Shown here: positions 1 through 64,000 of the stretch, piece after piece
Numbering within the stretch: the stretch's first letter is position 1
How the letters are laid out: every line of letters begins with the position of its first letter
The notes under the pieces: generated by a model
Database searches by the model: none
What the model saw: only the letters and a program-made list of their open reading frames with translations
What the model was told of the DNA's origin: nothing
Sequence record: PZ386975.1
Source: a phage
Direction: 5' to 3' (one strand)
DNA: 64,000 nucleotides
Program-made: the position numbers and the translations under genes

Positions 1-337
<337 letters not shown>

Positions 338-409
338 TTAGTTGATTGTTAAGTTGTTTGTAAAGAACCCTCAACAGAAGACTCTTTAGAAACTTGGTAG
401 ATTTTTAAC

Positions 410-650
410 GTGGCTACTACCATCCACCCATACCTCACATCACCATACCATACCATACCTGACCGGACCTAACCAAACTCCACAGCACCATACATCACAT
501 CACACAGCCTTATTAAAAGACCCTGTTTAAAGACCCTTTAAAAAGGTAAGTCTCATTTTAATGTAGCTGAGACTAACTACCCATACCAAACAGCACCGCA
601 CTATGCCTTACCCCACCTCACCGAGCCTCGCCCCACATCACTTAAAAACC
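410..650. repeat. strand-skewed low-complexity tract (CA-rich on plus, GT-rich on minus) with ATACC/ATCAC pentamer repeats
   Basis: Plus strand reads ccatccacccatacctcacatcaccataccataccatacc...; almost no G or T over about 240 bp, in an ORF-free gap between two minus-strand genes. Confidence 0.6.
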
Positions 651-738
651 CTTTTCAAAGACTCTTAAGTGATGTTGGTGAGTACCCGTTGGTTTATGCT
701 GCTCAGTATACTCACCAAATTTTCTATGTCAACAACTT

Positions 739-1878
739 TTACTCATAATCCCTAATAACTAGGCCAACAGGGAACTGTAAAGACCCCTTACGAGTCATCT
801 TCTGGAACTGAACCGTTAAAGGCTTCCCGATAAACTCTTCAGGATGCTCAGCCAGATACTGCTTTTTCTCATGAGTGGTTTTCCATGAGACATCTACAAA
901 GACGTTAGGAAGGGTCTCTACAACGAACTTGCCATGACCACGTTTATCAGTCTTTACACCAGTCACTTTAAACTCTTCAGTGTGCATCTTCTTATGCTTA
1001 ATCAAGAAGTATGAACGGTGACCGCACTCATAGAAAGATTCTTCAGAGATTGAACGGTACATTGCACCTTCAAACTTAGCCTCAACCCACTTATCATGAG
1101 CTTCATCAAACTCTTCCCAAGAATTTACACGGCGAGACTTAATAGGAACAACTTTACAGCCGTCTCTAAAGTCATTTAATGGTGAAGTCTCAATAATATC
1201 TCTACGCTCAGGCCACGTTTTAGTACTGTCACAGATATCATACCAGTAGAACTTAAGTAAGTGTCTGTCAGGATTGTCTTCATTTTTAATCATGGAGACA
1301 ATATCTTCTAAGTCCCACCCATGAGCATAAATCTCTCCATCAAATTCATCAACATCTTTGTGGAGCCTTAACATTGCCATAATGTCAGGTATTAGTTCAG
1401 TAGGGATTTTGTAAACAGTATTCTCACGAGAATATGCTGTAAATACACTGCCAATACTTAAGTGCCTTGAAATCCTACAACGTACACCATCAAGCTTCGG
1501 TTGAGCATCAGCAGGGAACTTCAGATACTTTGCATGACTAACCTTTGCAGCATCATGAGCAAGCTGTACACCTACCTTTTCAGTATTCTGTGCAGACTCT
1601 TTTGTGTAAGCATAACCTTTACGGTCAACTTGCTTTTTATACTTAGCAGCAACTTCAAAGAGAGCTTGCTGTTCAGCGTTACGCTCATTCTTTTTACCGA
1701 TGTTTTTAGGTTCTGCTGTATACTCTTCAAACATCATCTTGCCATTTTCTTTACCGTAGGTTGTAATAACTTTGTCACCTACAGCAACACATGACCAAAC
1801 GTTGAAGGAACCATCTTTATTTTGTTTGTATAGAATTGTCATTTTATTCCTCTGAGTGATACCAAGTATTGCAAGCAT
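739..1878 (-). CDS. ATP-dependent DNA ligase
   Basis: KxDG adenylation motif (PKLDGVRC); 379 aa, T7-ligase-like size. Confidence 0.75.
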   Translation of the reverse strand: MLAILGITQRNKMTILYKQNKDGSFNVWSCVAVGDKVITTYGKENGKMMFEEYTAEPKNIGKKNERNAEQQALFEVAAKYKKQVDRKGYAYTKESAQNTEKVGVQLAHDAAKVSHAKYLKFPADAQPKLDGVRCRISRHLSIGSVFTAYSRENTVYKIPTELIPDIMAMLRLHKDVDEFDGEIYAHGWDLEDIVSMIKNEDNPDRHLLKFYWYDICDSTKTWPERRDIIETSPLNDFRDGCKVVPIKSRRVNSWEEFDEAHDKWVEAKFEGAMYRSISEESFYECGHRSYFLIKHKKMHTEEFKVTGVKTDKRGHGKFVVETLPNVFVDVSWKTTHEKKQYLAEHPEEFIGKPLTVQFQKMTRKGSLQFPVGLVIRDYE

Positions 1879-2035
1879 TACATGCGTAAAGCTCTAAGTC
1901 ATTTTTATCAGGTTTATGAAAGCAGTTTGCTCCGCAGTGGCAACGAAACGGCTTTCCACCAACTGTCAGGGTGAAGGATTGAACCTTTCCATCAGGAGTT
2001 CGTACAGCATTTTTATGCTTATCTTCTTTGTTCAT
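1844..2035 (-). CDS. small zinc-ribbon protein
   Basis: CHCGANC...CNACN cysteine pairs in 63 aa. Confidence 0.4.
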   Translation of the reverse strand: MNKEDKHKNAVRTPDGKVQSFTLTVGGKPFRCHCGANCFHKPDKNDLELYACNACNTWYHSEE

Positions 2036-2337
2036 TTTCTCTTACCACCAATCTCTACGTCAATCACTTGAACATCACCAGCAACATCAAACTTATGAAT
2101 GATGCTTTCCACAGTGTAAGTCCAACTATCAATGCGAACTAACTCACCTTCTCGTGGGACGATTGGATTACGTTGAGCTACAGTTGTAGTGGAGTGAACA
2201 ACATCATAACAATAGATATAGTTTACTAATACTTCCATCGTGAAAACCTCACTCAATAACCGTGGTATGTGATTGACCATTTTTGCCATAGCTATAAGAT
2301 GTTGTTGTTTGAGAGTTTGGACATCTGACAACAACAA
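2032..2337 (-). CDS. hypothetical protein
   Basis: ORF in co-directional block; overlaps next ORF so true start may be internal. Confidence 0.3.
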   Translation of the reverse strand: MLLSDVQTLKQQHLIAMAKMVNHIPRLLSEVFTMEVLVNYIYCYDVVHSTTTVAQRNPIVPREGELVRIDSWTYTVESIIHKFDVAGDVQVIDVEIGGKRK

Positions 2338-2506
2338 TATCCCTGCTTATAGCGTCACCATTGAGTTTGTAGATTTTGCAGTCTTGCATCTCTGGAGGTA
2401 GGCTGTAAGAAGCATCTTTGTTTTCATAAGAAGGGTTGCAGCCAGCCAGAAAAATTACTCCAAGTGCAACCATTACTTTCACACAACTCTTAATCTTATT
2501 GTTCAC
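2249..2506 (-). CDS. putative lipoprotein
   Basis: N-terminal signal peptide with lipobox (VIFLAGC). Confidence 0.45.
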   Translation of the reverse strand: MNNKIKSCVKVMVALGVIFLAGCNPSYENKDASYSLPPEMQDCKIYKLNGDAISRDIVVVRCPNSQTTTSYSYGKNGQSHTTVIE

Positions 2507-2638
2507 GATAGTCTACCTCTCTGTATGTTTTTAAATAGTGGGTGATGAGTTCTGGTAATTCACTACGTTTAACGTTTGAACGAAGAAGTGTCCAGTCAAA
2601 ACCTTTACCAACCCTTCCCCAGAGACTGTACATTTTCT

Positions 2639-2872
2639 TCATAGCAACTCCAGAATATCAATACGTTCACCCTTAAGAACACCTGTACGGTCTCTTGCAA
2701 TCTTACCATCAACGATAAGGATATGCGCGACCTTTAAAGCCTCACCATTAAAACCTTTTACGAACTTGCTAGGCATCACTACAATGGACATCTCCTGAAT
2801 CAACTCTGGAGTATAGCAATTGTCGTGAAGTTGCTGAATAACGTCTGCAAGTGTCATTTTTGATGTCTCCAA
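2639..2872 (-). CDS. hypothetical protein
   Basis: ORF in co-directional block. Confidence 0.35.
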   Translation of the reverse strand: METSKMTLADVIQQLHDNCYTPELIQEMSIVVMPSKFVKGFNGEALKVAHILIVDGKIARDRTGVLKGERIDILELL

Positions 2873-3063
2873 TACTCAATGTCAATAAGTTCTTGTGCAA
2901 TGCTTTTCAGATTACCTTTCAAGAAAACCTTCTCAGAACCTGAAAGAGATGAATTGTCAATTAACCTGTTCATTCTCTCAAACAACTTCTGCTTACGGTT
3001 CTTGATAGTTTCCTTTGAAGCACCTTTCATCATCGCTGCATGGGTTCTTCCACGGTGGCTCAT
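2854..3063 (-). CDS. hypothetical protein
   Basis: ORF in co-directional block. Confidence 0.3.
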   Translation of the reverse strand: MSHRGRTHAAMMKGASKETIKNRKQKLFERMNRLIDNSSLSGSEKVFLKGNLKSIAQELIDIEYWRHQK

Positions 3064-3124
3064 AAGCCCTCCTATACAAGATATAGTATAAGGTACTCTT
3101 CCATGAGCACCTTGTCAATACTAG

Positions 3125-3681
3125 TCAGTGTACTTCAAGCCAATTCTTACCAACTTTACCAGTACCAGTTACAAGCGTTTCCTCCTTAAGCCCTAAGTTT
3201 CTTGATGCCTGACCATACATCCAGTCAATCACTGCTTTAACATCCTGTGTCATCTCTTCTGGGCACTCCCAACTATTCTCATCGTGGTATGCTAAAAGCA
3301 ATCTAGCACCAATAGCTGGTTTTCGACCATTCAGCTTTGTAAGACCCTCTTCACAAGTCCTTCTACAAGCAAGGTTGATGGCTTCATTCTGAACCTGACT
3401 TTCCGAACCCATGAGCAAGTAATTTAAAAGTTTGTGCGGAGATTTACACCACAACCATGCACCTGCTACCTTTACAAAACCACCCTTAGATATTGCAGCA
3501 GTCTTACCAAACACCTCTTCAAGAGCCTTCTTAGTGGCTTTGAAGTCTGCTTCTAAATTATCTATCAACTTCTTAATTTTAGGGAGGCGTACAAAGTATG
3601 TTTGCTTAGTTAAAGCACCTTCCTCAGTTGTAGATGCTTTAATCGTCTTAGCAAATTTCTCATCGCCAGCCCCGAACAATA
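3125..3681 (-). CDS. DNA polymerase (family A, T7 gp5-like), C-terminal exon
   Basis: Begins (L)FGAGDEKFAK matching the end of pol A motif B (T7 FLYGAGDEK); contains motif C HDE (LLAYHDENSWECPEE). Confidence 0.65.
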
Positions 3682-4486
3682 CATCTGGTCAATACACTCG
3701 CAAGGTGTACCAGTTCTCTTATGAACTTCTCCGCATTTCTACGGAGTGTCGGACTATATCACGTAGTAGTAGTAATACTACCGTTGCACTTGGGAATGGT
3801 CATTAGCTTACCACCCTACTCTACTCAGTTCATACGTTAAGTATGCTTTTCGATAGTCTCTGAACGTTTCTCTGTTAGGAATCTCTATAGTTATGTTATT
3901 TGCTTAGGTAGTCAATTGCCCTTTGCATATTATCAATGCTATCTGCAAGTAACCCCAAAGCTCTATTGCAATTGTGGCACAACATGCCTCTTACTTTTCC
4001 GGTTTTGTGGTCATGGTCAACGACAAGTTTAGCCTTATGCCGTGAACTATTCATGATAAAACCTTCACCGCCACAAATTTGACATTTGTAATCACAGTTA
4101 CGAAGTAGGGTCTCAACCTCTTCTCTTTCTAAACCATATGTTCTCAGGTAGTAATTCTTAACTCTACCTTTCTCTCCACAATGCGAAGAACAATAAACTT
4201 GCCTTGCTGTTCTAGGCATGAACACCTTCTCACAGCTAGGACATTTCTTAGTAAGAACCCTATATTCTGCTCTTCTGTCAAATTTTAATACGCAACTTCT
4301 GCACCGTTTTTGATTGTATTGGTACGGTTTAAACTCCGTGCCACACTCAGTGCATAATCTCTCTTCGTAACCTGCCATTGTCTCTCTCCTTTGTTTTAGG
4401 AGTCCTAACAGAGACTTCGCTGCTGATTACCATATCTTTACAGACTTAGGCTTCCAGCAATTCACAACGTTTTACATGCGCCACTG
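3682..4486 (-). mobile_element. intervening sequence in DNA polymerase gene, probable group I intron carrying a homing endonuclease
   Basis: Polymerase reading frame interrupted inside motif B; joining exon 1 ending ...GCG T to exon 2 TA TTG TTC GGG restores GIYALLFGAGDEK, colinear with T7 FIYGFLYGAGDEK; upstream exon ends in U and the insert ends in G. Confidence 0.55.
3896..4378 (-). CDS. endonuclease VII-family (His-Me finger) homing endonuclease
   Basis: VVDHDHKTGKVRGMLCHNCNRALG matches the T4 endo VII core as recalled (HLDHDHELNG...GKVRGLLCNLCN); N-terminal Cys-rich zinc ribbon. Confidence 0.65.
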   Translation of the reverse strand: MAGYEERLCTECGTEFKPYQYNQKRCRSCVLKFDRRAEYRVLTKKCPSCEKVFMPRTARQVYCSSHCGEKGRVKNYYLRTYGLEREEVETLLRNCDYKCQICGGEGFIMNSSRHKAKLVVDHDHKTGKVRGMLCHNCNRALGLLADSIDNMQRAIDYLSK

Positions 4487-6659
4487 ACGCATAAATGCCA
4501 TTTTTGGCTTTCTTACGGCCTTTACTAATTTCCTGAAGAAGATTTGTATCCTGAGTGGCTCGACAGGTCAAGATATCTTCCTCTTTATTAAGGCTGAAGT
4601 AGATGCTATTTAAAGTATGCGCATCAGTTCCTGAGTACACCACGTACAAGTCATTTTCCGAATCATAATGCAAATACTTGTCAATCTCTGGGTTTAGATA
4701 CTGGTCAAAATGTTTGCAATAGTATCTGCCATCCTCTTGTTTGACAAACTCAACCTCTTCTTTACCCTCTGTCACTGCTTTAGTGAACTCCTTATCACCC
4801 ATAAAGTTGCACAGCAGCACAAGTTGGGCACTATTCATATCTGCTGAAACAATATTAGTTCCTTCCTCACAAGTCCACACCTCCCTCATAGGCGCTCCAT
4901 AGACAGCAGCACCAGACGGTACGTTTACAATACCATATTGTGTCATACGTCCAGTTGAAGTACCAAACACCATTGCACCAGCACTAAGGCGACCATCAGG
5001 ACGAATCTGGTTAAGCCAACCTTTTTCATCATCCTTTGAGTTCTCAATAGTTCTGCGTCGGTGCATCAAAGTGTAGTATTTCGCAATCTTCTGTCCAAGC
5101 TCACCTTCAATCGTATCATAAGATGATTCAGTAAGTTTTGGTGAAGTACGGATTAAGCAAGGTTCAAGCAAATCTGTGTATTTCTTCACAGACCAGTTAT
5201 GCTCAATGTACTGTACACCTTCATGTTCAACATAACTCAAACCACACCGCTCAACCATTTCCTGCCACTTAGGATGTTTTGTAATCATCTTTTTATTGTC
5301 TTTGAAACGACAAACTTTGACAGGGCGACCATCTGAGTCTTTCTTGTAGTTCCAGTCATCTGGAATCCAACCAACTGATTTCAAGTAGTCTTTAACAACT
5401 GCTACCTGAGTCATACGAGAAACTTCAAACTCAATTGGTGTATATGGTGCATCAATCAAACCTGTGTAGCGACTTGACTCAAGTTCAAAGTGGTTAACAA
5501 CGTGGCTGTTATAGTACTTCACAGTTTTGACTGTTTTTACTGGCTTCCAGTCTTTGCACTTCTTACCAATCTTTGCATTCAACTCATTGCAAATTGCACG
5601 AGCATCCTTCATTGCTACAAAACCTTCCTTGTACTCTTCACCAGTTACAGTGTTGGTTGGTGTATAGCAATTCCTTTTTTCAATGTTAAAAATCTTTGTA
5701 GTTGGCTTACCAAATGGTTTGATTTCATATGTTTGCATCTCACCGTTACGCACCTGCTGACGATACTTTGTCTTAGGGTACTTGGTAATTCTCTTCAGTC
5801 CATCTGCATGACCAAATGTTTCAACATACTCATTCCAAGCTTTTGCAAACTCTTCTCCAGTGACTTTACCTTTGGTCTTAATAGTTGGAGGTAGATGCGG
5901 TTCAACCTCTGAAGCAAGCTCATTAGTCAATTTGTCAAGTTCCTTCACATGGAACTCCATAAGCTCTTTATCAGCTTTCCAGCCATTAATAGCTTGTTGA
6001 CTCATCCAGAAAGATGTCTCTTTAGCTCGCATGTAAGTCTCATAAGTGTCTATACCACACTTCTTAAGCTTGAGATACTCGTTATCAAGTGCCCGTTTAG
6101 TTTTGGCGTTAATACGGATATCTTCTACAACACGAGTGAAGATTTCTGCATTCCACACACCCCAATGTTCAATCTCTGGTTTACGGACACCAACACGAGC
6201 ACCCCATGCAGCCAAACCATGAGCACCTTTATAACCCTTTGGAGTTGGTCTATCCATCCACTGAACACGAGACTGGATAAGAGAATCCTGAAAGAAATTA
6301 CTCCACGGCTTACATTTTGGATTATCAAAGTTCCATAAATCCGGTGCAATGTGATTGAAGACCCACCAGTCATAACCGAGGCCGTTATGGATACAAAGTC
6401 GTTTTGCCTTTAACGCAAACTCAACACCTTCACGTAAACCACCCTTGATGTACTTAGTGTACTTGTGACCGAGGATAGGCTCATCTGTAAAGACCCATAC
6501 AGGTGGCTCTTCATCGTCAGATTTATAGTCTGCAAAAGCCATTACGTGAACTTTAGTGAACTCAAGGAGTAAACCATCAGTCTCTGTATCACCAACTAAA
6601 TGTAAGTTTTTAAAATCTACGTTTTCCATTTTTACTCCCTCTAAAATCATTAACCTCAT
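4487..6659 (-). CDS. DNA polymerase (family A, T7 gp5-like), N-terminal exon with 3'-5' exonuclease domain
   Basis: Exo I VGDTETDG, Exo II HNGLGYD, pol motif A-like VSADMNSAQLVLL; colinear with T7 gp5 blocks (AHGLAAWG, APYTPIEF); annotated frame ends at an in-insert stop at 4446. Confidence 0.7.
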
Positions 6660-6689
6660 ACATTACTGCAAAAAATTATAAAAAGCAAG

Positions 6690-6718
6690 TTGACAATGCA
6701 CTTGACAAGGTGTTAATC
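6690..6718 (+). promoter_or_regulatory. sigma70-like promoter in divergent intergenic region
   Basis: TTGACA, 17 nt spacer, TTAATC; overlaps recurring ACTTGACAAGGTG motif. Confidence 0.4.
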
Positions 6719-6886
6719 TTTGCGAAGTGGGTTTTTACTTAAAAGGTTACTTAACAGTTTAACTATACAGATACTTTAAAACTCTTAAAAGATTATTTAA
6801 TAGCTTTTAAAAAGCTTTAAAGTATAACGTATAGAATACGTTAAGATAAAAGATTAAAACTTAATAGTTACTTAAAAGAGGCTTAC

Positions 6887-7309
6887 ATGCAGAAAATGTT
6901 TGTTCACCCAGACATAGCTGACTTTGTTAGAGCTTTGCAGAAGTTGGAAGAACTTGACATTGCTGCTCAACGGGAATATGCTCACCATCACAGGAGAATG
7001 GTTGATATACAACATGAAATAGAGTTGTCTGAAGACTATGAAGATGACTTAAAATGCTCTGTATTTGAGCATATGAAAGATGTTGCTACAGCGAGACGTA
7101 AAGCTAAAGACACAGTTGCTTTACTAGATTCTCTTAAAAAGAGGTTGCAAAGTGGTACAGACCTGTGTAATCTAGCATCACTGATTAACGATGTTGAAAC
7201 TTCTTGGGATAGGCACTATTATCCACGTTCTGAAAAGACACTTGACTTTTCTTCATCAGAAAACTTAAAATGTTCTAGAAAGAAGCTTAACCAACTGAGA
7301 GAGAAATAA
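6887..7309 (+). CDS. hypothetical protein
   Basis: First ORF of plus block, preceded by AT-rich promoter region. Confidence 0.4.
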   Translation: MQKMFVHPDIADFVRALQKLEELDIAAQREYAHHHRRMVDIQHEIELSEDYEDDLKCSVFEHMKDVATARRKAKDTVALLDSLKKRLQSGTDLCNLASLINDVETSWDRHYYPRSEKTLDFSSSENLKCSRKKLNQLREK

Positions 7310-7310
7310 T

Positions 7311-8111
7311 ATGAATATCGATGTAGAAAAGATGCTTGAAGAAAAAGGTATTGACGAAGCGTTCTTAATCAATGCCGTAGAAAGTATGGCTATGATTCTT
7401 CGTGGGAACAACTACACAGAACAGTTTATGCCTTCAAGCTATAACTTGCCTGAAGACAAGTCTGATAACGGTGCTTTTGCAGAACAGGTTAACATGATGT
7501 TGACAGACACTACACTTGCTCTGGCATCTATTGCGGTTGGTGTTGATGCACTTGCTGAGTTCATTTTTTATGAAATGCAAAAGAATGACTATATCAGGAT
7601 GTCAGACGAAGATAAGGAACTGTTGCTGACTAAGGACACTGATTTCATTATTGATACGATTATCTCATCAACAAGTGCTGTTATGGCTGCTCTTGAGAAG
7701 CGAATGGAAGAGAAGCTGTCACGATATGAAAAACTTGATTGGGGTGTAGAAGAGTTAAATCCACGAATCCAAGAGATTATCCAGCAAACTAAAGACTCTT
7801 TAGAAGAAGCTGTGAAAGATGATTCCGTAGCTGATGTAGAACCACTACAGGTGAAGGTTGCTCTGATGATTCCAGCTATTTCTACAATGATGAATATCGT
7901 TGCACTAATCCAACTTTCTCAGATGTTGGGAGCAAGCATTGAGTTCATTGAGGAGATGACTGGTGGTGTCAGTATGCAAGCAATCAATGATGTTTTGGTA
8001 AACATTGGTGCTTCAATCATTGAAGAGAAACTACGCATTAACTTCGGTGATGATTTTGTGAAGCAAATCTCAGCTATGGCTGAAAAAGAGTCTGCTGAGC
8101 AACTGCACTAA
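7311..8111 (+). CDS. hypothetical protein
   Basis: Tightly packed ORF, acidic. Confidence 0.4.
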   Translation: MNIDVEKMLEEKGIDEAFLINAVESMAMILRGNNYTEQFMPSSYNLPEDKSDNGAFAEQVNMMLTDTTLALASIAVGVDALAEFIFYEMQKNDYIRMSDEDKELLLTKDTDFIIDTIISSTSAVMAALEKRMEEKLSRYEKLDWGVEELNPRIQEIIQQTKDSLEEAVKDDSVADVEPLQVKVALMIPAISTMMNIVALIQLSQMLGASIEFIEEMTGGVSMQAINDVLVNIGASIIEEKLRINFGDDFVKQISAMAEKESAEQLH

Positions 8112-8172
8112 GCCTTTATAAATCTTACAAGCCTCCTTAGTTGGGGGCTTTTTAGTAATTAAGGGAGGAAGA

Positions 8173-8916
8173 ATGAGTAGTATTATAGCATTTACTGGAA
8201 AGGCACGTTCTGGAAAAGACACCTCATGTTCTATTGTGAAGAACATCTTAGAGGATGAGTACGGCTACAATGTTGAAGTAATGGCCTTTGCAGACAACCT
8301 TAAACTATCTGCATCAAAGATATTTGACTTGACTTGGAATGACCTGTACGGTGAAACTAAAGAGACTTCACAGGTTTTTGACTTATCATATCCTGAACTG
8401 ATGTTTAAAGTTACGGAAGCTATGGAGTTTACCTTCAGAGATGAACGTTACCATATGGACTTCAAGCTTATGTCAGAGCTAACCGGACGATTAATCATGG
8501 AGCTTAAGAAGGTTGCTAAACCAACTCTATTGACACGTCTGGGGTTTAGCAAAAAGTATAAATTCTCATCAAGACAAATTCAACAGATTTGGGGTACTGA
8601 AGTTGTCCGTAAAGTAATGGGCGACAAGTTCTGGTCTAAAGACCTTGAAAAAAGAATGGTTAGATTCTATGAAATGTGCTCACTTAGAAATCAATATGGT
8701 TTTGTCTTAATCAGTGATTTAAGATTTGACTCTGAAGCTGAATGGCTGAGTAGATTTGCACACCAAACTATTGAAGTAAAAAGAGACAATGTGGACAAAG
8801 TTTCATCACATGTTTCAGAAAATGGGATTTCTACAAAATATGAGCGTGACATTATTCATAATAATGGTACTCTTGCAGACCTTGAGAACAAGCTAAGAGC
8901 CATCATTAAAGTTTAA
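8173..8916 (+). CDS. deoxynucleoside monophosphate kinase-like P-loop kinase
   Basis: N-terminus IIAFTGKARSGKDT resembles T4 gp1 dNMP kinase (LIFLSGVKRSGKDT); RBS GGAGG upstream. Confidence 0.55.
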   Translation: MSSIIAFTGKARSGKDTSCSIVKNILEDEYGYNVEVMAFADNLKLSASKIFDLTWNDLYGETKETSQVFDLSYPELMFKVTEAMEFTFRDERYHMDFKLMSELTGRLIMELKKVAKPTLLTRLGFSKKYKFSSRQIQQIWGTEVVRKVMGDKFWSKDLEKRMVRFYEMCSLRNQYGFVLISDLRFDSEAEWLSRFAHQTIEVKRDNVDKVSSHVSENGISTKYERDIIHNNGTLADLENKLRAIIKV

Positions 8917-8924
8917 AAGAGAGA

Positions 8925-9125
8925 ATGAAGATGAGAGTAAAAGACAATTTTAAAGTTATTGACCACCGTTTAGTGGAACTCTCATCTCTTTCCAATGAGG
9001 TAATGATTGAACGCCTTAAGAGAGTTGAATCACGAAGGAAAGAGATTGCAGATGAAATTCATGAACTGGACAAGATTGAAAATGGATTGAAGGCAGAACT
9101 ACAACGAAGAGGTGCTAATGTCTAA
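8925..9125 (+). CDS. hypothetical protein
   Basis: Small coiled-coil ORF. Confidence 0.3.
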   Translation: MKMRVKDNFKVIDHRLVELSSLSNEVMIERLKRVESRRKEIADEIHELDKIENGLKAELQRRGANV

Positions 9126-11103
9126 AGGTCGTAAATTGAAAGAGGCTGGTCAGTTTATTGGTCATTGTGCATGTCCACGTTGTGGTTCATCAGATGCTGG
9201 TTCAATCTATCATCATGACGATGATTCTTATTCGATGACTTGCTTTAGCTGTAACAAAGGTTTCCCAGAGTGGGATTTTGATAAAGGACAAATCGTGAGC
9301 ACTTATTCTACTGGTTCAGATAACAAAAACCGTACTTTCCGTGGAATGGATTTAGACGATGTAAAAGAAAACCTAGAAGCAATGGACTTGAAAGACAGGA
9401 AGATTCCTGCAAAAGTCCTTGAACGCTTAGGTATCAAGGTTGACATTGATAGTGATGGTGAAATTGATGCACATTTCTATCCAACTTACAAACGTAATGA
9501 GGATGGCAAGCTAGAACATGTTGGCTACCGTGTTCGTCACCGTTACCCAGAAGACCACCCAAAAGAACATCTACGTGGAAAGTTAAAAGACTTTTCAGGT
9601 GGTGTTGGAGACATTAAAGGTGAACTGGCAATGTTCGGTTCATGGATTGCTCCAGAAGGTGGTAACCGTCTATTCATCTGGGAAGGTGAGATGGAATGTG
9701 CGACAGCAATCTATATGACTTCTCTTGCGATTAAGGACAAGTCTCGTCGTAAGAATTACTGTCACGTATCTGTTCCATCAGGTGCAAACATCAAGTCTAT
9801 CAAAGACAACTATCAGTACATTACATCATTTGATGAGATTTACTTGTGCTTTGATAATGATGAAGCAGGTGCTAAAGCTACCAAAGAGGCTGCTGGTATC
9901 CTACCTATTGAGAAGGTTCGTTTATTCCAGTATCCAGAAGGTGTAAAAGACCTTAACGAGTGGTGGACAAAGTTCTATAAAGAGAAAGACACAGTTCTGG
10001 AAGGATTTAAGCAGCGTATCTACAATGCACCTCGTTACTGCCCTGCTGGTATCAAGAACTTCGCAGATGGTTTTGAGGCAATGAAGAACCGTGGTCAGAT
10101 TCCATTGATTCCTTTCCCAGAATCTTTCGGAGATTTGAACAGGTTGACTTATGGTGGTTATGGTTTAGGTGAGATTACAACTATTGCAGCACCATCTTCA
10201 GTAGGTAAGTCAGCTTACACTCGTGAGATGATTTATTCAGCTTGGAAAGAAACTGATTATAATATCGGTGTAATTCCTGTAGAAGATACCTATGAAGAGT
10301 TGATGGAGATGCTCTGTGCAATCCACCTGAGCAAACAGATTTCTGAGATTCCTTATGATGAACGAGATTGGGATGAATTAAAAGGAGCACACGCAGAACT
10401 ATCTAAAGGTCGTCGTATCCATATCGTTGACCATCAAGGGGCAATTGACCAAGATAACCTGCTGGAATTTGTTGACTATCTTGTTAATAGTTTAGACTGT
10501 AAGATTATCATTCTTGACCCTATTACGTTGGCTCTGTCACGTTCAGATACGGATGAAGAGGAAGTTTTGTCTGAGCTATTGCGTCGTTGCAAACGCTACC
10601 AGTATGCACAGGTGAACGTCTGTCACGTTCGTAAGAGTGCAGGTGGTCAGAAGGCTAATTCTGAAGGTGGGGATATCTCTGAAGAGGATATTAAAGGTTC
10701 TGGTGCGTATTTCCAGATTTCTATGAACAACATCCTGTTAATGCGTAACAAGGTTGACCCAGACCCTGTTAAGAAAAACTTGACAAAAATCAAGCTAACT
10801 AAGTGTCGTCGTCATGGTAAGTCAACAGGTATTGCTGGTCATACTTGGTACAATCCAGACACAGGACGTCTTATCAAAGCTTCTGGATGTGGTGTTGACA
10901 TTGATGGTGCAGCAGAAAATATCCGTCAACAGTTTGGTATTGGTGAAGCTGAAGACCATTATGACGACTCTTTACCTCATTATGAAGATGAAGTGTTTGA
11001 CCGTGAGACTGGTGAAGTCTATACTGAAGAACAGCGTCAAAGCTCAACGATTCCACCTGTATTAAGTGAGGATGCAGATGACTGCCCGTTTGAAACTGAG
11101 TGA
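9112..11103 (+). CDS. DNA primase/helicase (T7 gp4-like)
   Basis: Cys4 zinc ribbon (CPRCGSS...CFSCNKG), TOPRIM-like FDNDEAG, Walker A APSSVGKSA, Walker B IIILDPIT. Confidence 0.75.
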   Translation: MLMSKGRKLKEAGQFIGHCACPRCGSSDAGSIYHHDDDSYSMTCFSCNKGFPEWDFDKGQIVSTYSTGSDNKNRTFRGMDLDDVKENLEAMDLKDRKIPAKVLERLGIKVDIDSDGEIDAHFYPTYKRNEDGKLEHVGYRVRHRYPEDHPKEHLRGKLKDFSGGVGDIKGELAMFGSWIAPEGGNRLFIWEGEMECATAIYMTSLAIKDKSRRKNYCHVSVPSGANIKSIKDNYQYITSFDEIYLCFDNDEAGAKATKEAAGILPIEKVRLFQYPEGVKDLNEWWTKFYKEKDTVLEGFKQRIYNAPRYCPAGIKNFADGFEAMKNRGQIPLIPFPESFGDLNRLTYGGYGLGEITTIAAPSSVGKSAYTREMIYSAWKETDYNIGVIPVEDTYEELMEMLCAIHLSKQISEIPYDERDWDELKGAHAELSKGRRIHIVDHQGAIDQDNLLEFVDYLVNSLDCKIIILDPITLALSRSDTDEEEVLSELLRRCKRYQYAQVNVCHVRKSAGGQKANSEGGDISEEDIKGSGAYFQISMNNILLMRNKVDPDPVKKNLTKIKLTKCRRHGKSTGIAGHTWYNPDTGRLIKASGCGVDIDGAAENIRQQFGIGEAEDHYDDSLPHYEDEVFDRETGEVYTEEQRQSSTIPPVLSEDADDCPFETE

Positions 11104-11577
11104 TAGCTATAAAAGAGAGGGGTTCATACCCTTCTTTGAAGAAAAAAGTTTAAATGAATTTCAGGAAGAGTGTTTGACAAAGGTTGATAGGTTCTATAGA
11201 ATGCTCTACATGAAATGTGATGGAGGCGTTGAGGTAGAAGAAAAGTTCCATCACAGTATGATAACAGTCACTATTACTATACCTCGACATAATATTGGTT
11301 GGCTGTTTATAATTAAAGAAAATGTGTTTGAATATCAAGTATATCGGAGAATATCATGAAACACTCTAAAGCATTTGAACAAGTTTTTGGGGATTCCTTA
11401 AAAGCCACTGCTGGTAAACCAGCAAAATACTATGAAGAGAAGCGTGTAAGAACTGGAAAAACTGCACGTAAAGCAGCTTCTAAAGATAAGCACAACTTCC
11501 AGTAATTAATGTTTGACAATAGAGTATCAACAAATTAGAATTGGTACTCTTCATAAATTGAGATAGAGGTTTAAATA

Positions 11578-12435
11578 ATGTCTAAAGTTGTTAAAATGAA
11601 AGCTCCGGTAGAGAAGTACAATGGTACTGAACGTCAAACTCTGCGTTACCTTCTGAAAGATGTCTGGTTTTATTACCTGAACACTTCACCACGTCCGGGA
11701 AAAGGCAAGTCCATTGATAAGAAATTCCCAGGCAAAGACTGTAACTACAGCGTTTCAATTCTGGCAGAAGATGGTAACAAGCTGTTTAAAGAGTTTACTA
11801 AGTCTAAGAAAAATCCAGAAGGTTGGGATAAAGTTACTACTGAAGCAGTTGATGCAGATGACTTCGAAGAGAAGTTTGGTTGCAAACCACCATTTGAAGC
11901 AGATACTTACTACATCTTGAAAGTAAGTCGTGCAGCAGCTTATAAAGATGGTGCTGTGTGGACAGCTAAACAGTCATTCCCTGTTATGCTTATTGAAGAA
12001 GTAAATGGTAAGCGTGTAGCTGTTAAACAGCCGATGAAGAAAATCAAAGCTCAAGCATCTGATAAACATGAAGATGACAAGAACTATGATGTAATTCATC
12101 CAGATATTGCAGTTGGTAACGGTTCTTTTGGTAGTGTGATTCTTTCTACTCACTTCTACACTTTTGAGAACAATGTTCTGACAAAACCTATTCAGGAACA
12201 GTTTATCATTGATACTCTTGTACCTTACACTGGTGGTAATGGTGCTAATGGCGAACCTGAACTGGATGAAGACGAACTGGCTATGCTTGGTCTTGATGGT
12301 GTTGAAGATAACGGTGAAATCACTGAAGAAGACGCAACAGACCACAAACCTTCGAATCACTCTGATGATGGCGATGATGAAGACTTGCCAGACCCAGATG
12401 ACGAAGAAGATGAAGACTTCGATACAGAAGACTAA
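11578..12435 (+). CDS. ssDNA-binding protein (T7 gp2.5-like)
   Basis: Strongly acidic C-terminal tail DDGDDEDLPDPDDEEDEDFDTED; position after helicase. Confidence 0.5.
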   Translation: MSKVVKMKAPVEKYNGTERQTLRYLLKDVWFYYLNTSPRPGKGKSIDKKFPGKDCNYSVSILAEDGNKLFKEFTKSKKNPEGWDKVTTEAVDADDFEEKFGCKPPFEADTYYILKVSRAAAYKDGAVWTAKQSFPVMLIEEVNGKRVAVKQPMKKIKAQASDKHEDDKNYDVIHPDIAVGNGSFGSVILSTHFYTFENNVLTKPIQEQFIIDTLVPYTGGNGANGEPELDEDELAMLGLDGVEDNGEITEEDATDHKPSNHSDDGDDEDLPDPDDEEDEDFDTED

Positions 12436-12453
12436 TCTCTAAAAGTTACTTTA

Positions 12454-12482
12454 AAGCCCTGTACTTAGTATGGGGCTTTTTC
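12454..12482 (+). terminator. rho-independent terminator
   Basis: agccctgtacttagtatggggct hairpin followed by T run. Confidence 0.55.
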
Positions 12483-12497
12483 ATATGGAGAGTCACA

Positions 12498-13544
12498 ATG
12501 GAGAAGTATACGCTAACAAAACTTCCCGATTCAGTTACACATGTCTTTATTGACTCTGACAGTATTGCCTATAAAGGTGCTTGTGTAGTTGAGAAAGCAA
12601 AATATAAATACGTCAATAAACTCACAGCAGAAGAATCTGAATCATTTGATAATGCAAAAGATGCTGCAAGATGGTTAACAGACCAGAGAATCTTTGTGGA
12701 AGAGCTTGGCCTAACATTTGATGAAGATGAATGGGAAAGACAGACTTGGAAAGAAGCTAAGAGTGAAAAAGAAGCTATCATGGCTACTCAGCAGGTTCTT
12801 CAGGAATGGCTTAAGGTTGTTGGTAAAGAAAGAACTTGGGTAGGTTACTTAACAGAGAAGGGTGTACATAAACATAAAGACATTAAAGGTCTTGAGCACC
12901 AATATCAAGGTAACCGTAAAGAGGCTATCACACCAACACACTTAGTCGCTTGTCGTGAATACCTTCTGTCAAGACCAGAGTTCAAATTGATTCTTGATGG
13001 ATTTGAAGCTGACTCTATCGTGATTGCTAAAGCTGAAAAGATGGGTAAAAAGGCTGCCTTAATGAGCATTGATAAAGACCTTCGCCAAGCTGAAGGCACT
13101 TACTGCATTGATATGACCTATGAAAAATCACCTTTAATCTTCATTGCTGATAACAACGTTGGTGAAATTTGGGATTGTCCAATAAAATCGACACCAAAAG
13201 CTAAGAAGACAGTTGGGGTAGGTTTTAAATTTCTTTGCTATCAAGCTGTGGCTGGCGACAATGCGGATAATTATTTTGGTTTAAAGGGTGTTGGTAAAGC
13301 TACTGTGATGAAGGCTCTTGAAGGGAAAACAACTTACAAAGAGTGTCTTGATGCTATCTATGAACTTTATGCTAAGAAAGAGTCCTACACTTATGTCTCG
13401 TGGGATGGTCAAACAGTTACCAGAACACCTTTAGAACTAATGCAGCAACACTTCTTCTTAGCTTATCAGGAAAGAAATAAGAAAGATGATTTTACTTTTG
13501 ATAAGTATGGGTGGACACCAAATGTTAACTCAACAAACTCTTAA
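12498..13544 (+). CDS. 5'-3' exonuclease / flap endonuclease family
   Basis: Helix-hairpin-helix motif GLKGVGKATVMKALEG typical of FEN-type nucleases. Confidence 0.55.
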   Translation: MEKYTLTKLPDSVTHVFIDSDSIAYKGACVVEKAKYKYVNKLTAEESESFDNAKDAARWLTDQRIFVEELGLTFDEDEWERQTWKEAKSEKEAIMATQQVLQEWLKVVGKERTWVGYLTEKGVHKHKDIKGLEHQYQGNRKEAITPTHLVACREYLLSRPEFKLILDGFEADSIVIAKAEKMGKKAALMSIDKDLRQAEGTYCIDMTYEKSPLIFIADNNVGEIWDCPIKSTPKAKKTVGVGFKFLCYQAVAGDNADNYFGLKGVGKATVMKALEGKTTYKECLDAIYELYAKKESYTYVSWDGQTVTRTPLELMQQHFFLAYQERNKKDDFTFDKYGWTPNVNSTNS

Positions 13545-14013
13545 AGAGTACCTACATTATGACCCCGAAACAGGGGTCTTTACTTGGATTAAGAAATCTG
13601 CTAGACACACAAAAATTGGCTCTGTTGCAGGTACAAACTTAAGAGGGTACACCAGAATTTATTTGTTTGGTAAGGGTTATTATGCACATACCCTAGCCGT
13701 TCTGTATATGGATGGATACCTACCTGAGTGTGTTGACCATAAAAATCATGTAACACTAGACAATCGCTGGGTAAATCTTAGGGCATGTACGTTATCAGAG
13801 AACCAATGTAATAGGTTGCTCAATAAGAACAATAAATCAGGTGTTAAAGGTGTGTACTACAAAAAACAGTATGGTAAGTGGTCTACACAGATAACTTTTA
13901 AGAAGAGGGTCTACTTCTTCGGCAACTATGACACTATTGATGAAGCAGCAGAGGTTGTAAATAGGGAACGTCAACGTTTACACAAAGAGTTTGCTAATAA
14001 AGGTGATGAATGA
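13486..14013 (+). CDS. HNH-AP2 homing endonuclease
   Basis: HNH core (VDHKNHVTLDNRWVNLRACTLSEN) followed by AP2-like block (SGVKGVYYKKQYGKWSTQI...FGNYDTIDEAA). Confidence 0.65.
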   Translation: MILLLISMGGHQMLTQQTLKEYLHYDPETGVFTWIKKSARHTKIGSVAGTNLRGYTRIYLFGKGYYAHTLAVLYMDGYLPECVDHKNHVTLDNRWVNLRACTLSENQCNRLLNKNNKSGVKGVYYKKQYGKWSTQITFKKRVYFFGNYDTIDEAAEVVNRERQRLHKEFANKGDE

Positions 14014-14510
14014 GAAAAATAAAAGGTTTTGGCAATTGCCCTGAATATGGACATTGGGTTTCACTATGTGGTGAAGTTGACCCAGCAAAGCACTTTGGCT
14101 TTGTCTACCTAGTGTACTGCAAAAAGACTGGACAGTACTATTTGGGTAAGAAACAGCTTAATAGTGTGACCAAAAGGAAAGTTGCTGGGAAGACTCGGAA
14201 GAAGGTAGTCACTAAGGAAAGTGATTGGATGACTTATGAAACTTCTTCTGAGTATATTAAAAAAGATATCGAGAGCTTTGGAAAAGAATTTTTTGACTTT
14301 TACATTATCCAAACCTACTACACAAAAGGTGGCCTAGTCTATGGTGAAGCAAACCTTCAACATAAATTCGATGTAATGACAAAAAGGATTGACTCGAAGC
14401 TCAGACTCTTCTACAATGCCAATATTGCAGCAATTAAGTTTATTACTAAAGAAACTTATGAAGATGTTGAAAAAAGAATCCATAAGGTAATGAAAGCAAA
14501 TTGTGCTTGA
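14010..14510 (+). CDS. GIY-YIG-like endonuclease
   Basis: GFVYLVYCKKTGQYYLGK fits the GIY-x10-YIG pattern. Confidence 0.4.
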   Translation: MRKIKGFGNCPEYGHWVSLCGEVDPAKHFGFVYLVYCKKTGQYYLGKKQLNSVTKRKVAGKTRKKVVTKESDWMTYETSSEYIKKDIESFGKEFFDFYIIQTYYTKGGLVYGEANLQHKFDVMTKRIDSKLRLFYNANIAAIKFITKETYEDVEKRIHKVMKANCA

Positions 14511-14533
14511 TAACTATTGAGAGAGAGAATAAA

Positions 14534-14782
14534 ATGTTTAACAAAAGCAAAGCTGTGAGCCATGTAGCAAAAGTTGATAGCAAGATTGAAGAACTTGAGC
14601 GCATTCTTGCAAATGCCAGAGAGTCAATAATCAAAGAAGTTGAAGCTGTTGAATCTCAAATGCAGCACCTAATGCTTAAACGTCAAGAGCTACGTGAGCA
14701 TCTAGAATATATTGAAACACGAGAGCTAAAGGTTAACAAATATTTTAAGGAGTCCGAATGTTTAACTCAAGAGAATCAGTAA
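14534..14782 (+). CDS. hypothetical coiled-coil protein
   Basis: Start moved to MFNKSKAV, which has an RBS. Confidence 0.35.
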   Translation: MFNKSKAVSHVAKVDSKIEELERILANARESIIKEVEAVESQMQHLMLKRQELREHLEYIETRELKVNKYFKESECLTQENQ

Positions 14783-15513
14783 AAAACTGGAACCTTCGTT
14801 GTGGAAACACTCAAAAGCAACCTTACAGTAATGAGTATTGGGAATCTTTAAAATCTCAATCTCTGTGTATGCTTGAAGAAGCAAAAGAGCTTGTAAAAGC
14901 AATTGAAGAGAAAGACCCCATTGAGACACTGGATGCTCAGGCAGATTTGCAATATGTTCTTGACGGATTGATTTATCTGTCACAACATGACCATAACGGT
15001 GCTATGAAAGCTGTTTGCCATAATAATGACCTGAAGTACACAGATGACTATGAAGAAGCTTTAAAGCGTCTTGCAGATATTGAGAAGCGTACTGGTCAAG
15101 AGTGTATTATCAGAATGTCAGTAGTTGATGGTAAAGAGTGGTATGCGATTGTTCGTGCAGCCGATGGGAAGATTATGAAGCAATCAAATCTCCCTAAAGT
15201 ACAGCTTGGTGAATACATTGTAGAACTTGAAAGCCAAGAACTTTTTGTGGTAGTATCTGAGACATGCGTTATCTGCAAAGGTATTGTAGGTAGCTTAAAG
15301 GATTTGGGTGTAGATGGTTTTGTAGAAGTTAATCCAATTACCTCTAAAGCAGATAAAGACTTCTGTAAAGAGAATGGGCTATGGATTGCAGATATTGTCT
15401 ACTATGATGGTGAGCAGTTCCATGTAACCTCATACCCGAAACTGAATTATGATGCTAATAACCTGAAGTGCTGGTTAAAAGGGGTTGGTTATAATGGATT
15501 CACAGAACATTAA
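14758..15513 (+). CDS. MazG-like nucleotide pyrophosphohydrolase domain protein
   Basis: LEEAKELVKAIEE...DAQADLQYVLDGL resembles the MazG EExxE/D helix pair. Confidence 0.4.
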   Translation: MFNSRESVKNWNLRCGNTQKQPYSNEYWESLKSQSLCMLEEAKELVKAIEEKDPIETLDAQADLQYVLDGLIYLSQHDHNGAMKAVCHNNDLKYTDDYEEALKRLADIEKRTGQECIIRMSVVDGKEWYAIVRAADGKIMKQSNLPKVQLGEYIVELESQELFVVVSETCVICKGIVGSLKDLGVDGFVEVNPITSKADKDFCKENGLWIADIVYYDGEQFHVTSYPKLNYDANNLKCWLKGVGYNGFTEH

Positions 15514-15817
15514 TAAAGAGGGTGTGGCTCAGAAGAGCCACTTCTCAAACTACAATATTTCTATGACGGTGTTTATGAATGACCCGTTACTTGAAAAGTA
15601 TGGTGAGACTCCAGATACACTTCTGGATAATGAACAAGTTTTAAAAGCAGTCCTGTACAAATATGGGATTGATATTGAGAAAGAGTATTCCTTTGAAATC
15701 TGCCAACACAGGAACACTTTCGGTAAAGTTGTGATGGCTCCACTCTTTATGGGTGTAGAAAGGACTGACTATGGTTGGTTGTATCTAAAAAGAAACTTGG
15801 AGAAATACCGTGTCTAA
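15485..15817 (+). CDS. hypothetical protein
   Basis: ORF in co-directional block. Confidence 0.3.
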   Translation: MVIMDSQNINKEGVAQKSHFSNYNISMTVFMNDPLLEKYGETPDTLLDNEQVLKAVLYKYGIDIEKEYSFEICQHRNTFGKVVMAPLFMGVERTDYGWLYLKRNLEKYRV

Positions 15818-16145
15818 AGCAAAAAAGCTATCTTATGATGACATTATATCAGGTGCTAAGTTAGGTGTTGACAGTATCGGACAAGACGTTAAGCACGGAG
15901 ACACAGTTATGTACTGTGATGACCGAAGAGGTAGAAGTGCAATCTTGTTTGGGAGAATTGTTTGCAAGATGCGAGGTAATTACGTTGTTGCAGACATGTA
16001 TGTGAACGTTACACAAAAGCTTGAAACAATTATGGATGCTAATACACCATCATGGTTCCTGAATTGTATGCACACTTCTTCAGTCACAAAGGTAAGTGAT
16101 AAGTTTTACGATATGTGGCAGAATGAGCAAATTTTCAAGATTTAA
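15810..16145 (+). CDS. hypothetical protein
   Basis: ORF in co-directional block. Confidence 0.35.
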   Translation: MSKAKKLSYDDIISGAKLGVDSIGQDVKHGDTVMYCDDRRGRSAILFGRIVCKMRGNYVVADMYVNVTQKLETIMDANTPSWFLNCMHTSSVTKVSDKFYDMWQNEQIFKI

Positions 16146-16149
16146 ACTA

Positions 16150-16174
16150 GGGAGCCTCTTCGGAGGCTCTTTTC
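16150..16174 (+). terminator. rho-independent terminator
   Basis: gggagcctcttcggaggctc hairpin then TTTT. Confidence 0.6.
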
Positions 16175-16191
16175 ATCTGTAGGATTCAAAA

Positions 16192-18426
16192 ATGATTAAG
16201 ACAATTAAAAAATCAAACGGTACAGTAGTAAGCTTTGACCCAGAAAGACTGAATAAGTGGGCATCATGGGCAGATAAGCGCGGAATCATCTGGTCAGAAG
16301 TCACTATGGAAGCCATGAAACGTGTCTATGAAGGTTGCACTACAAAAGAGATGCACCAAGCCATGATTGATGTTTGTGTTGATAAACAAACTCAAGAGTA
16401 CTCAGATATGGCTGGACGGCTACTTCTGGGAATTATCTACAAAGAAGCCTTTGGAGGTTTTACTAAGGTTCCTACGCTGGTTACCTTCGTTAAAAATATG
16501 GAGAGAGCAGGACTTTGGGAGAAGATGGACTATTCTCAGGAAGAGCTTGAATACCTGCAAGGGTACATTGTGCACTCAAAAGATATCTCTTATGGTTATG
16601 CAGTCCTGAAACAGTTCAGAGACAAGTATGGTATCCGTGATATTAAAACGGGAAGACTTTTTGAGTCACCACAATTTATGTTTATGGGTATGGCTATGAA
16701 AGCCTTTGAGAAGCAACCAAAGCACCGTAGACTGCAAGATGTTATCAAGCTGTACACTTACCTATCTGACCTGAAGATTAACGCTCCTACACCTTATTTA
16801 AACGGTTTAAGAGCAACTAAATCAGGCTATGCGTCATGCTGTTTGATTAAGGCAAATGACACTGCCGAATCTCTCGGTATTGCTGCAAAGGTTGCTTATG
16901 ACATGACTACAAAGCAAGCTGGTATCGGGATGCTGATGGAGACTCGCACTATTGGTGATGGTATCCGTCAAAACACGATTGAGCACATGGGTAAGCTGCC
17001 TTATTATAAGCTTGTACGTTCATCTGTAGAGGCAAACAAACAGAAGAGTCGTGGTGGTTCAGCTAATAACTTCTACACTGCTCTAGACCCGCAGATTGAA
17101 GATTTACTGCGTTTGAAGCACCCTACAACGGTTCCTTCTAAACGTATTAATGAGATGGACTACTCATTCGGCACAAACGATTATTTCTGGCAGTGTGTTC
17201 AGTATGATACGGATTGGTTGCTATTCTCTTACAAAGATGCACCAAAACTCTATGACATGTTCTACACAGCATCTGCTGATGAGTTTGCTATGGCAGTTGG
17301 TCACGCAGTACATTCAGGAGTTAAGCACAGACGAGTAAAGGCTCGTGAAATTGCCAAGCTGTTTATTCAACAGCGTTATGCTACAGGTCGTGTGTATCCA
17401 TTCTTCACTAACAATGCGAACACACATACACCATTTAAAGAACCATTGAAGATGTCAAATCTTTGTATGGAAATTGTGTTGCCAGTGTATGGTTTTGAGA
17501 AAGAGACAGACCTTTACAGAGACGATGCTGTGAAAGAGGATGGTGAGGTGGCTCTTTGCTTCCTAGCTAGTTTGGTTGCAGGGAGAATTTCAGAAGATGA
17601 ATACGCTGACGTTGCTTATTATGCTCTTGCAATGGTTGACTCCGTTATTGACCTTATGGATTATCCGTATCCGTCGATGCGTAACCATGTTCAGAAGCGT
17701 CGTTCTGTTGGGATTGGCCTTACAAATGTGGCTCATTACCTTGCGAAGAACTACGTGAACTACTCTTCACGAGCAGGTAAAACGAAACTTCATGAACTGG
17801 CAGAGATGCACTCTTACTATCTGCATGAAGCCTCTCTGAGACTTGCTAAAGAGCGTGGCGTTCCAGAATACATGAAGTTCACTAAGTATCCTGAAGGCTG
17901 GGTTCCTCCAAAGACAGCTAACAAGAAGATTGATGAAAAGCATGATGCAAAACTACGATATGATTGGGATGACTTAGCACAACGTATCAAAGAAAATGGT
18001 GGAATCCGAAACTCTGTATTAGAAGCTTACATGCCTAATGAGAGTTCTTCACTGGCAACCAATACGACAAATGGCTTGTATCCAATTCGTGACTTTATTT
18101 TAACTAAAAAGTCTGCAACTGGTAACGTACTGTTTATTGTTCCAGATTATGAAGAGCTAAAGTATGTCTATGAAATTGCTTGGGATATTGACACCTTTGA
18201 TATGATTGATTGTTATGCAATTGTTCAAAAGTTCACTGGTCAAGCTATCTCTTCAGACTTCTATGTTGACTATGCAAAGTCTAAGAAGGTATCATTGTCT
18301 CAAGCTCTGAAGTACATGATTTATGCCAACTCAGTAGGTATGAAAACCATGTACTACCTTAACAGTCGCATTGGTGTAGGTAAATCTGCACTGCAAGATG
18401 CTTATTGCGAGGGTTGTGGTGTTTAG
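16192..18426 (+). CDS. nrdA: ribonucleotide reductase class Ia large subunit
   Basis: 744 aa, N-terminal ATP-cone-like start, C-terminal YCEGCGV tail typical of class I alpha subunits. Confidence 0.8.
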   Translation: MIKTIKKSNGTVVSFDPERLNKWASWADKRGIIWSEVTMEAMKRVYEGCTTKEMHQAMIDVCVDKQTQEYSDMAGRLLLGIIYKEAFGGFTKVPTLVTFVKNMERAGLWEKMDYSQEELEYLQGYIVHSKDISYGYAVLKQFRDKYGIRDIKTGRLFESPQFMFMGMAMKAFEKQPKHRRLQDVIKLYTYLSDLKINAPTPYLNGLRATKSGYASCCLIKANDTAESLGIAAKVAYDMTTKQAGIGMLMETRTIGDGIRQNTIEHMGKLPYYKLVRSSVEANKQKSRGGSANNFYTALDPQIEDLLRLKHPTTVPSKRINEMDYSFGTNDYFWQCVQYDTDWLLFSYKDAPKLYDMFYTASADEFAMAVGHAVHSGVKHRRVKAREIAKLFIQQRYATGRVYPFFTNNANTHTPFKEPLKMSNLCMEIVLPVYGFEKETDLYRDDAVKEDGEVALCFLASLVAGRISEDEYADVAYYALAMVDSVIDLMDYPYPSMRNHVQKRRSVGIGLTNVAHYLAKNYVNYSSRAGKTKLHELAEMHSYYLHEASLRLAKERGVPEYMKFTKYPEGWVPPKTANKKIDEKHDAKLRYDWDDLAQRIKENGGIRNSVLEAYMPNESSSLATNTTNGLYPIRDFILTKKSATGNVLFIVPDYEELKYVYEIAWDIDTFDMIDCYAIVQKFTGQAISSDFYVDYAKSKKVSLSQALKYMIYANSVGMKTMYYLNSRIGVGKSALQDAYCEGCGV

Positions 18427-18481
18427 TTTTAACAACTATGAGGGTCGTAAAAGACCCTCTAAAAATAACTTTGGAGAGACC

Positions 18482-18739
18482 ATGAAAGATTTAATAGAAA
18501 AACATGAGCGGCCTATATACTTGCTCCACAAGCCTCGGAAAACGATGTACTATGTGAGTAGCACAGATATGATGATAAAACAAAATGATGACTCATGGGT
18601 TGCTGGTATCTCTTACATCTCTACAGCAGATGGTAAAATCTACGCAAGACCTTATGAGATGTTTAACAAAGAAAATTGGGAAGTTTTAGACAGAAAACAA
18701 GCCTTAGAAATGATAAAGAAAGGAGAAATCACGCTATGA
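18482..18739 (+). CDS. hypothetical protein
   Basis: Start moved to MKDLIEK, which has an RBS. Confidence 0.35.
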   Translation: MKDLIEKHERPIYLLHKPRKTMYYVSSTDMMIKQNDDSWVAGISYISTADGKIYARPYEMFNKENWEVLDRKQALEMIKKGEITL

Positions 18740-19809
18740 TTAACCAGCACCCAATCTTTTTAGGTGGTGAGAGAAAAACTTTTGACTCACTTAATAAGCA
18801 CTACCCAAAAATCTTTGAACTTTATAAACAACAAAAAGCACAAGACTGGTCAGAAGATGAGTTCCCTTTTGAACAATCACGTCTTGATTTTGAGAGTGTC
18901 CCAGCATCAATGTCAGGTGTAATGCTTGAGATTCTTAAGTGGCAATGGGAAGCAGATACTCAAGTTGCTAAGAGCTTGGCATTTGCCTTTGCACCATTTA
19001 TCTCTGATGACATTTATGCAACTGCAATTATGAAGCAGTCTGAGATTGAAAACCTACATGCTCTCACTTACTCAGAGATTGTAAGACAATGTATTAAAAA
19101 CCCTGAAACAATCTTAGATGAGATTAACCAGAATGTTGCTGTGCAAGACCGATTAAAAACTGTGAATCGTGTTCTTGAAGAATTACTGGATGAAGGGATA
19201 AACTACCGACTGAGTTATGTCCGTGATTCACTTCTGGACAAAGACCCTTTACACTTCCATAAAGTGATTCTGAAAGGTCTATTTGCAGTGACTGCACTGG
19301 AAGGTATATCTTTTATGGCATCCTTTGCATGTACTTTTGCACTTGATGCTCAAGATAAATTTCAGGGTATTGCTCAAGCTGTGCAGAAGATTATGCTTGA
19401 TGAAATCCTTCACACTAAAATTGATATTGAAGTTTTAAAAGAAACTTTAAGGGATGATGAGTGGCAGAAAGCTTTTCAACAAATTCTTCCAGAGATTAAA
19501 GTAATCTTAGATGAAGTAGTTGAAAGTGAAGAGAAATGGTCGTATTATATCTTCTCCGAAGGACGTGCTGTAGTTGGCTTAAATACAAAGCTTCTTCATG
19601 AGTGGGTTTATTATAATGCTGCCCCACTGTATGATATGTTTGGCATTCCCAGAGATTTTGTAGCTCCTAAAGAACCACCTTTAAAGTACATGATTAAGAA
19701 GATGGAAATTGATAAAGAGCAGAATGCTAATCAGGAGCAACAGAACGGTGCGTACCTATTGAATACTGTTGTAGATGATTTGAATAGTGGATTTTTAGAG
19801 GTTCCTTAA
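18736..19809 (+). CDS. nrdB: ribonucleotide reductase class Ia small subunit
   Basis: Ferritin-like iron-binding region (EILHT); start moved to MINQHP after AAGGAGA RBS; directly follows nrdA. Confidence 0.75.
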   Translation: MINQHPIFLGGERKTFDSLNKHYPKIFELYKQQKAQDWSEDEFPFEQSRLDFESVPASMSGVMLEILKWQWEADTQVAKSLAFAFAPFISDDIYATAIMKQSEIENLHALTYSEIVRQCIKNPETILDEINQNVAVQDRLKTVNRVLEELLDEGINYRLSYVRDSLLDKDPLHFHKVILKGLFAVTALEGISFMASFACTFALDAQDKFQGIAQAVQKIMLDEILHTKIDIEVLKETLRDDEWQKAFQQILPEIKVILDEVVESEEKWSYYIFSEGRAVVGLNTKLLHEWVYYNAAPLYDMFGIPRDFVAPKEPPLKYMIKKMEIDKEQNANQEQQNGAYLLNTVVDDLNSGFLEVP

Positions 19810-20051
19810 TGACTTATGTAATTTACTCCAAAACTGGATGCCCTCAGTGTGAGACTGCAAAGAATTTTGCAAAAGCTCGTGGTATTGACCATGTTGTGAG
19901 AATGTTAGGGCAGGACTATGAGCTATCAGACTTGATGGATATTGCACAGATGCCAGTTCGTCAGATGCCATTCATCATGAAAACCGATGGACAAAACCTA
20001 AAACCTGTTGGGACGCTACAGAATTTTATGGCAGAGGTGAATAATGCTTAA
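19809..20051 (+). CDS. glutaredoxin/NrdH-like redoxin
   Basis: CPQC active-site motif in 80 aa, adjacent to RNR genes. Confidence 0.65.
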   Translation: MTYVIYSKTGCPQCETAKNFAKARGIDHVVRMLGQDYELSDLMDIAQMPVRQMPFIMKTDGQNLKPVGTLQNFMAEVNNA

Positions 20052-20250
20052 ACGCATTTGGGAAGGTTTGGTTGTTGATGCACCAGCTATTGTGATTGGT
20101 ATGCTTATTGTTAACCTATTTACTGACTTTGAACAAGGTTCATTGTTTGGAGCCATGTTACTATGGGTTATCTTCGAAATATTAGAGATACAGTTAGGTA
20201 TCACTGAAAAACTAAGAGAACTCTTTGCGAAGTTTTCTAAAAAGATTTAA
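20044..20250 (+). CDS. small membrane protein
   Basis: Hydrophobic 68 aa ORF. Confidence 0.3.
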   Translation: MLKRIWEGLVVDAPAIVIGMLIVNLFTDFEQGSLFGAMLLWVIFEILEIQLGITEKLRELFAKFSKKI

Positions 20251-20257
20251 AATGAAA

Positions 20258-20279
20258 GGGTCTCTTCGGAGACCTTTTT
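20258..20279 (+). terminator. rho-independent terminator
   Basis: gggtctcttcggagacc hairpin then TTTTT. Confidence 0.6.
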
Positions 20280-20298
20280 AGCATGTAAAGGGGAAATA

Positions 20299-21498
20299 AT
20301 GAACAAAGTACAGATTATTAAAAAGAATGGCTCACTCGAAGAACCTGATATCAAAAAAGTTTTAGCAGCAGTCACAAAGTCAGCTAATAGGGTTGGGTAT
20401 AAAGAACTCCCACCAGATGTTACTCAAGCTCTTGAGTCAGCATTTATGAGGATTCTGGTAAAGTCCACTAAGCAGAATAATTTGCTAATTTCTGTAAACG
20501 ATATTCACAGTATTGTTGAGGGTGCTTTGGCAGAAGTCAATCACGAAATTTATGAGTCTTACTCAACATACAGAAATTACCGTAAAGAAGTTGCTCAAAA
20601 TTGGGATGAACTCTACCAGAAGACCAAAGATACACTCTTCTTAGGTGACAGAGAGAATGCTAACTTTGACAGCAGTTTAATTTCTACAAAAGGCTCAATT
20701 ATTCGTGGTTACCTGACTAAAGAAATCTTTAAACAGTACCATTTAACACCAGAGGAACTTGAAGCCATTGAAAAAGGGTTTATCTATATCCATGATTTAA
20801 GAGACCTAATTTTTGGTGGTATCAACTGTTGCCTGTTTGACATTGGTAAAGTCCTGAAAGGTGGCTTTGAAATGTCTGGCATCGAATATTGTGAACCAAA
20901 GTCTGTGCTGTCGGCCTTACAGGTTATTGGTGACGTAGTTCTTTCAGCAACTGCACAGCAATTTGGTGGCTTTACTTTAGCAGAGATTGATAAGGTACTC
21001 GTACCGTATGCTAAGAAGTCTCTACGCTATCATGCTGAGAAAGCAGCATCTTATGGTATTCCTAAAGAACATTACCACAATTATATCATGGAGCAGCTAC
21101 AGATTGAACTGACTCAAGGTTTCCAGTCACTTGAAATGAAACTCAATACTGTGCCTTGTAGCCGTGGGGATTTTGCATTTACAACTTTGACATTCGGGTT
21201 ACTTGATTCAGATATGTCTAATGAAGATAACCGACTGCAATACATGATTGCAAGTACTCTCCTAGATGTTCGTATGAATGGACAAGGTAAGAGCAAGAAG
21301 CCTGTTGTATTCCCTAAACTGGTTTATATTTATGACCAGAAGAGACACGATGAGAATATCTGTCAAGGACACCTGTACAGTAAAGCCATTGAGTGTTGCT
21401 CTAAAGCAATGTATCCAGATTTCTTAAGTGTATCTGGTCATGGTGCTGTAGCAGAGGCTTTTGAGCGTTCTGGTAAGGTTATTTCACCGATGGGTTAA
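20299..21498 (+). CDS. nrdD: anaerobic ribonucleotide reductase (class III), exon 1
   Basis: Ends ...ISPMG at a position that in E. coli NrdD is followed by CRSFL; stop codon lies in the insert. Confidence 0.65.
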   Translation: MNKVQIIKKNGSLEEPDIKKVLAAVTKSANRVGYKELPPDVTQALESAFMRILVKSTKQNNLLISVNDIHSIVEGALAEVNHEIYESYSTYRNYRKEVAQNWDELYQKTKDTLFLGDRENANFDSSLISTKGSIIRGYLTKEIFKQYHLTPEELEAIEKGFIYIHDLRDLIFGGINCCLFDIGKVLKGGFEMSGIEYCEPKSVLSALQVIGDVVLSATAQQFGGFTLAEIDKVLVPYAKKSLRYHAEKAASYGIPKEHYHNYIMEQLQIELTQGFQSLEMKLNTVPCSRGDFAFTTLTFGLLDSDMSNEDNRLQYMIASTLLDVRMNGQGKSKKPVVFPKLVYIYDQKRHDENICQGHLYSKAIECCSKAMYPDFLSVSGHGAVAEAFERSGKVISPMG

Positions 21499-22237
21499 CA
21501 AGCTCTATAGCTCATCTAAAACGTGCCTAAACAGGGAAACTCTACAGATGTAGACAATCCTGTGCTAAATGATGTACGATGTAAGAAACTATACAACATA
21601 GGAGTCTTACATGCCAAACTATCACGTCACTGAAGATGGAAAAGTCTTTAGGGAAAATGGTGTAGAGCTTACGCAGTGGAAATCCAACACTGGGTATATG
21701 AAAGTGAGGTTTTACGGTAAGAAGAATCGTGACATGTATGTCCACAGGTTAGTTGCTGAGAAATATGTACCTAACCCGAATAATCTTCCAATTGTAAAAC
21801 ATAAGGACGATAACAAACTAAATAACCACGCATCTAACTTAGAATGGGGTACTCATTCTGAGAATGCTAAAGAAGGTTATGAGAACGGTTGCTACAAGTT
21901 CCACAAGCGTTCATATGCCGTGAAAGCCACACACAAAGTGACAAGGGAAGTTATTGTTACTAAGTCAATACGAGAGTTATCCAATATACTTGGACACAAT
22001 CGCAAGACCATCTCTTCAATATTGAAGGGTGTAAAAGAGCATAATAACTTCGAATATGAGTTTGAATACATCTAAATGCCGAACGACTAACCGTGATGAA
22101 TGTAGCGGTGTAGGGTCAAGCGACTCGAAATGGTACGCTACTTAGAAATAAGTAGAAGATATAGTCTGGACTTACTGGCGACAGTAAGCAGCTTGAATAA
22201 AGCGGGGTAAGCTTAGCGAACTTACCTGAACAACAAG
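21499..22237 (+). mobile_element. intervening sequence in nrdD, probable group I intron carrying an HNH endonuclease
   Basis: Exon 1 ends in T; in-frame sequence CRAFLSPYLNENGEEFYVGRANIGAVSLNLP resumes at 22238; insert ends in G. Confidence 0.55.
21611..22075 (+). CDS. HNH homing endonuclease (intron-encoded)
   Basis: IVKHKDDNKLNNHASNLEWGTHSEN HNH motif. Confidence 0.65.
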   Translation: MPNYHVTEDGKVFRENGVELTQWKSNTGYMKVRFYGKKNRDMYVHRLVAEKYVPNPNNLPIVKHKDDNKLNNHASNLEWGTHSENAKEGYENGCYKFHKRSYAVKATHKVTREVIVTKSIRELSNILGHNRKTISSILKGVKEHNNFEYEFEYI

Positions 22238-23185
22238 TGTAGAGCATTTTTATCACCATATCTTAACGAGAATGGGGAAGAGTTCTATGTAGGTCGTGCT
22301 AACATTGGTGCTGTGTCTTTGAACTTACCAATGATTTACCAGTATTCTAAAGAGAATGAATTAGATTTCTGGAAAGAGCTTGATAAGTACCTAGAAATGA
22401 TTCGCAGCTTCCACAAGAAACGTTACGAAATGATTGCTAATATGCCAGCAAGTTCTAACCCTCTTGCGTTCACACAAGGTGGTCTGTACAAAGGGAATAA
22501 GAAACCTACTGACAGGGTTGGCTGGGATATCGTGAAGTCCTTCACAGCTTCTTTTGGGGTTACTGCGCTTGATGAGCTATCTGTTCTTGCTGAAGGTAAA
22601 CGACTTCATGAAGTTGGAAGCTGTAGTTTTGCATACGATGTTCTGGAATACATCAACATGAAAACTGAAGAGTTTAAAAATGAAGATGGCTTCTTATATG
22701 CCGTCTATGGTACTCCAGCAGAATCACTTTGTGGAACTCAGCTAAAACAGTTCAGAGATATGTTTGGCGTTATCAAAGGTGTTTCTGATAAGGAATACTT
22801 TACAAACAGCTTCCATATGAATGTTGCAGCAGACATTACACCATTTGAGAAGCAGGACTTAGAAGAACCCTTCTTCCATATCTGTAGAGGCGGTAGAATC
22901 CAGTATGTAAGAGTGGCTAATCCAGAAAACTTATCAGCACTTAAGAGTTGTATTACGAGAGGTATGTTGAAAGGTTTCTATCAGGGACTGAACTTTGACT
23001 TAGCAATCTGTGAACATTGCGGTAACAGACCAAAGGCTGATGTTGAAGAATGTGAGGTTTGTCATTCACATGATATCTCTGTGATTAACAGGGTGTGCGG
23101 GTATCTCGGGTGGACTAAGATTAAAGGCGAATCCCGAATGAATGATGCAAAAATCGCTGAGATTCGTGACAGAGTTTCTATGTAA
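22238..23185 (+). CDS. nrdD: anaerobic ribonucleotide reductase (class III), exon 2
   Basis: Contains glycyl-radical region NRVCGYLG near C-terminus; frame is open upstream of the annotated GTG at 22313. Confidence 0.65.
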   Translation, partial: CRAFLSPYLNENGEEFYVGRANIGAVSLNLPMIYQYSKENELDFWKELDKYLEMIRSFHKKRYEMIANMPASSNPLAFTQGGLYKGNKKPTDRVGWDIVKSFTASFGVTALDELSVLAEGKRLHEVGSCSFAYDVLEYINMKTEEFKNEDGFLYAVYGTPAESLCGTQLKQFRDMFGVIKGVSDKEYFTNSFHMNVAADITPFEKQDLEEPFFHICRGGRIQYVRVANPENLSALKSCITRGMLKGFYQGLNFDLAICEHCGNRPKADVEECEVCHSHDISVINRVCGYLGWTKIKGESRMNDAKIAEIRDRVSM

Positions 23186-23194
23186 AACTTGACA

Positions 23195-23233
23195 AGGTGA
23201 TGTGAGTCTTGATAGGCTTACATCACCTTTTTT
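23195..23233 (+). terminator. rho-independent terminator
   Basis: ggtgatgtgagtcttgataggcttacatcacc hairpin then TTTTTT. Confidence 0.55.
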
Positions 23234-23339
23234 ATTGGATGTTAGATATGGCAGAGAACATCATTGGCCTATTCATAGGTTCTGTCTTACTAGGGTTCTT
23301 TTTAGGACTCTCTTATTGTGAATTAAGAGGCAAGTTAAA

Positions 23340-23540
23340 ATGTTTAAAATATCAAAAACGTTGATATACATACTACACATAGCAATCTTCTTCTTTGGTG
23401 TTAGTGTTATGGTGTGGGGTTTCTCAGACCCACAATGGAGCCTCTCATATCATGGTCAGATGGATTTATGGTCATGCTTCAAACCATTTTTAGGGTTAGC
23501 TATAGCATTCAGTGCATTGCCAACTAAGGTGAAATTATGA
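23340..23540 (+). CDS. small membrane protein
   Basis: Hydrophobic N-terminal helix. Confidence 0.3.
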   Translation: MFKISKTLIYILHIAIFFFGVSVMVWGFSDPQWSLSYHGQMDLWSCFKPFLGLAIAFSALPTKVKL

Positions 23541-23932
23541 TTAAGTTGAACAAAAAACAGTTAGAGTGGATTAAAGATTATGCCTCAGAGTGTGGCTCTT
23601 GCGAAAAGAATCACGTAAGATACTCAACATTCCATACGACCTTCACACTGTATATTGGTGACAATGTTCTAAGTGATTCTGTGGAAGATGGTGTAGCATT
23701 ACCTAATGAATTACTTGATAAACTAGCTGTAGTTTCTGGAACTTGGTCTGAAGAAGATGGTCACGAACTCTCTGATGATGTTGTATTCTACACCCTTGAA
23801 AACATCATGAATCCAGAGTACATTATGCTAATGACTTGCGCACAAGATTGTGTACCATTACAAAACTTCATTAAAGAGCACTGTGAAGAATTTATTACTA
23901 AACAGGTTCCTTGTCAGGTGGTGTTTGAATGA
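23537..23932 (+). CDS. hypothetical protein
   Basis: ORF in co-directional block. Confidence 0.35.
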   Translation: MIKLNKKQLEWIKDYASECGSCEKNHVRYSTFHTTFTLYIGDNVLSDSVEDGVALPNELLDKLAVVSGTWSEEDGHELSDDVVFYTLENIMNPEYIMLMTCAQDCVPLQNFIKEHCEEFITKQVPCQVVFE

Positions 23933-24228
23933 GTAAAACAATTCGAAGAAAAGGTTTAAAGAACGTTCATGGGCTTTATGAGTGGAGAAATGAGGTACGT
24001 AACAGAGAAAACGCTTCAGATGTCTACTTCCATTCTGATATGATGTCCAGAAAAGGTGGCTCTTATGACTTCACAAGTCAGCCTTGTAGAGAGATTAAGA
24101 AGGCTACTAAACGTCTTACAAGAACACAAATAAGGCAGCTTTCTAAGACATCTTTCTTAGATGAAGACTTTGACATTGACAGCAAGTCTCCAAAGAAAGC
24201 TGCTCAGAGCACTTATATGTATTGGTGA
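23929..24228 (+). CDS. hypothetical protein
   Basis: ORF in co-directional block. Confidence 0.35.
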   Translation: MSKTIRRKGLKNVHGLYEWRNEVRNRENASDVYFHSDMMSRKGGSYDFTSQPCREIKKATKRLTRTQIRQLSKTSFLDEDFDIDSKSPKKAAQSTYMYW

Positions 24229-24237
24229 GGTAACTAG

Positions 24238-24723
24238 ATGAATTACATGGAGATTAGACCATTTGACACAGCTAATGGTGAAGGGGTTCGTGTAAGCCTC
24301 TTCGTAGCTGGTTGTAAGCATCACTGTGAAGGCTGCTTTAACAGGGAGTCTTGGAAGTTTAATGCTGGTAAAGAGTTTACCTATGCAAACCTCTACGGCA
24401 TCATTAAGTTAATGGATGATAATGCTATCAGTGGGTTGTCAATACTTGGTGGGGAGCCTCTGGATGACAGAAACATTCAAGAGGTCACCAACATATGCAA
24501 GCGTATTAAAACTGTTTATCCAGAAAAGTCTATATGGCTTTGGACAGGTTTTCAACTGCACGAAAAAATTCACCTAGATGTGATGAAATATGTTGACGTG
24601 GTGATTGATGGTAAGTATGATTCATCTAAACCAACAGTTAAACCATATCGTGGTTCTGATAACCAAAACCTCTGGAGAAAAGAGTATGGGTGGCAAGGTG
24701 ATTGTCAATGGCGAGCAGAATGA
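24238..24723 (+). CDS. nrdG: anaerobic ribonucleotide reductase activating protein (radical SAM)
   Basis: CKHHCEGC = CxxxCxxC radical-SAM cluster motif; 161 aa. Confidence 0.7.
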   Translation: MNYMEIRPFDTANGEGVRVSLFVAGCKHHCEGCFNRESWKFNAGKEFTYANLYGIIKLMDDNAISGLSILGGEPLDDRNIQEVTNICKRIKTVYPEKSIWLWTGFQLHEKIHLDVMKYVDVVIDGKYDSSKPTVKPYRGSDNQNLWRKEYGWQGDCQWRAE

Positions 24724-24976
24724 TTATTCTGGCAAGTGGACTTATGACATCAACAAGTTAGATGCCTGGATTATTTATACAAGAGAAAAATTTGGTGTAC
24801 ATTCATTATGTGCTCTTGCAACGATTGTAAAGAATGTCACCTTTGTCATAAACAAGTCAGATAAATTTGGAGATTTCTACAGGATTCAAAACATCAGAGA
24901 AGGTGTAACTCCAATAGGAATCACTGAAGAAGAACTTCATAAGTTCTGTATTAAACTTTAATGAGAGAGTCTAAAA

Positions 24977-25243
24977 ATGGGAATTTTAGGTAATATGAAG
25001 GCTGGCTTCTTGAAGGCACTGGCAAAAGCAGCAGCAATCATTTCTATGACTGGAAAGCAGGTTGGTGTAGATGCTTCAGCAGTTGCACAAGTTCTTGCAA
25101 GCCAAATTGAACAGCAGCCTTACATCCACGTAGGACGTGGAAAAGGTGGTAAGAAACAAGCACATCGACCAACTGGTGCAGCAGCTATTAAACGAGCAGC
25201 TAAGAAAGCTCGTAACCGTAAACGCAATAAGAAGGCTAAATAA
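24977..25243 (+). CDS. small basic protein
   Basis: Lys/Arg-rich C-terminus (KRAAKKARNRKRNKKAK). Confidence 0.35.
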   Translation: MGILGNMKAGFLKALAKAAAIISMTGKQVGVDASAVAQVLASQIEQQPYIHVGRGKGGKKQAHRPTGAAAIKRAAKKARNRKRNKKAK

Positions 25244-25245
25244 TC

Positions 25246-25566
25246 ATGAGCAAAGTTTATAACACTCGCAAATTACAGATTTTCGTACTGTGCCAGTTTA
25301 TGGCTAAAGAATACAACTTCTACTATTGTGGCACAGGTTTTATTAGCGACGATGATGGTTCATACCTACCATTTAAAGAAGCTGTGAAGCTCTTTAATGA
25401 AGAGAAAAACTCTAAGAAAGATATCGAAAAGGTCAAGCTAACCTATAGCAAGAAAGATAAGAAGATTATCTGCCTAGATAACTTTGTAAAAGTTACTGGA
25501 GAAGCAAAAGAGTTTATGGATGAGAGTGAGATTTCATTCACAAGCATCTTGAAAGTAGCTCAGTAA
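25246..25566 (+). CDS. hypothetical protein
   Basis: ORF in co-directional block. Confidence 0.35.
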   Translation: MSKVYNTRKLQIFVLCQFMAKEYNFYYCGTGFISDDDGSYLPFKEAVKLFNEEKNSKKDIEKVKLTYSKKDKKIICLDNFVKVTGEAKEFMDESEISFTSILKVAQ

Positions 25567-25579
25567 ACAGATACTATAA

Positions 25580-25603
25580 GGGAACCTTTACAGTTCCCTT
25601 TTT
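25580..25603 (+). terminator. rho-independent terminator
   Basis: gggaacctttacagttccc hairpin then TTTTT. Confidence 0.55.
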
Positions 25604-25617
25604 ATTTTGGAGATAAA

Positions 25618-26133
25618 ATGTATCTGTCAAACCTGAAACGTTCGGCTGCAATGTCAGTTCTAAGACTCAGCTTTGAGGAACGTCAAGAGTTCATTGACTC
25701 CCACCAATACGACCCTTCTAACTCGAATCACATGGTTCTTTGGAATCGTGATAACTTCCGTGAAAGAGCACTTGTCCGTTATTACCCACACTACACAATA
25801 GATAACCTGTATGAATGGTGTGTTGTGAAGAACACTATTGCAACACTGAACAATCTTTGCAGGTATACAGGTAAGCAAGCATTTACATTAGGTCACCACA
25901 AACCTGTTACAAAGGGTGGTGAGCATCACTGTGCAAACTGGTTTATCCAGACTAAACTTGATAACCAGAAGCAAGGAGATAGCCTTCTAAGCATCCCTAA
26001 GATGACCTATGAAGAGCAAGAGAAATATATCAAAAATAATATGCCAGATGTGCTTGACAACAACTATACAGATTTGGCAATATCTCTCCTGTTGAAGTTC
26101 GAGACAGTTTATAGGGCAACTTACAATGGCTAA
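25618..26133 (+). CDS. hypothetical protein with possible HNH-like motif
   Basis: LGHHKPVTKGGEHHCANWFIQTKLDNQ. Confidence 0.3.
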   Translation: MYLSNLKRSAAMSVLRLSFEERQEFIDSHQYDPSNSNHMVLWNRDNFRERALVRYYPHYTIDNLYEWCVVKNTIATLNNLCRYTGKQAFTLGHHKPVTKGGEHHCANWFIQTKLDNQKQGDSLLSIPKMTYEEQEKYIKNNMPDVLDNNYTDLAISLLLKFETVYRATYNG

Positions 26134-26404
26134 AGAGAAGTGGGAGCTTTTACCATTAATCAGTGAAGGCGGTAATGGTTGTGAAATGTACATGATACGT
26201 GGTCATGTTCCAGAACCAATTGCACTTGAGATGGTAAACAACTTTACAGATGGCTCTTACAAAGACTTAGAGGAGCCAACTATAAAGCAGCAATGGGTAA
26301 AGCCTGTACCAGATAGCACAGGTAACTGTAGTGTACTTTATCACGTTGTAGACCCTGCAAAATGCAAATCTGCAATGGCAGTAACAAACGTAACTTTTGA
26401 TTGA
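26126..26404 (+). CDS. hypothetical protein
   Basis: ORF in co-directional block. Confidence 0.3.
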   Translation: MAKEKWELLPLISEGGNGCEMYMIRGHVPEPIALEMVNNFTDGSYKDLEEPTIKQQWVKPVPDSTGNCSVLYHVVDPAKCKSAMAVTNVTFD

Positions 26405-27297
26405 GAGGGAAAACTATGAAAACTGTTATTGAAGCCGTCGTCACCGCACAAGAGAAATTCTTCCACACAGAAAAATTTAATATCATTCAATTCCCATCTG
26501 GAGAAATTGGTGGAAACTTCTCTGAAGATTTTGTTAAGTTTACTGAGCGTAATGCTGGTAAGATTGATAATGTTATACTTACTGTACAGGGATATGACAA
26601 AGACACACTGTTTGCATTAGCTTTGGCTAAAGATGCCGTTGACAGTCTTGTTCCCCAGAAATCAGCGATGAAAACCGTTGTTTTCGGGTTCTTACCAAAT
26701 GCTCGATATGACCGCCACATGTTCAAAGGTGATGCAGCAGCACTGAAAGTCTTTGCCAACCTCGTTAATGCAATGGGTTTTGATGCAGTATGTGCTCTTG
26801 ACCCTCACAGTAATGTTGCAGAAAACTTATTTAAGTGCTTTCAGAGCATGAAGCAAAAAGATGTTGCAGCACACTTTGCAAGTGACCCACGCATTGATTT
26901 CTTGGTAGCCCCAGATGCAGGTGCAGCTAAGAAGACTGAAAATACCGCTAAAGAAGTGGATAAACCGTATATCACAATGTCTAAGGTACGTAACCTTAAG
27001 ACTGGTGAAATTACTGGTATGCGAATCCTTGATGATGTTGATTTGACAGATAAAACTGTCATGATTCTGGATGATATTTGTGATGGAGGCCGAACCTTCG
27101 TAGAGGCAGCGAAACACCTACGCGAAGCAGGTGCAAAACGTGTGGAACTATATGTAACACATGGAATTTTCTCTAAAGGTGTTGAAAACTTGCTTGACAA
27201 CGGAATCGACCATATCTACACTACAAACACTTTAGGTGAAGCTAAAGACCGTGGATTAACACATTATGGTCAAGTTACTGTAGCAAACATTGATTGA
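26401..27297 (+). CDS. ribose-phosphate pyrophosphokinase homologue (Prs-like; possibly ADP-ribose pyrophosphokinase of NARP1 type)
   Basis: DPHSNV (ribose-phosphate site-like) and ILDDICDGGRTF (PRPP-binding loop-like); 298 aa. Confidence 0.6.
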   Translation: MRGKTMKTVIEAVVTAQEKFFHTEKFNIIQFPSGEIGGNFSEDFVKFTERNAGKIDNVILTVQGYDKDTLFALALAKDAVDSLVPQKSAMKTVVFGFLPNARYDRHMFKGDAAALKVFANLVNAMGFDAVCALDPHSNVAENLFKCFQSMKQKDVAAHFASDPRIDFLVAPDAGAAKKTENTAKEVDKPYITMSKVRNLKTGEITGMRILDDVDLTDKTVMILDDICDGGRTFVEAAKHLREAGAKRVELYVTHGIFSKGVENLLDNGIDHIYTTNTLGEAKDRGLTHYGQVTVANID

Positions 27298-27306
27298 AAC
27301 TTTATA

Positions 27307-27330
27307 GGGGGCTTCAAAGCCCCATTTTGA
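27307..27330 (+). terminator. hairpin, weak terminator
   Basis: gggggcttcaaagcccc then attttg. Confidence 0.35.
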
Positions 27331-27343
27331 GAGAGATTAAAAG

Positions 27344-29125
27344 ATGACTAAATCACTTTATGCAGTACCAGCAGGTTTAAATGCGGACGCTTACAAGTCT
27401 GGCCATATATACCAGTACCCCAGTGCAACAGAGTACTTGATGTTCAACCTGACACCACGTAGCGACAAATGGTTTAACAGCCCTTTGGCAATTGACGGTG
27501 TAGTGGCTTTTGGTATTCAACGTTTTGTTAAAGATTACTTGATAGACCACTGGAATGCCACTTTCTTTGAACGTGATAAAAAAGAAGCAATTGACGAAAT
27601 CTTAGAAGTCATGAATGGTGTTCTGGGTAAAGATGCTATCGGTCGGGAGCATTGGGAAGCACTTCACGACTTAGGTTATCTACCAGTTGGAGTATACGCT
27701 GTAGAAGAAGGCACAGTTGTCCCTATGCGTGTTCCGATGATTGTTTTCCAGAACACTGTTTCAGGTTTCCATTGGGTAGCAGGTTATCTAGAAGATGCTT
27801 TCTCTGCTGAGATTTGGAAGGCTTGTACCATTGCAACTATTGCATTGCACTACAAACGTATCTGTAAGAAGTGGGCTGACCTTACTTGTGATAACGACTT
27901 ACATTTACCTTATCAGTGCCATGACTTTGCTATGCGTGGTATGTCCGGCTTTACTGATGACGCATTTAACGCTGTAGGCCACTTAACCAGCTTTAAAGGG
28001 ACTGATAGCTTCCCTGCTGTATATACAGCTAAACGCATCTACGGACAGTCTTACCCAGTCTCTGATATTGGTGGTTCTGTACCAGCCACTGAACACTCTG
28101 TAATGTGTGCAAACATTGCTTGGGAAGGTGGTAATGAATTGATTGAAGAAGAAAGACGCTTTAAAGGTGAATTACAAACCTTCCGTCGCTTCTTAACAGA
28201 AACTTATCCAACTGGTATTGCAAGTGTTGTTTCAGATACTTATAACTTCTGGAGAACTGTGTCAGAAATCTTACCAGCACTCCGTAAAGAAATTATGGAA
28301 CGTGATGGTAAACTGGTGATTCGTCCTGACTCTGGAGACCCTGTACATATTGTCACAGGCTATAAAGCAATCCACTTAGAGTGTGCTAAGAAGGCTTATT
28401 ACGAGCACCTGAGCAAGCTGGAAGCTAGTGACACAATGCTGAATGCTGTTCTGAACATGAAGCTTGAAAACATCAACTATGGTATTGCTGGATGGCTACT
28501 GTCAGAAGGCTACGAAATGGTTGTTGACAGAGAAGACTTTGAAGTTGCGGATACAGTATTGCTAAAGAACGCTTATATGGTTGGTTCTGCAAACGTTGTA
28601 ACACGCCCTGTAGCAGAGATTGATGGAGCTATTAAGACACTGTACAACATCTTTGGAGGGACTATCAACTCTAAAGGGTTTAAGGTACTGGATGAGCACA
28701 TCGGCCTTATCTATGGTGACTCTATCACACTGGAACGTGCAAACGAAATCCTGAAGCGCCTGTATGAAATGGGTTTTGCAAGCTCTAACGTAGTGTTTGG
28801 CGTAGGCTCTTACACTTACCAGTACATGACTCGTGACACCTTTGCATTTGCTGTCAAAGCAACTCTTGCAAGCATTGGTGGTAAAGAGGTTATGCTTGCA
28901 AAAGACCCTAAAACAGATAGTGGTGTTAAGAAGTCTGCTTTTGGTGGTGTAGCACCTATGTGGGATGGTGATAAGTTGAAAGCTGTAGATGGCTATGGAT
29001 TCCAGAGCTTTGCAGATGCACTTGAACATCCAGCTTGTGCTTTACGTTTAGTCTTTAGTGACTCTGAGCAGTACGGTTACACATCTCTTGGTGATATTCG
29101 AAATAATATTGACAAGCAGCTTTAA
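27344..29125 (+). CDS. nicotinamide phosphoribosyltransferase homologue (NAMPT/NadV-like; possibly Namat of NARP1 type)
   Basis: 593 aa with NAMPT-like architecture; adjacent to Prs homologue; no NMNAT gene seen nearby. Confidence 0.6.
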   Translation: MTKSLYAVPAGLNADAYKSGHIYQYPSATEYLMFNLTPRSDKWFNSPLAIDGVVAFGIQRFVKDYLIDHWNATFFERDKKEAIDEILEVMNGVLGKDAIGREHWEALHDLGYLPVGVYAVEEGTVVPMRVPMIVFQNTVSGFHWVAGYLEDAFSAEIWKACTIATIALHYKRICKKWADLTCDNDLHLPYQCHDFAMRGMSGFTDDAFNAVGHLTSFKGTDSFPAVYTAKRIYGQSYPVSDIGGSVPATEHSVMCANIAWEGGNELIEEERRFKGELQTFRRFLTETYPTGIASVVSDTYNFWRTVSEILPALRKEIMERDGKLVIRPDSGDPVHIVTGYKAIHLECAKKAYYEHLSKLEASDTMLNAVLNMKLENINYGIAGWLLSEGYEMVVDREDFEVADTVLLKNAYMVGSANVVTRPVAEIDGAIKTLYNIFGGTINSKGFKVLDEHIGLIYGDSITLERANEILKRLYEMGFASSNVVFGVGSYTYQYMTRDTFAFAVKATLASIGGKEVMLAKDPKTDSGVKKSAFGGVAPMWDGDKLKAVDGYGFQSFADALEHPACALRLVFSDSEQYGYTSLGDIRNNIDKQL

Positions 29126-29139
29126 AAGTATATGATAAG

Positions 29140-29162
29140 AGGCTCCTACGGGAGCCTTTTTA
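29140..29162 (+). terminator. rho-independent terminator
   Basis: aggctcctacgggagcct hairpin then TTTTT. Confidence 0.6.
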
Positions 29163-29178
29163 ATTTCTGGAGAAAACT

Positions 29179-29514
29179 ATGAAAATCAAAGAGATGAACA
29201 TCAACGTTGTCTTAGAAGAACGTTGGGAGAACATTAAGAAGCCTGAAGATGGTAAAAAGTTCCTTAACAAAATTTTAGTAGCAGCTAAAGAAGAACTGAC
29301 TGGGAAGATTGCAGCAGCAATCACAATAAAGGTTTGTGTAAAAGGTCTTCCACAACATCACCAGTTTGCTCTTGACGAGTTTAAAGAAAGCTTCTACAAT
29401 CCAAATAAACAGATGCTTGAAAGTAACTTTGCAGTATCTACAAGTATCGTTCATGACAGAAGCTTTATCCTTTACAAAAACATGAGAGGTGAGTCATGCA
29501 AGCATATTGGATAG
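29179..29514 (+). CDS. hypothetical protein
   Basis: ORF in co-directional block. Confidence 0.35.
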   Translation: MKIKEMNINVVLEERWENIKKPEDGKKFLNKILVAAKEELTGKIAAAITIKVCVKGLPQHHQFALDEFKESFYNPNKQMLESNFAVSTSIVHDRSFILYKNMRGESCKHIG

Positions 29515-29672
29515 AAATTTTACTGTCACTTGGTAGTGTAGCAGTATTTGTTTACCTTCTTTGCAAGTACTATGCAGAGCACAAGAAGTGTGATTACTGC
29601 AACGGGGAAGGGTATACAAGAGCAGGCTGTTGCCCTATTTGTGGCGGTTCTGGTAAAATGTTTAATAAGTAA
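29496..29672 (+). CDS. membrane-anchored DnaJ-type zinc-finger mini-protein (58 aa)
   Basis: Below ORF-track size cutoff; hydrophobic N-terminus then two CxxCxGxG repeats (CDYCNGEG, CPICGGSG). Confidence 0.35.
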   Translation: MQAYWIEILLSLGSVAVFVYLLCKYYAEHKKCDYCNGEGYTRAGCCPICGGSGKMFNK

Positions 29673-29700
29673 TTTAACAGTAAACTAAGAGGAAAGTATT

Positions 29701-32067
29701 ATGCGCATGGTAAACGACCACGCAGAAGTGATTAAGAGTTCAACTTCTTTGGAGACATCTCAAGCACAGATTACAATGACACCTGAAATGTTCAGCCTTT
29801 TAAGTTCAGGTGTATACACATTTAAAGAAAGGGCAGTGATTCGTGAACTGTCATGTAACGCAGTAGATGCTCAAAAAGAAGCTGGAAAAGAGAACATCCC
29901 ATTCCATGTGCATTTACCTACTCGATTTGAGCCTTACTTTGAAGTCCGTGACTTTGGAACTGGTTTAACCCATGACAAAGTAATGAGTTTGTATCTGAAC
30001 TATGGGGCTTCTACGAAGAATGACTCCAATGATTACATTGGTGCAATGGGTATCGGCTCAAAATCCCCATTTGCAATTGCTCAGTCATTCACAGTATCTA
30101 GCTATGTTGATGGTGTTGTTAATAAGTACTCTGTTTACCTTGAGAATGGTATCCCTCAAGTAACTAAGCTTACTACCAACCCAACAAATGAACCCAATGG
30201 TTTAGCTGTACGTGTAGCAGTTGCTGACCATCGTATTTCAAAGTTCTTTGAAGAGGCTGGTCACGTATACTCATACTTTGCTGTAAAACCAGAAAGTAAC
30301 GTTGTATATGATGATGTATTAGCAGATATGAATGTCATTGCCCGTGAAGAGGGTGTTTATGATGCTATGATTCATAAGCAAAGCTGGCGTTCTAGTGGCA
30401 ACAGGACAGAGTTTAATGTGGTGATGGGTAATATTGCCTACCCAGTGAACATGGAAGCATTACTTGGTGATGATTTCTTCAAAGTCTTGCCAGAGTTTTT
30501 CCGTAGGAGCGTAGACCTTGTAAACATCTACATGCCTATTGGTTCAGTGGCTATTGCAGCTTCTCGTGAAGCATTGCAGATGAATGACACGACAAAAAAT
30601 GTTATCATTGAGGCTACTAAAAAGATAACTGAAGCCATTACAAAGGATGTTATCAAGAAAGTTAACAGCCAACCTACACTCATGGATGCTGCACAGGCTT
30701 ATGCTGAGTTACGTTTGAACTCACGAGAGATGTTTAATGCTGTGTGTCCAAAGCTAGAGTGGGGAGGCGTTAAGCTTGATTCTCTGGAAGAAGAATTACT
30801 AAACATTCGTCGTGGGATTATCTACGCAGAAGACGGCTCAGTCATTTATGAACGTGACGGTAAAGGTAATATCAAGGTTGATAGGAACGGGAACAATATC
30901 CCTAAAGTGGATTATCTTTATAATCCAGTTGCTTATGTCAAGTTCAACTCTTTAGAGAGTAAGATTCGTGCAACAGCACTTTCCTACACTCAAGAGGCAA
31001 GTATGTTCAATATCTTTGGTGCAATGCGTAAAAGCCAAATTGAACAGTTTTTGTTCGTGATTAATGACCGTCGTAATAAAAATGGCACTGAGAAGACTGT
31101 AGGCCGCAATCAGATTCTGCGTGGTGCATGTCGAGACTACGCTAACGAGTCAAGCCTGTTCCACAGATACAATGGTATTGTGTTTGTATTCTCGACTGAA
31201 AAAGAGTTAGATGATTTAATCAATCTGCATAAACTTGATAAAAGTTTGTTAAAGATTGTGAAGATGTCTGATAAGGAACACCATTATCAGCGTAAAGAAG
31301 CTGTGAGGGGTGTTGTAAAACTCTGGAAAGCTGTTCCATCAGAAACTAAAGCTTCATACACAGAGGTGTCAGAAGACCTAGATACAATTGAAGAACCCCA
31401 GCTTTATATCAAGGCAGTAGGCGACACAGTTGATGGTGAATGTTTTTGCTCATCCCCAGAAGATGTAGCTAAAACAATTGCTAATGTTATAGGAAAAACA
31501 GTCTATGTTTTCCGAAAAGCAAATTGGAAAAAGATACCAGAAGACTGGATTGAAGTAGATGAGAAGCTATTGAATGACAGCTTAACTGATGTTCACTGGA
31601 TTAATCATAACAGGTATATGACACGTATCTATATGAATGGTGTCCTTGACCTTACAAGTAGTTGGATTATTGCCAGAAACTTTACGTTTAATAACAAGAA
31701 GATTTCTCGCGGGTATTGCTATTCACGAGATACAAACAAAACCATCTTCTTAGAAGGTAATGAGAATGCTGTTGAGGCAATGTTTGGTAAGATTCAGTAT
31801 GTGGCTGCACCGTTTGCATACACTTACACTATCAGTGTTCTTCAGGATTTGAAGTCATGCCTTGACAATGATACAAAACTGTACAAAAAGATTAAGAAAG
31901 CGGGTGACCGCATGGTTATCAAACTGACAAACTACCTTTCAAAAAGAAAACAAGAAAACTTCTTGCTTTCCCATTTAGATTGGAATAAAGTGTCACCCAT
32001 CGAAGTGAGTAAGTTCTTAGGCTTTGATGTGAAGTGTGTTCCAGAAGGGACTACAATTTACGATTAA
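29701..32067 (+). CDS. rIIA: rIIA-like protein with GHKL ATPase domain
   Basis: GHKL N-box ELSCNAVDA, G1 box DFGTGL, G2 box GAMGIGSKS; size and position before an rIIB-like gene. Confidence 0.6.
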   Translation: MRMVNDHAEVIKSSTSLETSQAQITMTPEMFSLLSSGVYTFKERAVIRELSCNAVDAQKEAGKENIPFHVHLPTRFEPYFEVRDFGTGLTHDKVMSLYLNYGASTKNDSNDYIGAMGIGSKSPFAIAQSFTVSSYVDGVVNKYSVYLENGIPQVTKLTTNPTNEPNGLAVRVAVADHRISKFFEEAGHVYSYFAVKPESNVVYDDVLADMNVIAREEGVYDAMIHKQSWRSSGNRTEFNVVMGNIAYPVNMEALLGDDFFKVLPEFFRRSVDLVNIYMPIGSVAIAASREALQMNDTTKNVIIEATKKITEAITKDVIKKVNSQPTLMDAAQAYAELRLNSREMFNAVCPKLEWGGVKLDSLEEELLNIRRGIIYAEDGSVIYERDGKGNIKVDRNGNNIPKVDYLYNPVAYVKFNSLESKIRATALSYTQEASMFNIFGAMRKSQIEQFLFVINDRRNKNGTEKTVGRNQILRGACRDYANESSLFHRYNGIVFVFSTEKELDDLINLHKLDKSLLKIVKMSDKEHHYQRKEAVRGVVKLWKAVPSETKASYTEVSEDLDTIEEPQLYIKAVGDTVDGECFCSSPEDVAKTIANVIGKTVYVFRKANWKKIPEDWIEVDEKLLNDSLTDVHWINHNRYMTRIYMNGVLDLTSSWIIARNFTFNNKKISRGYCYSRDTNKTIFLEGNENAVEAMFGKIQYVAAPFAYTYTISVLQDLKSCLDNDTKLYKKIKKAGDRMVIKLTNYLSKRKQENFLLSHLDWNKVSPIEVSKFLGFDVKCVPEGTTIYD

Positions 32068-32146
32068 AGTGTTTGACAAGGGGCTTTGAAGCCCCTTAGA
32101 ATAGCCTTACAAAATGATTTATTAACTAACAAGAGAGAGTAATAAG

Positions 32147-33256
32147 ATGACTATTAAAACTAAAGCACAGATTGACGCAGAAATTTACAAACTGGTTAAA
32201 GAGGGTAAGCTGACTAAAACAGCTATTGCACAGAAATTTAACACCTCAACCCGTTCAGTCGGTCGTGCTGTAGAGCGTCATGAAGCAACCTTAAAAGGTA
32301 AGAAAAAGGTAGCTTCTAAACCAGCTACGAAGACTTTGAAGCAAGTTGCTAAATCAGTTAAAAAGAAAGCTGGAAAACCAGTTGAAAATGTTGTTAAAGA
32401 GACTGTACAAAAGGCTCCGGTAAATAAACTACACGAAGCTATGCAGAATGGTAACCAGATTGAGTATATGATTACTGGCGATTCTGTTATCATGACTTTC
32501 GGTGCAGATTCTGAAATCGTTGAATCTACCCATCCGAACTACAAAGAAATCGTAATGGCTGTTGTATCCGGTGAGTATAAGAAAGCTTTCGAACTGATGA
32601 ACATTCGTAAATCTATCGAAAACTTCACTCAGGGTGCTATCACCATCAAAGGTGACAAGTTATTCTACGGTACTGTTGAGATGCGTTCTACTCTGGTTGA
32701 CCGTATTCTTCACATGATGAAGACTGGAGATAAAGGTTTTGAACGCCTTGTGATGTTCTTCGAAAAACTGATGGAAAACCCATCTAAAGACTCTGTAGAA
32801 CAACTTTGGGGCTTTGTATCTCACCTTGATGTTGAAATTGATGAAGAAGGCTACATCATTGGTTGGAAGAAAGTCTCTACTCGTGAAGGCAAGCTGGTTG
32901 ACTCCCACACCTACAAAGTACCTAATGATTTGGGTAACATTGTAGAAATGCCACGTTGGATGGTTGATAACAACCGTAACGTGACTTGCTCTCAAGGTCT
33001 TCATGTTGGTGCTTGGGACTATGTTCGTTGCTTCTCAGGTGATACAATCCTGAAGGTTCGTGTCCATCCACGAGATGTTGTATCTGTTCCAACTGATTAC
33101 AACGATATGAAGATGCGTTCGTCTCGTTATGAAGTTGCAGCAATCGTTGATAATCAACGTAAAGTGCTGAAAGCATGGGATGGCAAGACTGAAGCTTTGC
33201 ATGTCATCGTTGGCACTGCTGGAGAACTTATCTCCCAACGTAAACGTGAAATCTAA
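32147..33256 (+). CDS. rIIB: rIIB-like protein
   Basis: Follows rIIA-like gene; N-terminal helix-turn-helix-like segment recalled as similar to T4 rIIB start. Confidence 0.4.
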   Translation: MTIKTKAQIDAEIYKLVKEGKLTKTAIAQKFNTSTRSVGRAVERHEATLKGKKKVASKPATKTLKQVAKSVKKKAGKPVENVVKETVQKAPVNKLHEAMQNGNQIEYMITGDSVIMTFGADSEIVESTHPNYKEIVMAVVSGEYKKAFELMNIRKSIENFTQGAITIKGDKLFYGTVEMRSTLVDRILHMMKTGDKGFERLVMFFEKLMENPSKDSVEQLWGFVSHLDVEIDEEGYIIGWKKVSTREGKLVDSHTYKVPNDLGNIVEMPRWMVDNNRNVTCSQGLHVGAWDYVRCFSGDTILKVRVHPRDVVSVPTDYNDMKMRSSRYEVAAIVDNQRKVLKAWDGKTEALHVIVGTAGELISQRKREI

Positions 33257-33273
33257 TAAGTAATTTCTTAAAA

Positions 33274-33298
33274 GGCTGCTTCGGCGGCCTTTTTTTAT
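33274..33298 (+). terminator. rho-independent terminator
   Basis: ggctgcttcggcggcc hairpin then TTTTTTT. Confidence 0.6.
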
Positions 33299-33357
33299 TT
33301 GTATTTTGTGCAGAGTGCTGTATAATTGTTGTCACGATAAACTAAACAGGAGAACCA

Positions 33358-33906
33358 ATGAAGAAATTGATTCTAGGTTTGTGCTTAATGTTTACAGCAC
33401 ACTTATCTTATGCAGTTGACTGCCCAGAGCTATCAATTAGCCAAAAAGTAAACATGTTAAAAGCTTACCAGTATGGTGAGAATAACATGGGTAAAGGTTG
33501 GGGTATCACTCTAGCTGCTATAGCCTTACAAGAGTCAGAGTTAGGCCTGAATGTAGAGAATAAAAAGACACATGATTATGGTATCTTCCAGAATCACTTG
33601 AAGACTGTTGTAAAGCGTAACAAAATCAGTCCTAATGTGGCTAAAAAGAAACTCTTAAAAGACTTTGACTATGCTGCGAAGGAAACGCACAAAGAGCTTG
33701 AGTTTTGGACAAAGGTGCATGGTCAGCCAAAGTCAAAGAAGACTTTACAAAAAGTTTTAGCATCTTATAATGCTGGGTATTCGTACAAAATCCCTAAAGC
33801 TAAGAAATATTCTCAAGATGTCTATAACAACATGAAAGCGATTGCTCAATGTGAATTTGCAACAAACATTTCTAAGGTAAATCATGAAAAAATTAAGAAA
33901 GTCTGA
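33358..33906 (+). CDS. secreted lytic transglycosylase-like (SLT domain) protein
   Basis: Signal peptide MKKLILGLCLMFTAHLSYA; SLT-like ALQESELG...DYGIFQ. Confidence 0.45.
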   Translation: MKKLILGLCLMFTAHLSYAVDCPELSISQKVNMLKAYQYGENNMGKGWGITLAAIALQESELGLNVENKKTHDYGIFQNHLKTVVKRNKISPNVAKKKLLKDFDYAAKETHKELEFWTKVHGQPKSKKTLQKVLASYNAGYSYKIPKAKKYSQDVYNNMKAIAQCEFATNISKVNHEKIKKV

Positions 33907-34579
33907 TGAAGTATTGTGCCATGCTTATGACTTACATCCTCATGAGTTAGGTCTTGATTCCTGTGTATGGACTCCAGAACAGTGCAGGGATTTTGAAGAC
34001 ACAGCAAGAGAAGTTGTATGTTCACTTGAAGAGTTCCACACAACAGAGCCAATTGTGAATGTTGTAGATAAAGAGACTGGACAAGCTATAGGTGTAAGTC
34101 GTGACAGCTTATTCATAGTCAATAAAGACCTTGTAGAAAAAGGTAACCTCATCTTAGCAGATATTGATGGTGTTCTTACAAATTTTAATCACGAAGATTG
34201 TTCAACGGAATTGACTGATGGTTCATTTTCACAGTACACTAATCTTCTTGACTCTGTAAGAGCAAAACCAACGTATGTTTTCAATATCATTGATGCAATT
34301 GCTAATCATGCTGCCGTTGGACTCTTGACAGCGAGAGGCGAATCTCAGAGAATACCTACTGAGATGTTTTTAAGGCATAACACAGAGCATGATTATATGC
34401 TTTTTATGCGTGGTTTTGGAACTAACTCTATAAGTGCAGAAAGTTTGAAAGTGAGGATGATTCAGTCTTGCATTCTGCCTTACTTTAATATAGTATGTTT
34501 TATAGAAGATACAGAGAAGAATGTGCAGAAGGTGAACAGAATCCTTCCACACATCAAAACCATGTTAGTTAAACATTGA
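33884..34579 (+). CDS. HAD-superfamily phosphatase-like (5'-deoxyribonucleotidase-like)
   Basis: ILADIDGVLTNF resembles HAD motif I DxDGVL. Confidence 0.4.
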   Translation: MKKLRKSDEVLCHAYDLHPHELGLDSCVWTPEQCRDFEDTAREVVCSLEEFHTTEPIVNVVDKETGQAIGVSRDSLFIVNKDLVEKGNLILADIDGVLTNFNHEDCSTELTDGSFSQYTNLLDSVRAKPTYVFNIIDAIANHAAVGLLTARGESQRIPTEMFLRHNTEHDYMLFMRGFGTNSISAESLKVRMIQSCILPYFNIVCFIEDTEKNVQKVNRILPHIKTMLVKH

Positions 34580-34589
34580 GAGAAAACTT

Positions 34590-35054
34590 ATGAACAATAT
34601 CATTACGGTAGCACTGGACGTTACGGCAAACAAATCTGAAGTAGTTCGTAACATTATCAAGAGCAACTTTGAGGGTAAAATCTTCCGTGCTGTCAATGTA
34701 AAAGCAGACGGCAACATCCGAGAGTATCGTGCTCTTTTGAATGTTAAGAAACACGTCAAAGGTTCTGGTTCAACGACTGCACACAAAGAAAACCTGATGA
34801 CTATCTATGATATGGGGATGGCCTCAGAATTAGGTGCTGAAGGTATCGTTAAAGAAGGTGCTCCGTACCGCTCTTTCAATCTGGAAACTGCTCTTATGCT
34901 TTCCTTTACAAGTGGTTCTAAAACAACTACTTATCTCTTTACTGATGCTGCAACGGTATCTGCTATCAAGGATGGCACTGTCAAAGCTGGCGTAGTTGCT
35001 GCTGCAAAAGCTTCTTCGATGGCTGCGAATATCCTTGCTAAAGTCCTCAGTTAA
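34590..35054 (+). CDS. hypothetical protein
   Basis: ORF with RBS. Confidence 0.4.
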   Translation: MNNIITVALDVTANKSEVVRNIIKSNFEGKIFRAVNVKADGNIREYRALLNVKKHVKGSGSTTAHKENLMTIYDMGMASELGAEGIVKEGAPYRSFNLETALMLSFTSGSKTTTYLFTDAATVSAIKDGTVKAGVVAAAKASSMAANILAKVLS

Positions 35055-35065
35055 GGTTAAGATAC

Positions 35066-35088
35066 AGGCTCCTTCGGGAGCCTTTTTC
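35066..35088 (+). terminator. rho-independent terminator
   Basis: aggctccttcgggagcct hairpin then TTTTT. Confidence 0.6.
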
Positions 35089-35106
35089 ATTTCAGGAGGT
35101 TGTTAA

Positions 35107-35454
35107 ATGACATTTAAAGAGTTCTGTCAAGCTACTTTCATAATTGTTTTCTTAGTTGGGGCAGGTGTCTGGGGAGGATACTCTTACAGAGACTACCAAG
35201 TTGCTGAAACTGAGCTAAACAATCAAAAGCTCATAAGTGTTGCTAAAGATGCTTATCAGGAAGGATTAGTTACACTGAGCACCAATTACAAAAATGATTT
35301 GAAAGATGTGCTTGCTAAGAATAAGCACACAAAAGAGGTACTAACATATGAAAAAACTAAGCCAGAGTTTTATAATGTTTGTGTTACTGATAATTATGTC
35401 AGGGTGTTCAACGAACAAAGTGAACAGTACATTCAAAAACTCCCAAGTAAGTGA
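35107..35454 (+). CDS. putative i-spanin (Rz-like)
   Basis: N-terminal transmembrane helix then charged coiled-coil; overlapped by a lipoprotein ORF in another frame. Confidence 0.4.
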   Translation: MTFKEFCQATFIIVFLVGAGVWGGYSYRDYQVAETELNNQKLISVAKDAYQEGLVTLSTNYKNDLKDVLAKNKHTKEVLTYEKTKPEFYNVCVTDNYVRVFNEQSEQYIQKLPSK

Positions 35455-35617
35455 GAGTGATAAGTACACTCAAGAAGAATCACGGTATATCATCAAAGGC
35501 AACACAGGCAGTGATGTAGCAGCAGCACTTGAGTTCTACCGTGACGGCTTTTACCAGTGTACAATTAAAGCTAATAACCTTATTGACATGATTTTATTAG
35601 GGAATAAGCAGCAATGA
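35348..35617 (+). CDS. putative o-spanin (Rz1-like lipoprotein)
   Basis: Signal peptide with lipobox (IMSGC); start embedded in the preceding ORF. Confidence 0.4.
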   Translation: MKKLSQSFIMFVLLIIMSGCSTNKVNSTFKNSQVSESDKYTQEESRYIIKGNTGSDVAAALEFYRDGFYQCTIKANNLIDMILLGNKQQ

Positions 35618-35883
35618 CAGAGAATCAAGACACTTTCTATGTAGAAGGTTACTTACTGTTGCCACGACCAAAAGAAACTTATATGCGAATTGATTTCTTA
35701 CCAACCATTATGGATAATGTGATGTACCATATCTTTATGCAAGGTGTCACAGCACAACTTAAACATGTTGGTAAAGAGTGCAAAATAAAGATTGACACTC
35801 ATCCAGAAATCAAAGAGAATCACTACACATGGTTCTTACCAGACTCTAAAGAAATCTTAGCAGTTCTTAAAACGAGGAAGTAA
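35614..35883 (+). CDS. hypothetical protein
   Basis: ORF in co-directional block. Confidence 0.35.
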   Translation: MTENQDTFYVEGYLLLPRPKETYMRIDFLPTIMDNVMYHIFMQGVTAQLKHVGKECKIKIDTHPEIKENHYTWFLPDSKEILAVLKTRK

Positions 35884-35885
35884 CT

Positions 35886-36212
35886 ATGCAGATTAATGGA
35901 AGAGACTTTGTAGCCGTTTACTACGAGAAAGGTAAAGAAGTTGGCGTAGCACAAGTATCTTATGGCAATGGTAAGTGGCTATATGGAACAATCGCAGTAG
36001 TAGGAACAAGAAGTGATACAAAAACTTTTAAAGATTGTGTTGAACTTCTTGAAGAATCCATCCATAATCATTGGTGTCTGATATGGATGACTGATAACGA
36101 AGTGATGGAGCGTTTCAAAAAGATTGATATCCACATTGACAGTATTGAGCATGTTGATTTATATGAGCTAACTGAGAAGGTAAACTATGAAAGTAATACT
36201 AGCCAGAGATAA
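35886..36212 (+). CDS. hypothetical protein
   Basis: ORF in co-directional block. Confidence 0.35.
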   Translation: MQINGRDFVAVYYEKGKEVGVAQVSYGNGKWLYGTIAVVGTRSDTKTFKDCVELLEESIHNHWCLIWMTDNEVMERFKKIDIHIDSIEHVDLYELTEKVNYESNTSQR

Positions 36213-36420
36213 AAAGACCCGCAAGATTGTACGTTCAGCAGTATTCATAGGGAGAGATGAAGTCGTCCCGTTTGCAGGGGAAGATGTGCTAACTTATAAG
36301 AAGGGTTTAAAACGTAAATTCAGTGACCGTTTACGCGGCTTCATCTCTGAACCATTAGAAGATTTCAAAAGTCGCTGTGGCGAAGGCATCATCATTCAAG
36401 AGGCAATTATTCATGGCTGA
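36187..36420 (+). CDS. hypothetical protein
   Basis: ORF in co-directional block. Confidence 0.3.
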   Translation: MKVILARDKKTRKIVRSAVFIGRDEVVPFAGEDVLTYKKGLKRKFSDRLRGFISEPLEDFKSRCGEGIIIQEAIIHG

Positions 36421-36613
36421 TTTCTGCAAAGATTGTGCTATCGAAATGTTTGGACGTGATACAGGTGACTTAAAAGGTCTCATCACTGAAGATGACTTTA
36501 AAGCTGGCTATGCAATGCCAGTAATCTGTGAAGGTTGTGGGTGCATCTGGGTAGACCACGAAGGGCAACGTGTAAAACCTTCAGAAGATAAAGAATCTTG
36601 GGAGAGATGTTAA
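36377..36613 (+). CDS. small zinc-binding protein
   Basis: CKDC...CEGCGC cysteine clusters. Confidence 0.35.
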   Translation: MAKASSFKRQLFMADFCKDCAIEMFGRDTGDLKGLITEDDFKAGYAMPVICEGCGCIWVDHEGQRVKPSEDKESWERC

Positions 36614-37399
36614 ATGGGTATTGTAAAAATCATCAATGGTGATATCTTTGCAGCATTTGATAAAGGTAAGTTTGACGTCATTGGTCACGGTTGCAACTGT
36701 ATGAATTTAATGGGTGCAGGTATCGCTGACAAGATTTCTAAACTTTACCCAAAAGCATATGAGACTGATACAGAAGTTTATCTATATGCAGGCGGTATAG
36801 GCCACAAACCCTGTGAAAATTTACTGGGTAATTTCTCCGTAGCACGTTTAAAACAAGGTCGTATAGCTAACCTTTACACTCAGCTTAAGACTGGTAAAGA
36901 TGCCAGATACAGTGCTTTAGAGTCATCTTTGAAACAGCTTAACAGATACTGTGAAGTCAACCAGTTGAAGAAGGTTGGTCTACCTATGATTGGTGCAGGT
37001 ATCGGTGGGCTAGACCCTCAAGCCGTCACAGTTATCATTAATCAGGTGATGAAGAGTGTAGATGTGTATCTTTATGTCTACGAAGGAGAGATGTACCACA
37101 AGTTACGCTCAGGTTGGAAGAACTACTGTGAACCAGAATACTTTGCAGGTGTAGTAGTGTTCACTAATGATGCAGTTACCCTCTTCAGACGAAGAAAAGG
37201 TAAGATACATCAAAGTAACCCTCCGGTTGAAAAGATGTCTCTAAGTAACGCTCTAGTTACCCACCTGTCGAAGAGCAGTCACAGGATTGCAGTAACATTT
37301 GGCAGTGATGCAGATGCTTACATCTATGCAAGAACTGATGAGGATATCGAGACGGTTTTCTCTTCACCAGAGCTTACCTTCTTAGACGCAAAGAACTAA
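36614..37399 (+). CDS. macrodomain protein (TARG1/OARD1/DarG-like ADP-ribose processing)
   Basis: GDIFAAFDKGKFDVIGHGCNCMNLMGAGIA and LPMIGAGIGGL resemble the TARG1-type macrodomain (GDLF...AHCISEDCRMGAGIA; PRIGCGL) as recalled. Confidence 0.55.
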   Translation: MGIVKIINGDIFAAFDKGKFDVIGHGCNCMNLMGAGIADKISKLYPKAYETDTEVYLYAGGIGHKPCENLLGNFSVARLKQGRIANLYTQLKTGKDARYSALESSLKQLNRYCEVNQLKKVGLPMIGAGIGGLDPQAVTVIINQVMKSVDVYLYVYEGEMYHKLRSGWKNYCEPEYFAGVVVFTNDAVTLFRRRKGKIHQSNPPVEKMSLSNALVTHLSKSSHRIAVTFGSDADAYIYARTDEDIETVFSSPELTFLDAKN

Positions 37400-37472
37400 G
37401 AAACTTCGTAGTATATTCACAATAGACTAAGCCTTTCTTATCTGGTAAATTTTTCAGGTAAGGAGGGCTTTT

Positions 37473-37655
37473 TCATTTCAGAATTGTGCAGGTAGAGTTC
37501 TGTAGAGAAATCTATAGAGAAAATTTTGAACTCCAAAGAGAAAATTCATTTTCAAACTGTGCAGGTAATCTCCAAAGAGCTTTTCCATTTTCAAAACGTG
37601 CAGACCCCACTCAGGTCGGGCAAGAAAAATCATTTTAGAATTGTGCAGGTAGGTG
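37473..37655 (+). repeat. four direct repeats of about 22 bp (CATTTTCARAAYTGTGCAGGTA)
   Basis: Copies near 37476, 37546, 37585, 37632 in an ORF-free gap upstream of the small-gene array. Confidence 0.6.
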
Positions 37656-37827
37656 GGTGTAGGTGGGGCTGTCGCCATTTCTCACAAGGCTACCACATAT
37701 GAAAATAAAAGTCAACAGAAAAATTTGTAGCGGATTGAAAAATAATTCTTGATTGTAGTTCTGTTTTGTGGTAGTCATGCGCGCCCGTTTCATTCCATTT
37801 TTGCAAAAATATTTTTAAAATTTTTTA

Positions 37828-37856
37828 TTGACTCTTTGAACGGGTTTTTATAGTAT
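37828..37856 (+). promoter_or_regulatory. sigma70-like promoter
   Basis: TTGACT, 17 nt spacer, TAGTAT; upstream of first array gene. Confidence 0.5.
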
Positions 37857-37906
37857 TTGCATCAGACGGGCAATCAAGCCCACTTCCTAAACTGGAGAAT
37901 CTAAAA

Positions 37907-38113
37907 ATGCTTTACAGTCGTGAATTGATGGTTACAACTAACGTTAACACAAAGGTAAAACGTTTTTACATGCAAATTTGTGGCGTATGGTCTAGAATAT
38001 CAGAGGCTGACTATTGCAACTATGTAGGAACAGCTATAGAATCTAATTGCTACCTTACAAGAAACACTAAGAACTTTATAAGACAGACAGCAATTTACTA
38101 CTACGATAAATAA
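37907..38113 (+). CDS. array gene 1, hypothetical (68 aa)
   Basis: Own promoter and RBS. Confidence 0.4.
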   Translation: MLYSRELMVTTNVNTKVKRFYMQICGVWSRISEADYCNYVGTAIESNCYLTRNTKNFIRQTAIYYYDK

Positions 38114-38203
38114 AAAGTACTTTACAGGGGGCTTATAAGGCTGTACAGTAAGCCCCAGATAAAGAGCTTTACCACATTAACCCTTAAACTAGGAGATTCT
38201 AAA
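38113..38203 (+). promoter_or_regulatory. type A promoter-hairpin cassette
   Basis: AAGTACTTTACA, stem GGGGCTTA/TAAGCCCC with variable loop, AGATAAAGAGCTTTACCAC, RBS AGGAGA, ATG. Confidence 0.55.
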
Positions 38204-38587
38204 ATGGCATATCGCGCACCTAAATTCATCAATAAAGACAACTTTCGCAACGCACTGGAGAAGTCACTTGATGAGAATTTTAAAGGCAACGTTATTGTTG
38301 TTCACTCGTTTAATTTCAAGTATGATATCAACGGGAATAAAATCAACCATTACACGGCAACCATGATAGATGGTACACTATCAAGTGAAAAAGCCATTTT
38401 GCATGCACTTGCTGGACGTGGTAAAAACCTGATAAAATGTGATAAGAGACGTTATCAGGGTGGCGCATATGGTTATGATGATGCTGTTTATCATCTTGAA
38501 AATATGGGCTATCAAGTAGAAAAAGCTGGAGCGTCTCAAATAATCGGTAGTGATGGTTACGTAACTATCTTCAAAATTAACAAATAA
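38204..38587 (+). CDS. array gene 2, hypothetical (127 aa)
   Basis: Preceded by type A cassette; ends ...KINK. Confidence 0.45.
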   Translation: MAYRAPKFINKDNFRNALEKSLDENFKGNVIVVHSFNFKYDINGNKINHYTATMIDGTLSSEKAILHALAGRGKNLIKCDKRRYQGGAYGYDDAVYHLENMGYQVEKAGASQIIGSDGYVTIFKINK

Positions 38588-38672
38588 AGTACTTTACAAG
38601 GGGCTTATAGTTCGATAAAGTAAGCCCCAGATAAAGAGCTTTACCACTCAATCCTAAATTGGAGAACTAAAA
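38588..38672 (+). promoter_or_regulatory. type A promoter-hairpin cassette
   Basis: Near-identical to cassette at 41437-41522. Confidence 0.55.
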
Positions 38673-38966
38673 ATGGCTATTATCAAAAACGTTGTAATTG
38701 CTGCAAAAACTCGTGATGACGCTCGCGTTATGGCTAAAAAGTTATGCGGGAAAGTGGTTGACAACGGAAAACAATCTGCTGTAAGGTGGGGCGTGAAGGC
38801 TGATAAACAGTTGAAGTTAAAAAATTCACCGATAAACCTTTTTACATGTGTAAACACTATCGGGAAGACAACTGTATACACGAAAAAGGCATACATTAGA
38901 CGCGTAGCATTAACATCCCCCATTCGTACAATGAGAAGTTATGCAAAGCTGAAAATTAACAAATAA
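38673..38966 (+). CDS. array gene 3, hypothetical basic protein (97 aa)
   Basis: Preceded by type A cassette; ends ...KINK. Confidence 0.45.
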   Translation: MAIIKNVVIAAKTRDDARVMAKKLCGKVVDNGKQSAVRWGVKADKQLKLKNSPINLFTCVNTIGKTTVYTKKAYIRRVALTSPIRTMRSYAKLKINK

Positions 38967-48239: not shown

Positions 48240-48830
48240 TTATACTCGGCAAGAGTACTTCTTAGGCATTAATGCACTGCGTTTGCTACTTTCTTCACTC
48301 AATAGTGCGATAAAGTCATCACCTTTACCTTTCCACGGGCTGAATGAAGGGATATGCTCACGAATAGCCTCAATAACCGTCTTAAGTGCTGTATTTTTCA
48401 TCCACCAATCAGAATCTGCTGATGCCACTACGTAGTATCCACCTTCATCAGTCAGAATTGGCTCTGAGATACATGGAGAAATCAAAGTTGTGATGATTGA
48501 ACCATTGTTCATGTAGTATGTACGCTTAATAACCTTTTCAAGAAGCTTGTGTAGGTCACCAAACAGTGTGACAAGCTCTTTATGGTCAATGTCTTTTTCG
48601 AGGCTTGCTCGATACTTCAATAGTGCAGCATCAACTTCTCTGTCATTGAATTTGAAGTATTGTACTTCATCAACAAGGCAAACACTGATATTGTTGACAT
48701 TCATAGTCAACTTACAGACTTTTGCAGGAGAATTGATACTTGGTTGAAAAAGTGCAACACAACCTTCAATGTTCCCAAAATGTTGGACTAGTGTTACTTG
48801 TGGGGTAATATTCTGTTGCTCTTCGGACAT
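48240..48830 (-). CDS. hypothetical protein
   Basis: ORF in co-directional block. Confidence 0.4.
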   Translation of the reverse strand: MSEEQQNITPQVTLVQHFGNIEGCVALFQPSINSPAKVCKLTMNVNNISVCLVDEVQYFKFNDREVDAALLKYRASLEKDIDHKELVTLFGDLHKLLEKVIKRTYYMNNGSIITTLISPCISEPILTDEGGYYVVASADSDWWMKNTALKTVIEAIREHIPSFSPWKGKGDDFIALLSEESSKRSALMPKKYSCRV

Positions 48831-49174
48831 TACAGTTTCCTCATTAAATACTTTTTAAGTTGTGTGTTAGGTTTCTCAAAAACCTCTATAGAAGATATCT
48901 TGACAGATTCACCACGCATACCTGTATGTTTGAATATATAGTACTCTAACATCCCTATATACTTCGCTGGTAAGTCATACTTGACATACACCGTTACAGA
49001 ATCTTCAAATTCAACAACCTTTGTACCATCTTTGTAGTTAAACTCTTTAGGGTGGTCGTAGTTGTCGATATCGTACATTAAAAAGAGTCTTTTCCGTTGC
49101 ATGTCAAGCTTATTTGTTAAAGACTCTTTAATATCTGAGAAGTTTTTGTAAACTGTGACATGGAGCTTACTCAT
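48830..49174 (-). CDS. hypothetical protein
   Basis: ORF in co-directional block. Confidence 0.4.
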   Translation of the reverse strand: MSKLHVTVYKNFSDIKESLTNKLDMQRKRLFLMYDIDNYDHPKEFNYKDGTKVVEFEDSVTVYVKYDLPAKYIGMLEYYIFKHTGMRGESVKISSIEVFEKPNTQLKKYLMRKL

Positions 49175-49460
49175 CGTTAAACTCTCTGACGAAGAAATAG
49201 TTGACTTTATTATTACCTACCATAAGGTCAAAGCAGGTGTTCTCAAAAGGCTTGTTGTAGGCATCATATGAAGTGTACGTATCAGCTACTTGCTTAGTAG
49301 TGAGCTTTTTACTTGATGGATTTAAGAGGCCACCATACAGTTTCTTGATAGCCTCTTCTACAACAGACCAGATGATTTCGTCAGTAATTTCTTCGTACAG
49401 GTCAAGTTCACGCTCTAGTGAGAAGTCACAAATAGGGAAAATAACCTGTACTTTACTCAT
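49167..49460 (-). CDS. hypothetical protein
   Basis: ORF in co-directional block. Confidence 0.4.
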   Translation of the reverse strand: MSKVQVIFPICDFSLERELDLYEEITDEIIWSVVEEAIKKLYGGLLNPSSKKLTTKQVADTYTSYDAYNKPFENTCFDLMVGNNKVNYFFVREFNDE

Positions 49461-49855
49461 TAACGAATCACCTGTGAGACTTGAATTGCTTCAGTTACTG
49501 ACAAGTCACCTACTTTCTCTTCTTTGATAAAGGTGAAGGTAAGTTCAACAGGCTCTCGCTCTTCTTGCTCAACTGGAACACCATTAAGCTCATCAAAGAT
49601 TGATTGAGTTGTCCAGTCTTCTCCACCATCTGGATAATGGATTGCATAAAGAGGAAACTCTAAATTGTACCAAGCAAAAACAGGACAACCATCGGCATCA
49701 TCTCGGCATCTGTGGAGATATGTGTTTGTACCTTCAAAATGCAAATGCAGATTGCCATTCTTCTCAAAGAGAAGAGCATCTTGCAGGTCTAATTCTTCAT
49801 TTTCACTGTAACGACTGACATCAACTTTAACGTGGATATGACTGCTATTATTCAT
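49460..49855 (-). CDS. hypothetical protein
   Basis: ORF in co-directional block. Confidence 0.4.
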   Translation of the reverse strand: MNNSSHIHVKVDVSRYSENEELDLQDALLFEKNGNLHLHFEGTNTYLHRCRDDADGCPVFAWYNLEFPLYAIHYPDGGEDWTTQSIFDELNGVPVEQEEREPVELTFTFIKEEKVGDLSVTEAIQVSQVIR

Positions 49856-50246
49856 AAAAACCTCTCTCTGCTTGTTCGATTTTTGCTCTTAAAGCTTCAC
49901 AATGTTGTAAATGATAGTTAGCTTCTTGTTCATGTGTTGCTAACTGCCTTTCAAGAACAGTTTTATAATAACTTGCAAGTTGCTCTTTTGTCAATGGGTG
50001 CTCTGAAATAATATCAAGTCCACTCTCGCCAAGAGGGTTGAATTGTCCATGCTCATTGACATTGTAAGTCTCAAACTTGAACAGACCATTGTTCACAGAC
50101 TCAATAGGTGACAGTTCAACAAGCTCTACAGTAAACCGTGTATACACCTTGTCACCTCTTGAAACTACATTGTTTCCGACAATGCGTACAAGCGAGCCAT
50201 TACGAGTGTACTTAAAAGTCCCAAAGTCACTAGCCCAAAGCTTCAT
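49848..50246 (-). CDS. hypothetical protein
   Basis: ORF in co-directional block. Confidence 0.4.
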   Translation of the reverse strand: MKLWASDFGTFKYTRNGSLVRIVGNNVVSRGDKVYTRFTVELVELSPIESVNNGLFKFETYNVNEHGQFNPLGESGLDIISEHPLTKEQLASYYKTVLERQLATHEQEANYHLQHCEALRAKIEQAERGFYE

Positions 50247-50260
50247 AGTTTTCTCCTTAG

Positions 50261-50287
50261 AAAATAAAAAGGCTCCCGAAGGAGCCT
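50261..50287 (-). terminator. rho-independent terminator (minus strand)
   Basis: aggctcccgaaggagcct hairpin with T run on minus strand, just downstream of lysozyme gene. Confidence 0.55.
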
Positions 50288-50296
50288 ATGAAGATA

Positions 50297-50761
50297 TTAC
50301 TTTGGGTATACACTGTCAAGATAAATGTCAGCTTCCATTCTACGTCTGTTTTTCAGTCCGTTTGAAGTGACTTTCTTACCTTCGACTGTAACCTTGTTCC
50401 ACCACTGCATAGCTTCTGCACAACCTACCTTATTACCAGCGTTGTGGCGCTTGATAAATGTGGAATCCTGCATAGCTGTGATACCGATGTTGTATGTTTC
50501 ACTTACAAGTGCATCAAACTCGTTCTGAGAAGTTGGAACCTTGATGGCTTTATTCACTGCTGCAACGAATTTCTCAACATCTGCAAGAAGATACTGTTCA
50601 GCTTGTTCAGCGGTAATCTTCATACCCATCTTAACAGGCTTCCCACCAATACGGATTGTCCCATACCCAATTGTGGGGATTCCAGCAGAATCTTCGTAAG
50701 CCTCCAGCTTAAGACCTTCAAAGAACTTAATAGCTTCTAAACCTTTTCTTGAGAGTTGCAT
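50297..50761 (-). CDS. endolysin, GH24-type lysozyme
   Basis: LEAIKFFEGLKLEAYEDSAGIPTIGYGT catalytic-region signature. Confidence 0.7.
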   Translation of the reverse strand: MQLSRKGLEAIKFFEGLKLEAYEDSAGIPTIGYGTIRIGGKPVKMGMKITAEQAEQYLLADVEKFVAAVNKAIKVPTSQNEFDALVSETYNIGITAMQDSTFIKRHNAGNKVGCAEAMQWWNKVTVEGKKVTSNGLKNRRRMEADIYLDSVYPK

Positions 50762-51393
50762 TATGCCTCCCCTGCTGGGTTAACTGTAACTGTTGCTGCA
50801 TTAGATGTTACAGAGCCACCTGCACCAGTAACTACACAGGTGTAGCTTCCTGCATCAGCAGTGGTTGCACCTTCTTTGGTGTAAGTTGCAGTAGTTGCAT
50901 CGAGGATGTCTTCCTCACCTTTCTTCCACTGGTAACCTGTCGCACCTGTTGCCGCAACATTCAGCGTTAAGGTCTCACCTTCATTAATTTCTTGATTGGT
51001 TGGCTGTTGAGTGATTGCTGGTGGCTTGATAGCATCCTTCAACTTAGCATTCAGCATTGAGAATGGTTTAACTCTTGCCAGCCATTCACAATAAACTGTA
51101 TCAACGTCTTTACCATTGATAATTGCATATTGTAAGTCCATGAAGAAGTCAGAAGTTCTCATTTGAGCACCAATGCTGTAAAGCAACTCATCACTAAATG
51201 GAACTTTGTAGTCTGGTTTGTAGTCAAACTCATCGACTTCTGCAATATCAGCTTCAGGCCAATATGAACTATAGGTAAGTGGTAAAATAACCTCTTGATA
51301 TGTTCTAAAATCATATCTCTTACCAGCCTTTACATTTGCAATGAAACCCTTCACAAACTCTTTGAAGTCTGGGTAAGTCTTTGCTTTAATCAT
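50761..51393 (-). CDS. hypothetical protein with C-terminal Ig-like domain; paralogue of next gene
   Basis: N-terminal 120 aa alignable to 51390-51761 product (shared RY, YKP, LLY, FMDLQY blocks); C-terminus Thr/Gly/Ala-rich Ig-like (YTCVVTGAGGSVTSNAATVTV). Confidence 0.4.
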   Translation of the reverse strand: MIKAKTYPDFKEFVKGFIANVKAGKRYDFRTYQEVILPLTYSSYWPEADIAEVDEFDYKPDYKVPFSDELLYSIGAQMRTSDFFMDLQYAIINGKDVDTVYCEWLARVKPFSMLNAKLKDAIKPPAITQQPTNQEINEGETLTLNVAATGATGYQWKKGEEDILDATTATYTKEGATTADAGSYTCVVTGAGGSVTSNAATVTVNPAGEA

Positions 51394-51761
51394 TTCTTTT
51401 TAGCCTCTAAATGTGCGTTTAGTCTAAAATAGCCTTTGTGATGCGGAGATACATCACCAACAACAATACCTTTAACCTTATAACCTTTACCAATTACATA
51501 CTGGATATCCATAAGGAATCTTCCAAGACCAACAATATGGAACATTGGATATAATAGATTCTCAGAGTCTGGAATATTGATTTCGGGTTTGTAGGTGCGT
51601 TGTTCGGTTATTGGTGTAATATCTTCTTCAGGCCATTTACTGAGTCTCCATGTCAAAGGTGTTGGGATAACATCATTAAGGTTGTATCTTTCACCATTTT
51701 GCACGGAATTGATATAGGATTGTAGGAAGCAATAAAAGTCTTTTGCACTCTTAGCTTTCAT
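51390..51761 (-). CDS. hypothetical protein, paralogue of 50761-51393 N-domain
   Basis: Shared conserved blocks with neighbour. Confidence 0.4.
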   Translation of the reverse strand: MKAKSAKDFYCFLQSYINSVQNGERYNLNDVIPTPLTWRLSKWPEEDITPITEQRTYKPEINIPDSENLLYPMFHIVGLGRFLMDIQYVIGKGYKVKGIVVGDVSPHHKGYFRLNAHLEAKKK

Positions 51762-51808
51762 TAAATATCCTTATAAATAGTTAAAGGGGCATCAGCCCCT
51801 ATTCACAC

Positions 51809-52399
51809 TTAAGCTTTGGTCTTAAGTAGGTTCTTAAGTTTTTTAAGATTCATACTCTCATCAAACTTAAAACCAAATCCATTGACATAATCAATGAACT
51901 CGGATTTCTTACTGAGTGACAATGCGTAACTCATATCAAAGTTCTTACTTGTTTCTGCGTCTGGACTAGAGTTCACATCAAATGAAATTTCTGTAGGCTC
52001 TTGCTTACTTTTTCTCATATTATCAACCAACAAACATGTATAGTTTGCTGGATAGAAATTTACACTGCCGTCGACGTAGCTGTACTTATTATTATGAATA
52101 AGGTTGGAAAATACCTTAAGGAATGTTTCTGAGTCGTGGCAAACAAGTTTGAATTGGCTGCTCTCTCCAAGCGCAACTAATGAGTACGGACTTTCACTAT
52201 CAAAGTCATAATTTGGATTCGATGCCGTCACTGTTACACGCATCAAGTTATTAGCAATAGTCTTCTGTTTAAAAGAATTTTGAACATAGTGAAGACCTCT
52301 ATCACACTGATTGACTAGCTCTTTAAGTAGGTCATTTGCATATGGTGAATTAATTGATACAGAGCCATCACTATTGTAATTAAAACTTACTGTTAACAT
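51809..52399 (-). CDS. hypothetical protein
   Basis: ORF in co-directional block. Confidence 0.4.
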   Translation of the reverse strand: MLTVSFNYNSDGSVSINSPYANDLLKELVNQCDRGLHYVQNSFKQKTIANNLMRVTVTASNPNYDFDSESPYSLVALGESSQFKLVCHDSETFLKVFSNLIHNNKYSYVDGSVNFYPANYTCLLVDNMRKSKQEPTEISFDVNSSPDAETSKNFDMSYALSLSKKSEFIDYVNGFGFKFDESMNLKKLKNLLKTKA

Positions 52400-52626
52400 T
52401 TTTCAGTTCTCCTGCGATTTATGATTTTGCTGCAATAGAGAAACGAAGTAAACTCACTGGAAGAAACCACTAAGTGTTGTTCACTAGATTGAGCCATTGC
52501 CCTGAAATACATTCCAGTCAAAGCATCATAGTGACTATTCTTTCCAATTGAGGTTATATAGCCATGACTCTTTGCAGTTTGATATAAATCTATAATATCT
52601 GCGATTTCTAATTGGGAACTACACAT
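52393..52626 (-). CDS. hypothetical protein
   Basis: ORF in co-directional block. Confidence 0.3.
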   Translation of the reverse strand: MCSSQLEIADIIDLYQTAKSHGYITSIGKNSHYDALTGMYFRAMAQSSEQHLVVSSSEFTSFLYCSKIINRRRTEKC

Positions 52627-52790
52627 AGATAATCCTCTTGTCTTCTGTAATTTTGAAAGAACAGGTACAGACCAATTTCAGAGGATGAATAGTAGATTAA
52701 TTCTACCCTTTTTGATTCCTTACAGTGATTGGTATTCTTACCTTTCTTCGGTTTATTTGATTTTCTCATTAAGTCTCCTTTGTAGAACAA
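52608..52790 (-). CDS. hypothetical small basic protein
   Basis: First ORF of minus block. Confidence 0.3.
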   Translation of the reverse strand: MFYKGDLMRKSNKPKKGKNTNHCKESKRVELIYYSSSEIGLYLFFQNYRRQEDYLCVVPN

Positions 52791-53018
52791 GGCAGACCTA
52801 CAGCTTTAAGTAAGATGGTACAGTAATCCATACAACAAGTCAAGAACTATTGCAAGTTAAAAAAGTCGTTGACAAAGTACTTGACAAGGTGTAGGCTTAT
52901 AAATACTTAGAAGATAACTTAAAAGGTTCCTCTAAAAAGGCTATTTAAACAGATATCTTTCTGGATATCTATCTTTTATCTTAAAAGCCTTTTAAGAGGT
53001 CTTATAAGAGGCATACCA

Positions 53019-53390
53019 ATGAAAAACAGAACAAACAAAGGCCAGTTTAAAAAAGGCCAGTCTGGAAACCCATCTGGAAGACCAAAAGGCTCTCGTAACA
53101 AAAGCTCACTCGTAAAAGCTCAACTGACCATTGATAATTCTGCTGAGTTTGCTGCAAAGCTGTTTGAGGCGATTGTTACAAGGGATGCTGCTAAGCTTGC
53201 AGAGTTCGGGTTAAACACAGACGATGTAACCATCAAGAGTATGATTGAGGTCGGTAAAACTATCATGACTCACTCAGCAGGTGAGATGAAAGCAATTGCA
53301 GCAGACACTAAGAAGACTCCTGATAATGGTGGTCAAACCCAGACAGATAACAAACCAACGTTCTCTGCTGTAGCGACTCTCAAAAAATAA
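53019..53390 (+). CDS. hypothetical protein with GNPSGRPKG motif
   Basis: N-terminal basic motif; function unknown. Confidence 0.35.
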   Translation: MKNRTNKGQFKKGQSGNPSGRPKGSRNKSSLVKAQLTIDNSAEFAAKLFEAIVTRDAAKLAEFGLNTDDVTIKSMIEVGKTIMTHSAGEMKAIAADTKKTPDNGGQTQTDNKPTFSAVATLKK

Positions 53391-53471
53391 TTTTAAAAGG
53401 TGTTGACAGACTCTACAAAGTTGCTCTAAAGTCTGTCACATCAAACAACAAATGAGAGAAGAGAGTAAAAT

Positions 53472-54887
53472 ATGAGCGAATTATTCAAACATGCGCACCT
53501 TCATGCAGGTCGAACTGAAAATGGTGCTGTAAACCATACTTCATCAATGTCTGCTCTTGTAGACTTTTACAAAGCTGCTGGTTCTAGCCGTAGCAATGTA
53601 GAAATCTTACCAGACTTGTTCTACAAAGCTTTGCATGAGGATGTTGATGTTGCAGTTCGTATTTTACTGCATATGCGAGATGTACGAGAAGGTATGGGTG
53701 AGCGTAAAGCTTTCCGAACTGTTTTACTTCAAGCGATTGAAGATAAGATTTTAGAGCCTACACAGGTTCTTCGCATTATGGATAAGATTGCAGAACTTGG
53801 TCGTTTTGATGACTTCAAAATCTTCGTAGGTACTCGTTTTGAGACAGATGCCTTCAAACATTTAGAAGCAGCATTACTAGACCCTGCAACAGCAGGTTTA
53901 GCAGCTAAGTGGTTGCCACGAGTAAAACCACGCCACAAACATTTTGTAAAACGTTTCTGTAAGTTTGCAAACTTAAGCGAGAAAGAGTACCGCACACTGT
54001 TATCTGCACTGTCTGATACGGTTGAGCAAAAAATCTCTGCTAATGAGTTTGGTAAGATTGACTACAGCAAGATTCCTTCACTCGCTGCTGCACGTTACCA
54101 AAAACTCTTTAACCGTAAAGATGGAGAACGTTACAAAGCTTACATCGAATCACTCTCAAAGGGTGAGGCTAAGATTAACGCTGGTGCTGTTTACCCATAC
54201 GATGTGATTAAGTCTATCAAGCATGGTAATGCAGATGTTGCCAATGAGCAGTGGAAAGCACTACCAAACTGGATGGCAGAAGGTGAGAACATTCTGTGTA
54301 TGACCGATGTTTCAAGCTCAATGTCTTGGGTGAATCTTGGTTCAATCACTGCCCTTGATATTGGTGTATCACTTGCCTTGTATGTAGCAGAACGCAATAC
54401 TGGTTGTTTTAAGAATGAGTTAATGGTTTACTCAACAAACCCTCACTTCATCGAACTGAGTGGTGATTTACGAAACCGTCATCGTCAGGTGATGCGTCAT
54501 GTTGAATATGGCTCAACTAACTTACAAGCAGCTTTTGACCGTATTCTTGAGATAGGTAAAAGAAACAACTTGACTCAGAAAGATATGCCAAGTAAGCTTA
54601 TCATCTTCTCCGATATGGAGTTCAATCAGGTTGATGGTGCTAACGGTCGTACAAACTTTGAAGCAATTCAGAGTAAGTACAAAAAAGCTGGATATGAGAT
54701 GCCACAACTGGTATTCTGGTACTTAGCAAACCGTAATGGCACTTGCGAAGTATCTGTTAAGGATAACGGTGTAGCAATGGTATCTGGTTTCTCTCCAGCC
54801 ACTTTAAAAGCTCTGCTTGGTGGTGAGAAGTTTGACCCAATCAGCGTAATGCTCAAAGCAGTAATGATTGACCGTTATATCTGGTAA
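53472..54887 (+). CDS. Ro60/Rsr-like protein (TROVE-like N-terminal region plus vWA domain with MIDAS motif)
   Basis: MTDVSSSMSWVNLGSI (MIDAS DxSxS), GSTN and IIFSDMEFN blocks resemble Ro60 vWA domain as recalled (AVDVSASM...LGSI, GGTD, IVFTDNETF); about 280 aa helical N-terminal region. Confidence 0.5.
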   Translation: MSELFKHAHLHAGRTENGAVNHTSSMSALVDFYKAAGSSRSNVEILPDLFYKALHEDVDVAVRILLHMRDVREGMGERKAFRTVLLQAIEDKILEPTQVLRIMDKIAELGRFDDFKIFVGTRFETDAFKHLEAALLDPATAGLAAKWLPRVKPRHKHFVKRFCKFANLSEKEYRTLLSALSDTVEQKISANEFGKIDYSKIPSLAAARYQKLFNRKDGERYKAYIESLSKGEAKINAGAVYPYDVIKSIKHGNADVANEQWKALPNWMAEGENILCMTDVSSSMSWVNLGSITALDIGVSLALYVAERNTGCFKNELMVYSTNPHFIELSGDLRNRHRQVMRHVEYGSTNLQAAFDRILEIGKRNNLTQKDMPSKLIIFSDMEFNQVDGANGRTNFEAIQSKYKKAGYEMPQLVFWYLANRNGTCEVSVKDNGVAMVSGFSPATLKALLGGEKFDPISVMLKAVMIDRYIW

Positions 54888-54905
54888 AAAGTTTTAAAAA
54901 GGGTA

Positions 54906-54934
54906 TTGACAATGTGTTTGATACCCTTTAATAT
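54906..54934 (+). promoter_or_regulatory. sigma70-like promoter upstream of tRNA cluster
   Basis: TTGACA, 17 nt spacer, TAATAT. Confidence 0.5.
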
Positions 54935-55052
54935 GTTCTACATAGAAACGAAATGAGAGCTTTTCTAAGATACTGAAAAATATTTTAAAAAAGTTCTTGA
55001 CAACCACTAAAAAATAATGTTAAAGTGGTTACATAGAGTTTGAAAAGTTTAT

Positions 55053-55129
55053 CTCTGTTTAGCTCAGCTTGGTAGAGCGTTCCGTTTGGGGCGGTAAGGC
55101 CGGAGGTTCAAGTCCTCCAACAGAGACCA
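55053..55129 (+). tRNA. tRNA-Pro (TGG), tentative
   Basis: 7 bp acceptor ctctgtt/aacagag, T-arm ggaggttcaagtcctcc, encoded CCA. Confidence 0.6.
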
Positions 55130-55146
55130 AATTTAAAGGGGTTACT

Positions 55147-55503
55147 ATGAGATTTTTAAAAGAATGTCCAGTTCATGGTTTAACTGAACATAGCATTCAT
55201 AAGAATGGTAACGCCGGTAATAGAGTAAATTGTCTAAAATGTTGTGCATTAAGGACAAAACTTAGAGAGGATGCCAATAGGGAGAAAGCATACAAGTTTT
55301 ATGGCGATAGTTGCAAAATTTGTGGCTATAATAAATGTAAAAATGCTTTAGAATGGCATCACCTTAACCCAAACGAAAAAGAGAATACACCATCAAAAAT
55401 TATGGGTGCATCTTGGGAAAAGGTTAAAAAAGAACTTGATAAATGTGTTTTGCTCTGTGCTAATTGCCACAGAGAGGTTCATAGTGGAATTACAACGGTT
55501 TAA
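55147..55503 (+). CDS. HNH endonuclease inside tRNA cluster
   Basis: CKICG...EWHHLNP...CANCHREVH; start moved to MRFLKE because annotated start overlaps a tRNA. Confidence 0.55.
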   Translation: MRFLKECPVHGLTEHSIHKNGNAGNRVNCLKCCALRTKLREDANREKAYKFYGDSCKICGYNKCKNALEWHHLNPNEKENTPSKIMGASWEKVKKELDKCVLLCANCHREVHSGITTV

Positions 55504-55504
55504 T

Positions 55505-55579
55505 GTCGTAGAAGGCAAATGGTTAGCCACCTGACCTTCAATCAGTTGCTCGCAGGTTCGAATCCTGTCTACGACACCA
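55505..55579 (+). tRNA. tRNA, anticodon possibly TTC (Glu)
   Basis: Acceptor gtcgtag/ctacgac, T-arm gcaggttcgaatcctgt, CCA. Confidence 0.5.
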
Positions 55580-55586
55580 GTTTTGA

Positions 55587-55659
55587 CAGAAGACCAATTA
55601 CAGCAAACTTAATCTTATTCATCTGAAGGTAAATCGGACAAAGAAGAGATTTGGTCTGG
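55587..55659 (+). ncRNA. conserved stem element A (CAGAAGACCA ... TTGGTCTGG)
   Basis: Member of a 4-copy family with covarying closing stem and conserved TACAGCAA. Confidence 0.35.
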
Positions 55660-55670
55660 TCATTAAGAAT

Positions 55671-55747
55671 TGCGGGTATAGAGAAAGGGCGTCTCACATG
55701 TCTCATTAGCATGGTATCGGCAGGTTCGACTCCTGCACCCGCCTCCA
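55671..55747 (+). tRNA. tRNA-Met-like (CAT), non-canonical 1:72 pair
   Basis: Anticodon loop ctcatta, T-arm gcaggttcgactcctgc, CCA; acceptor pairing imperfect. Confidence 0.4.
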
Positions 55748-55753
55748 ATTTTG

Positions 55754-55813
55754 CAGAAGACCGTATTCAGCAACAAACTACTTTTTGCGGATAAAAGAAA
55801 AAACACGGTCTGG
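55754..55813 (+). ncRNA. conserved stem element B (CAGAAGACCG ... CGGTCTGG)
   Basis: Covarying G-C in place of A-T relative to element A. Confidence 0.35.
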
Positions 55814-55824
55814 CAATGTATTAA

Positions 55825-55901
55825 GGTTAGGAAGCACATAAGGTATGTGCGGTCGCCTGTTAAGCGAATGGCACAGGGTTCGAATCCCTGACTAACCGCC
55901 A
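55825..55901 (+). tRNA. tRNA-Asn (GTT)
   Basis: Acceptor ggttagg/actaacc, anticodon loop ctgttaa, T-arm cagggttcgaatccctg, CCA. Confidence 0.6.
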
Positions 55902-55970
55902 AATTTAGGAGAGAAGCGATTGCTCACCGATTTGTAAGGTGCAAGTCCTTAGCCTGAATAGAAATTAAAT

Positions 55971-56058
55971 GTGTCGTTATCCCGTAGATGGTAGCGGTGG
56001 GGACTGTAAATCCCTTGTCATTGAGACTCGGTAGGTTCGACTCCTACACGGCACACCA
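55971..56058 (+). tRNA. tRNA-Tyr (GTA), long variable arm
   Basis: Acceptor gtgtcgt/acggcac, anticodon loop ctgtaaa, T-arm gtaggttcgactcctac, CCA. Confidence 0.6.
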
Positions 56059-56063
56059 ATAAA

Positions 56064-56141
56064 GGTTATGTAGTTTAATTTGGTTAAAATACTCCCCTGT
56101 CACGGGAGATGATGAGGGTTCAAATCCCTTCGTAACCGCCA
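56064..56141 (+). tRNA. tRNA-Asp (GTC)
   Basis: Acceptor ggttatg/cgtaacc, anticodon stem-loop ctccc ctgtcac gggag, CCA. Confidence 0.65.
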
Positions 56142-56202
56142 ATTTTGAGAGGGCTATTTAGCCCCTCCCTTAAAGGGTTCTTACGAGTATCCTTTAAAGG
56201 AG

Positions 56203-56278
56203 CAGAAGACCAAATACAGCAAGAACGTATGAAAATTTCAAGCCAATTTAATTTTGAAAAATTTAAAACTTGGTCTGG
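56203..56278 (+). ncRNA. conserved stem element C (CAGAAGACCA ... TTGGTCTGG)
   Basis: Same family as A, B, D. Confidence 0.35.
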
Positions 56279-56291
56279 CTCAACAAATTTA

Positions 56292-56422
56292 CAGAAGACC
56301 GTTTACAGCAAAACTTAAACAATCTATTTCTCGGTAAAGAAAAGGCGAAGGTTCGATTCCTTCACTCGGCAGATGTCGAGTTGGTGTAATGGTAGCACTT
56401 AAGATGATAAACAACGGTCTGG
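56292..56422 (+). ncRNA. candidate Y-RNA-like ncRNA (element D) with permuted tRNA-like module
   Basis: Closing stem CAGAAGACCG/CGGTCTGG; internal T-arm gaaggttcgattccttc, acceptor-like hairpin actcggc-agat-gtcgagt, then D-arm-like ggtgtaatggtagcac; no conventional 5' acceptor partner. Confidence 0.4.
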
Positions 56423-56424
56423 TA

Positions 56425-56566
56425 ATTATCTTTGTAGATAAGTTATTAAGCTTACCTGTGAGTATGCGACCACAAAGGGTGAAAGGGTAAATTCTAGATT
56501 TAAACCCAAAAAGGCACATCGCTACAGACCTTAAGCAAGTCTGGGTAGCTTATCTACAAAGATAAT
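56425..56566 (+). repeat. 18 bp perfect inverted repeat enclosing about 106 nt
   Basis: attatctttgtagataag at 56425-56442 and its exact reverse complement at 56549-56566. Confidence 0.6.
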
Positions 56567-56571
56567 TTAAT

Positions 56572-56647
56572 GGAAGTGTAGCAGAATGGTGATGCGGCAG
56601 ACTTTTAATCTGACAGGCGATGGGTTCGAATCCCTCCACTTCTACCA
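56572..56647 (+). tRNA. tRNA-Lys (TTT)
   Basis: Acceptor ggaagtg/cacttct, anticodon loop cttttaa, T-loop ttcgaat, CCA. Confidence 0.55.
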
Positions 56648-56651
56648 AAAT

Positions 56652-56728
56652 GGTTCAGTCGCAGATAAGGTAATTCAAGGGTCTCATAAGACCTATGAAT
56701 GTGGGTTCGATTCCCATCTGAACCTCCA
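56652..56728 (+). tRNA. tRNA-Met or Ile2 (CAT)
   Basis: Exact 7 bp acceptor ggttcag/ctgaacc, anticodon loop ctcataa, CCA. Confidence 0.6.
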
Positions 56729-56730
56729 AT

Positions 56731-56805
56731 TGTGGGTTAGCATAAATGGTAATGCAAACGGCTGATAACCGTTAGAAGAGGGTTCGATACCCTCACCTAC
56801 AACCA
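56731..56805 (+). tRNA. tRNA-Ile (GAT)
   Basis: Anticodon stem-loop aacgg ctgataa ccgtt, T-arm gagggttcgataccctc, CCA. Confidence 0.65.
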
Positions 56806-56820
56806 ATTTCAATAAAGTTG

Positions 56821-56849
56821 TTGACATTGAGATGTGACTACTTTATAGT
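56821..56849 (+). promoter_or_regulatory. sigma70-like promoter inside tRNA cluster
   Basis: TTGACA, 17 nt spacer, TATAGT. Confidence 0.55.
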
Positions 56850-57052
56850 AACCTTAGTTTTCGTTGCGTAGCGTCTATTTTGCAAATTTAAAATAAATGC
56901 AAACGACAATGTTTTTCTGGCAGTAGCTTGATAGGCTAAACACCAGTGAGGTCTTCCAATCCCTCATCAAAGAATTTGGCGTACTAGCCCACGGTATGAT
57001 TAATAAAGTGGGCATCTTTAAGGGCTTTCTAAGAGAGTCTTTAAAGATTAAT

Positions 57053-64000: not shown

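What the first reader, a model, noticed from the sequence alone, without database searches (positions are those of the whole stretch)
53472..56566. Ro60/Rsr-like protein next to the tRNA cluster, with a family of covarying stem elements, one resembling a Y RNA
The 471 aa protein at 53472-54887 has a C-terminal vWA domain with a MIDAS motif whose conserved blocks resemble the Ro60 vWA domain, preceded by a helical region of TROVE-like length. Within 1.5 kb downstream, between tRNAs, four elements (55587-55659, 55754-55813, 56203-56278, 56292-56422) share CAGAAGACC(R)..TACAGCAA at the 5' end and (Y)GGTCTGG at the 3' end. The R/Y position covaries (A with T in two copies, G with C in two), which points to a conserved closing helix. 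Element D also contains a T-arm, an acceptor-like hairpin closed by a tetraloop, and a D-arm-like segment in permuted order, which is the architecture reported for bacterial YrlA-type Y RNAs. A Ro60 orthologue with cognate Y-like RNAs inside a phage tRNA island could be an RNA quality-control or tRNA-related module.
Basis: partly seen in the sequence, partly recalled or inferred. Interest (0 to 1): 0.8.

Follow-up and report, generated by a model that had tools for sequence, protein, structure and literature searches.

The report
Phage Ro-like protein with cognate Y-like RNAs
A Felix-O1-type phage encodes a ring-shaped Ro60-like RNA-binding protein and, scattered among its tRNA genes just downstream, four or five small structured RNAs (one a tRNA mimic) that carry a conserved tag found next to this protein family in very different phages, so they are most likely its RNA partners, in a protein family already linked to escape from a bacterial defence.

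Summary
The 471-aa protein (53472-54887) has no Pfam TROVE hit. It belongs to DUF2828+DUF7788 (PHROG 850). Its AlphaFold model matches Ro60/Rsr chains over the full length (Foldseek E about 1e-7), and the vWA MIDAS residues are invariant.

Elements A-D (55584-55662, 55752-55815, 56200-56281, 56290-56424) share one closing module: an outer helix, a 3-nt 5' bulge, a 7-bp covarying helix, 3 nt, CAGCAA, then the 3' strand of the helix, an unpaired G and the outer helix. Element D encloses a permuted tRNA-like core (V, T, closed acceptor, D), which is the YrlA layout. Rfam YrlA and Y_RNA do not hit it.

The same module sits beside DUF2828 genes, always on the gene strand, in phages of Yersinia, Mycobacterium, Campylobacter, Bacillus, Staphylococcus, Listeria and Enterococcus, and in many metagenomic viral contigs. 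A covariance model built only from those phages retrieves A, B and C as the only significant hits in the window. A profile of their long forms retrieves D at E=9e-13.

Published work had noted the Ro60 fold of the presumed Bas63 orthologue gp130 (a counter of the Ppl defence) and only speculated about Y RNAs.

Verdict: a distinct Y-RNA-like class paired with a divergent Ro family. It is a new variant of a known kind. Binding and function are untested.

The parts
53403..53432 (+). Sigma-70-like promoter (TTGACA-18-TAAAGT) upstream of the Ro-like gene
   Evidence: consensus match only
53472..54887 (+). Ro60-fold protein: helical-repeat N-terminal part plus C-terminal vWA domain with MIDAS. Pfam DUF2828 + DUF7788, PHROG 850
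54906..55026 (+). Two sigma-70-like promoters (54906-54934, 54997-55026) heading the tRNA/Y-like RNA array
   Evidence: consensus match only
55584..55662 (+). Element A, short Y-like RNA: UGAC / AGA / AGACCAA / UUA / CAGCAA ... UUGGUCU / G / GUCA
   Evidence: R1 E=1.5e-4
55752..55815 (+). Element B, short Y-like RNA: UGC / AGA / AGACCGU / AUU / CAGCAA ... ACGGUCU / G / GCA
   Evidence: R1 E=1.8e-5
56200..56281 (+). Element C, short Y-like RNA: GAGC / AGA / AGACCAA / AUA / CAGCAA ... UUGGUCU / G / GCUC
   Evidence: R1 E=2.3e-4
56290..56424 (+). Element D, long Y-like RNA: the same closing module enclosing a V hairpin and a permuted tRNA-like core
   Evidence: nhmmer E=9.3e-13 with a profile from other phages
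56347..56398 (+). tRNA-like core of D: T-arm 56347-56363, closed acceptor stem 56364-56381, U8-like UG, D-arm 56384-56398
56424..56567 (+). Element E, a possible fifth related RNA: 24-bp closing stem, multibranch interior, and a tip hairpin CAGAC-CUUAAGCAA-GUCUG-G that resembles the module
   Evidence: z=-5.7; 12 pairs with compensatory change in relatives. Relation to the family is inferred from resemblance only

Best explanation
The locus encodes a phage Ro-type ribonucleoprotein. The DUF2828/DUF7788 protein is a Ro60-fold ring with a vWA/MIDAS domain. Elements A-D, and perhaps E, are its cognate Y-like RNAs. The following steps are inferred. The RNAs are transcribed with the tRNAs from the promoters at 54906 and 54997. 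They are released when the flanking tRNAs are processed, and their paired 5' and 3' ends protect them. The shared closing module (unpaired A, 7-bp helix, N3, CAGCAA ... helix, unpaired G) is the protein-recognition element. The variable interiors are effector-binding parts. The tRNA-like core of D mimics a tRNA elbow and recruits a tRNA-binding or RNA-degrading host enzyme, which is PNPase in the characterised Ro systems. The complex would then act on damaged or structured RNA, tRNA above all, during infection, and so help the phage resist host defence. What is shown here: the fold, the RNA structures, their covariation, and their strict linkage and co-orientation with the gene family. What is inferred: binding, processing, the effector and the biological role.
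For: Protein. The AF2 model has pLDDT 88. The ten best Foldseek PDB matches are all Ro60/Rsr/TROVE chains, aligned over about 540 columns with E between 7.5e-8 and 3.2e-6. MIDAS is invariant. Homologues in mycobacteriophages are annotated 'Ro-like RNA binding protein'.

RNA structure. All four elements fold to the same architecture. In the enterobacterial-phage group the outer helix, which was not used for detection, is 99% paired only in the register with a 1-nt 3' bulge, against 22-51% in other registers. In 41 family members the inner helix is 98.3% paired, all 7 pairs show double changes, and slid controls give 32-42%. The T, acceptor and D helices of 14 long elements covary: 24 of 29 pairs have compensatory change.

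Family membership by independent models. CM R1 was built without any Ounavirinae sequence. It finds B, A and C as the only significant hits in the window. A profile of 10 foreign long elements finds D over its full length at E=9.3e-13.

Linkage. 41 of 41 hits and 37 of 37 hits in 65 further viral loci lie on the gene strand, mostly within 500 nt of the gene. Of CAGCA[ATC] anchors on the gene strand, 23.6% have the helix, against 4-11% in controls.

Bridge to YrlA. The LeBron long element scores 39.8 bits (E=1.6e-7) on Rfam YrlA, directly downstream of its DUF2828 gene.

Literature. Bas63 gp130 has a Ro60-like fold and counters the Ppl defence, and its authors only guessed that some 'tRNAs' are Y RNAs (PMC11482910). 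That gp130 is the orthologue of the window protein is an inference. Bas63 is a Felixounavirus, and the paper places g130 directly upstream of the tRNA genes. I did not retrieve or compare the Bas63 sequence. In Listeria phage CKA15 the Rsr-like protein is found in virions, and the three most transcribed regions lie within 2 kb upstream of it on the same strand (PMC12282133). Thermus phage Ro60 binds two phage Y-like RNAs and host PNPase (PMC12135203).
Against: There is no Pfam TROVE hit, and the sequence profile reaches Ro60 only at E=0.24. Rfam YrlA and Y_RNA do not hit A-D even at E<=10. The canonical Ro-binding motif GNCGAA(N)G is absent. No expression or binding data exist for this phage. 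The Vibrio and Aeromonas T4-like phages that carry the gene showed no element within 4 kb. The outer helix is not conserved outside the enterobacterial-phage group. The structural alignments were fitted to the proposed structure, so their pairing percentages are inflated.
Confidence: 0.72

Rival explanations
1. The elements are cis-acting parts of the tRNA/Ro-gene transcripts rather than free partner RNAs. They would be processing or stability stems, or binding sites through which the protein regulates its own mRNA or tRNA-precursor maturation.
For: In many loci the elements lie directly in the 5' or 3' flank of the gene on the same strand. In the window they sit between tRNAs in one predicted transcription unit. 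In Vibrio phage ValKK3 a 5' half-module lies 43 nt before the start codon.
Against: The paired 5' and 3' ends, the multiple paralogous copies per genome and the tRNA-like core match the trans-acting Y RNA design. Bacterial Y RNAs are also co-transcribed with rsr. In the window two strong promoters and a tRNA separate the gene from the elements. In the Listeria phage the upstream regions are by far the most abundant phage RNAs (PMC12282133), although I did not map those regions onto the elements.
Confidence: 0.12
2. The RNAs are autonomous tRNA mimics or decoys. They would soak up or mislead a host tRNA-targeting nuclease or tRNA-modifying enzyme. Their linkage to the DUF2828 protein would reflect a shared pathway, not direct binding.
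For: D has an intact tRNA elbow: G53:C61 is invariant, and the UUCGAUU T-loop, the GG in the D-loop and U8 are present. The elements are embedded in a 24-tRNA array.
Against: Only one of the four or five elements per genome has the tRNA-like core. All of them share the closing module with CAGCAA, which has no tRNA counterpart and is the feature conserved next to the gene across phages of different host phyla.
Confidence: 0.1
3. The elements are decayed tRNA genes, small mobile DNA repeats, or homing-endonuclease or recombination sites, with no RNA-level function.
For: An HNH endonuclease gene (55147-55503) is inserted in the same array and is absent from most relatives. The elements look like imperfect inverted repeats at the DNA level.
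Against: Compensatory changes preserve pairing in dozens of different helix sequences, including G-U pairs, which are meaningful only in RNA. All hits are strand-specific (78 of 78). The permuted tRNA order cannot arise by simple decay. The elements are conserved beside the same gene in phages of Actinobacteria, Firmicutes and Proteobacteria.
Confidence: 0.03

Closest known systems
Bacterial Rsr (Ro60) with YrlA/YrlB or Yrn1/Yrn2 Y RNAs (Salmonella rsr-yrlBA-rtcBA; Deinococcus RYPER complex)
   Same: A Ro-fold ring plus vWA/MIDAS protein. Several small RNAs are encoded within 4 kb on the same strand. One RNA has a tRNA-like domain in the order V-T-closed acceptor-D, and the others are shorter. 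The 5' and 3' ends pair into a bulged stem. In the Listeria phage locus RtcB lies nearby.
   Different: The protein has no Pfam TROVE hit and belongs to DUF2828/DUF7788. The RNAs lack GNCGAA(N)G and carry helix-N3-CAGCAA instead. Rfam YrlA does not score D. The RNAs are interspersed in a phage tRNA array.
Thermus phage phiLo phiRo60 with Yrl1/Yrl2 (PMC12135203)
   Same: A phage-encoded Ro-type protein with two adjacent Y-like RNAs. Binding and recruitment of host PNPase were shown there.
   Different: phiRo60 is a bona fide TROVE protein and its RNAs carry the CGAA motif. Its structure (9kop) matches the model here only at the fold level, TM about 0.54.
Bas63 gp130 (PhageMaP preprint, PMC11482910)
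   Same: Presumably the orthologous Felixounavirus gene, described as lying directly upstream of the tRNA array. This rests on the paper's description, and no sequence comparison was made here. The authors noted structural similarity to Ro60 and reported a knockout phenotype as a counter of the Ppl defence.
   Different: That work did not identify the RNAs. It suggested that some annotated tRNA genes might be Y RNAs. The RNAs found here are not annotated tRNAs but lie in the spacers between them.
Listeria phage CKA15 Rsr-like CKA15_055 and its highly transcribed upstream regions (PMC12282133)
   Same: A homologous protein (the cka16 and LMTA-148 homologues are 29% identical). Three promoter-driven noncoding regions lie within 2 kb upstream. 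In LMTA-148 three tandem CAGCAA elements lie behind a TTGACA promoter at L009 3615-3888.
   Different: The authors proposed Y RNAs without defining any structure or motif. I could not map their coordinates exactly onto the elements.

Membership tests
Ro60/Rsr (TROVE + vWA) proteins | Pfam TROVE domain (PF05731) detectable in the sequence | tested here: not met
   Pfam scan at E<=1 lists only DUF7788, DUF2828 and weak VWA_2. The same holds for six homologues.
Ro60/Rsr (TROVE + vWA) proteins | Fold: alpha-helical repeat domain followed by a vWA domain, superposable on Ro60 | tested here: met
   The ten best Foldseek PDB matches are Ro60/Rsr/TROVE chains, full length, E 7.5e-8 to 3.2e-6, TM 0.50-0.65. 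Model pLDDT is 88. Ring closure was not measured.
Ro60/Rsr (TROVE + vWA) proteins | MIDAS motif in the vWA domain | tested here: met
   D279, S281, S283, T349 and D381 are invariant in 44 homologues.
Ro60/Rsr (TROVE + vWA) proteins | Significant sequence-profile similarity to solved Ro60 proteins | tested here: inconclusive
   The profile of A1 against PDB sequences puts Ro60 among the top five, but at E=0.24-2.3.
Ro60/Rsr (TROVE + vWA) proteins | Binds Y RNA on the outer surface and misfolded RNA in the central hole | not testable with these tools
   Needs biochemistry or structure determination.
DUF2828/DUF7788 phage 'RNA-binding protein' (PHROG 850) | Matches to PF11443 and PF25043 above the gathering score, and a full-length PHROG 850 match | tested here: met
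   DUF2828 104 bits, DUF7788 149 bits. PHROG 850 E=2e-183 over residues 1-471.
YrlA (Rfam RF02553) / Y_RNA (RF00019) | Covariance-model score at or above the gathering threshold | tested here: not met
   No YrlA or Y_RNA match on A-D at E<=10. The LeBron homologue scores 39.8 bits against a gathering score of 69.
YrlA (Rfam RF02553) / Y_RNA (RF00019) | Encoded within 4 kb of the Ro gene on the same strand (criterion of Chen et al. 2014) | tested here: met
   A-D start 700-1400 nt downstream of the gene, on the + strand. 78 of 78 family hits lie on the gene strand.
YrlA (Rfam RF02553) / Y_RNA (RF00019) | tRNA-like domain with V, T, closed acceptor and D arms in that order | tested here: met
   Element D and 13 homologues all parse this way, with covarying helices.
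YrlA (Rfam RF02553) / Y_RNA (RF00019) | 5' motif GNCGAAN0-1G (the proposed Rsr-binding site) | tested here: not met
   By direct reading the 5' ends are (N)CAGAAGACC, with AGAA where CGAA is expected. The conserved motif is instead CAGCAA, 3 nt after the helix.
YrlA (Rfam RF02553) / Y_RNA (RF00019) | Stem formed by the 5' and 3' ends, with a bulge or internal loop | tested here: met
   Outer helix, 3-nt 5' bulge, 7-bp helix and 1-nt 3' bulge in all four elements.
CAGCAA closing-module RNAs (family defined here) | Significant match to a covariance model or profile built only from other phages | tested here: met
   R1: B 39.0 bits, A 34.6 bits, C 33.6 bits; the next hit has E=0.51. The long-form profile hits D at 44.1 bits, E=9.3e-13.

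The most novel reading that the evidence does not exclude
DUF2828-type Ro proteins and their CAGCAA-tagged Y-like RNAs form a widespread phage counter-defence ribonucleoprotein, possibly delivered in the virion in some phages. The tRNA-mimic RNA would steer a host RNA-degrading or tRNA-handling enzyme, or a defence nuclease such as Ppl, so that the phage's own tRNA supply and translation survive host attack. The CAGCAA module would be a new Ro-recognition code, distinct from the GNCGAA/GGUCCGA code of all Y RNAs known so far.
Probability: 0.3. Interest if true: 0.85.

Novelty: new variant of a known kind. Interest (0 to 1): 0.66.

Why it matters
Ro60-Y RNA particles are known from animals, bacteria and a few phages, but their role in phage infection is unclear. 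Two recent studies, on Bas63 gp130 and on Listeria phage CKA15, found a Ro-like phage protein with a phenotype or with striking expression nearby. Both could only guess at its RNA partners.

This work defines those candidate RNAs precisely. It gives their coordinates, their secondary structure, a conserved recognition-like module, and short and tRNA-like classes. It also shows that they travel with the protein family across phages of at least four host phyla.

That makes the system directly testable by pull-downs, module mutants and RNA deletions on Ppl+ hosts. It supplies a seed for a new RNA family that current Rfam models miss. It also suggests that spacers in phage tRNA arrays are not junk but encode regulatory RNAs.

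Tried and rejected
Searches that found nothing significant:
- Pfam TROVE and NCBIfam on the protein: no hit.
- phmmer of the protein against PDB sequences: nothing. The profile version reached Ro60 only at E=0.24.
- Rfam at E<=10 on the region and on D alone: only tRNA fragments and noise.
- Rfam at the gathering threshold on ten homologous loci: tRNAs only.

Methods that failed:
- MAFFT plus RNAalifold on unparsed long elements recovered only the T-arm, because the variable loops misaligned. I replaced it with a segment parser and N-padded sequences.
- MAFFT of all 23 short elements misaligned several 3' ends. I used a subset of 15 for the model.

Loci without elements:
- The Vibrio (L003) and Aeromonas (L010) T4-like phage loci gave no element within 4 kb. 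Their RNAs, if any, may lie elsewhere in these 220-250 kb genomes. This was not pursued.

Literature and records I could not obtain:
- The supplementary phage list of Chen et al. 2014 is not held, so I cannot say whether cluster-L mycobacteriophage RNAs were already catalogued there.
- The Sim et al. 2020 review is not held.
- I did not find the CKA15 genome record. OR125585 turned out to be cka14. The published highly transcribed coordinates therefore could not be mapped exactly onto the Listeria elements.
- I did not retrieve the Bas63 genome record, so the orthology of gp130 with the window protein rests on the published description.

Readings considered and rejected:
- Intrinsic terminators: no U-tracts follow the elements.
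- Type III antitoxin repeats: the elements are not tandem identical units.
- Pseudo-tRNAs: the order of the arms is permuted.


Full report
IDENTITY OF THE WINDOW

The region is about 96% identical to Felixounavirus genomes (Salmonella phage Meda, Escherichia phage nataliec and more than 200 others). ORF 53472-54887 (+, 471 aa) is followed by an array of 24 tRNA genes on the same strand. A further tRNA at 55505-55576 is seen only by Rfam.

THE PROTEIN

Pfam gives DUF2828 (1e-29) and DUF7788 (2e-43), plus a sub-threshold VWA_2 match, and no TROVE hit. NCBIfam and a PDB sequence search give nothing. PHROGs places it in phrog_850, 'RNA-binding protein'. RefSeq uses the same name for homologues, and actinobacteriophage annotators call them 'Ro-like RNA binding protein'.

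In an alignment of 44 homologues (40-89% identity) the MIDAS residues D279, S281, S283, T349 and D381 are invariant. An AlphaFold2 model built on that alignment has mean pLDDT 88 and pTM 0.88. It shows about 17 helices followed by an alpha/beta domain.

The ten best Foldseek matches in the PDB are all Ro60 proteins: Xenopus Ro60 (2i91, 1yvp, 1yvr), human Ro60 (9nfa, 9nep, 9nf8), Deinococcus Rsr (2nvo) and the Thermus phage TROVE protein (9kop). They align over about 540 columns with E from 7.5e-8 to 3.2e-6 and TM 0.50-0.65. Isolated vWA domains follow four orders of magnitude behind. A sequence profile of the family reaches Ro60 only at E=0.24.

So the protein has the Ro60 fold. By sequence it is a separate family and not a TROVE-family member.

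THE RNA ELEMENTS IN THE WINDOW

AGAAGACC occurs four times on the + strand within 55588-56300. GGTCTGG occurs four times on the + strand in the whole window, each one paired with one of them.

All four elements have the same minimum-free-energy architecture:
- an outer helix of 3-4 bp whose sequence differs in each copy (UGAC/GUCA, UGC/GCA, GAGC/GCUC, UAC/GUA);
- an unpaired AGA on the 5' side;
- a 7-8 bp helix (AGACCAA/UUGGUCU or AGACCGU/ACGGUCU);
- a single unpaired G on the 3' side.

Three nucleotides after the 5' strand of the helix every copy has CAGCAA.

Element D (56290-56424) encloses, in this order, a V-like hairpin, a T-arm, a 7-bp acceptor-like stem closed by AGAU, U-G, and a D-arm. 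A purpose-written scan for 'T-arm, then closed 7-bp stem, then D-arm' over both strands of the window found D and only two false positives at tRNA-tRNA junctions.

Rfam has no Y_RNA or YrlA match on any of the elements, even at E<=10 on a 381-nt slice.

THE SAME RNAS NEXT TO THE SAME GENE IN OTHER PHAGES

tblastn finds the protein in 710 phage records. They include phages of Mycobacterium, Listeria, Staphylococcus, Campylobacter, Enterococcus, Bacillus, Vibrio and Aeromonas. I fetched 20 loci.

Yersinia phage P778 (protein 53% identical) has three elements between its tRNAs. Their geometry is the same but the helices differ: GGACUGU/ACAGUCC, GGAUUCU/UGAAUCC and GGACUCU/UGAGUCC. Each is followed by UUA or AUU and then CAGCAA.

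Mycobacteriophages LeBron and Snenia carry three elements (short, long tRNA-like, short) in the 360-nt gap directly after the gene, ending in a terminator. Campylobacter phage Los1 has two directly before the gene. Staphylococcus phage SEP9 has three directly after it. Listeria phage LMTA-148 has three directly before it. Bacillus phage PJN02 and Enterococcus phage VRE9_1 have theirs among the tRNAs flanking it.

The LeBron long element scores 39.8 bits (E=1.6e-7 in that slice) on Rfam YrlA. That is below the gathering score of 69 but ties the family to YrlA. The homologous proteins in these phages are all DUF2828+DUF7788, and none shows TROVE.

TESTS DESIGNED TO AVOID CIRCULARITY

(i) Anchor test. 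Anchoring only on CAGCA[ATC], 68 of 288 gene-strand anchors (23.6%) have a near-perfect complement of the 7-mer at offset -10 within 200 nt downstream. Other offsets and the opposite strand give 4-11%.

(ii) Outer helix. The outer helix played no part in detection. In the enterobacterial-phage group it is paired in 99% of cells in the register with a 1-nt 3' bulge, and in 22-51% in other registers. Outside that group it is not conserved.

(iii) Covariance model from other phages. Model R1 was built from 15 short elements of other phages, with no Ounavirinae sequence. In the window, on both strands, it finds B, A and C with exact ends as the only significant hits (E=1.8e-5, 1.5e-4, 2.3e-4). The next hit has E=0.51.

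(iv) Profile of long forms. An nhmmer profile of 10 long elements from other phages finds D over its full length at E=9.3e-13. The next hits are half-length matches across tRNA junctions.

(v) Strand. All 41 R1 hits in the 21 sources lie on the gene strand. In 65 further IMG/VR loci whose proteins are only 39-47% identical, all 37 hits (E<=0.1) lie on the gene strand. They fall in 31 loci, mostly within 500 nt of the gene.

COVARIATION

In the 41 aligned family members the 7-bp helix is paired in 98.3% of cells. All seven pairs show changes on both sides, in 106 cells. No shuffle out of 500 reaches the observed covariation score, and slid controls pair at 32-42%. Among 55 curated elements there are 38 different helix sequences.

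For 14 long elements, 24 of 29 pairs across the closing, T, acceptor and D helices show compensatory change. G53:C61 is invariant, as in tRNA.

Caveat: these alignments were fitted to the structure, by the model or by my parser. The pairing percentages are therefore upper bounds. The independent tests above carry the argument.

WHAT IT MOST LIKELY IS AND HOW IT MOST LIKELY WORKS

Shown here:
- a Ro60-fold protein;
- a family of small structured RNAs with a conserved module and variable interiors;
- one tRNA-mimicking member per genome;
- strict linkage and co-orientation of RNA and gene across very distant phages.

Inferred:
- The RNAs are the protein's Y-RNA-type partners.
- The module (unpaired A, helix, N3, CAGCAA ... 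helix, unpaired G) is the recognition element. It stands in for the GNCGAA/GGUCCGA bulged helix of canonical Y RNAs.
- In the window the RNAs are transcribed from the consensus promoters at 54906 and 54997 and are freed by processing of the flanking tRNAs.
- The tRNA-like core of D recruits a tRNA-binding or exonucleolytic effector. The analogy is with Rsr-Y RNA-PNPase in Deinococcus and Salmonella (Chen et al. 2014, PMC4201824) and with Thermus phage phiRo60-Yrl-PNPase (PMC12135203).

The biological role is probably counter-defence or RNA quality control during infection. The presumed Bas63 orthologue gp130 is needed for normal plaques on hosts carrying the Ppl defence (PMC11482910). That orthology rests on the paper's description of g130 as lying directly upstream of the tRNA genes of a Felixounavirus. 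I did not compare the sequences. The Listeria phage homologue is present in virions, and the three most highly transcribed regions of that phage lie within 2 kb upstream on the same strand (PMC12282133). In LMTA-148 one TTGACA promoter sits directly in front of the three tandem elements. I could not map the published coordinates exactly onto them.

COMPARISON WITH WHAT IS KNOWN, AND NOVELTY

Ro60 with Y RNAs is an established kind of system, including in phages. The Ro-like fold of this particular protein has been noticed before. In the literature I could search, two things are not described. One is the RNA family itself: its structure, its CAGCAA module, its short and tRNA-like classes, and its position in tRNA-array spacers. 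The other is its general association with DUF2828/DUF7788 proteins. Rfam 15 does not capture it.

The protein fails the TROVE sequence test, and the RNAs fail the YrlA model and the GNCGAA test. They should therefore not be filed as Rsr and YrlA members, although they very probably work like them. I rate this a new variant of a known kind.

A FIFTH ELEMENT

Immediately after D, 56424-56567 folds into a 24-bp stem with a branched interior (z=-5.7). The structure is conserved in four relatives, with 12 compensatory pairs. Its tip hairpin, CAGAC-CUUAAGCAA-GUCUG-G, looks like a collapsed version of the module. Whether it belongs to the same system is open.

Noticed in passing
window 56424-56567: A 144-nt RNA-like structure lies directly after element D. 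It has a 22-24 bp closing stem and a branched interior, with z=-5.7. It is conserved in SUSP2, Moogle, Sf14 and a metagenomic relative, with 12 compensatory pairs. Its tip hairpin CAGAC-CUUAAGCAA-GUCUG-G resembles the CAGCAA module.
   Followed up: partly
window 55147-55503: An HNH endonuclease ORF (118 aa) is inserted between tRNA-Pro and the next tRNA. Most relatives lack it: their matches cover 86% of the query in two pieces. This looks like a homing-endonuclease insertion in the tRNA array.
   Followed up: partly
window 55505-55576: A tRNA is found by Rfam (55.4 bits) but missed by ARAGORN. The relatives SUSP2, Moogle and Sf14 annotate a tRNA-Glu immediately after tRNA-Pro, the position this tRNA would occupy but for the HNH insertion. 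It starts 2 nt after the HNH stop codon.
   Followed up: partly
window 57624-57713 and 57355-57470: Two more long inverted repeats lie in the tRNA array. One is a hairpin with 26-nt arms just before tRNA-Leu(tag). The other is a pair of 14-nt arms that bracket tRNA-Ser(tga) exactly. They may be processing stems or further ncRNAs.
   Followed up: no
window 56748-56931: A sub-threshold Rfam match to permuted tmRNA (32.5 bits against a gathering score of 47, E=0.001) spans the 3' part of tRNA-Ile and the promoter-bearing spacer at 56821. ARAGORN reports no tmRNA.
   Followed up: no
window 53019-53390; also L014, L015, L017, L020: A 123-aa DUF5681 protein with a basic N-terminus (GNPSGRPKGSRNK) is encoded directly upstream of the Ro-like gene, on the same strand, in the window and in four relatives whose Ro-like proteins are 47-63% identical to it. 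It is a conserved neighbour of unknown role.
   Followed up: no
L009 (Listeria phage LMTA-148) 1962-2960: Two consensus TTGACA/TATAxT promoters head noncoding stretches of about 300 and 550 nt upstream of the Ro-like gene. These stretches contain no CAGCAA element. They probably correspond to the most highly transcribed regions reported for phage CKA15, and may be other large ncRNAs.
   Followed up: partly
L009 7604-8020 and 6810-7592; L016 and L018 upstream genes: RtcB-type RNA ligase genes lie 1.3-2.6 kb downstream of the Ro-like gene in the Listeria phage, which echoes the bacterial rsr-yrlBA-rtcBA operon. In two metagenomic phages NAPRTase and PRPP-synthetase genes (NAD salvage) sit directly upstream.
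   Followed up: no
L003 (Vibrio phage ValKK3) 3958-3990: A 5' half-module (AAAGACAUU-UUA-CAGCAA) lies 43 nt before the start codon of the Ro-like gene. It has no convincing 3' partner outside the coding sequence. It may be an autoregulatory site in phages that lack nearby free elements.
   Followed up: no
L015 5607-5715 and L001 about 7008-7150: These sequences look like tRNAs, with an acceptor stem and a T-arm, but carry an insertion of about 45 nt in the middle. They may be intron-containing or otherwise unusual tRNAs in the arrays of P778-like phages.
   Followed up: no

What the first reader, a model, noticed from the sequence alone, without database searches (positions are those of the whole stretch)
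56425..56566. Perfect 18 bp inverted repeat enclosing 106 nt inside the tRNA cluster
attatctttgtagataag and its exact reverse complement flank a segment with further internal hairpins, immediately after the Y-like element D. This could form a long stem in RNA or a cruciform in DNA and may be another structured ncRNA or a processing site.
Basis: seen in the sequence. Interest (0 to 1): 0.45.

Follow-up and report, generated by a model that had tools for sequence, protein, structure and literature searches.

The report
Stem-closed structured RNA in tRNA cluster
The inverted repeat is real and closes a roughly 144-nt folded non-coding RNA that Felix O1-like phages carry inside their tRNA operon; its fold is conserved across three sequence-divergent versions, it matches no described RNA family, and its job, most likely RNA processing plus an unknown binding role, is untested.

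Summary
Arms 56424-56447 and 56544-56567 pair over 24 bp (19 perfect). It is the only perfect inverted repeat of at least 14 nt with a spacer of 200 nt or less in the 64-kb window.

The window is a Felixounavirus. The repeat closes a + strand RNA module lying between a YrlA-like 'Y-like D' element and tRNA-Lys(UUU). Relatives carry three sequence types: Felix O1-like; Mooglevirus/Suspvirus and some Felixounavirus; and Hafnia phages. All three share one architecture:
- a closing helix of at least 20 bp, kept by compensatory changes and with entirely different sequence in type 3;
- variable inner hairpins;
- a near-invariant 3' hairpin (ACARACC..UUWAGCAA..GUYUG);
- a pseudoknot between that loop and the strand just after the helix, with A/U covariation.

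G·U pairs (141, against one C·A) assign it to the + strand. There is no Rfam match and no literature. The overlapping ORF94 is spurious.

My best reading is a processing stalk of two helical turns, an inferred RNase III substrate. It would separate the upstream RNA from pre-tRNA-Lys and release a compact RNA with an unknown ligand.

The gene just upstream encodes a Ro60-fold protein. However, the element lacks Y-RNA motifs and persists in a phage without a Ro gene.

The parts
56424..56447 (+). P1 5' strand of the closing helix (AAUUAUCUUUGUAGAUAAGUUAUU). Its first 2 nt overlap the 3' end of the Y-like D stem.
   Evidence: covariation; strand test
56450..56454 (+). J1/2 pseudoknot strand GCUUA, complementary to the loop of hairpin E (UAAGC)
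   Evidence: A complement to the E loop lies 0-3 nt after the folded P1 5' strand in every variant (4-7 nt by the script, 8 nt in type 3 if the last P1 pair opens), with A<->U covariation.
56452..56482 (+). Inner hairpin H2. It is variable between types and its 5' strand overlaps the pseudoknot strand by 3 nt.
   Evidence: helix 2 is only partly conserved
56485..56507 (+). Inner hairpin H3, with conserved apical AUUCUAGAUU (triloop CUA). Shared by types 1 and 2, absent from type 3.
56525..56543 (+). Hairpin E: stem CAGAC/GUCUG, loop CUUAAGCAA. It is near-invariant in all three types and directly abuts the P1 3' strand. Loop nucleotides 56532-56536 (UAAGC) form the pseudoknot.
   Evidence: (stem covaries G-C<->A-U)
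56544..56567 (+). P1 3' strand of the closing helix (GGUAGCUUAUCUACAAAGAUAAUU)
56568..56571 (+). UAAU leader. The RNase P site of tRNA-Lys follows at 56572 (inferred). The same ...AAAGAU(N0-2)UUAAU|tRNA junction recurs before tRNA-Arg and tRNA-Leu, with a close variant (AAAGAUUUAA) before tRNA-Gln.
56572..56647 (+). tRNA-Lys(UUU), the downstream neighbour. In type 3 phages this position is taken by tRNA-Arg(UCU).
56284..56425 (+). Upstream neighbour, 'Y-like D'. Stem ACAGAAGACCGUU / AACGGUCUGGUAA encloses a permuted tRNA-like domain (T-arm, closed acceptor, D-arm). There is no linker before P1.
   Evidence: read directly from the sequence
53472..54887 (+). Context gene: a 471-aa Ro60/TROVE-fold protein (DUF2828 + DUF7788), on the same strand. 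Its stop codon lies 1.5 kb upstream of the element.
   Evidence: PMC11482910

Best explanation
The repeat is the closing helix (P1) of a roughly 144-nt non-coding RNA module in the phage's first tRNA operon.

Shown:
- It is a + strand RNA structure under selection. It comprises a 24-bp P1, a multi-way junction with variable inner hairpins, a near-invariant 3' hairpin E stacked against P1, and a pseudoknot between the E loop and the strand just after P1.
- It lies in one transcription unit, with sigma-70-like promoters at 54906 and 54997, the next at 56821, and no + strand terminator between.
- It abuts the upstream Y-like D stem with no linker and ends 4 nt before tRNA-Lys.

Inferred:
- P1 is kept at >=20 bp, two helical turns, in all types. 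That is more than end-protection needs, and it is the primary reactivity feature for E. coli RNase III. P1 therefore acts as a processing stalk.
- A staggered RNase III cut in P1 would separate the upstream Y-like RNA from pre-tRNA-Lys, whose short leader RNase P then removes.
- The same cut would release a compact, roughly 120-nt, stem-clamped RNA.
- The sequence-invariant E loop and pseudoknot are then the surface that binds a still unknown partner.

Likelihoods: selected + strand RNA fold about 0.9; RNase III stalk about 0.45; a trans role beyond processing about 0.5.
For: - Pairing and covariation: P1 is 100% paired in 9 divergent sequences, with 4 double changes and a coordinated base-pair deletion. 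The covariation score exceeded all 500 shuffles, and slid controls fell to 28-48% paired. Type 3 P1 has unrelated sequence but about 21-28 bp of pairing.
- Strand: 141 G.U against 1 C.A; the + fold is more stable in 35 of 35 variants, by a mean of -6.6 kcal/mol.
- Hairpin E: a 23-nt core is 100% identical between Hafnia phages and Mooglevirus while the flanks are unalignable. Its stem covaries G-C/A-U.
- Pseudoknot: a complement to the E loop lies 0-3 nt after P1 in all variants, GCUUA/UAAGC in type 1, GCUAA(A)/(U)UUAGC in type 2 and UUGCUAAA/UUUAGCAA in type 3. Shuffle frequencies were 0.04, 0.05 and 0.0003.
- P1 length: 20-27 bp in all 35 variants. E. coli RNase III substrates typically have two helical turns (PMC1540722).
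- Same design elsewhere in the cluster: a 26-nt-arm hairpin ending 5 nt before tRNA-Leu, and 14-nt arms extending the tRNA-Ser acceptor stem to about 21 bp. Erwinia phage tRNA-Met is flanked in the same way.
- Transcription unit: and promoter P45 in PMC3185647.
Against: - There are no transcript, end-mapping or nuclease data, so RNase III involvement is purely inferred. A near-perfect helix could equally mark the RNA for destruction.
- A processing stalk alone does not explain the invariant E loop and the pseudoknot.
- The element is dispensable for phage viability. Phage SP116 lost it, together with tRNA-Lys, by T-arm/T-arm recombination. Kolesnikvirus relatives lack it.
- The covariation rests on few independent lineages: three types, with types 1 and 2 homologous. 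The cmsearch alignment of type 3 leans towards the model structure.
- The predicted H2 helix competes with the pseudoknot for 3 nt in type 1.
Confidence: 0.5

Rival explanations
1. It is a further Y-type RNA, a partner or substrate of the phage's own Ro60-like protein. The 5'/3' stem would present the RNA to the Ro ring as in Y RNAs, and hairpin E would be a reduced copy of the Ro-binding helix of Y-like elements A-D.
For: - The gene ending 1.5 kb upstream on the same strand has a Ro60 fold. The top 12 PDB hits are all Ro60/Rsr/phage Ro60, with E about 1e-8 and query-normalised TM 0.37 (Rsr) to 0.64, on a model with pLDDT 87.8. It is 31-34% identical to mycobacteriophage 'Ro-like RNA binding protein'.
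- Y RNAs are encoded next to Ro60 on the same strand (PMC4201824).
- The element abuts a YrlA-like element and has a 5'-3' stem around a large structured interior.
- E shares ACAGACC...GGUCUG with the A-D stems ACAGAAGACC...GGUCUGG.
- A GCCGAAG motif occurs in some Mooglevirus versions (L004, L007, L064).
Against: - The window's version has no GNCGAAN0-1G/CGAA motif. E lacks the GAAG part of the A-D motif. There are no T or D arms.
- Hafnia phage Zyzzx has no Ro-like gene anywhere in its genome and no Y-like A-D elements, yet it keeps the element with an invariant E hairpin.
- There is no Rfam hit at E<=10.
- Bas63 gp130 works without phage RNAs when moved into T7 (PMC11482910).
Confidence: 0.17
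2. It is a passive structured spacer. Selection only keeps the long untranslated spacer folded, to avoid Rho loading, RNase E attack or misfolding of neighbouring tRNAs, and there is no specific partner.
For: - The interior differs greatly between types while the overall compaction is kept.
- Many other spacers in the cluster are also hairpins.
- The element is dispensable.
Against: - A passive spacer would not keep a 23-nt hairpin core 100% identical between genera whose flanks no longer align.
- It would not keep a covarying loop-junction pseudoknot.
- It would not hold the helix at >=20 bp in every variant.
Confidence: 0.17
3. It is a tRNA-derived, tRNA-like RNA: a decayed or repurposed stem-flanked tRNA gene acting as a mimic or decoy. 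P1 would correspond to an extended acceptor stem, E to the T-arm, and the pseudoknot to the D-loop/T-loop contact.
For: - Types 1 and 2 have a four-way junction with the last hairpin abutting the 3' strand of the closing helix, which is tRNA topology.
- True tRNAs in these clusters are enclosed by the same kind of flanking stem: tRNA-Ser here and tRNA-Met in phiEa21-4.
- The E loop begins CUUU/CUUA, like the tRNA-Lys anticodon loop CUUUUAA.
Against: - ARAGORN finds no tRNA here, and the Rfam tRNA model does not hit the element at E<=10.
- E has a 9-nt loop without the T-loop consensus.
- Type 3 has more than four helices.
- The resemblance is topological only.
Confidence: 0.08
4. It is a DNA-level feature: a cruciform, a protein-binding palindrome, or a miniature transposon with terminal inverted repeats.
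For: The arms are perfect for 19 nt and AT-rich, and the - strand also folds (z = -5.4).
Against: - The substitutions are tolerated as G.U on the + strand only, and would be A.C mismatches in DNA or in the - strand RNA.
- There is one copy per window.
- There is no target-site duplication and no transposase.
- The position is fixed within each lineage.
- The interior also covaries as RNA helices.
Confidence: 0.03
5. It is protein-coding: Felix O1 ORF94, 76 aa on the - strand (56289-56519), or the 33-aa + strand ORF (56389-56490).
For: ORF94 is annotated in several records and matches phrog_14433 (E = 1.6e-50), a family of unknown function.
Against: - No equivalent ORF exists in type 2 or type 3 loci, although the RNA structure is conserved there.
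- The ORF runs antisense through a tRNA-like T-arm.
- The phrog match is to a family of unknown function, and I infer, without checking its membership, that it was built from the same ORF calls in Felix O1-like genomes.
Confidence: 0.02

Closest known systems
Bacterial and phage Y RNAs (YrlA/YrlB; phiLo Yrl1/Yrl2), partners of Ro60/Rsr
   Same: Small structured ncRNA with paired 5' and 3' ends around a large structured interior. It is encoded on the same strand within a few kb of a Ro60-fold gene and sits next to a YrlA-like element with a tRNA-like domain.
   Different: There is no GNCGAAN0-1G/CGAA motif in the stem and there are no T or D arms. It has its own invariant hairpin and pseudoknot. 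It is retained in a phage with no Ro gene. No Rfam match.
RNase III processing stalks (flanking-sequence helices of rRNA operons; T7 R1.1-type sites)
   Same: A helix of about two turns, formed by sequences flanking an embedded RNA inside a polycistronic stable-RNA transcript. A cut would mature three neighbours at once (PMC1540722; rRNA and T7 examples from my own knowledge).
   Different: Cleavage is not shown here. The proximal and distal boxes were not evaluated. The embedded RNA is not rRNA or tRNA but a novel fold.
Phage T4 stable RNAs 'species 1 and 2' (rnaC/rnaD) in the T4 tRNA gene cluster (from my own knowledge; not retrieved)
   Same: Non-tRNA RNAs of roughly 120-140 nt, co-transcribed and co-processed with phage tRNAs, and of unknown function.
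   Different: No sequence or structural homology was tested or is expected. The T4 RNAs are not known to be closed by a 24-bp helix.
tRNA cloverleaf and tRNA-like structures
   Same: A closing helix, a four-way junction, a last hairpin abutting the 3' strand, and a tertiary contact of that hairpin's loop with the 5' region.
   Different: It fails the tRNA models. The 'acceptor' is 24 bp, the loop is 9 nt, and the 5' junction strand is 12 nt. Helix number varies between types.
tRNA-precursor spacer RNAs with trans functions, such as the E. coli 3'ETS-leuZ sponge (from my own knowledge)
   Same: A functional RNA carved out of a tRNA precursor by the tRNA-processing nucleases.
   Different: No target complementarity was found. 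The tested candidate, the loop of hairpin 57624-57713, does not covary.

Membership tests
Y RNA (YrlA-type, Ro60 partner) | Encoded near a Ro60/TROVE gene on the same strand | tested here: inconclusive
   Met in the window: the Ro60-fold ORF 53472-54887 lies 1.5 kb upstream on the + strand. Not met for the type 3 homologue: Zyzzx has no Ro-like gene in its whole genome.
Y RNA (YrlA-type, Ro60 partner) | GNCGAAN0-1G / CGAA motif in the 5' strand or bulge of the terminal stem | tested here: not met
   Absent from 56424-56567. P1 is an uninterrupted helix without a bulge. GCCGAAG occurs only inside some Mooglevirus versions and not in the stem.
Y RNA (YrlA-type, Ro60 partner) | tRNA-like T and D arms | tested here: not met
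   No tRNA-model hit within the element at E<=10. No GGTTCGA-type T-loop.
Y RNA (YrlA-type, Ro60 partner) | Binds Ro60/Rsr | not testable with these tools
   Needs RIP or EMSA with the 471-aa protein.
RNase III processing stalk | Double helix of about two turns (>=20 bp) formed by flanking sequences | tested here: met
   24 bp in the window and 20-27 bp in all 35 variants. The criterion is from PMC1540722.
RNase III processing stalk | Staggered cleavage by RNase III in vivo or in vitro; permissive proximal and distal box sequences | not tested
   No transcript or enzymatic data are available, and the box rules were not applied.
tRNA / tRNA-like | Match to tRNA covariance models or the ARAGORN cloverleaf | tested here: not met
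Any Rfam 15 family (ribozymes, riboswitches and sRNAs included) | Covariance-model match | tested here: not met
   No hit to the element at E<=10 (window) or at E<=5 (types 2 and 3).
MITE / terminal-inverted-repeat mobile element | Multiple copies, target-site duplication, presence/absence at precise boundaries | tested here: not met
   Single copy in the window. The only loss seen is a T-arm recombination deletion with different boundaries. There is no duplication at the ends.
Protein-coding gene (ORF94 / phrog_14433) | ORF conserved in homologous loci | tested here: not met

The most novel reading that the evidence does not exclude
The module is a new class of phage effector RNA. In this reading it is a pseudoknotted, cloverleaf-like RNA, clamped by a two-turn helix, whose invariant E loop (CUUWAGCAA) engages a host factor. 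Candidates are an anticodon nuclease or another tRNA-targeting defence (it always precedes tRNA-Lys(UUU) or tRNA-Arg(UCU)), or the RNase III / PNPase machinery. Alternatively it is a self-processing RNA that frees its neighbours.
Probability: 0.12. Interest if true: 0.8.

Novelty: new variant of a known kind. Interest (0 to 1): 0.55.

Why it matters
Felix O1 is a classical Salmonella typing and therapy phage, and about 40% of its tRNA cluster is non-tRNA sequence that is either unannotated or mis-annotated as small ORFs.

This work shows that one such spacer is a selected RNA fold, with a pseudoknot and an invariant hairpin, shared by at least 250 sequenced Ounavirinae genomes. That gives a concrete target for end-mapping, for rnc-mutant experiments and for pull-downs.

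It also corrects spurious annotations: ORF94 and phrog_14433, and bas63_0138.

Because the element sits beside a Ro60-like anti-defence gene and Y-like RNAs, it helps to define which RNAs in this locus are and are not candidate Ro partners.

Tried and rejected
- Rfam at permissive thresholds on all three types: nothing.
- Intron or tRNA-Thr reading: the 'tRNA-Thr(GGT)' annotated in REP5 is a 131-nt call spanning Y-like C and D, not this element.
- Coding reading: the ORF is not conserved.
- MITE or cruciform: single copy, and G.U asymmetry.
- Wider homologues: pattern scans of IMG/VR, metagenomes and GTDB genomes with the E hairpin returned only Ounavirinae-type copies of the three known types plus chance matches without an enclosing stem.
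- Trans kissing of the E loop with the loop of hairpin 57624-57713: 7 nt are complementary in type 1 genomes but only 5 nt in type 2 genomes, so there is no covariation.
- Y-RNA membership: the motif is absent, and the element persists without Ro.
- Retron-like a1/a2 reading: rejected without a dedicated test, because no reverse transcriptase is annotated in Bas63.
- Literature searches for any description of this element found none.
- PhageMaP data for bas63_0138, which overlaps the element, could not be retrieved because no supplements are held.

Full report
**Observation**

The 18-nt sequence and its exact reverse complement are at 56425-56442 and 56549-56566, with 106 nt between them. The perfect run is 19 nt. 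The repeat finder reports 22-nt arms at 95% complementarity. With G.U pairs, RNAfold closes a 24-bp helix, 56424-56447 / 56544-56567, at MFE -48.3 kcal/mol and z = -5.3.

It is the only perfect inverted repeat of at least 14 nt with a spacer of 200 nt or less in the whole 64-kb window. Markov simulations gave none at 16 or 18 nt.

**Where it sits**

The window is a Felixounavirus. The 152-nt query spanning the element and its short flanks (56420-56571) is 100% identical to Felix O1 AF320576 24704-24855.

ARAGORN finds 24 tRNAs on the + strand between 55053 and 60308. The element fills the last 144 nt of a 430-nt spacer between tRNA-Asp and tRNA-Lys(UUU).

- Its 5' arm overlaps by 2 nt the 3' strand of 'Y-like D'. 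That element has stem ACAGAAGACCGUU / AACGGUCUGGUAA around a T-arm, a closed acceptor helix and a D-arm, which is the YrlA layout.
- Its 3' arm ends 4 nt before tRNA-Lys.
- Sigma-70-like promoters lie at 54906 and 54997. The next is at 56821, equal to P45 of the Felix O1 paper. No + strand terminator-like site lies between them. The element is therefore expected to be part of a polycistronic tRNA precursor.

**Comparative evidence**

Three sequence types occupy homologous or analogous positions.

- Type 1 is in about 190 phage records.
- Type 2 is in about 60 records: Mooglevirus, Suspvirus and some Felixounavirus.
- Type 3 is in two Hafnia phages and 'Listeria' phage LPML1. In the two Hafnia phages it lies directly upstream of tRNA-Arg(UCU) rather than tRNA-Lys; in LPML1 the sequence after the element differs and no tRNA is annotated there.

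On a MAFFT alignment of 9 type 1 and type 2 sequences, the RNAalifold structure has 49 pairs, 97.4% paired.

- 9 pairs are changed on both sides, and none of 500 shuffles reached this.
- Slid controls fell to 28-48% paired.
- The outer helix is 100% paired, with 4 double changes and one base pair deleted on both strands together.

The type 3 closing helix shares no sequence with types 1 and 2. It still forms about 21 bp with one bulge, and further pairs beyond it.

Across 35 unique variants, P1 has 20-27 pairs. It contains 141 G.U pairs and a single C.A mismatch, and the + strand fold is more stable in 35 of 35 variants. This is therefore a + strand RNA structure, not a DNA cruciform or an antisense RNA.

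**Conserved core**

Only three features are common to all types.

1. The long closing helix.
2. A 3' hairpin E that abuts the P1 3' strand. Its core, ACA(A/G)ACC(C)UU(U/A)AGCAA(G)GU(U/C)UG, is 100% identical over 23 nt between Hafnia phages and Mooglevirus, although nothing else aligns. Its stem covaries G-C/A-U.
3. A stretch 0-3 nt after the P1 5' strand that is complementary to the E loop.
   - Type 1: GCUUA / UAAGC.
   - Type 2: GCUAA(A) / (U)UUAGC.
   - Type 3: UUGCUAAA / UUUAGCAA.
   - The single loop difference (A versus U) is matched in the partner.
   - Shuffle frequencies are 0.04, 0.05 and 0.0003.

This supports a junction-closing pseudoknot.

Types 1 and 2 also share a hairpin with apical AUUCUAGAUU. 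The remaining interior is variable: a four-way junction in types 1 and 2, and more helices in type 3.

**What it is not**

- No Rfam 15 family matches any type at E<=5-10.
- ORF94 (76 aa, - strand, phrog_14433) has no counterpart in type 2 or type 3 loci.
- The element is single-copy in the window.
- Scans of IMG/VR, metagenomes and GTDB genomes for the E hairpin found no further lineages.
- It is dispensable. SP116 lost it with tRNA-Lys by recombination between T-arms, and Kolesnikvirus lacks it.

**Context found on the way**

The 471-aa ORF immediately upstream of the cluster (53472-54887, + strand) matches Pfam DUF2828 + DUF7788.

- Its AlphaFold model has pLDDT 87.8.
- Its 12 best PDB matches are all Ro60, Rsr or phage Ro60, with E about 1e-8 and query-normalised TM 0.37 (Deinococcus Rsr) to 0.64.
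- It is 31-34% identical to mycobacteriophage 'Ro-like RNA binding protein'.
- This agrees with the PhageMaP preprint. There Bas63 gp130, the same gene, is called Ro60-like, counters the ppl defence, and works alone in T7 (PMC11482910).

The inverted-repeat element itself fails the Y-RNA definition. It has no CGAA motif in its stem and no T or D arms. Hafnia phage Zyzzx has no Ro-like gene and no A-D elements anywhere in its genome, yet it keeps the element with an intact E hairpin.

**Mechanism (inference)**

P1 is held at two helical turns in every variant. That is more than end-protection needs, and it is the primary reactivity feature for E. coli RNase III (PMC1540722).

There is no single-stranded linker between Y-like D and P1, so an RNase E-type cut between them is unlikely. 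A staggered RNase III cut in P1 would do three things at once:

- release Y-like D;
- release a stem-clamped RNA of about 120 nt;
- release a short-leadered pre-tRNA-Lys for RNase P.

The same design recurs elsewhere.

- A conserved hairpin with 26-nt arms ends 5 nt before tRNA-Leu.
- 14-nt arms extend the tRNA-Ser acceptor stem to about 21 bp.
- Erwinia phage tRNA-Met is flanked in the same way.
- The junction AAAGAU(N0-2)UUAAU|tRNA repeats.

The invariant E loop and pseudoknot imply an additional sequence-specific partner that I could not identify. A candidate RNA partner, the loop of hairpin 57624-57713, does not covary.

**Verdict**

The element is an undescribed, lineage-restricted structured RNA family of a broadly known kind: non-tRNA RNAs and processing stalks inside stable-RNA operons.

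My confidence is about 0.9 that it is a selected + strand RNA fold. It is about 0.45 for RNase III processing, and about 0.17 that it is a Ro/Y-type partner.

Noticed in passing
window 53472-54887 (+): A 471-aa ORF directly upstream of the tRNA cluster is a Ro60/TROVE-fold protein (DUF2828 + DUF7788; AF2 pLDDT 87.8; top PDB hits all Ro60/Rsr/phage Ro60). It equals Bas63 gp130, reported as a ppl-defence counter. The family is widespread in phages, with 710 phage records by tblastn.
   Followed up: yes
window 55579-55670, 55746-55824, 56195-56283, 56284-56425: Four 'Y-like' elements share the 5' strand RCAGAAGACC(N5)CAGCAA and the 3' strand GGUCUGG. The 5' motif is one mismatch from the Ro-binding motif GNCGAAG. 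Element D carries a permuted tRNA-like domain (T-arm, closed acceptor, D-arm), as in YrlA. Rfam gives no Y-RNA hit. With the adjacent Ro60-like gene, these are strong Y-RNA candidates.
   Followed up: partly
window 57624-57713: A second long hairpin (26-nt arms, 85% complementary) ends 5 nt before tRNA-Leu(UAG) and is conserved in Felixounavirus and Suspvirus. Its apical loop UUGUUGCUU is complementary to the AGCAA(CAA) motif of Y-like B (8 nt) and to the type 1 E loop (7 nt), but this does not covary in type 2 genomes.
   Followed up: partly
window 57355-57368 / 57457-57470; L124 2902-3004: tRNA-Ser(UGA) is enclosed by 14-nt inverted arms that extend its acceptor stem to about 21 bp. tRNA-Met of Erwinia phage phiEa21-4 is flanked in the same way. 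These look like possible RNase III-type processing stems around tRNAs.
   Followed up: no
window 56170-56200 and 59198-59225: Two copies of a hairpin with loop UUCUUACGAG: AAGGGUUCUUACGAGUAUCCUU after tRNA-Asp, and AAGGAUUCUUACGAGAGUCCUU before tRNA-His. Function unknown.
   Followed up: no
window 55069-55503 and 55505-55576: An ORF with a weak HNH match is inserted between tRNA-Pro and the next tRNA; these two are adjacent in Felix O1. The tRNA at 55505-55576 is found by Rfam (55.4 bits) but missed by ARAGORN.
   Followed up: no
window 56748-56931 and 56863-57052; L009 1330-1518: Sub-threshold Rfam hits to permuted tmRNA / tmRNA (about 30-32 bits against a gathering score of 47) cover tRNA-Ile plus the spacer that holds promoter P45. 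They are probably driven by the tRNA.
   Followed up: no
upstream of tRNAs at 56572, 57053, 57715, 58957: After long spacers, the tRNA 5' ends are preceded by a hairpin ending ...AAAGAU(N0-2)UUAAU (AAAGAUUUAA before tRNA-Gln at 58957). This gives a short A/U leader that I would expect to suit RNase P.
   Followed up: partly
L010 (SP116), L160 (REP5), L163 (Bas63 82748-83022): Annotation and variation notes. SP116 deleted half of Y-like D, the element and most of tRNA-Lys by recombination between GGTTCGATTCC T-arms. REP5 annotates a 131-nt 'tRNA-Thr(GGT)' across Y-like C and D. Bas63 annotates two small - strand CDSs (bas63_0137 and 0138) over Y-like D and the element.
   Followed up: partly
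window 58391-58948 and 59337-60134: Two protein genes sit inside the tRNA cluster and belong to families of unknown function: DUF7338 (185 aa) and DUF7217 (265 aa).
   Followed up: no
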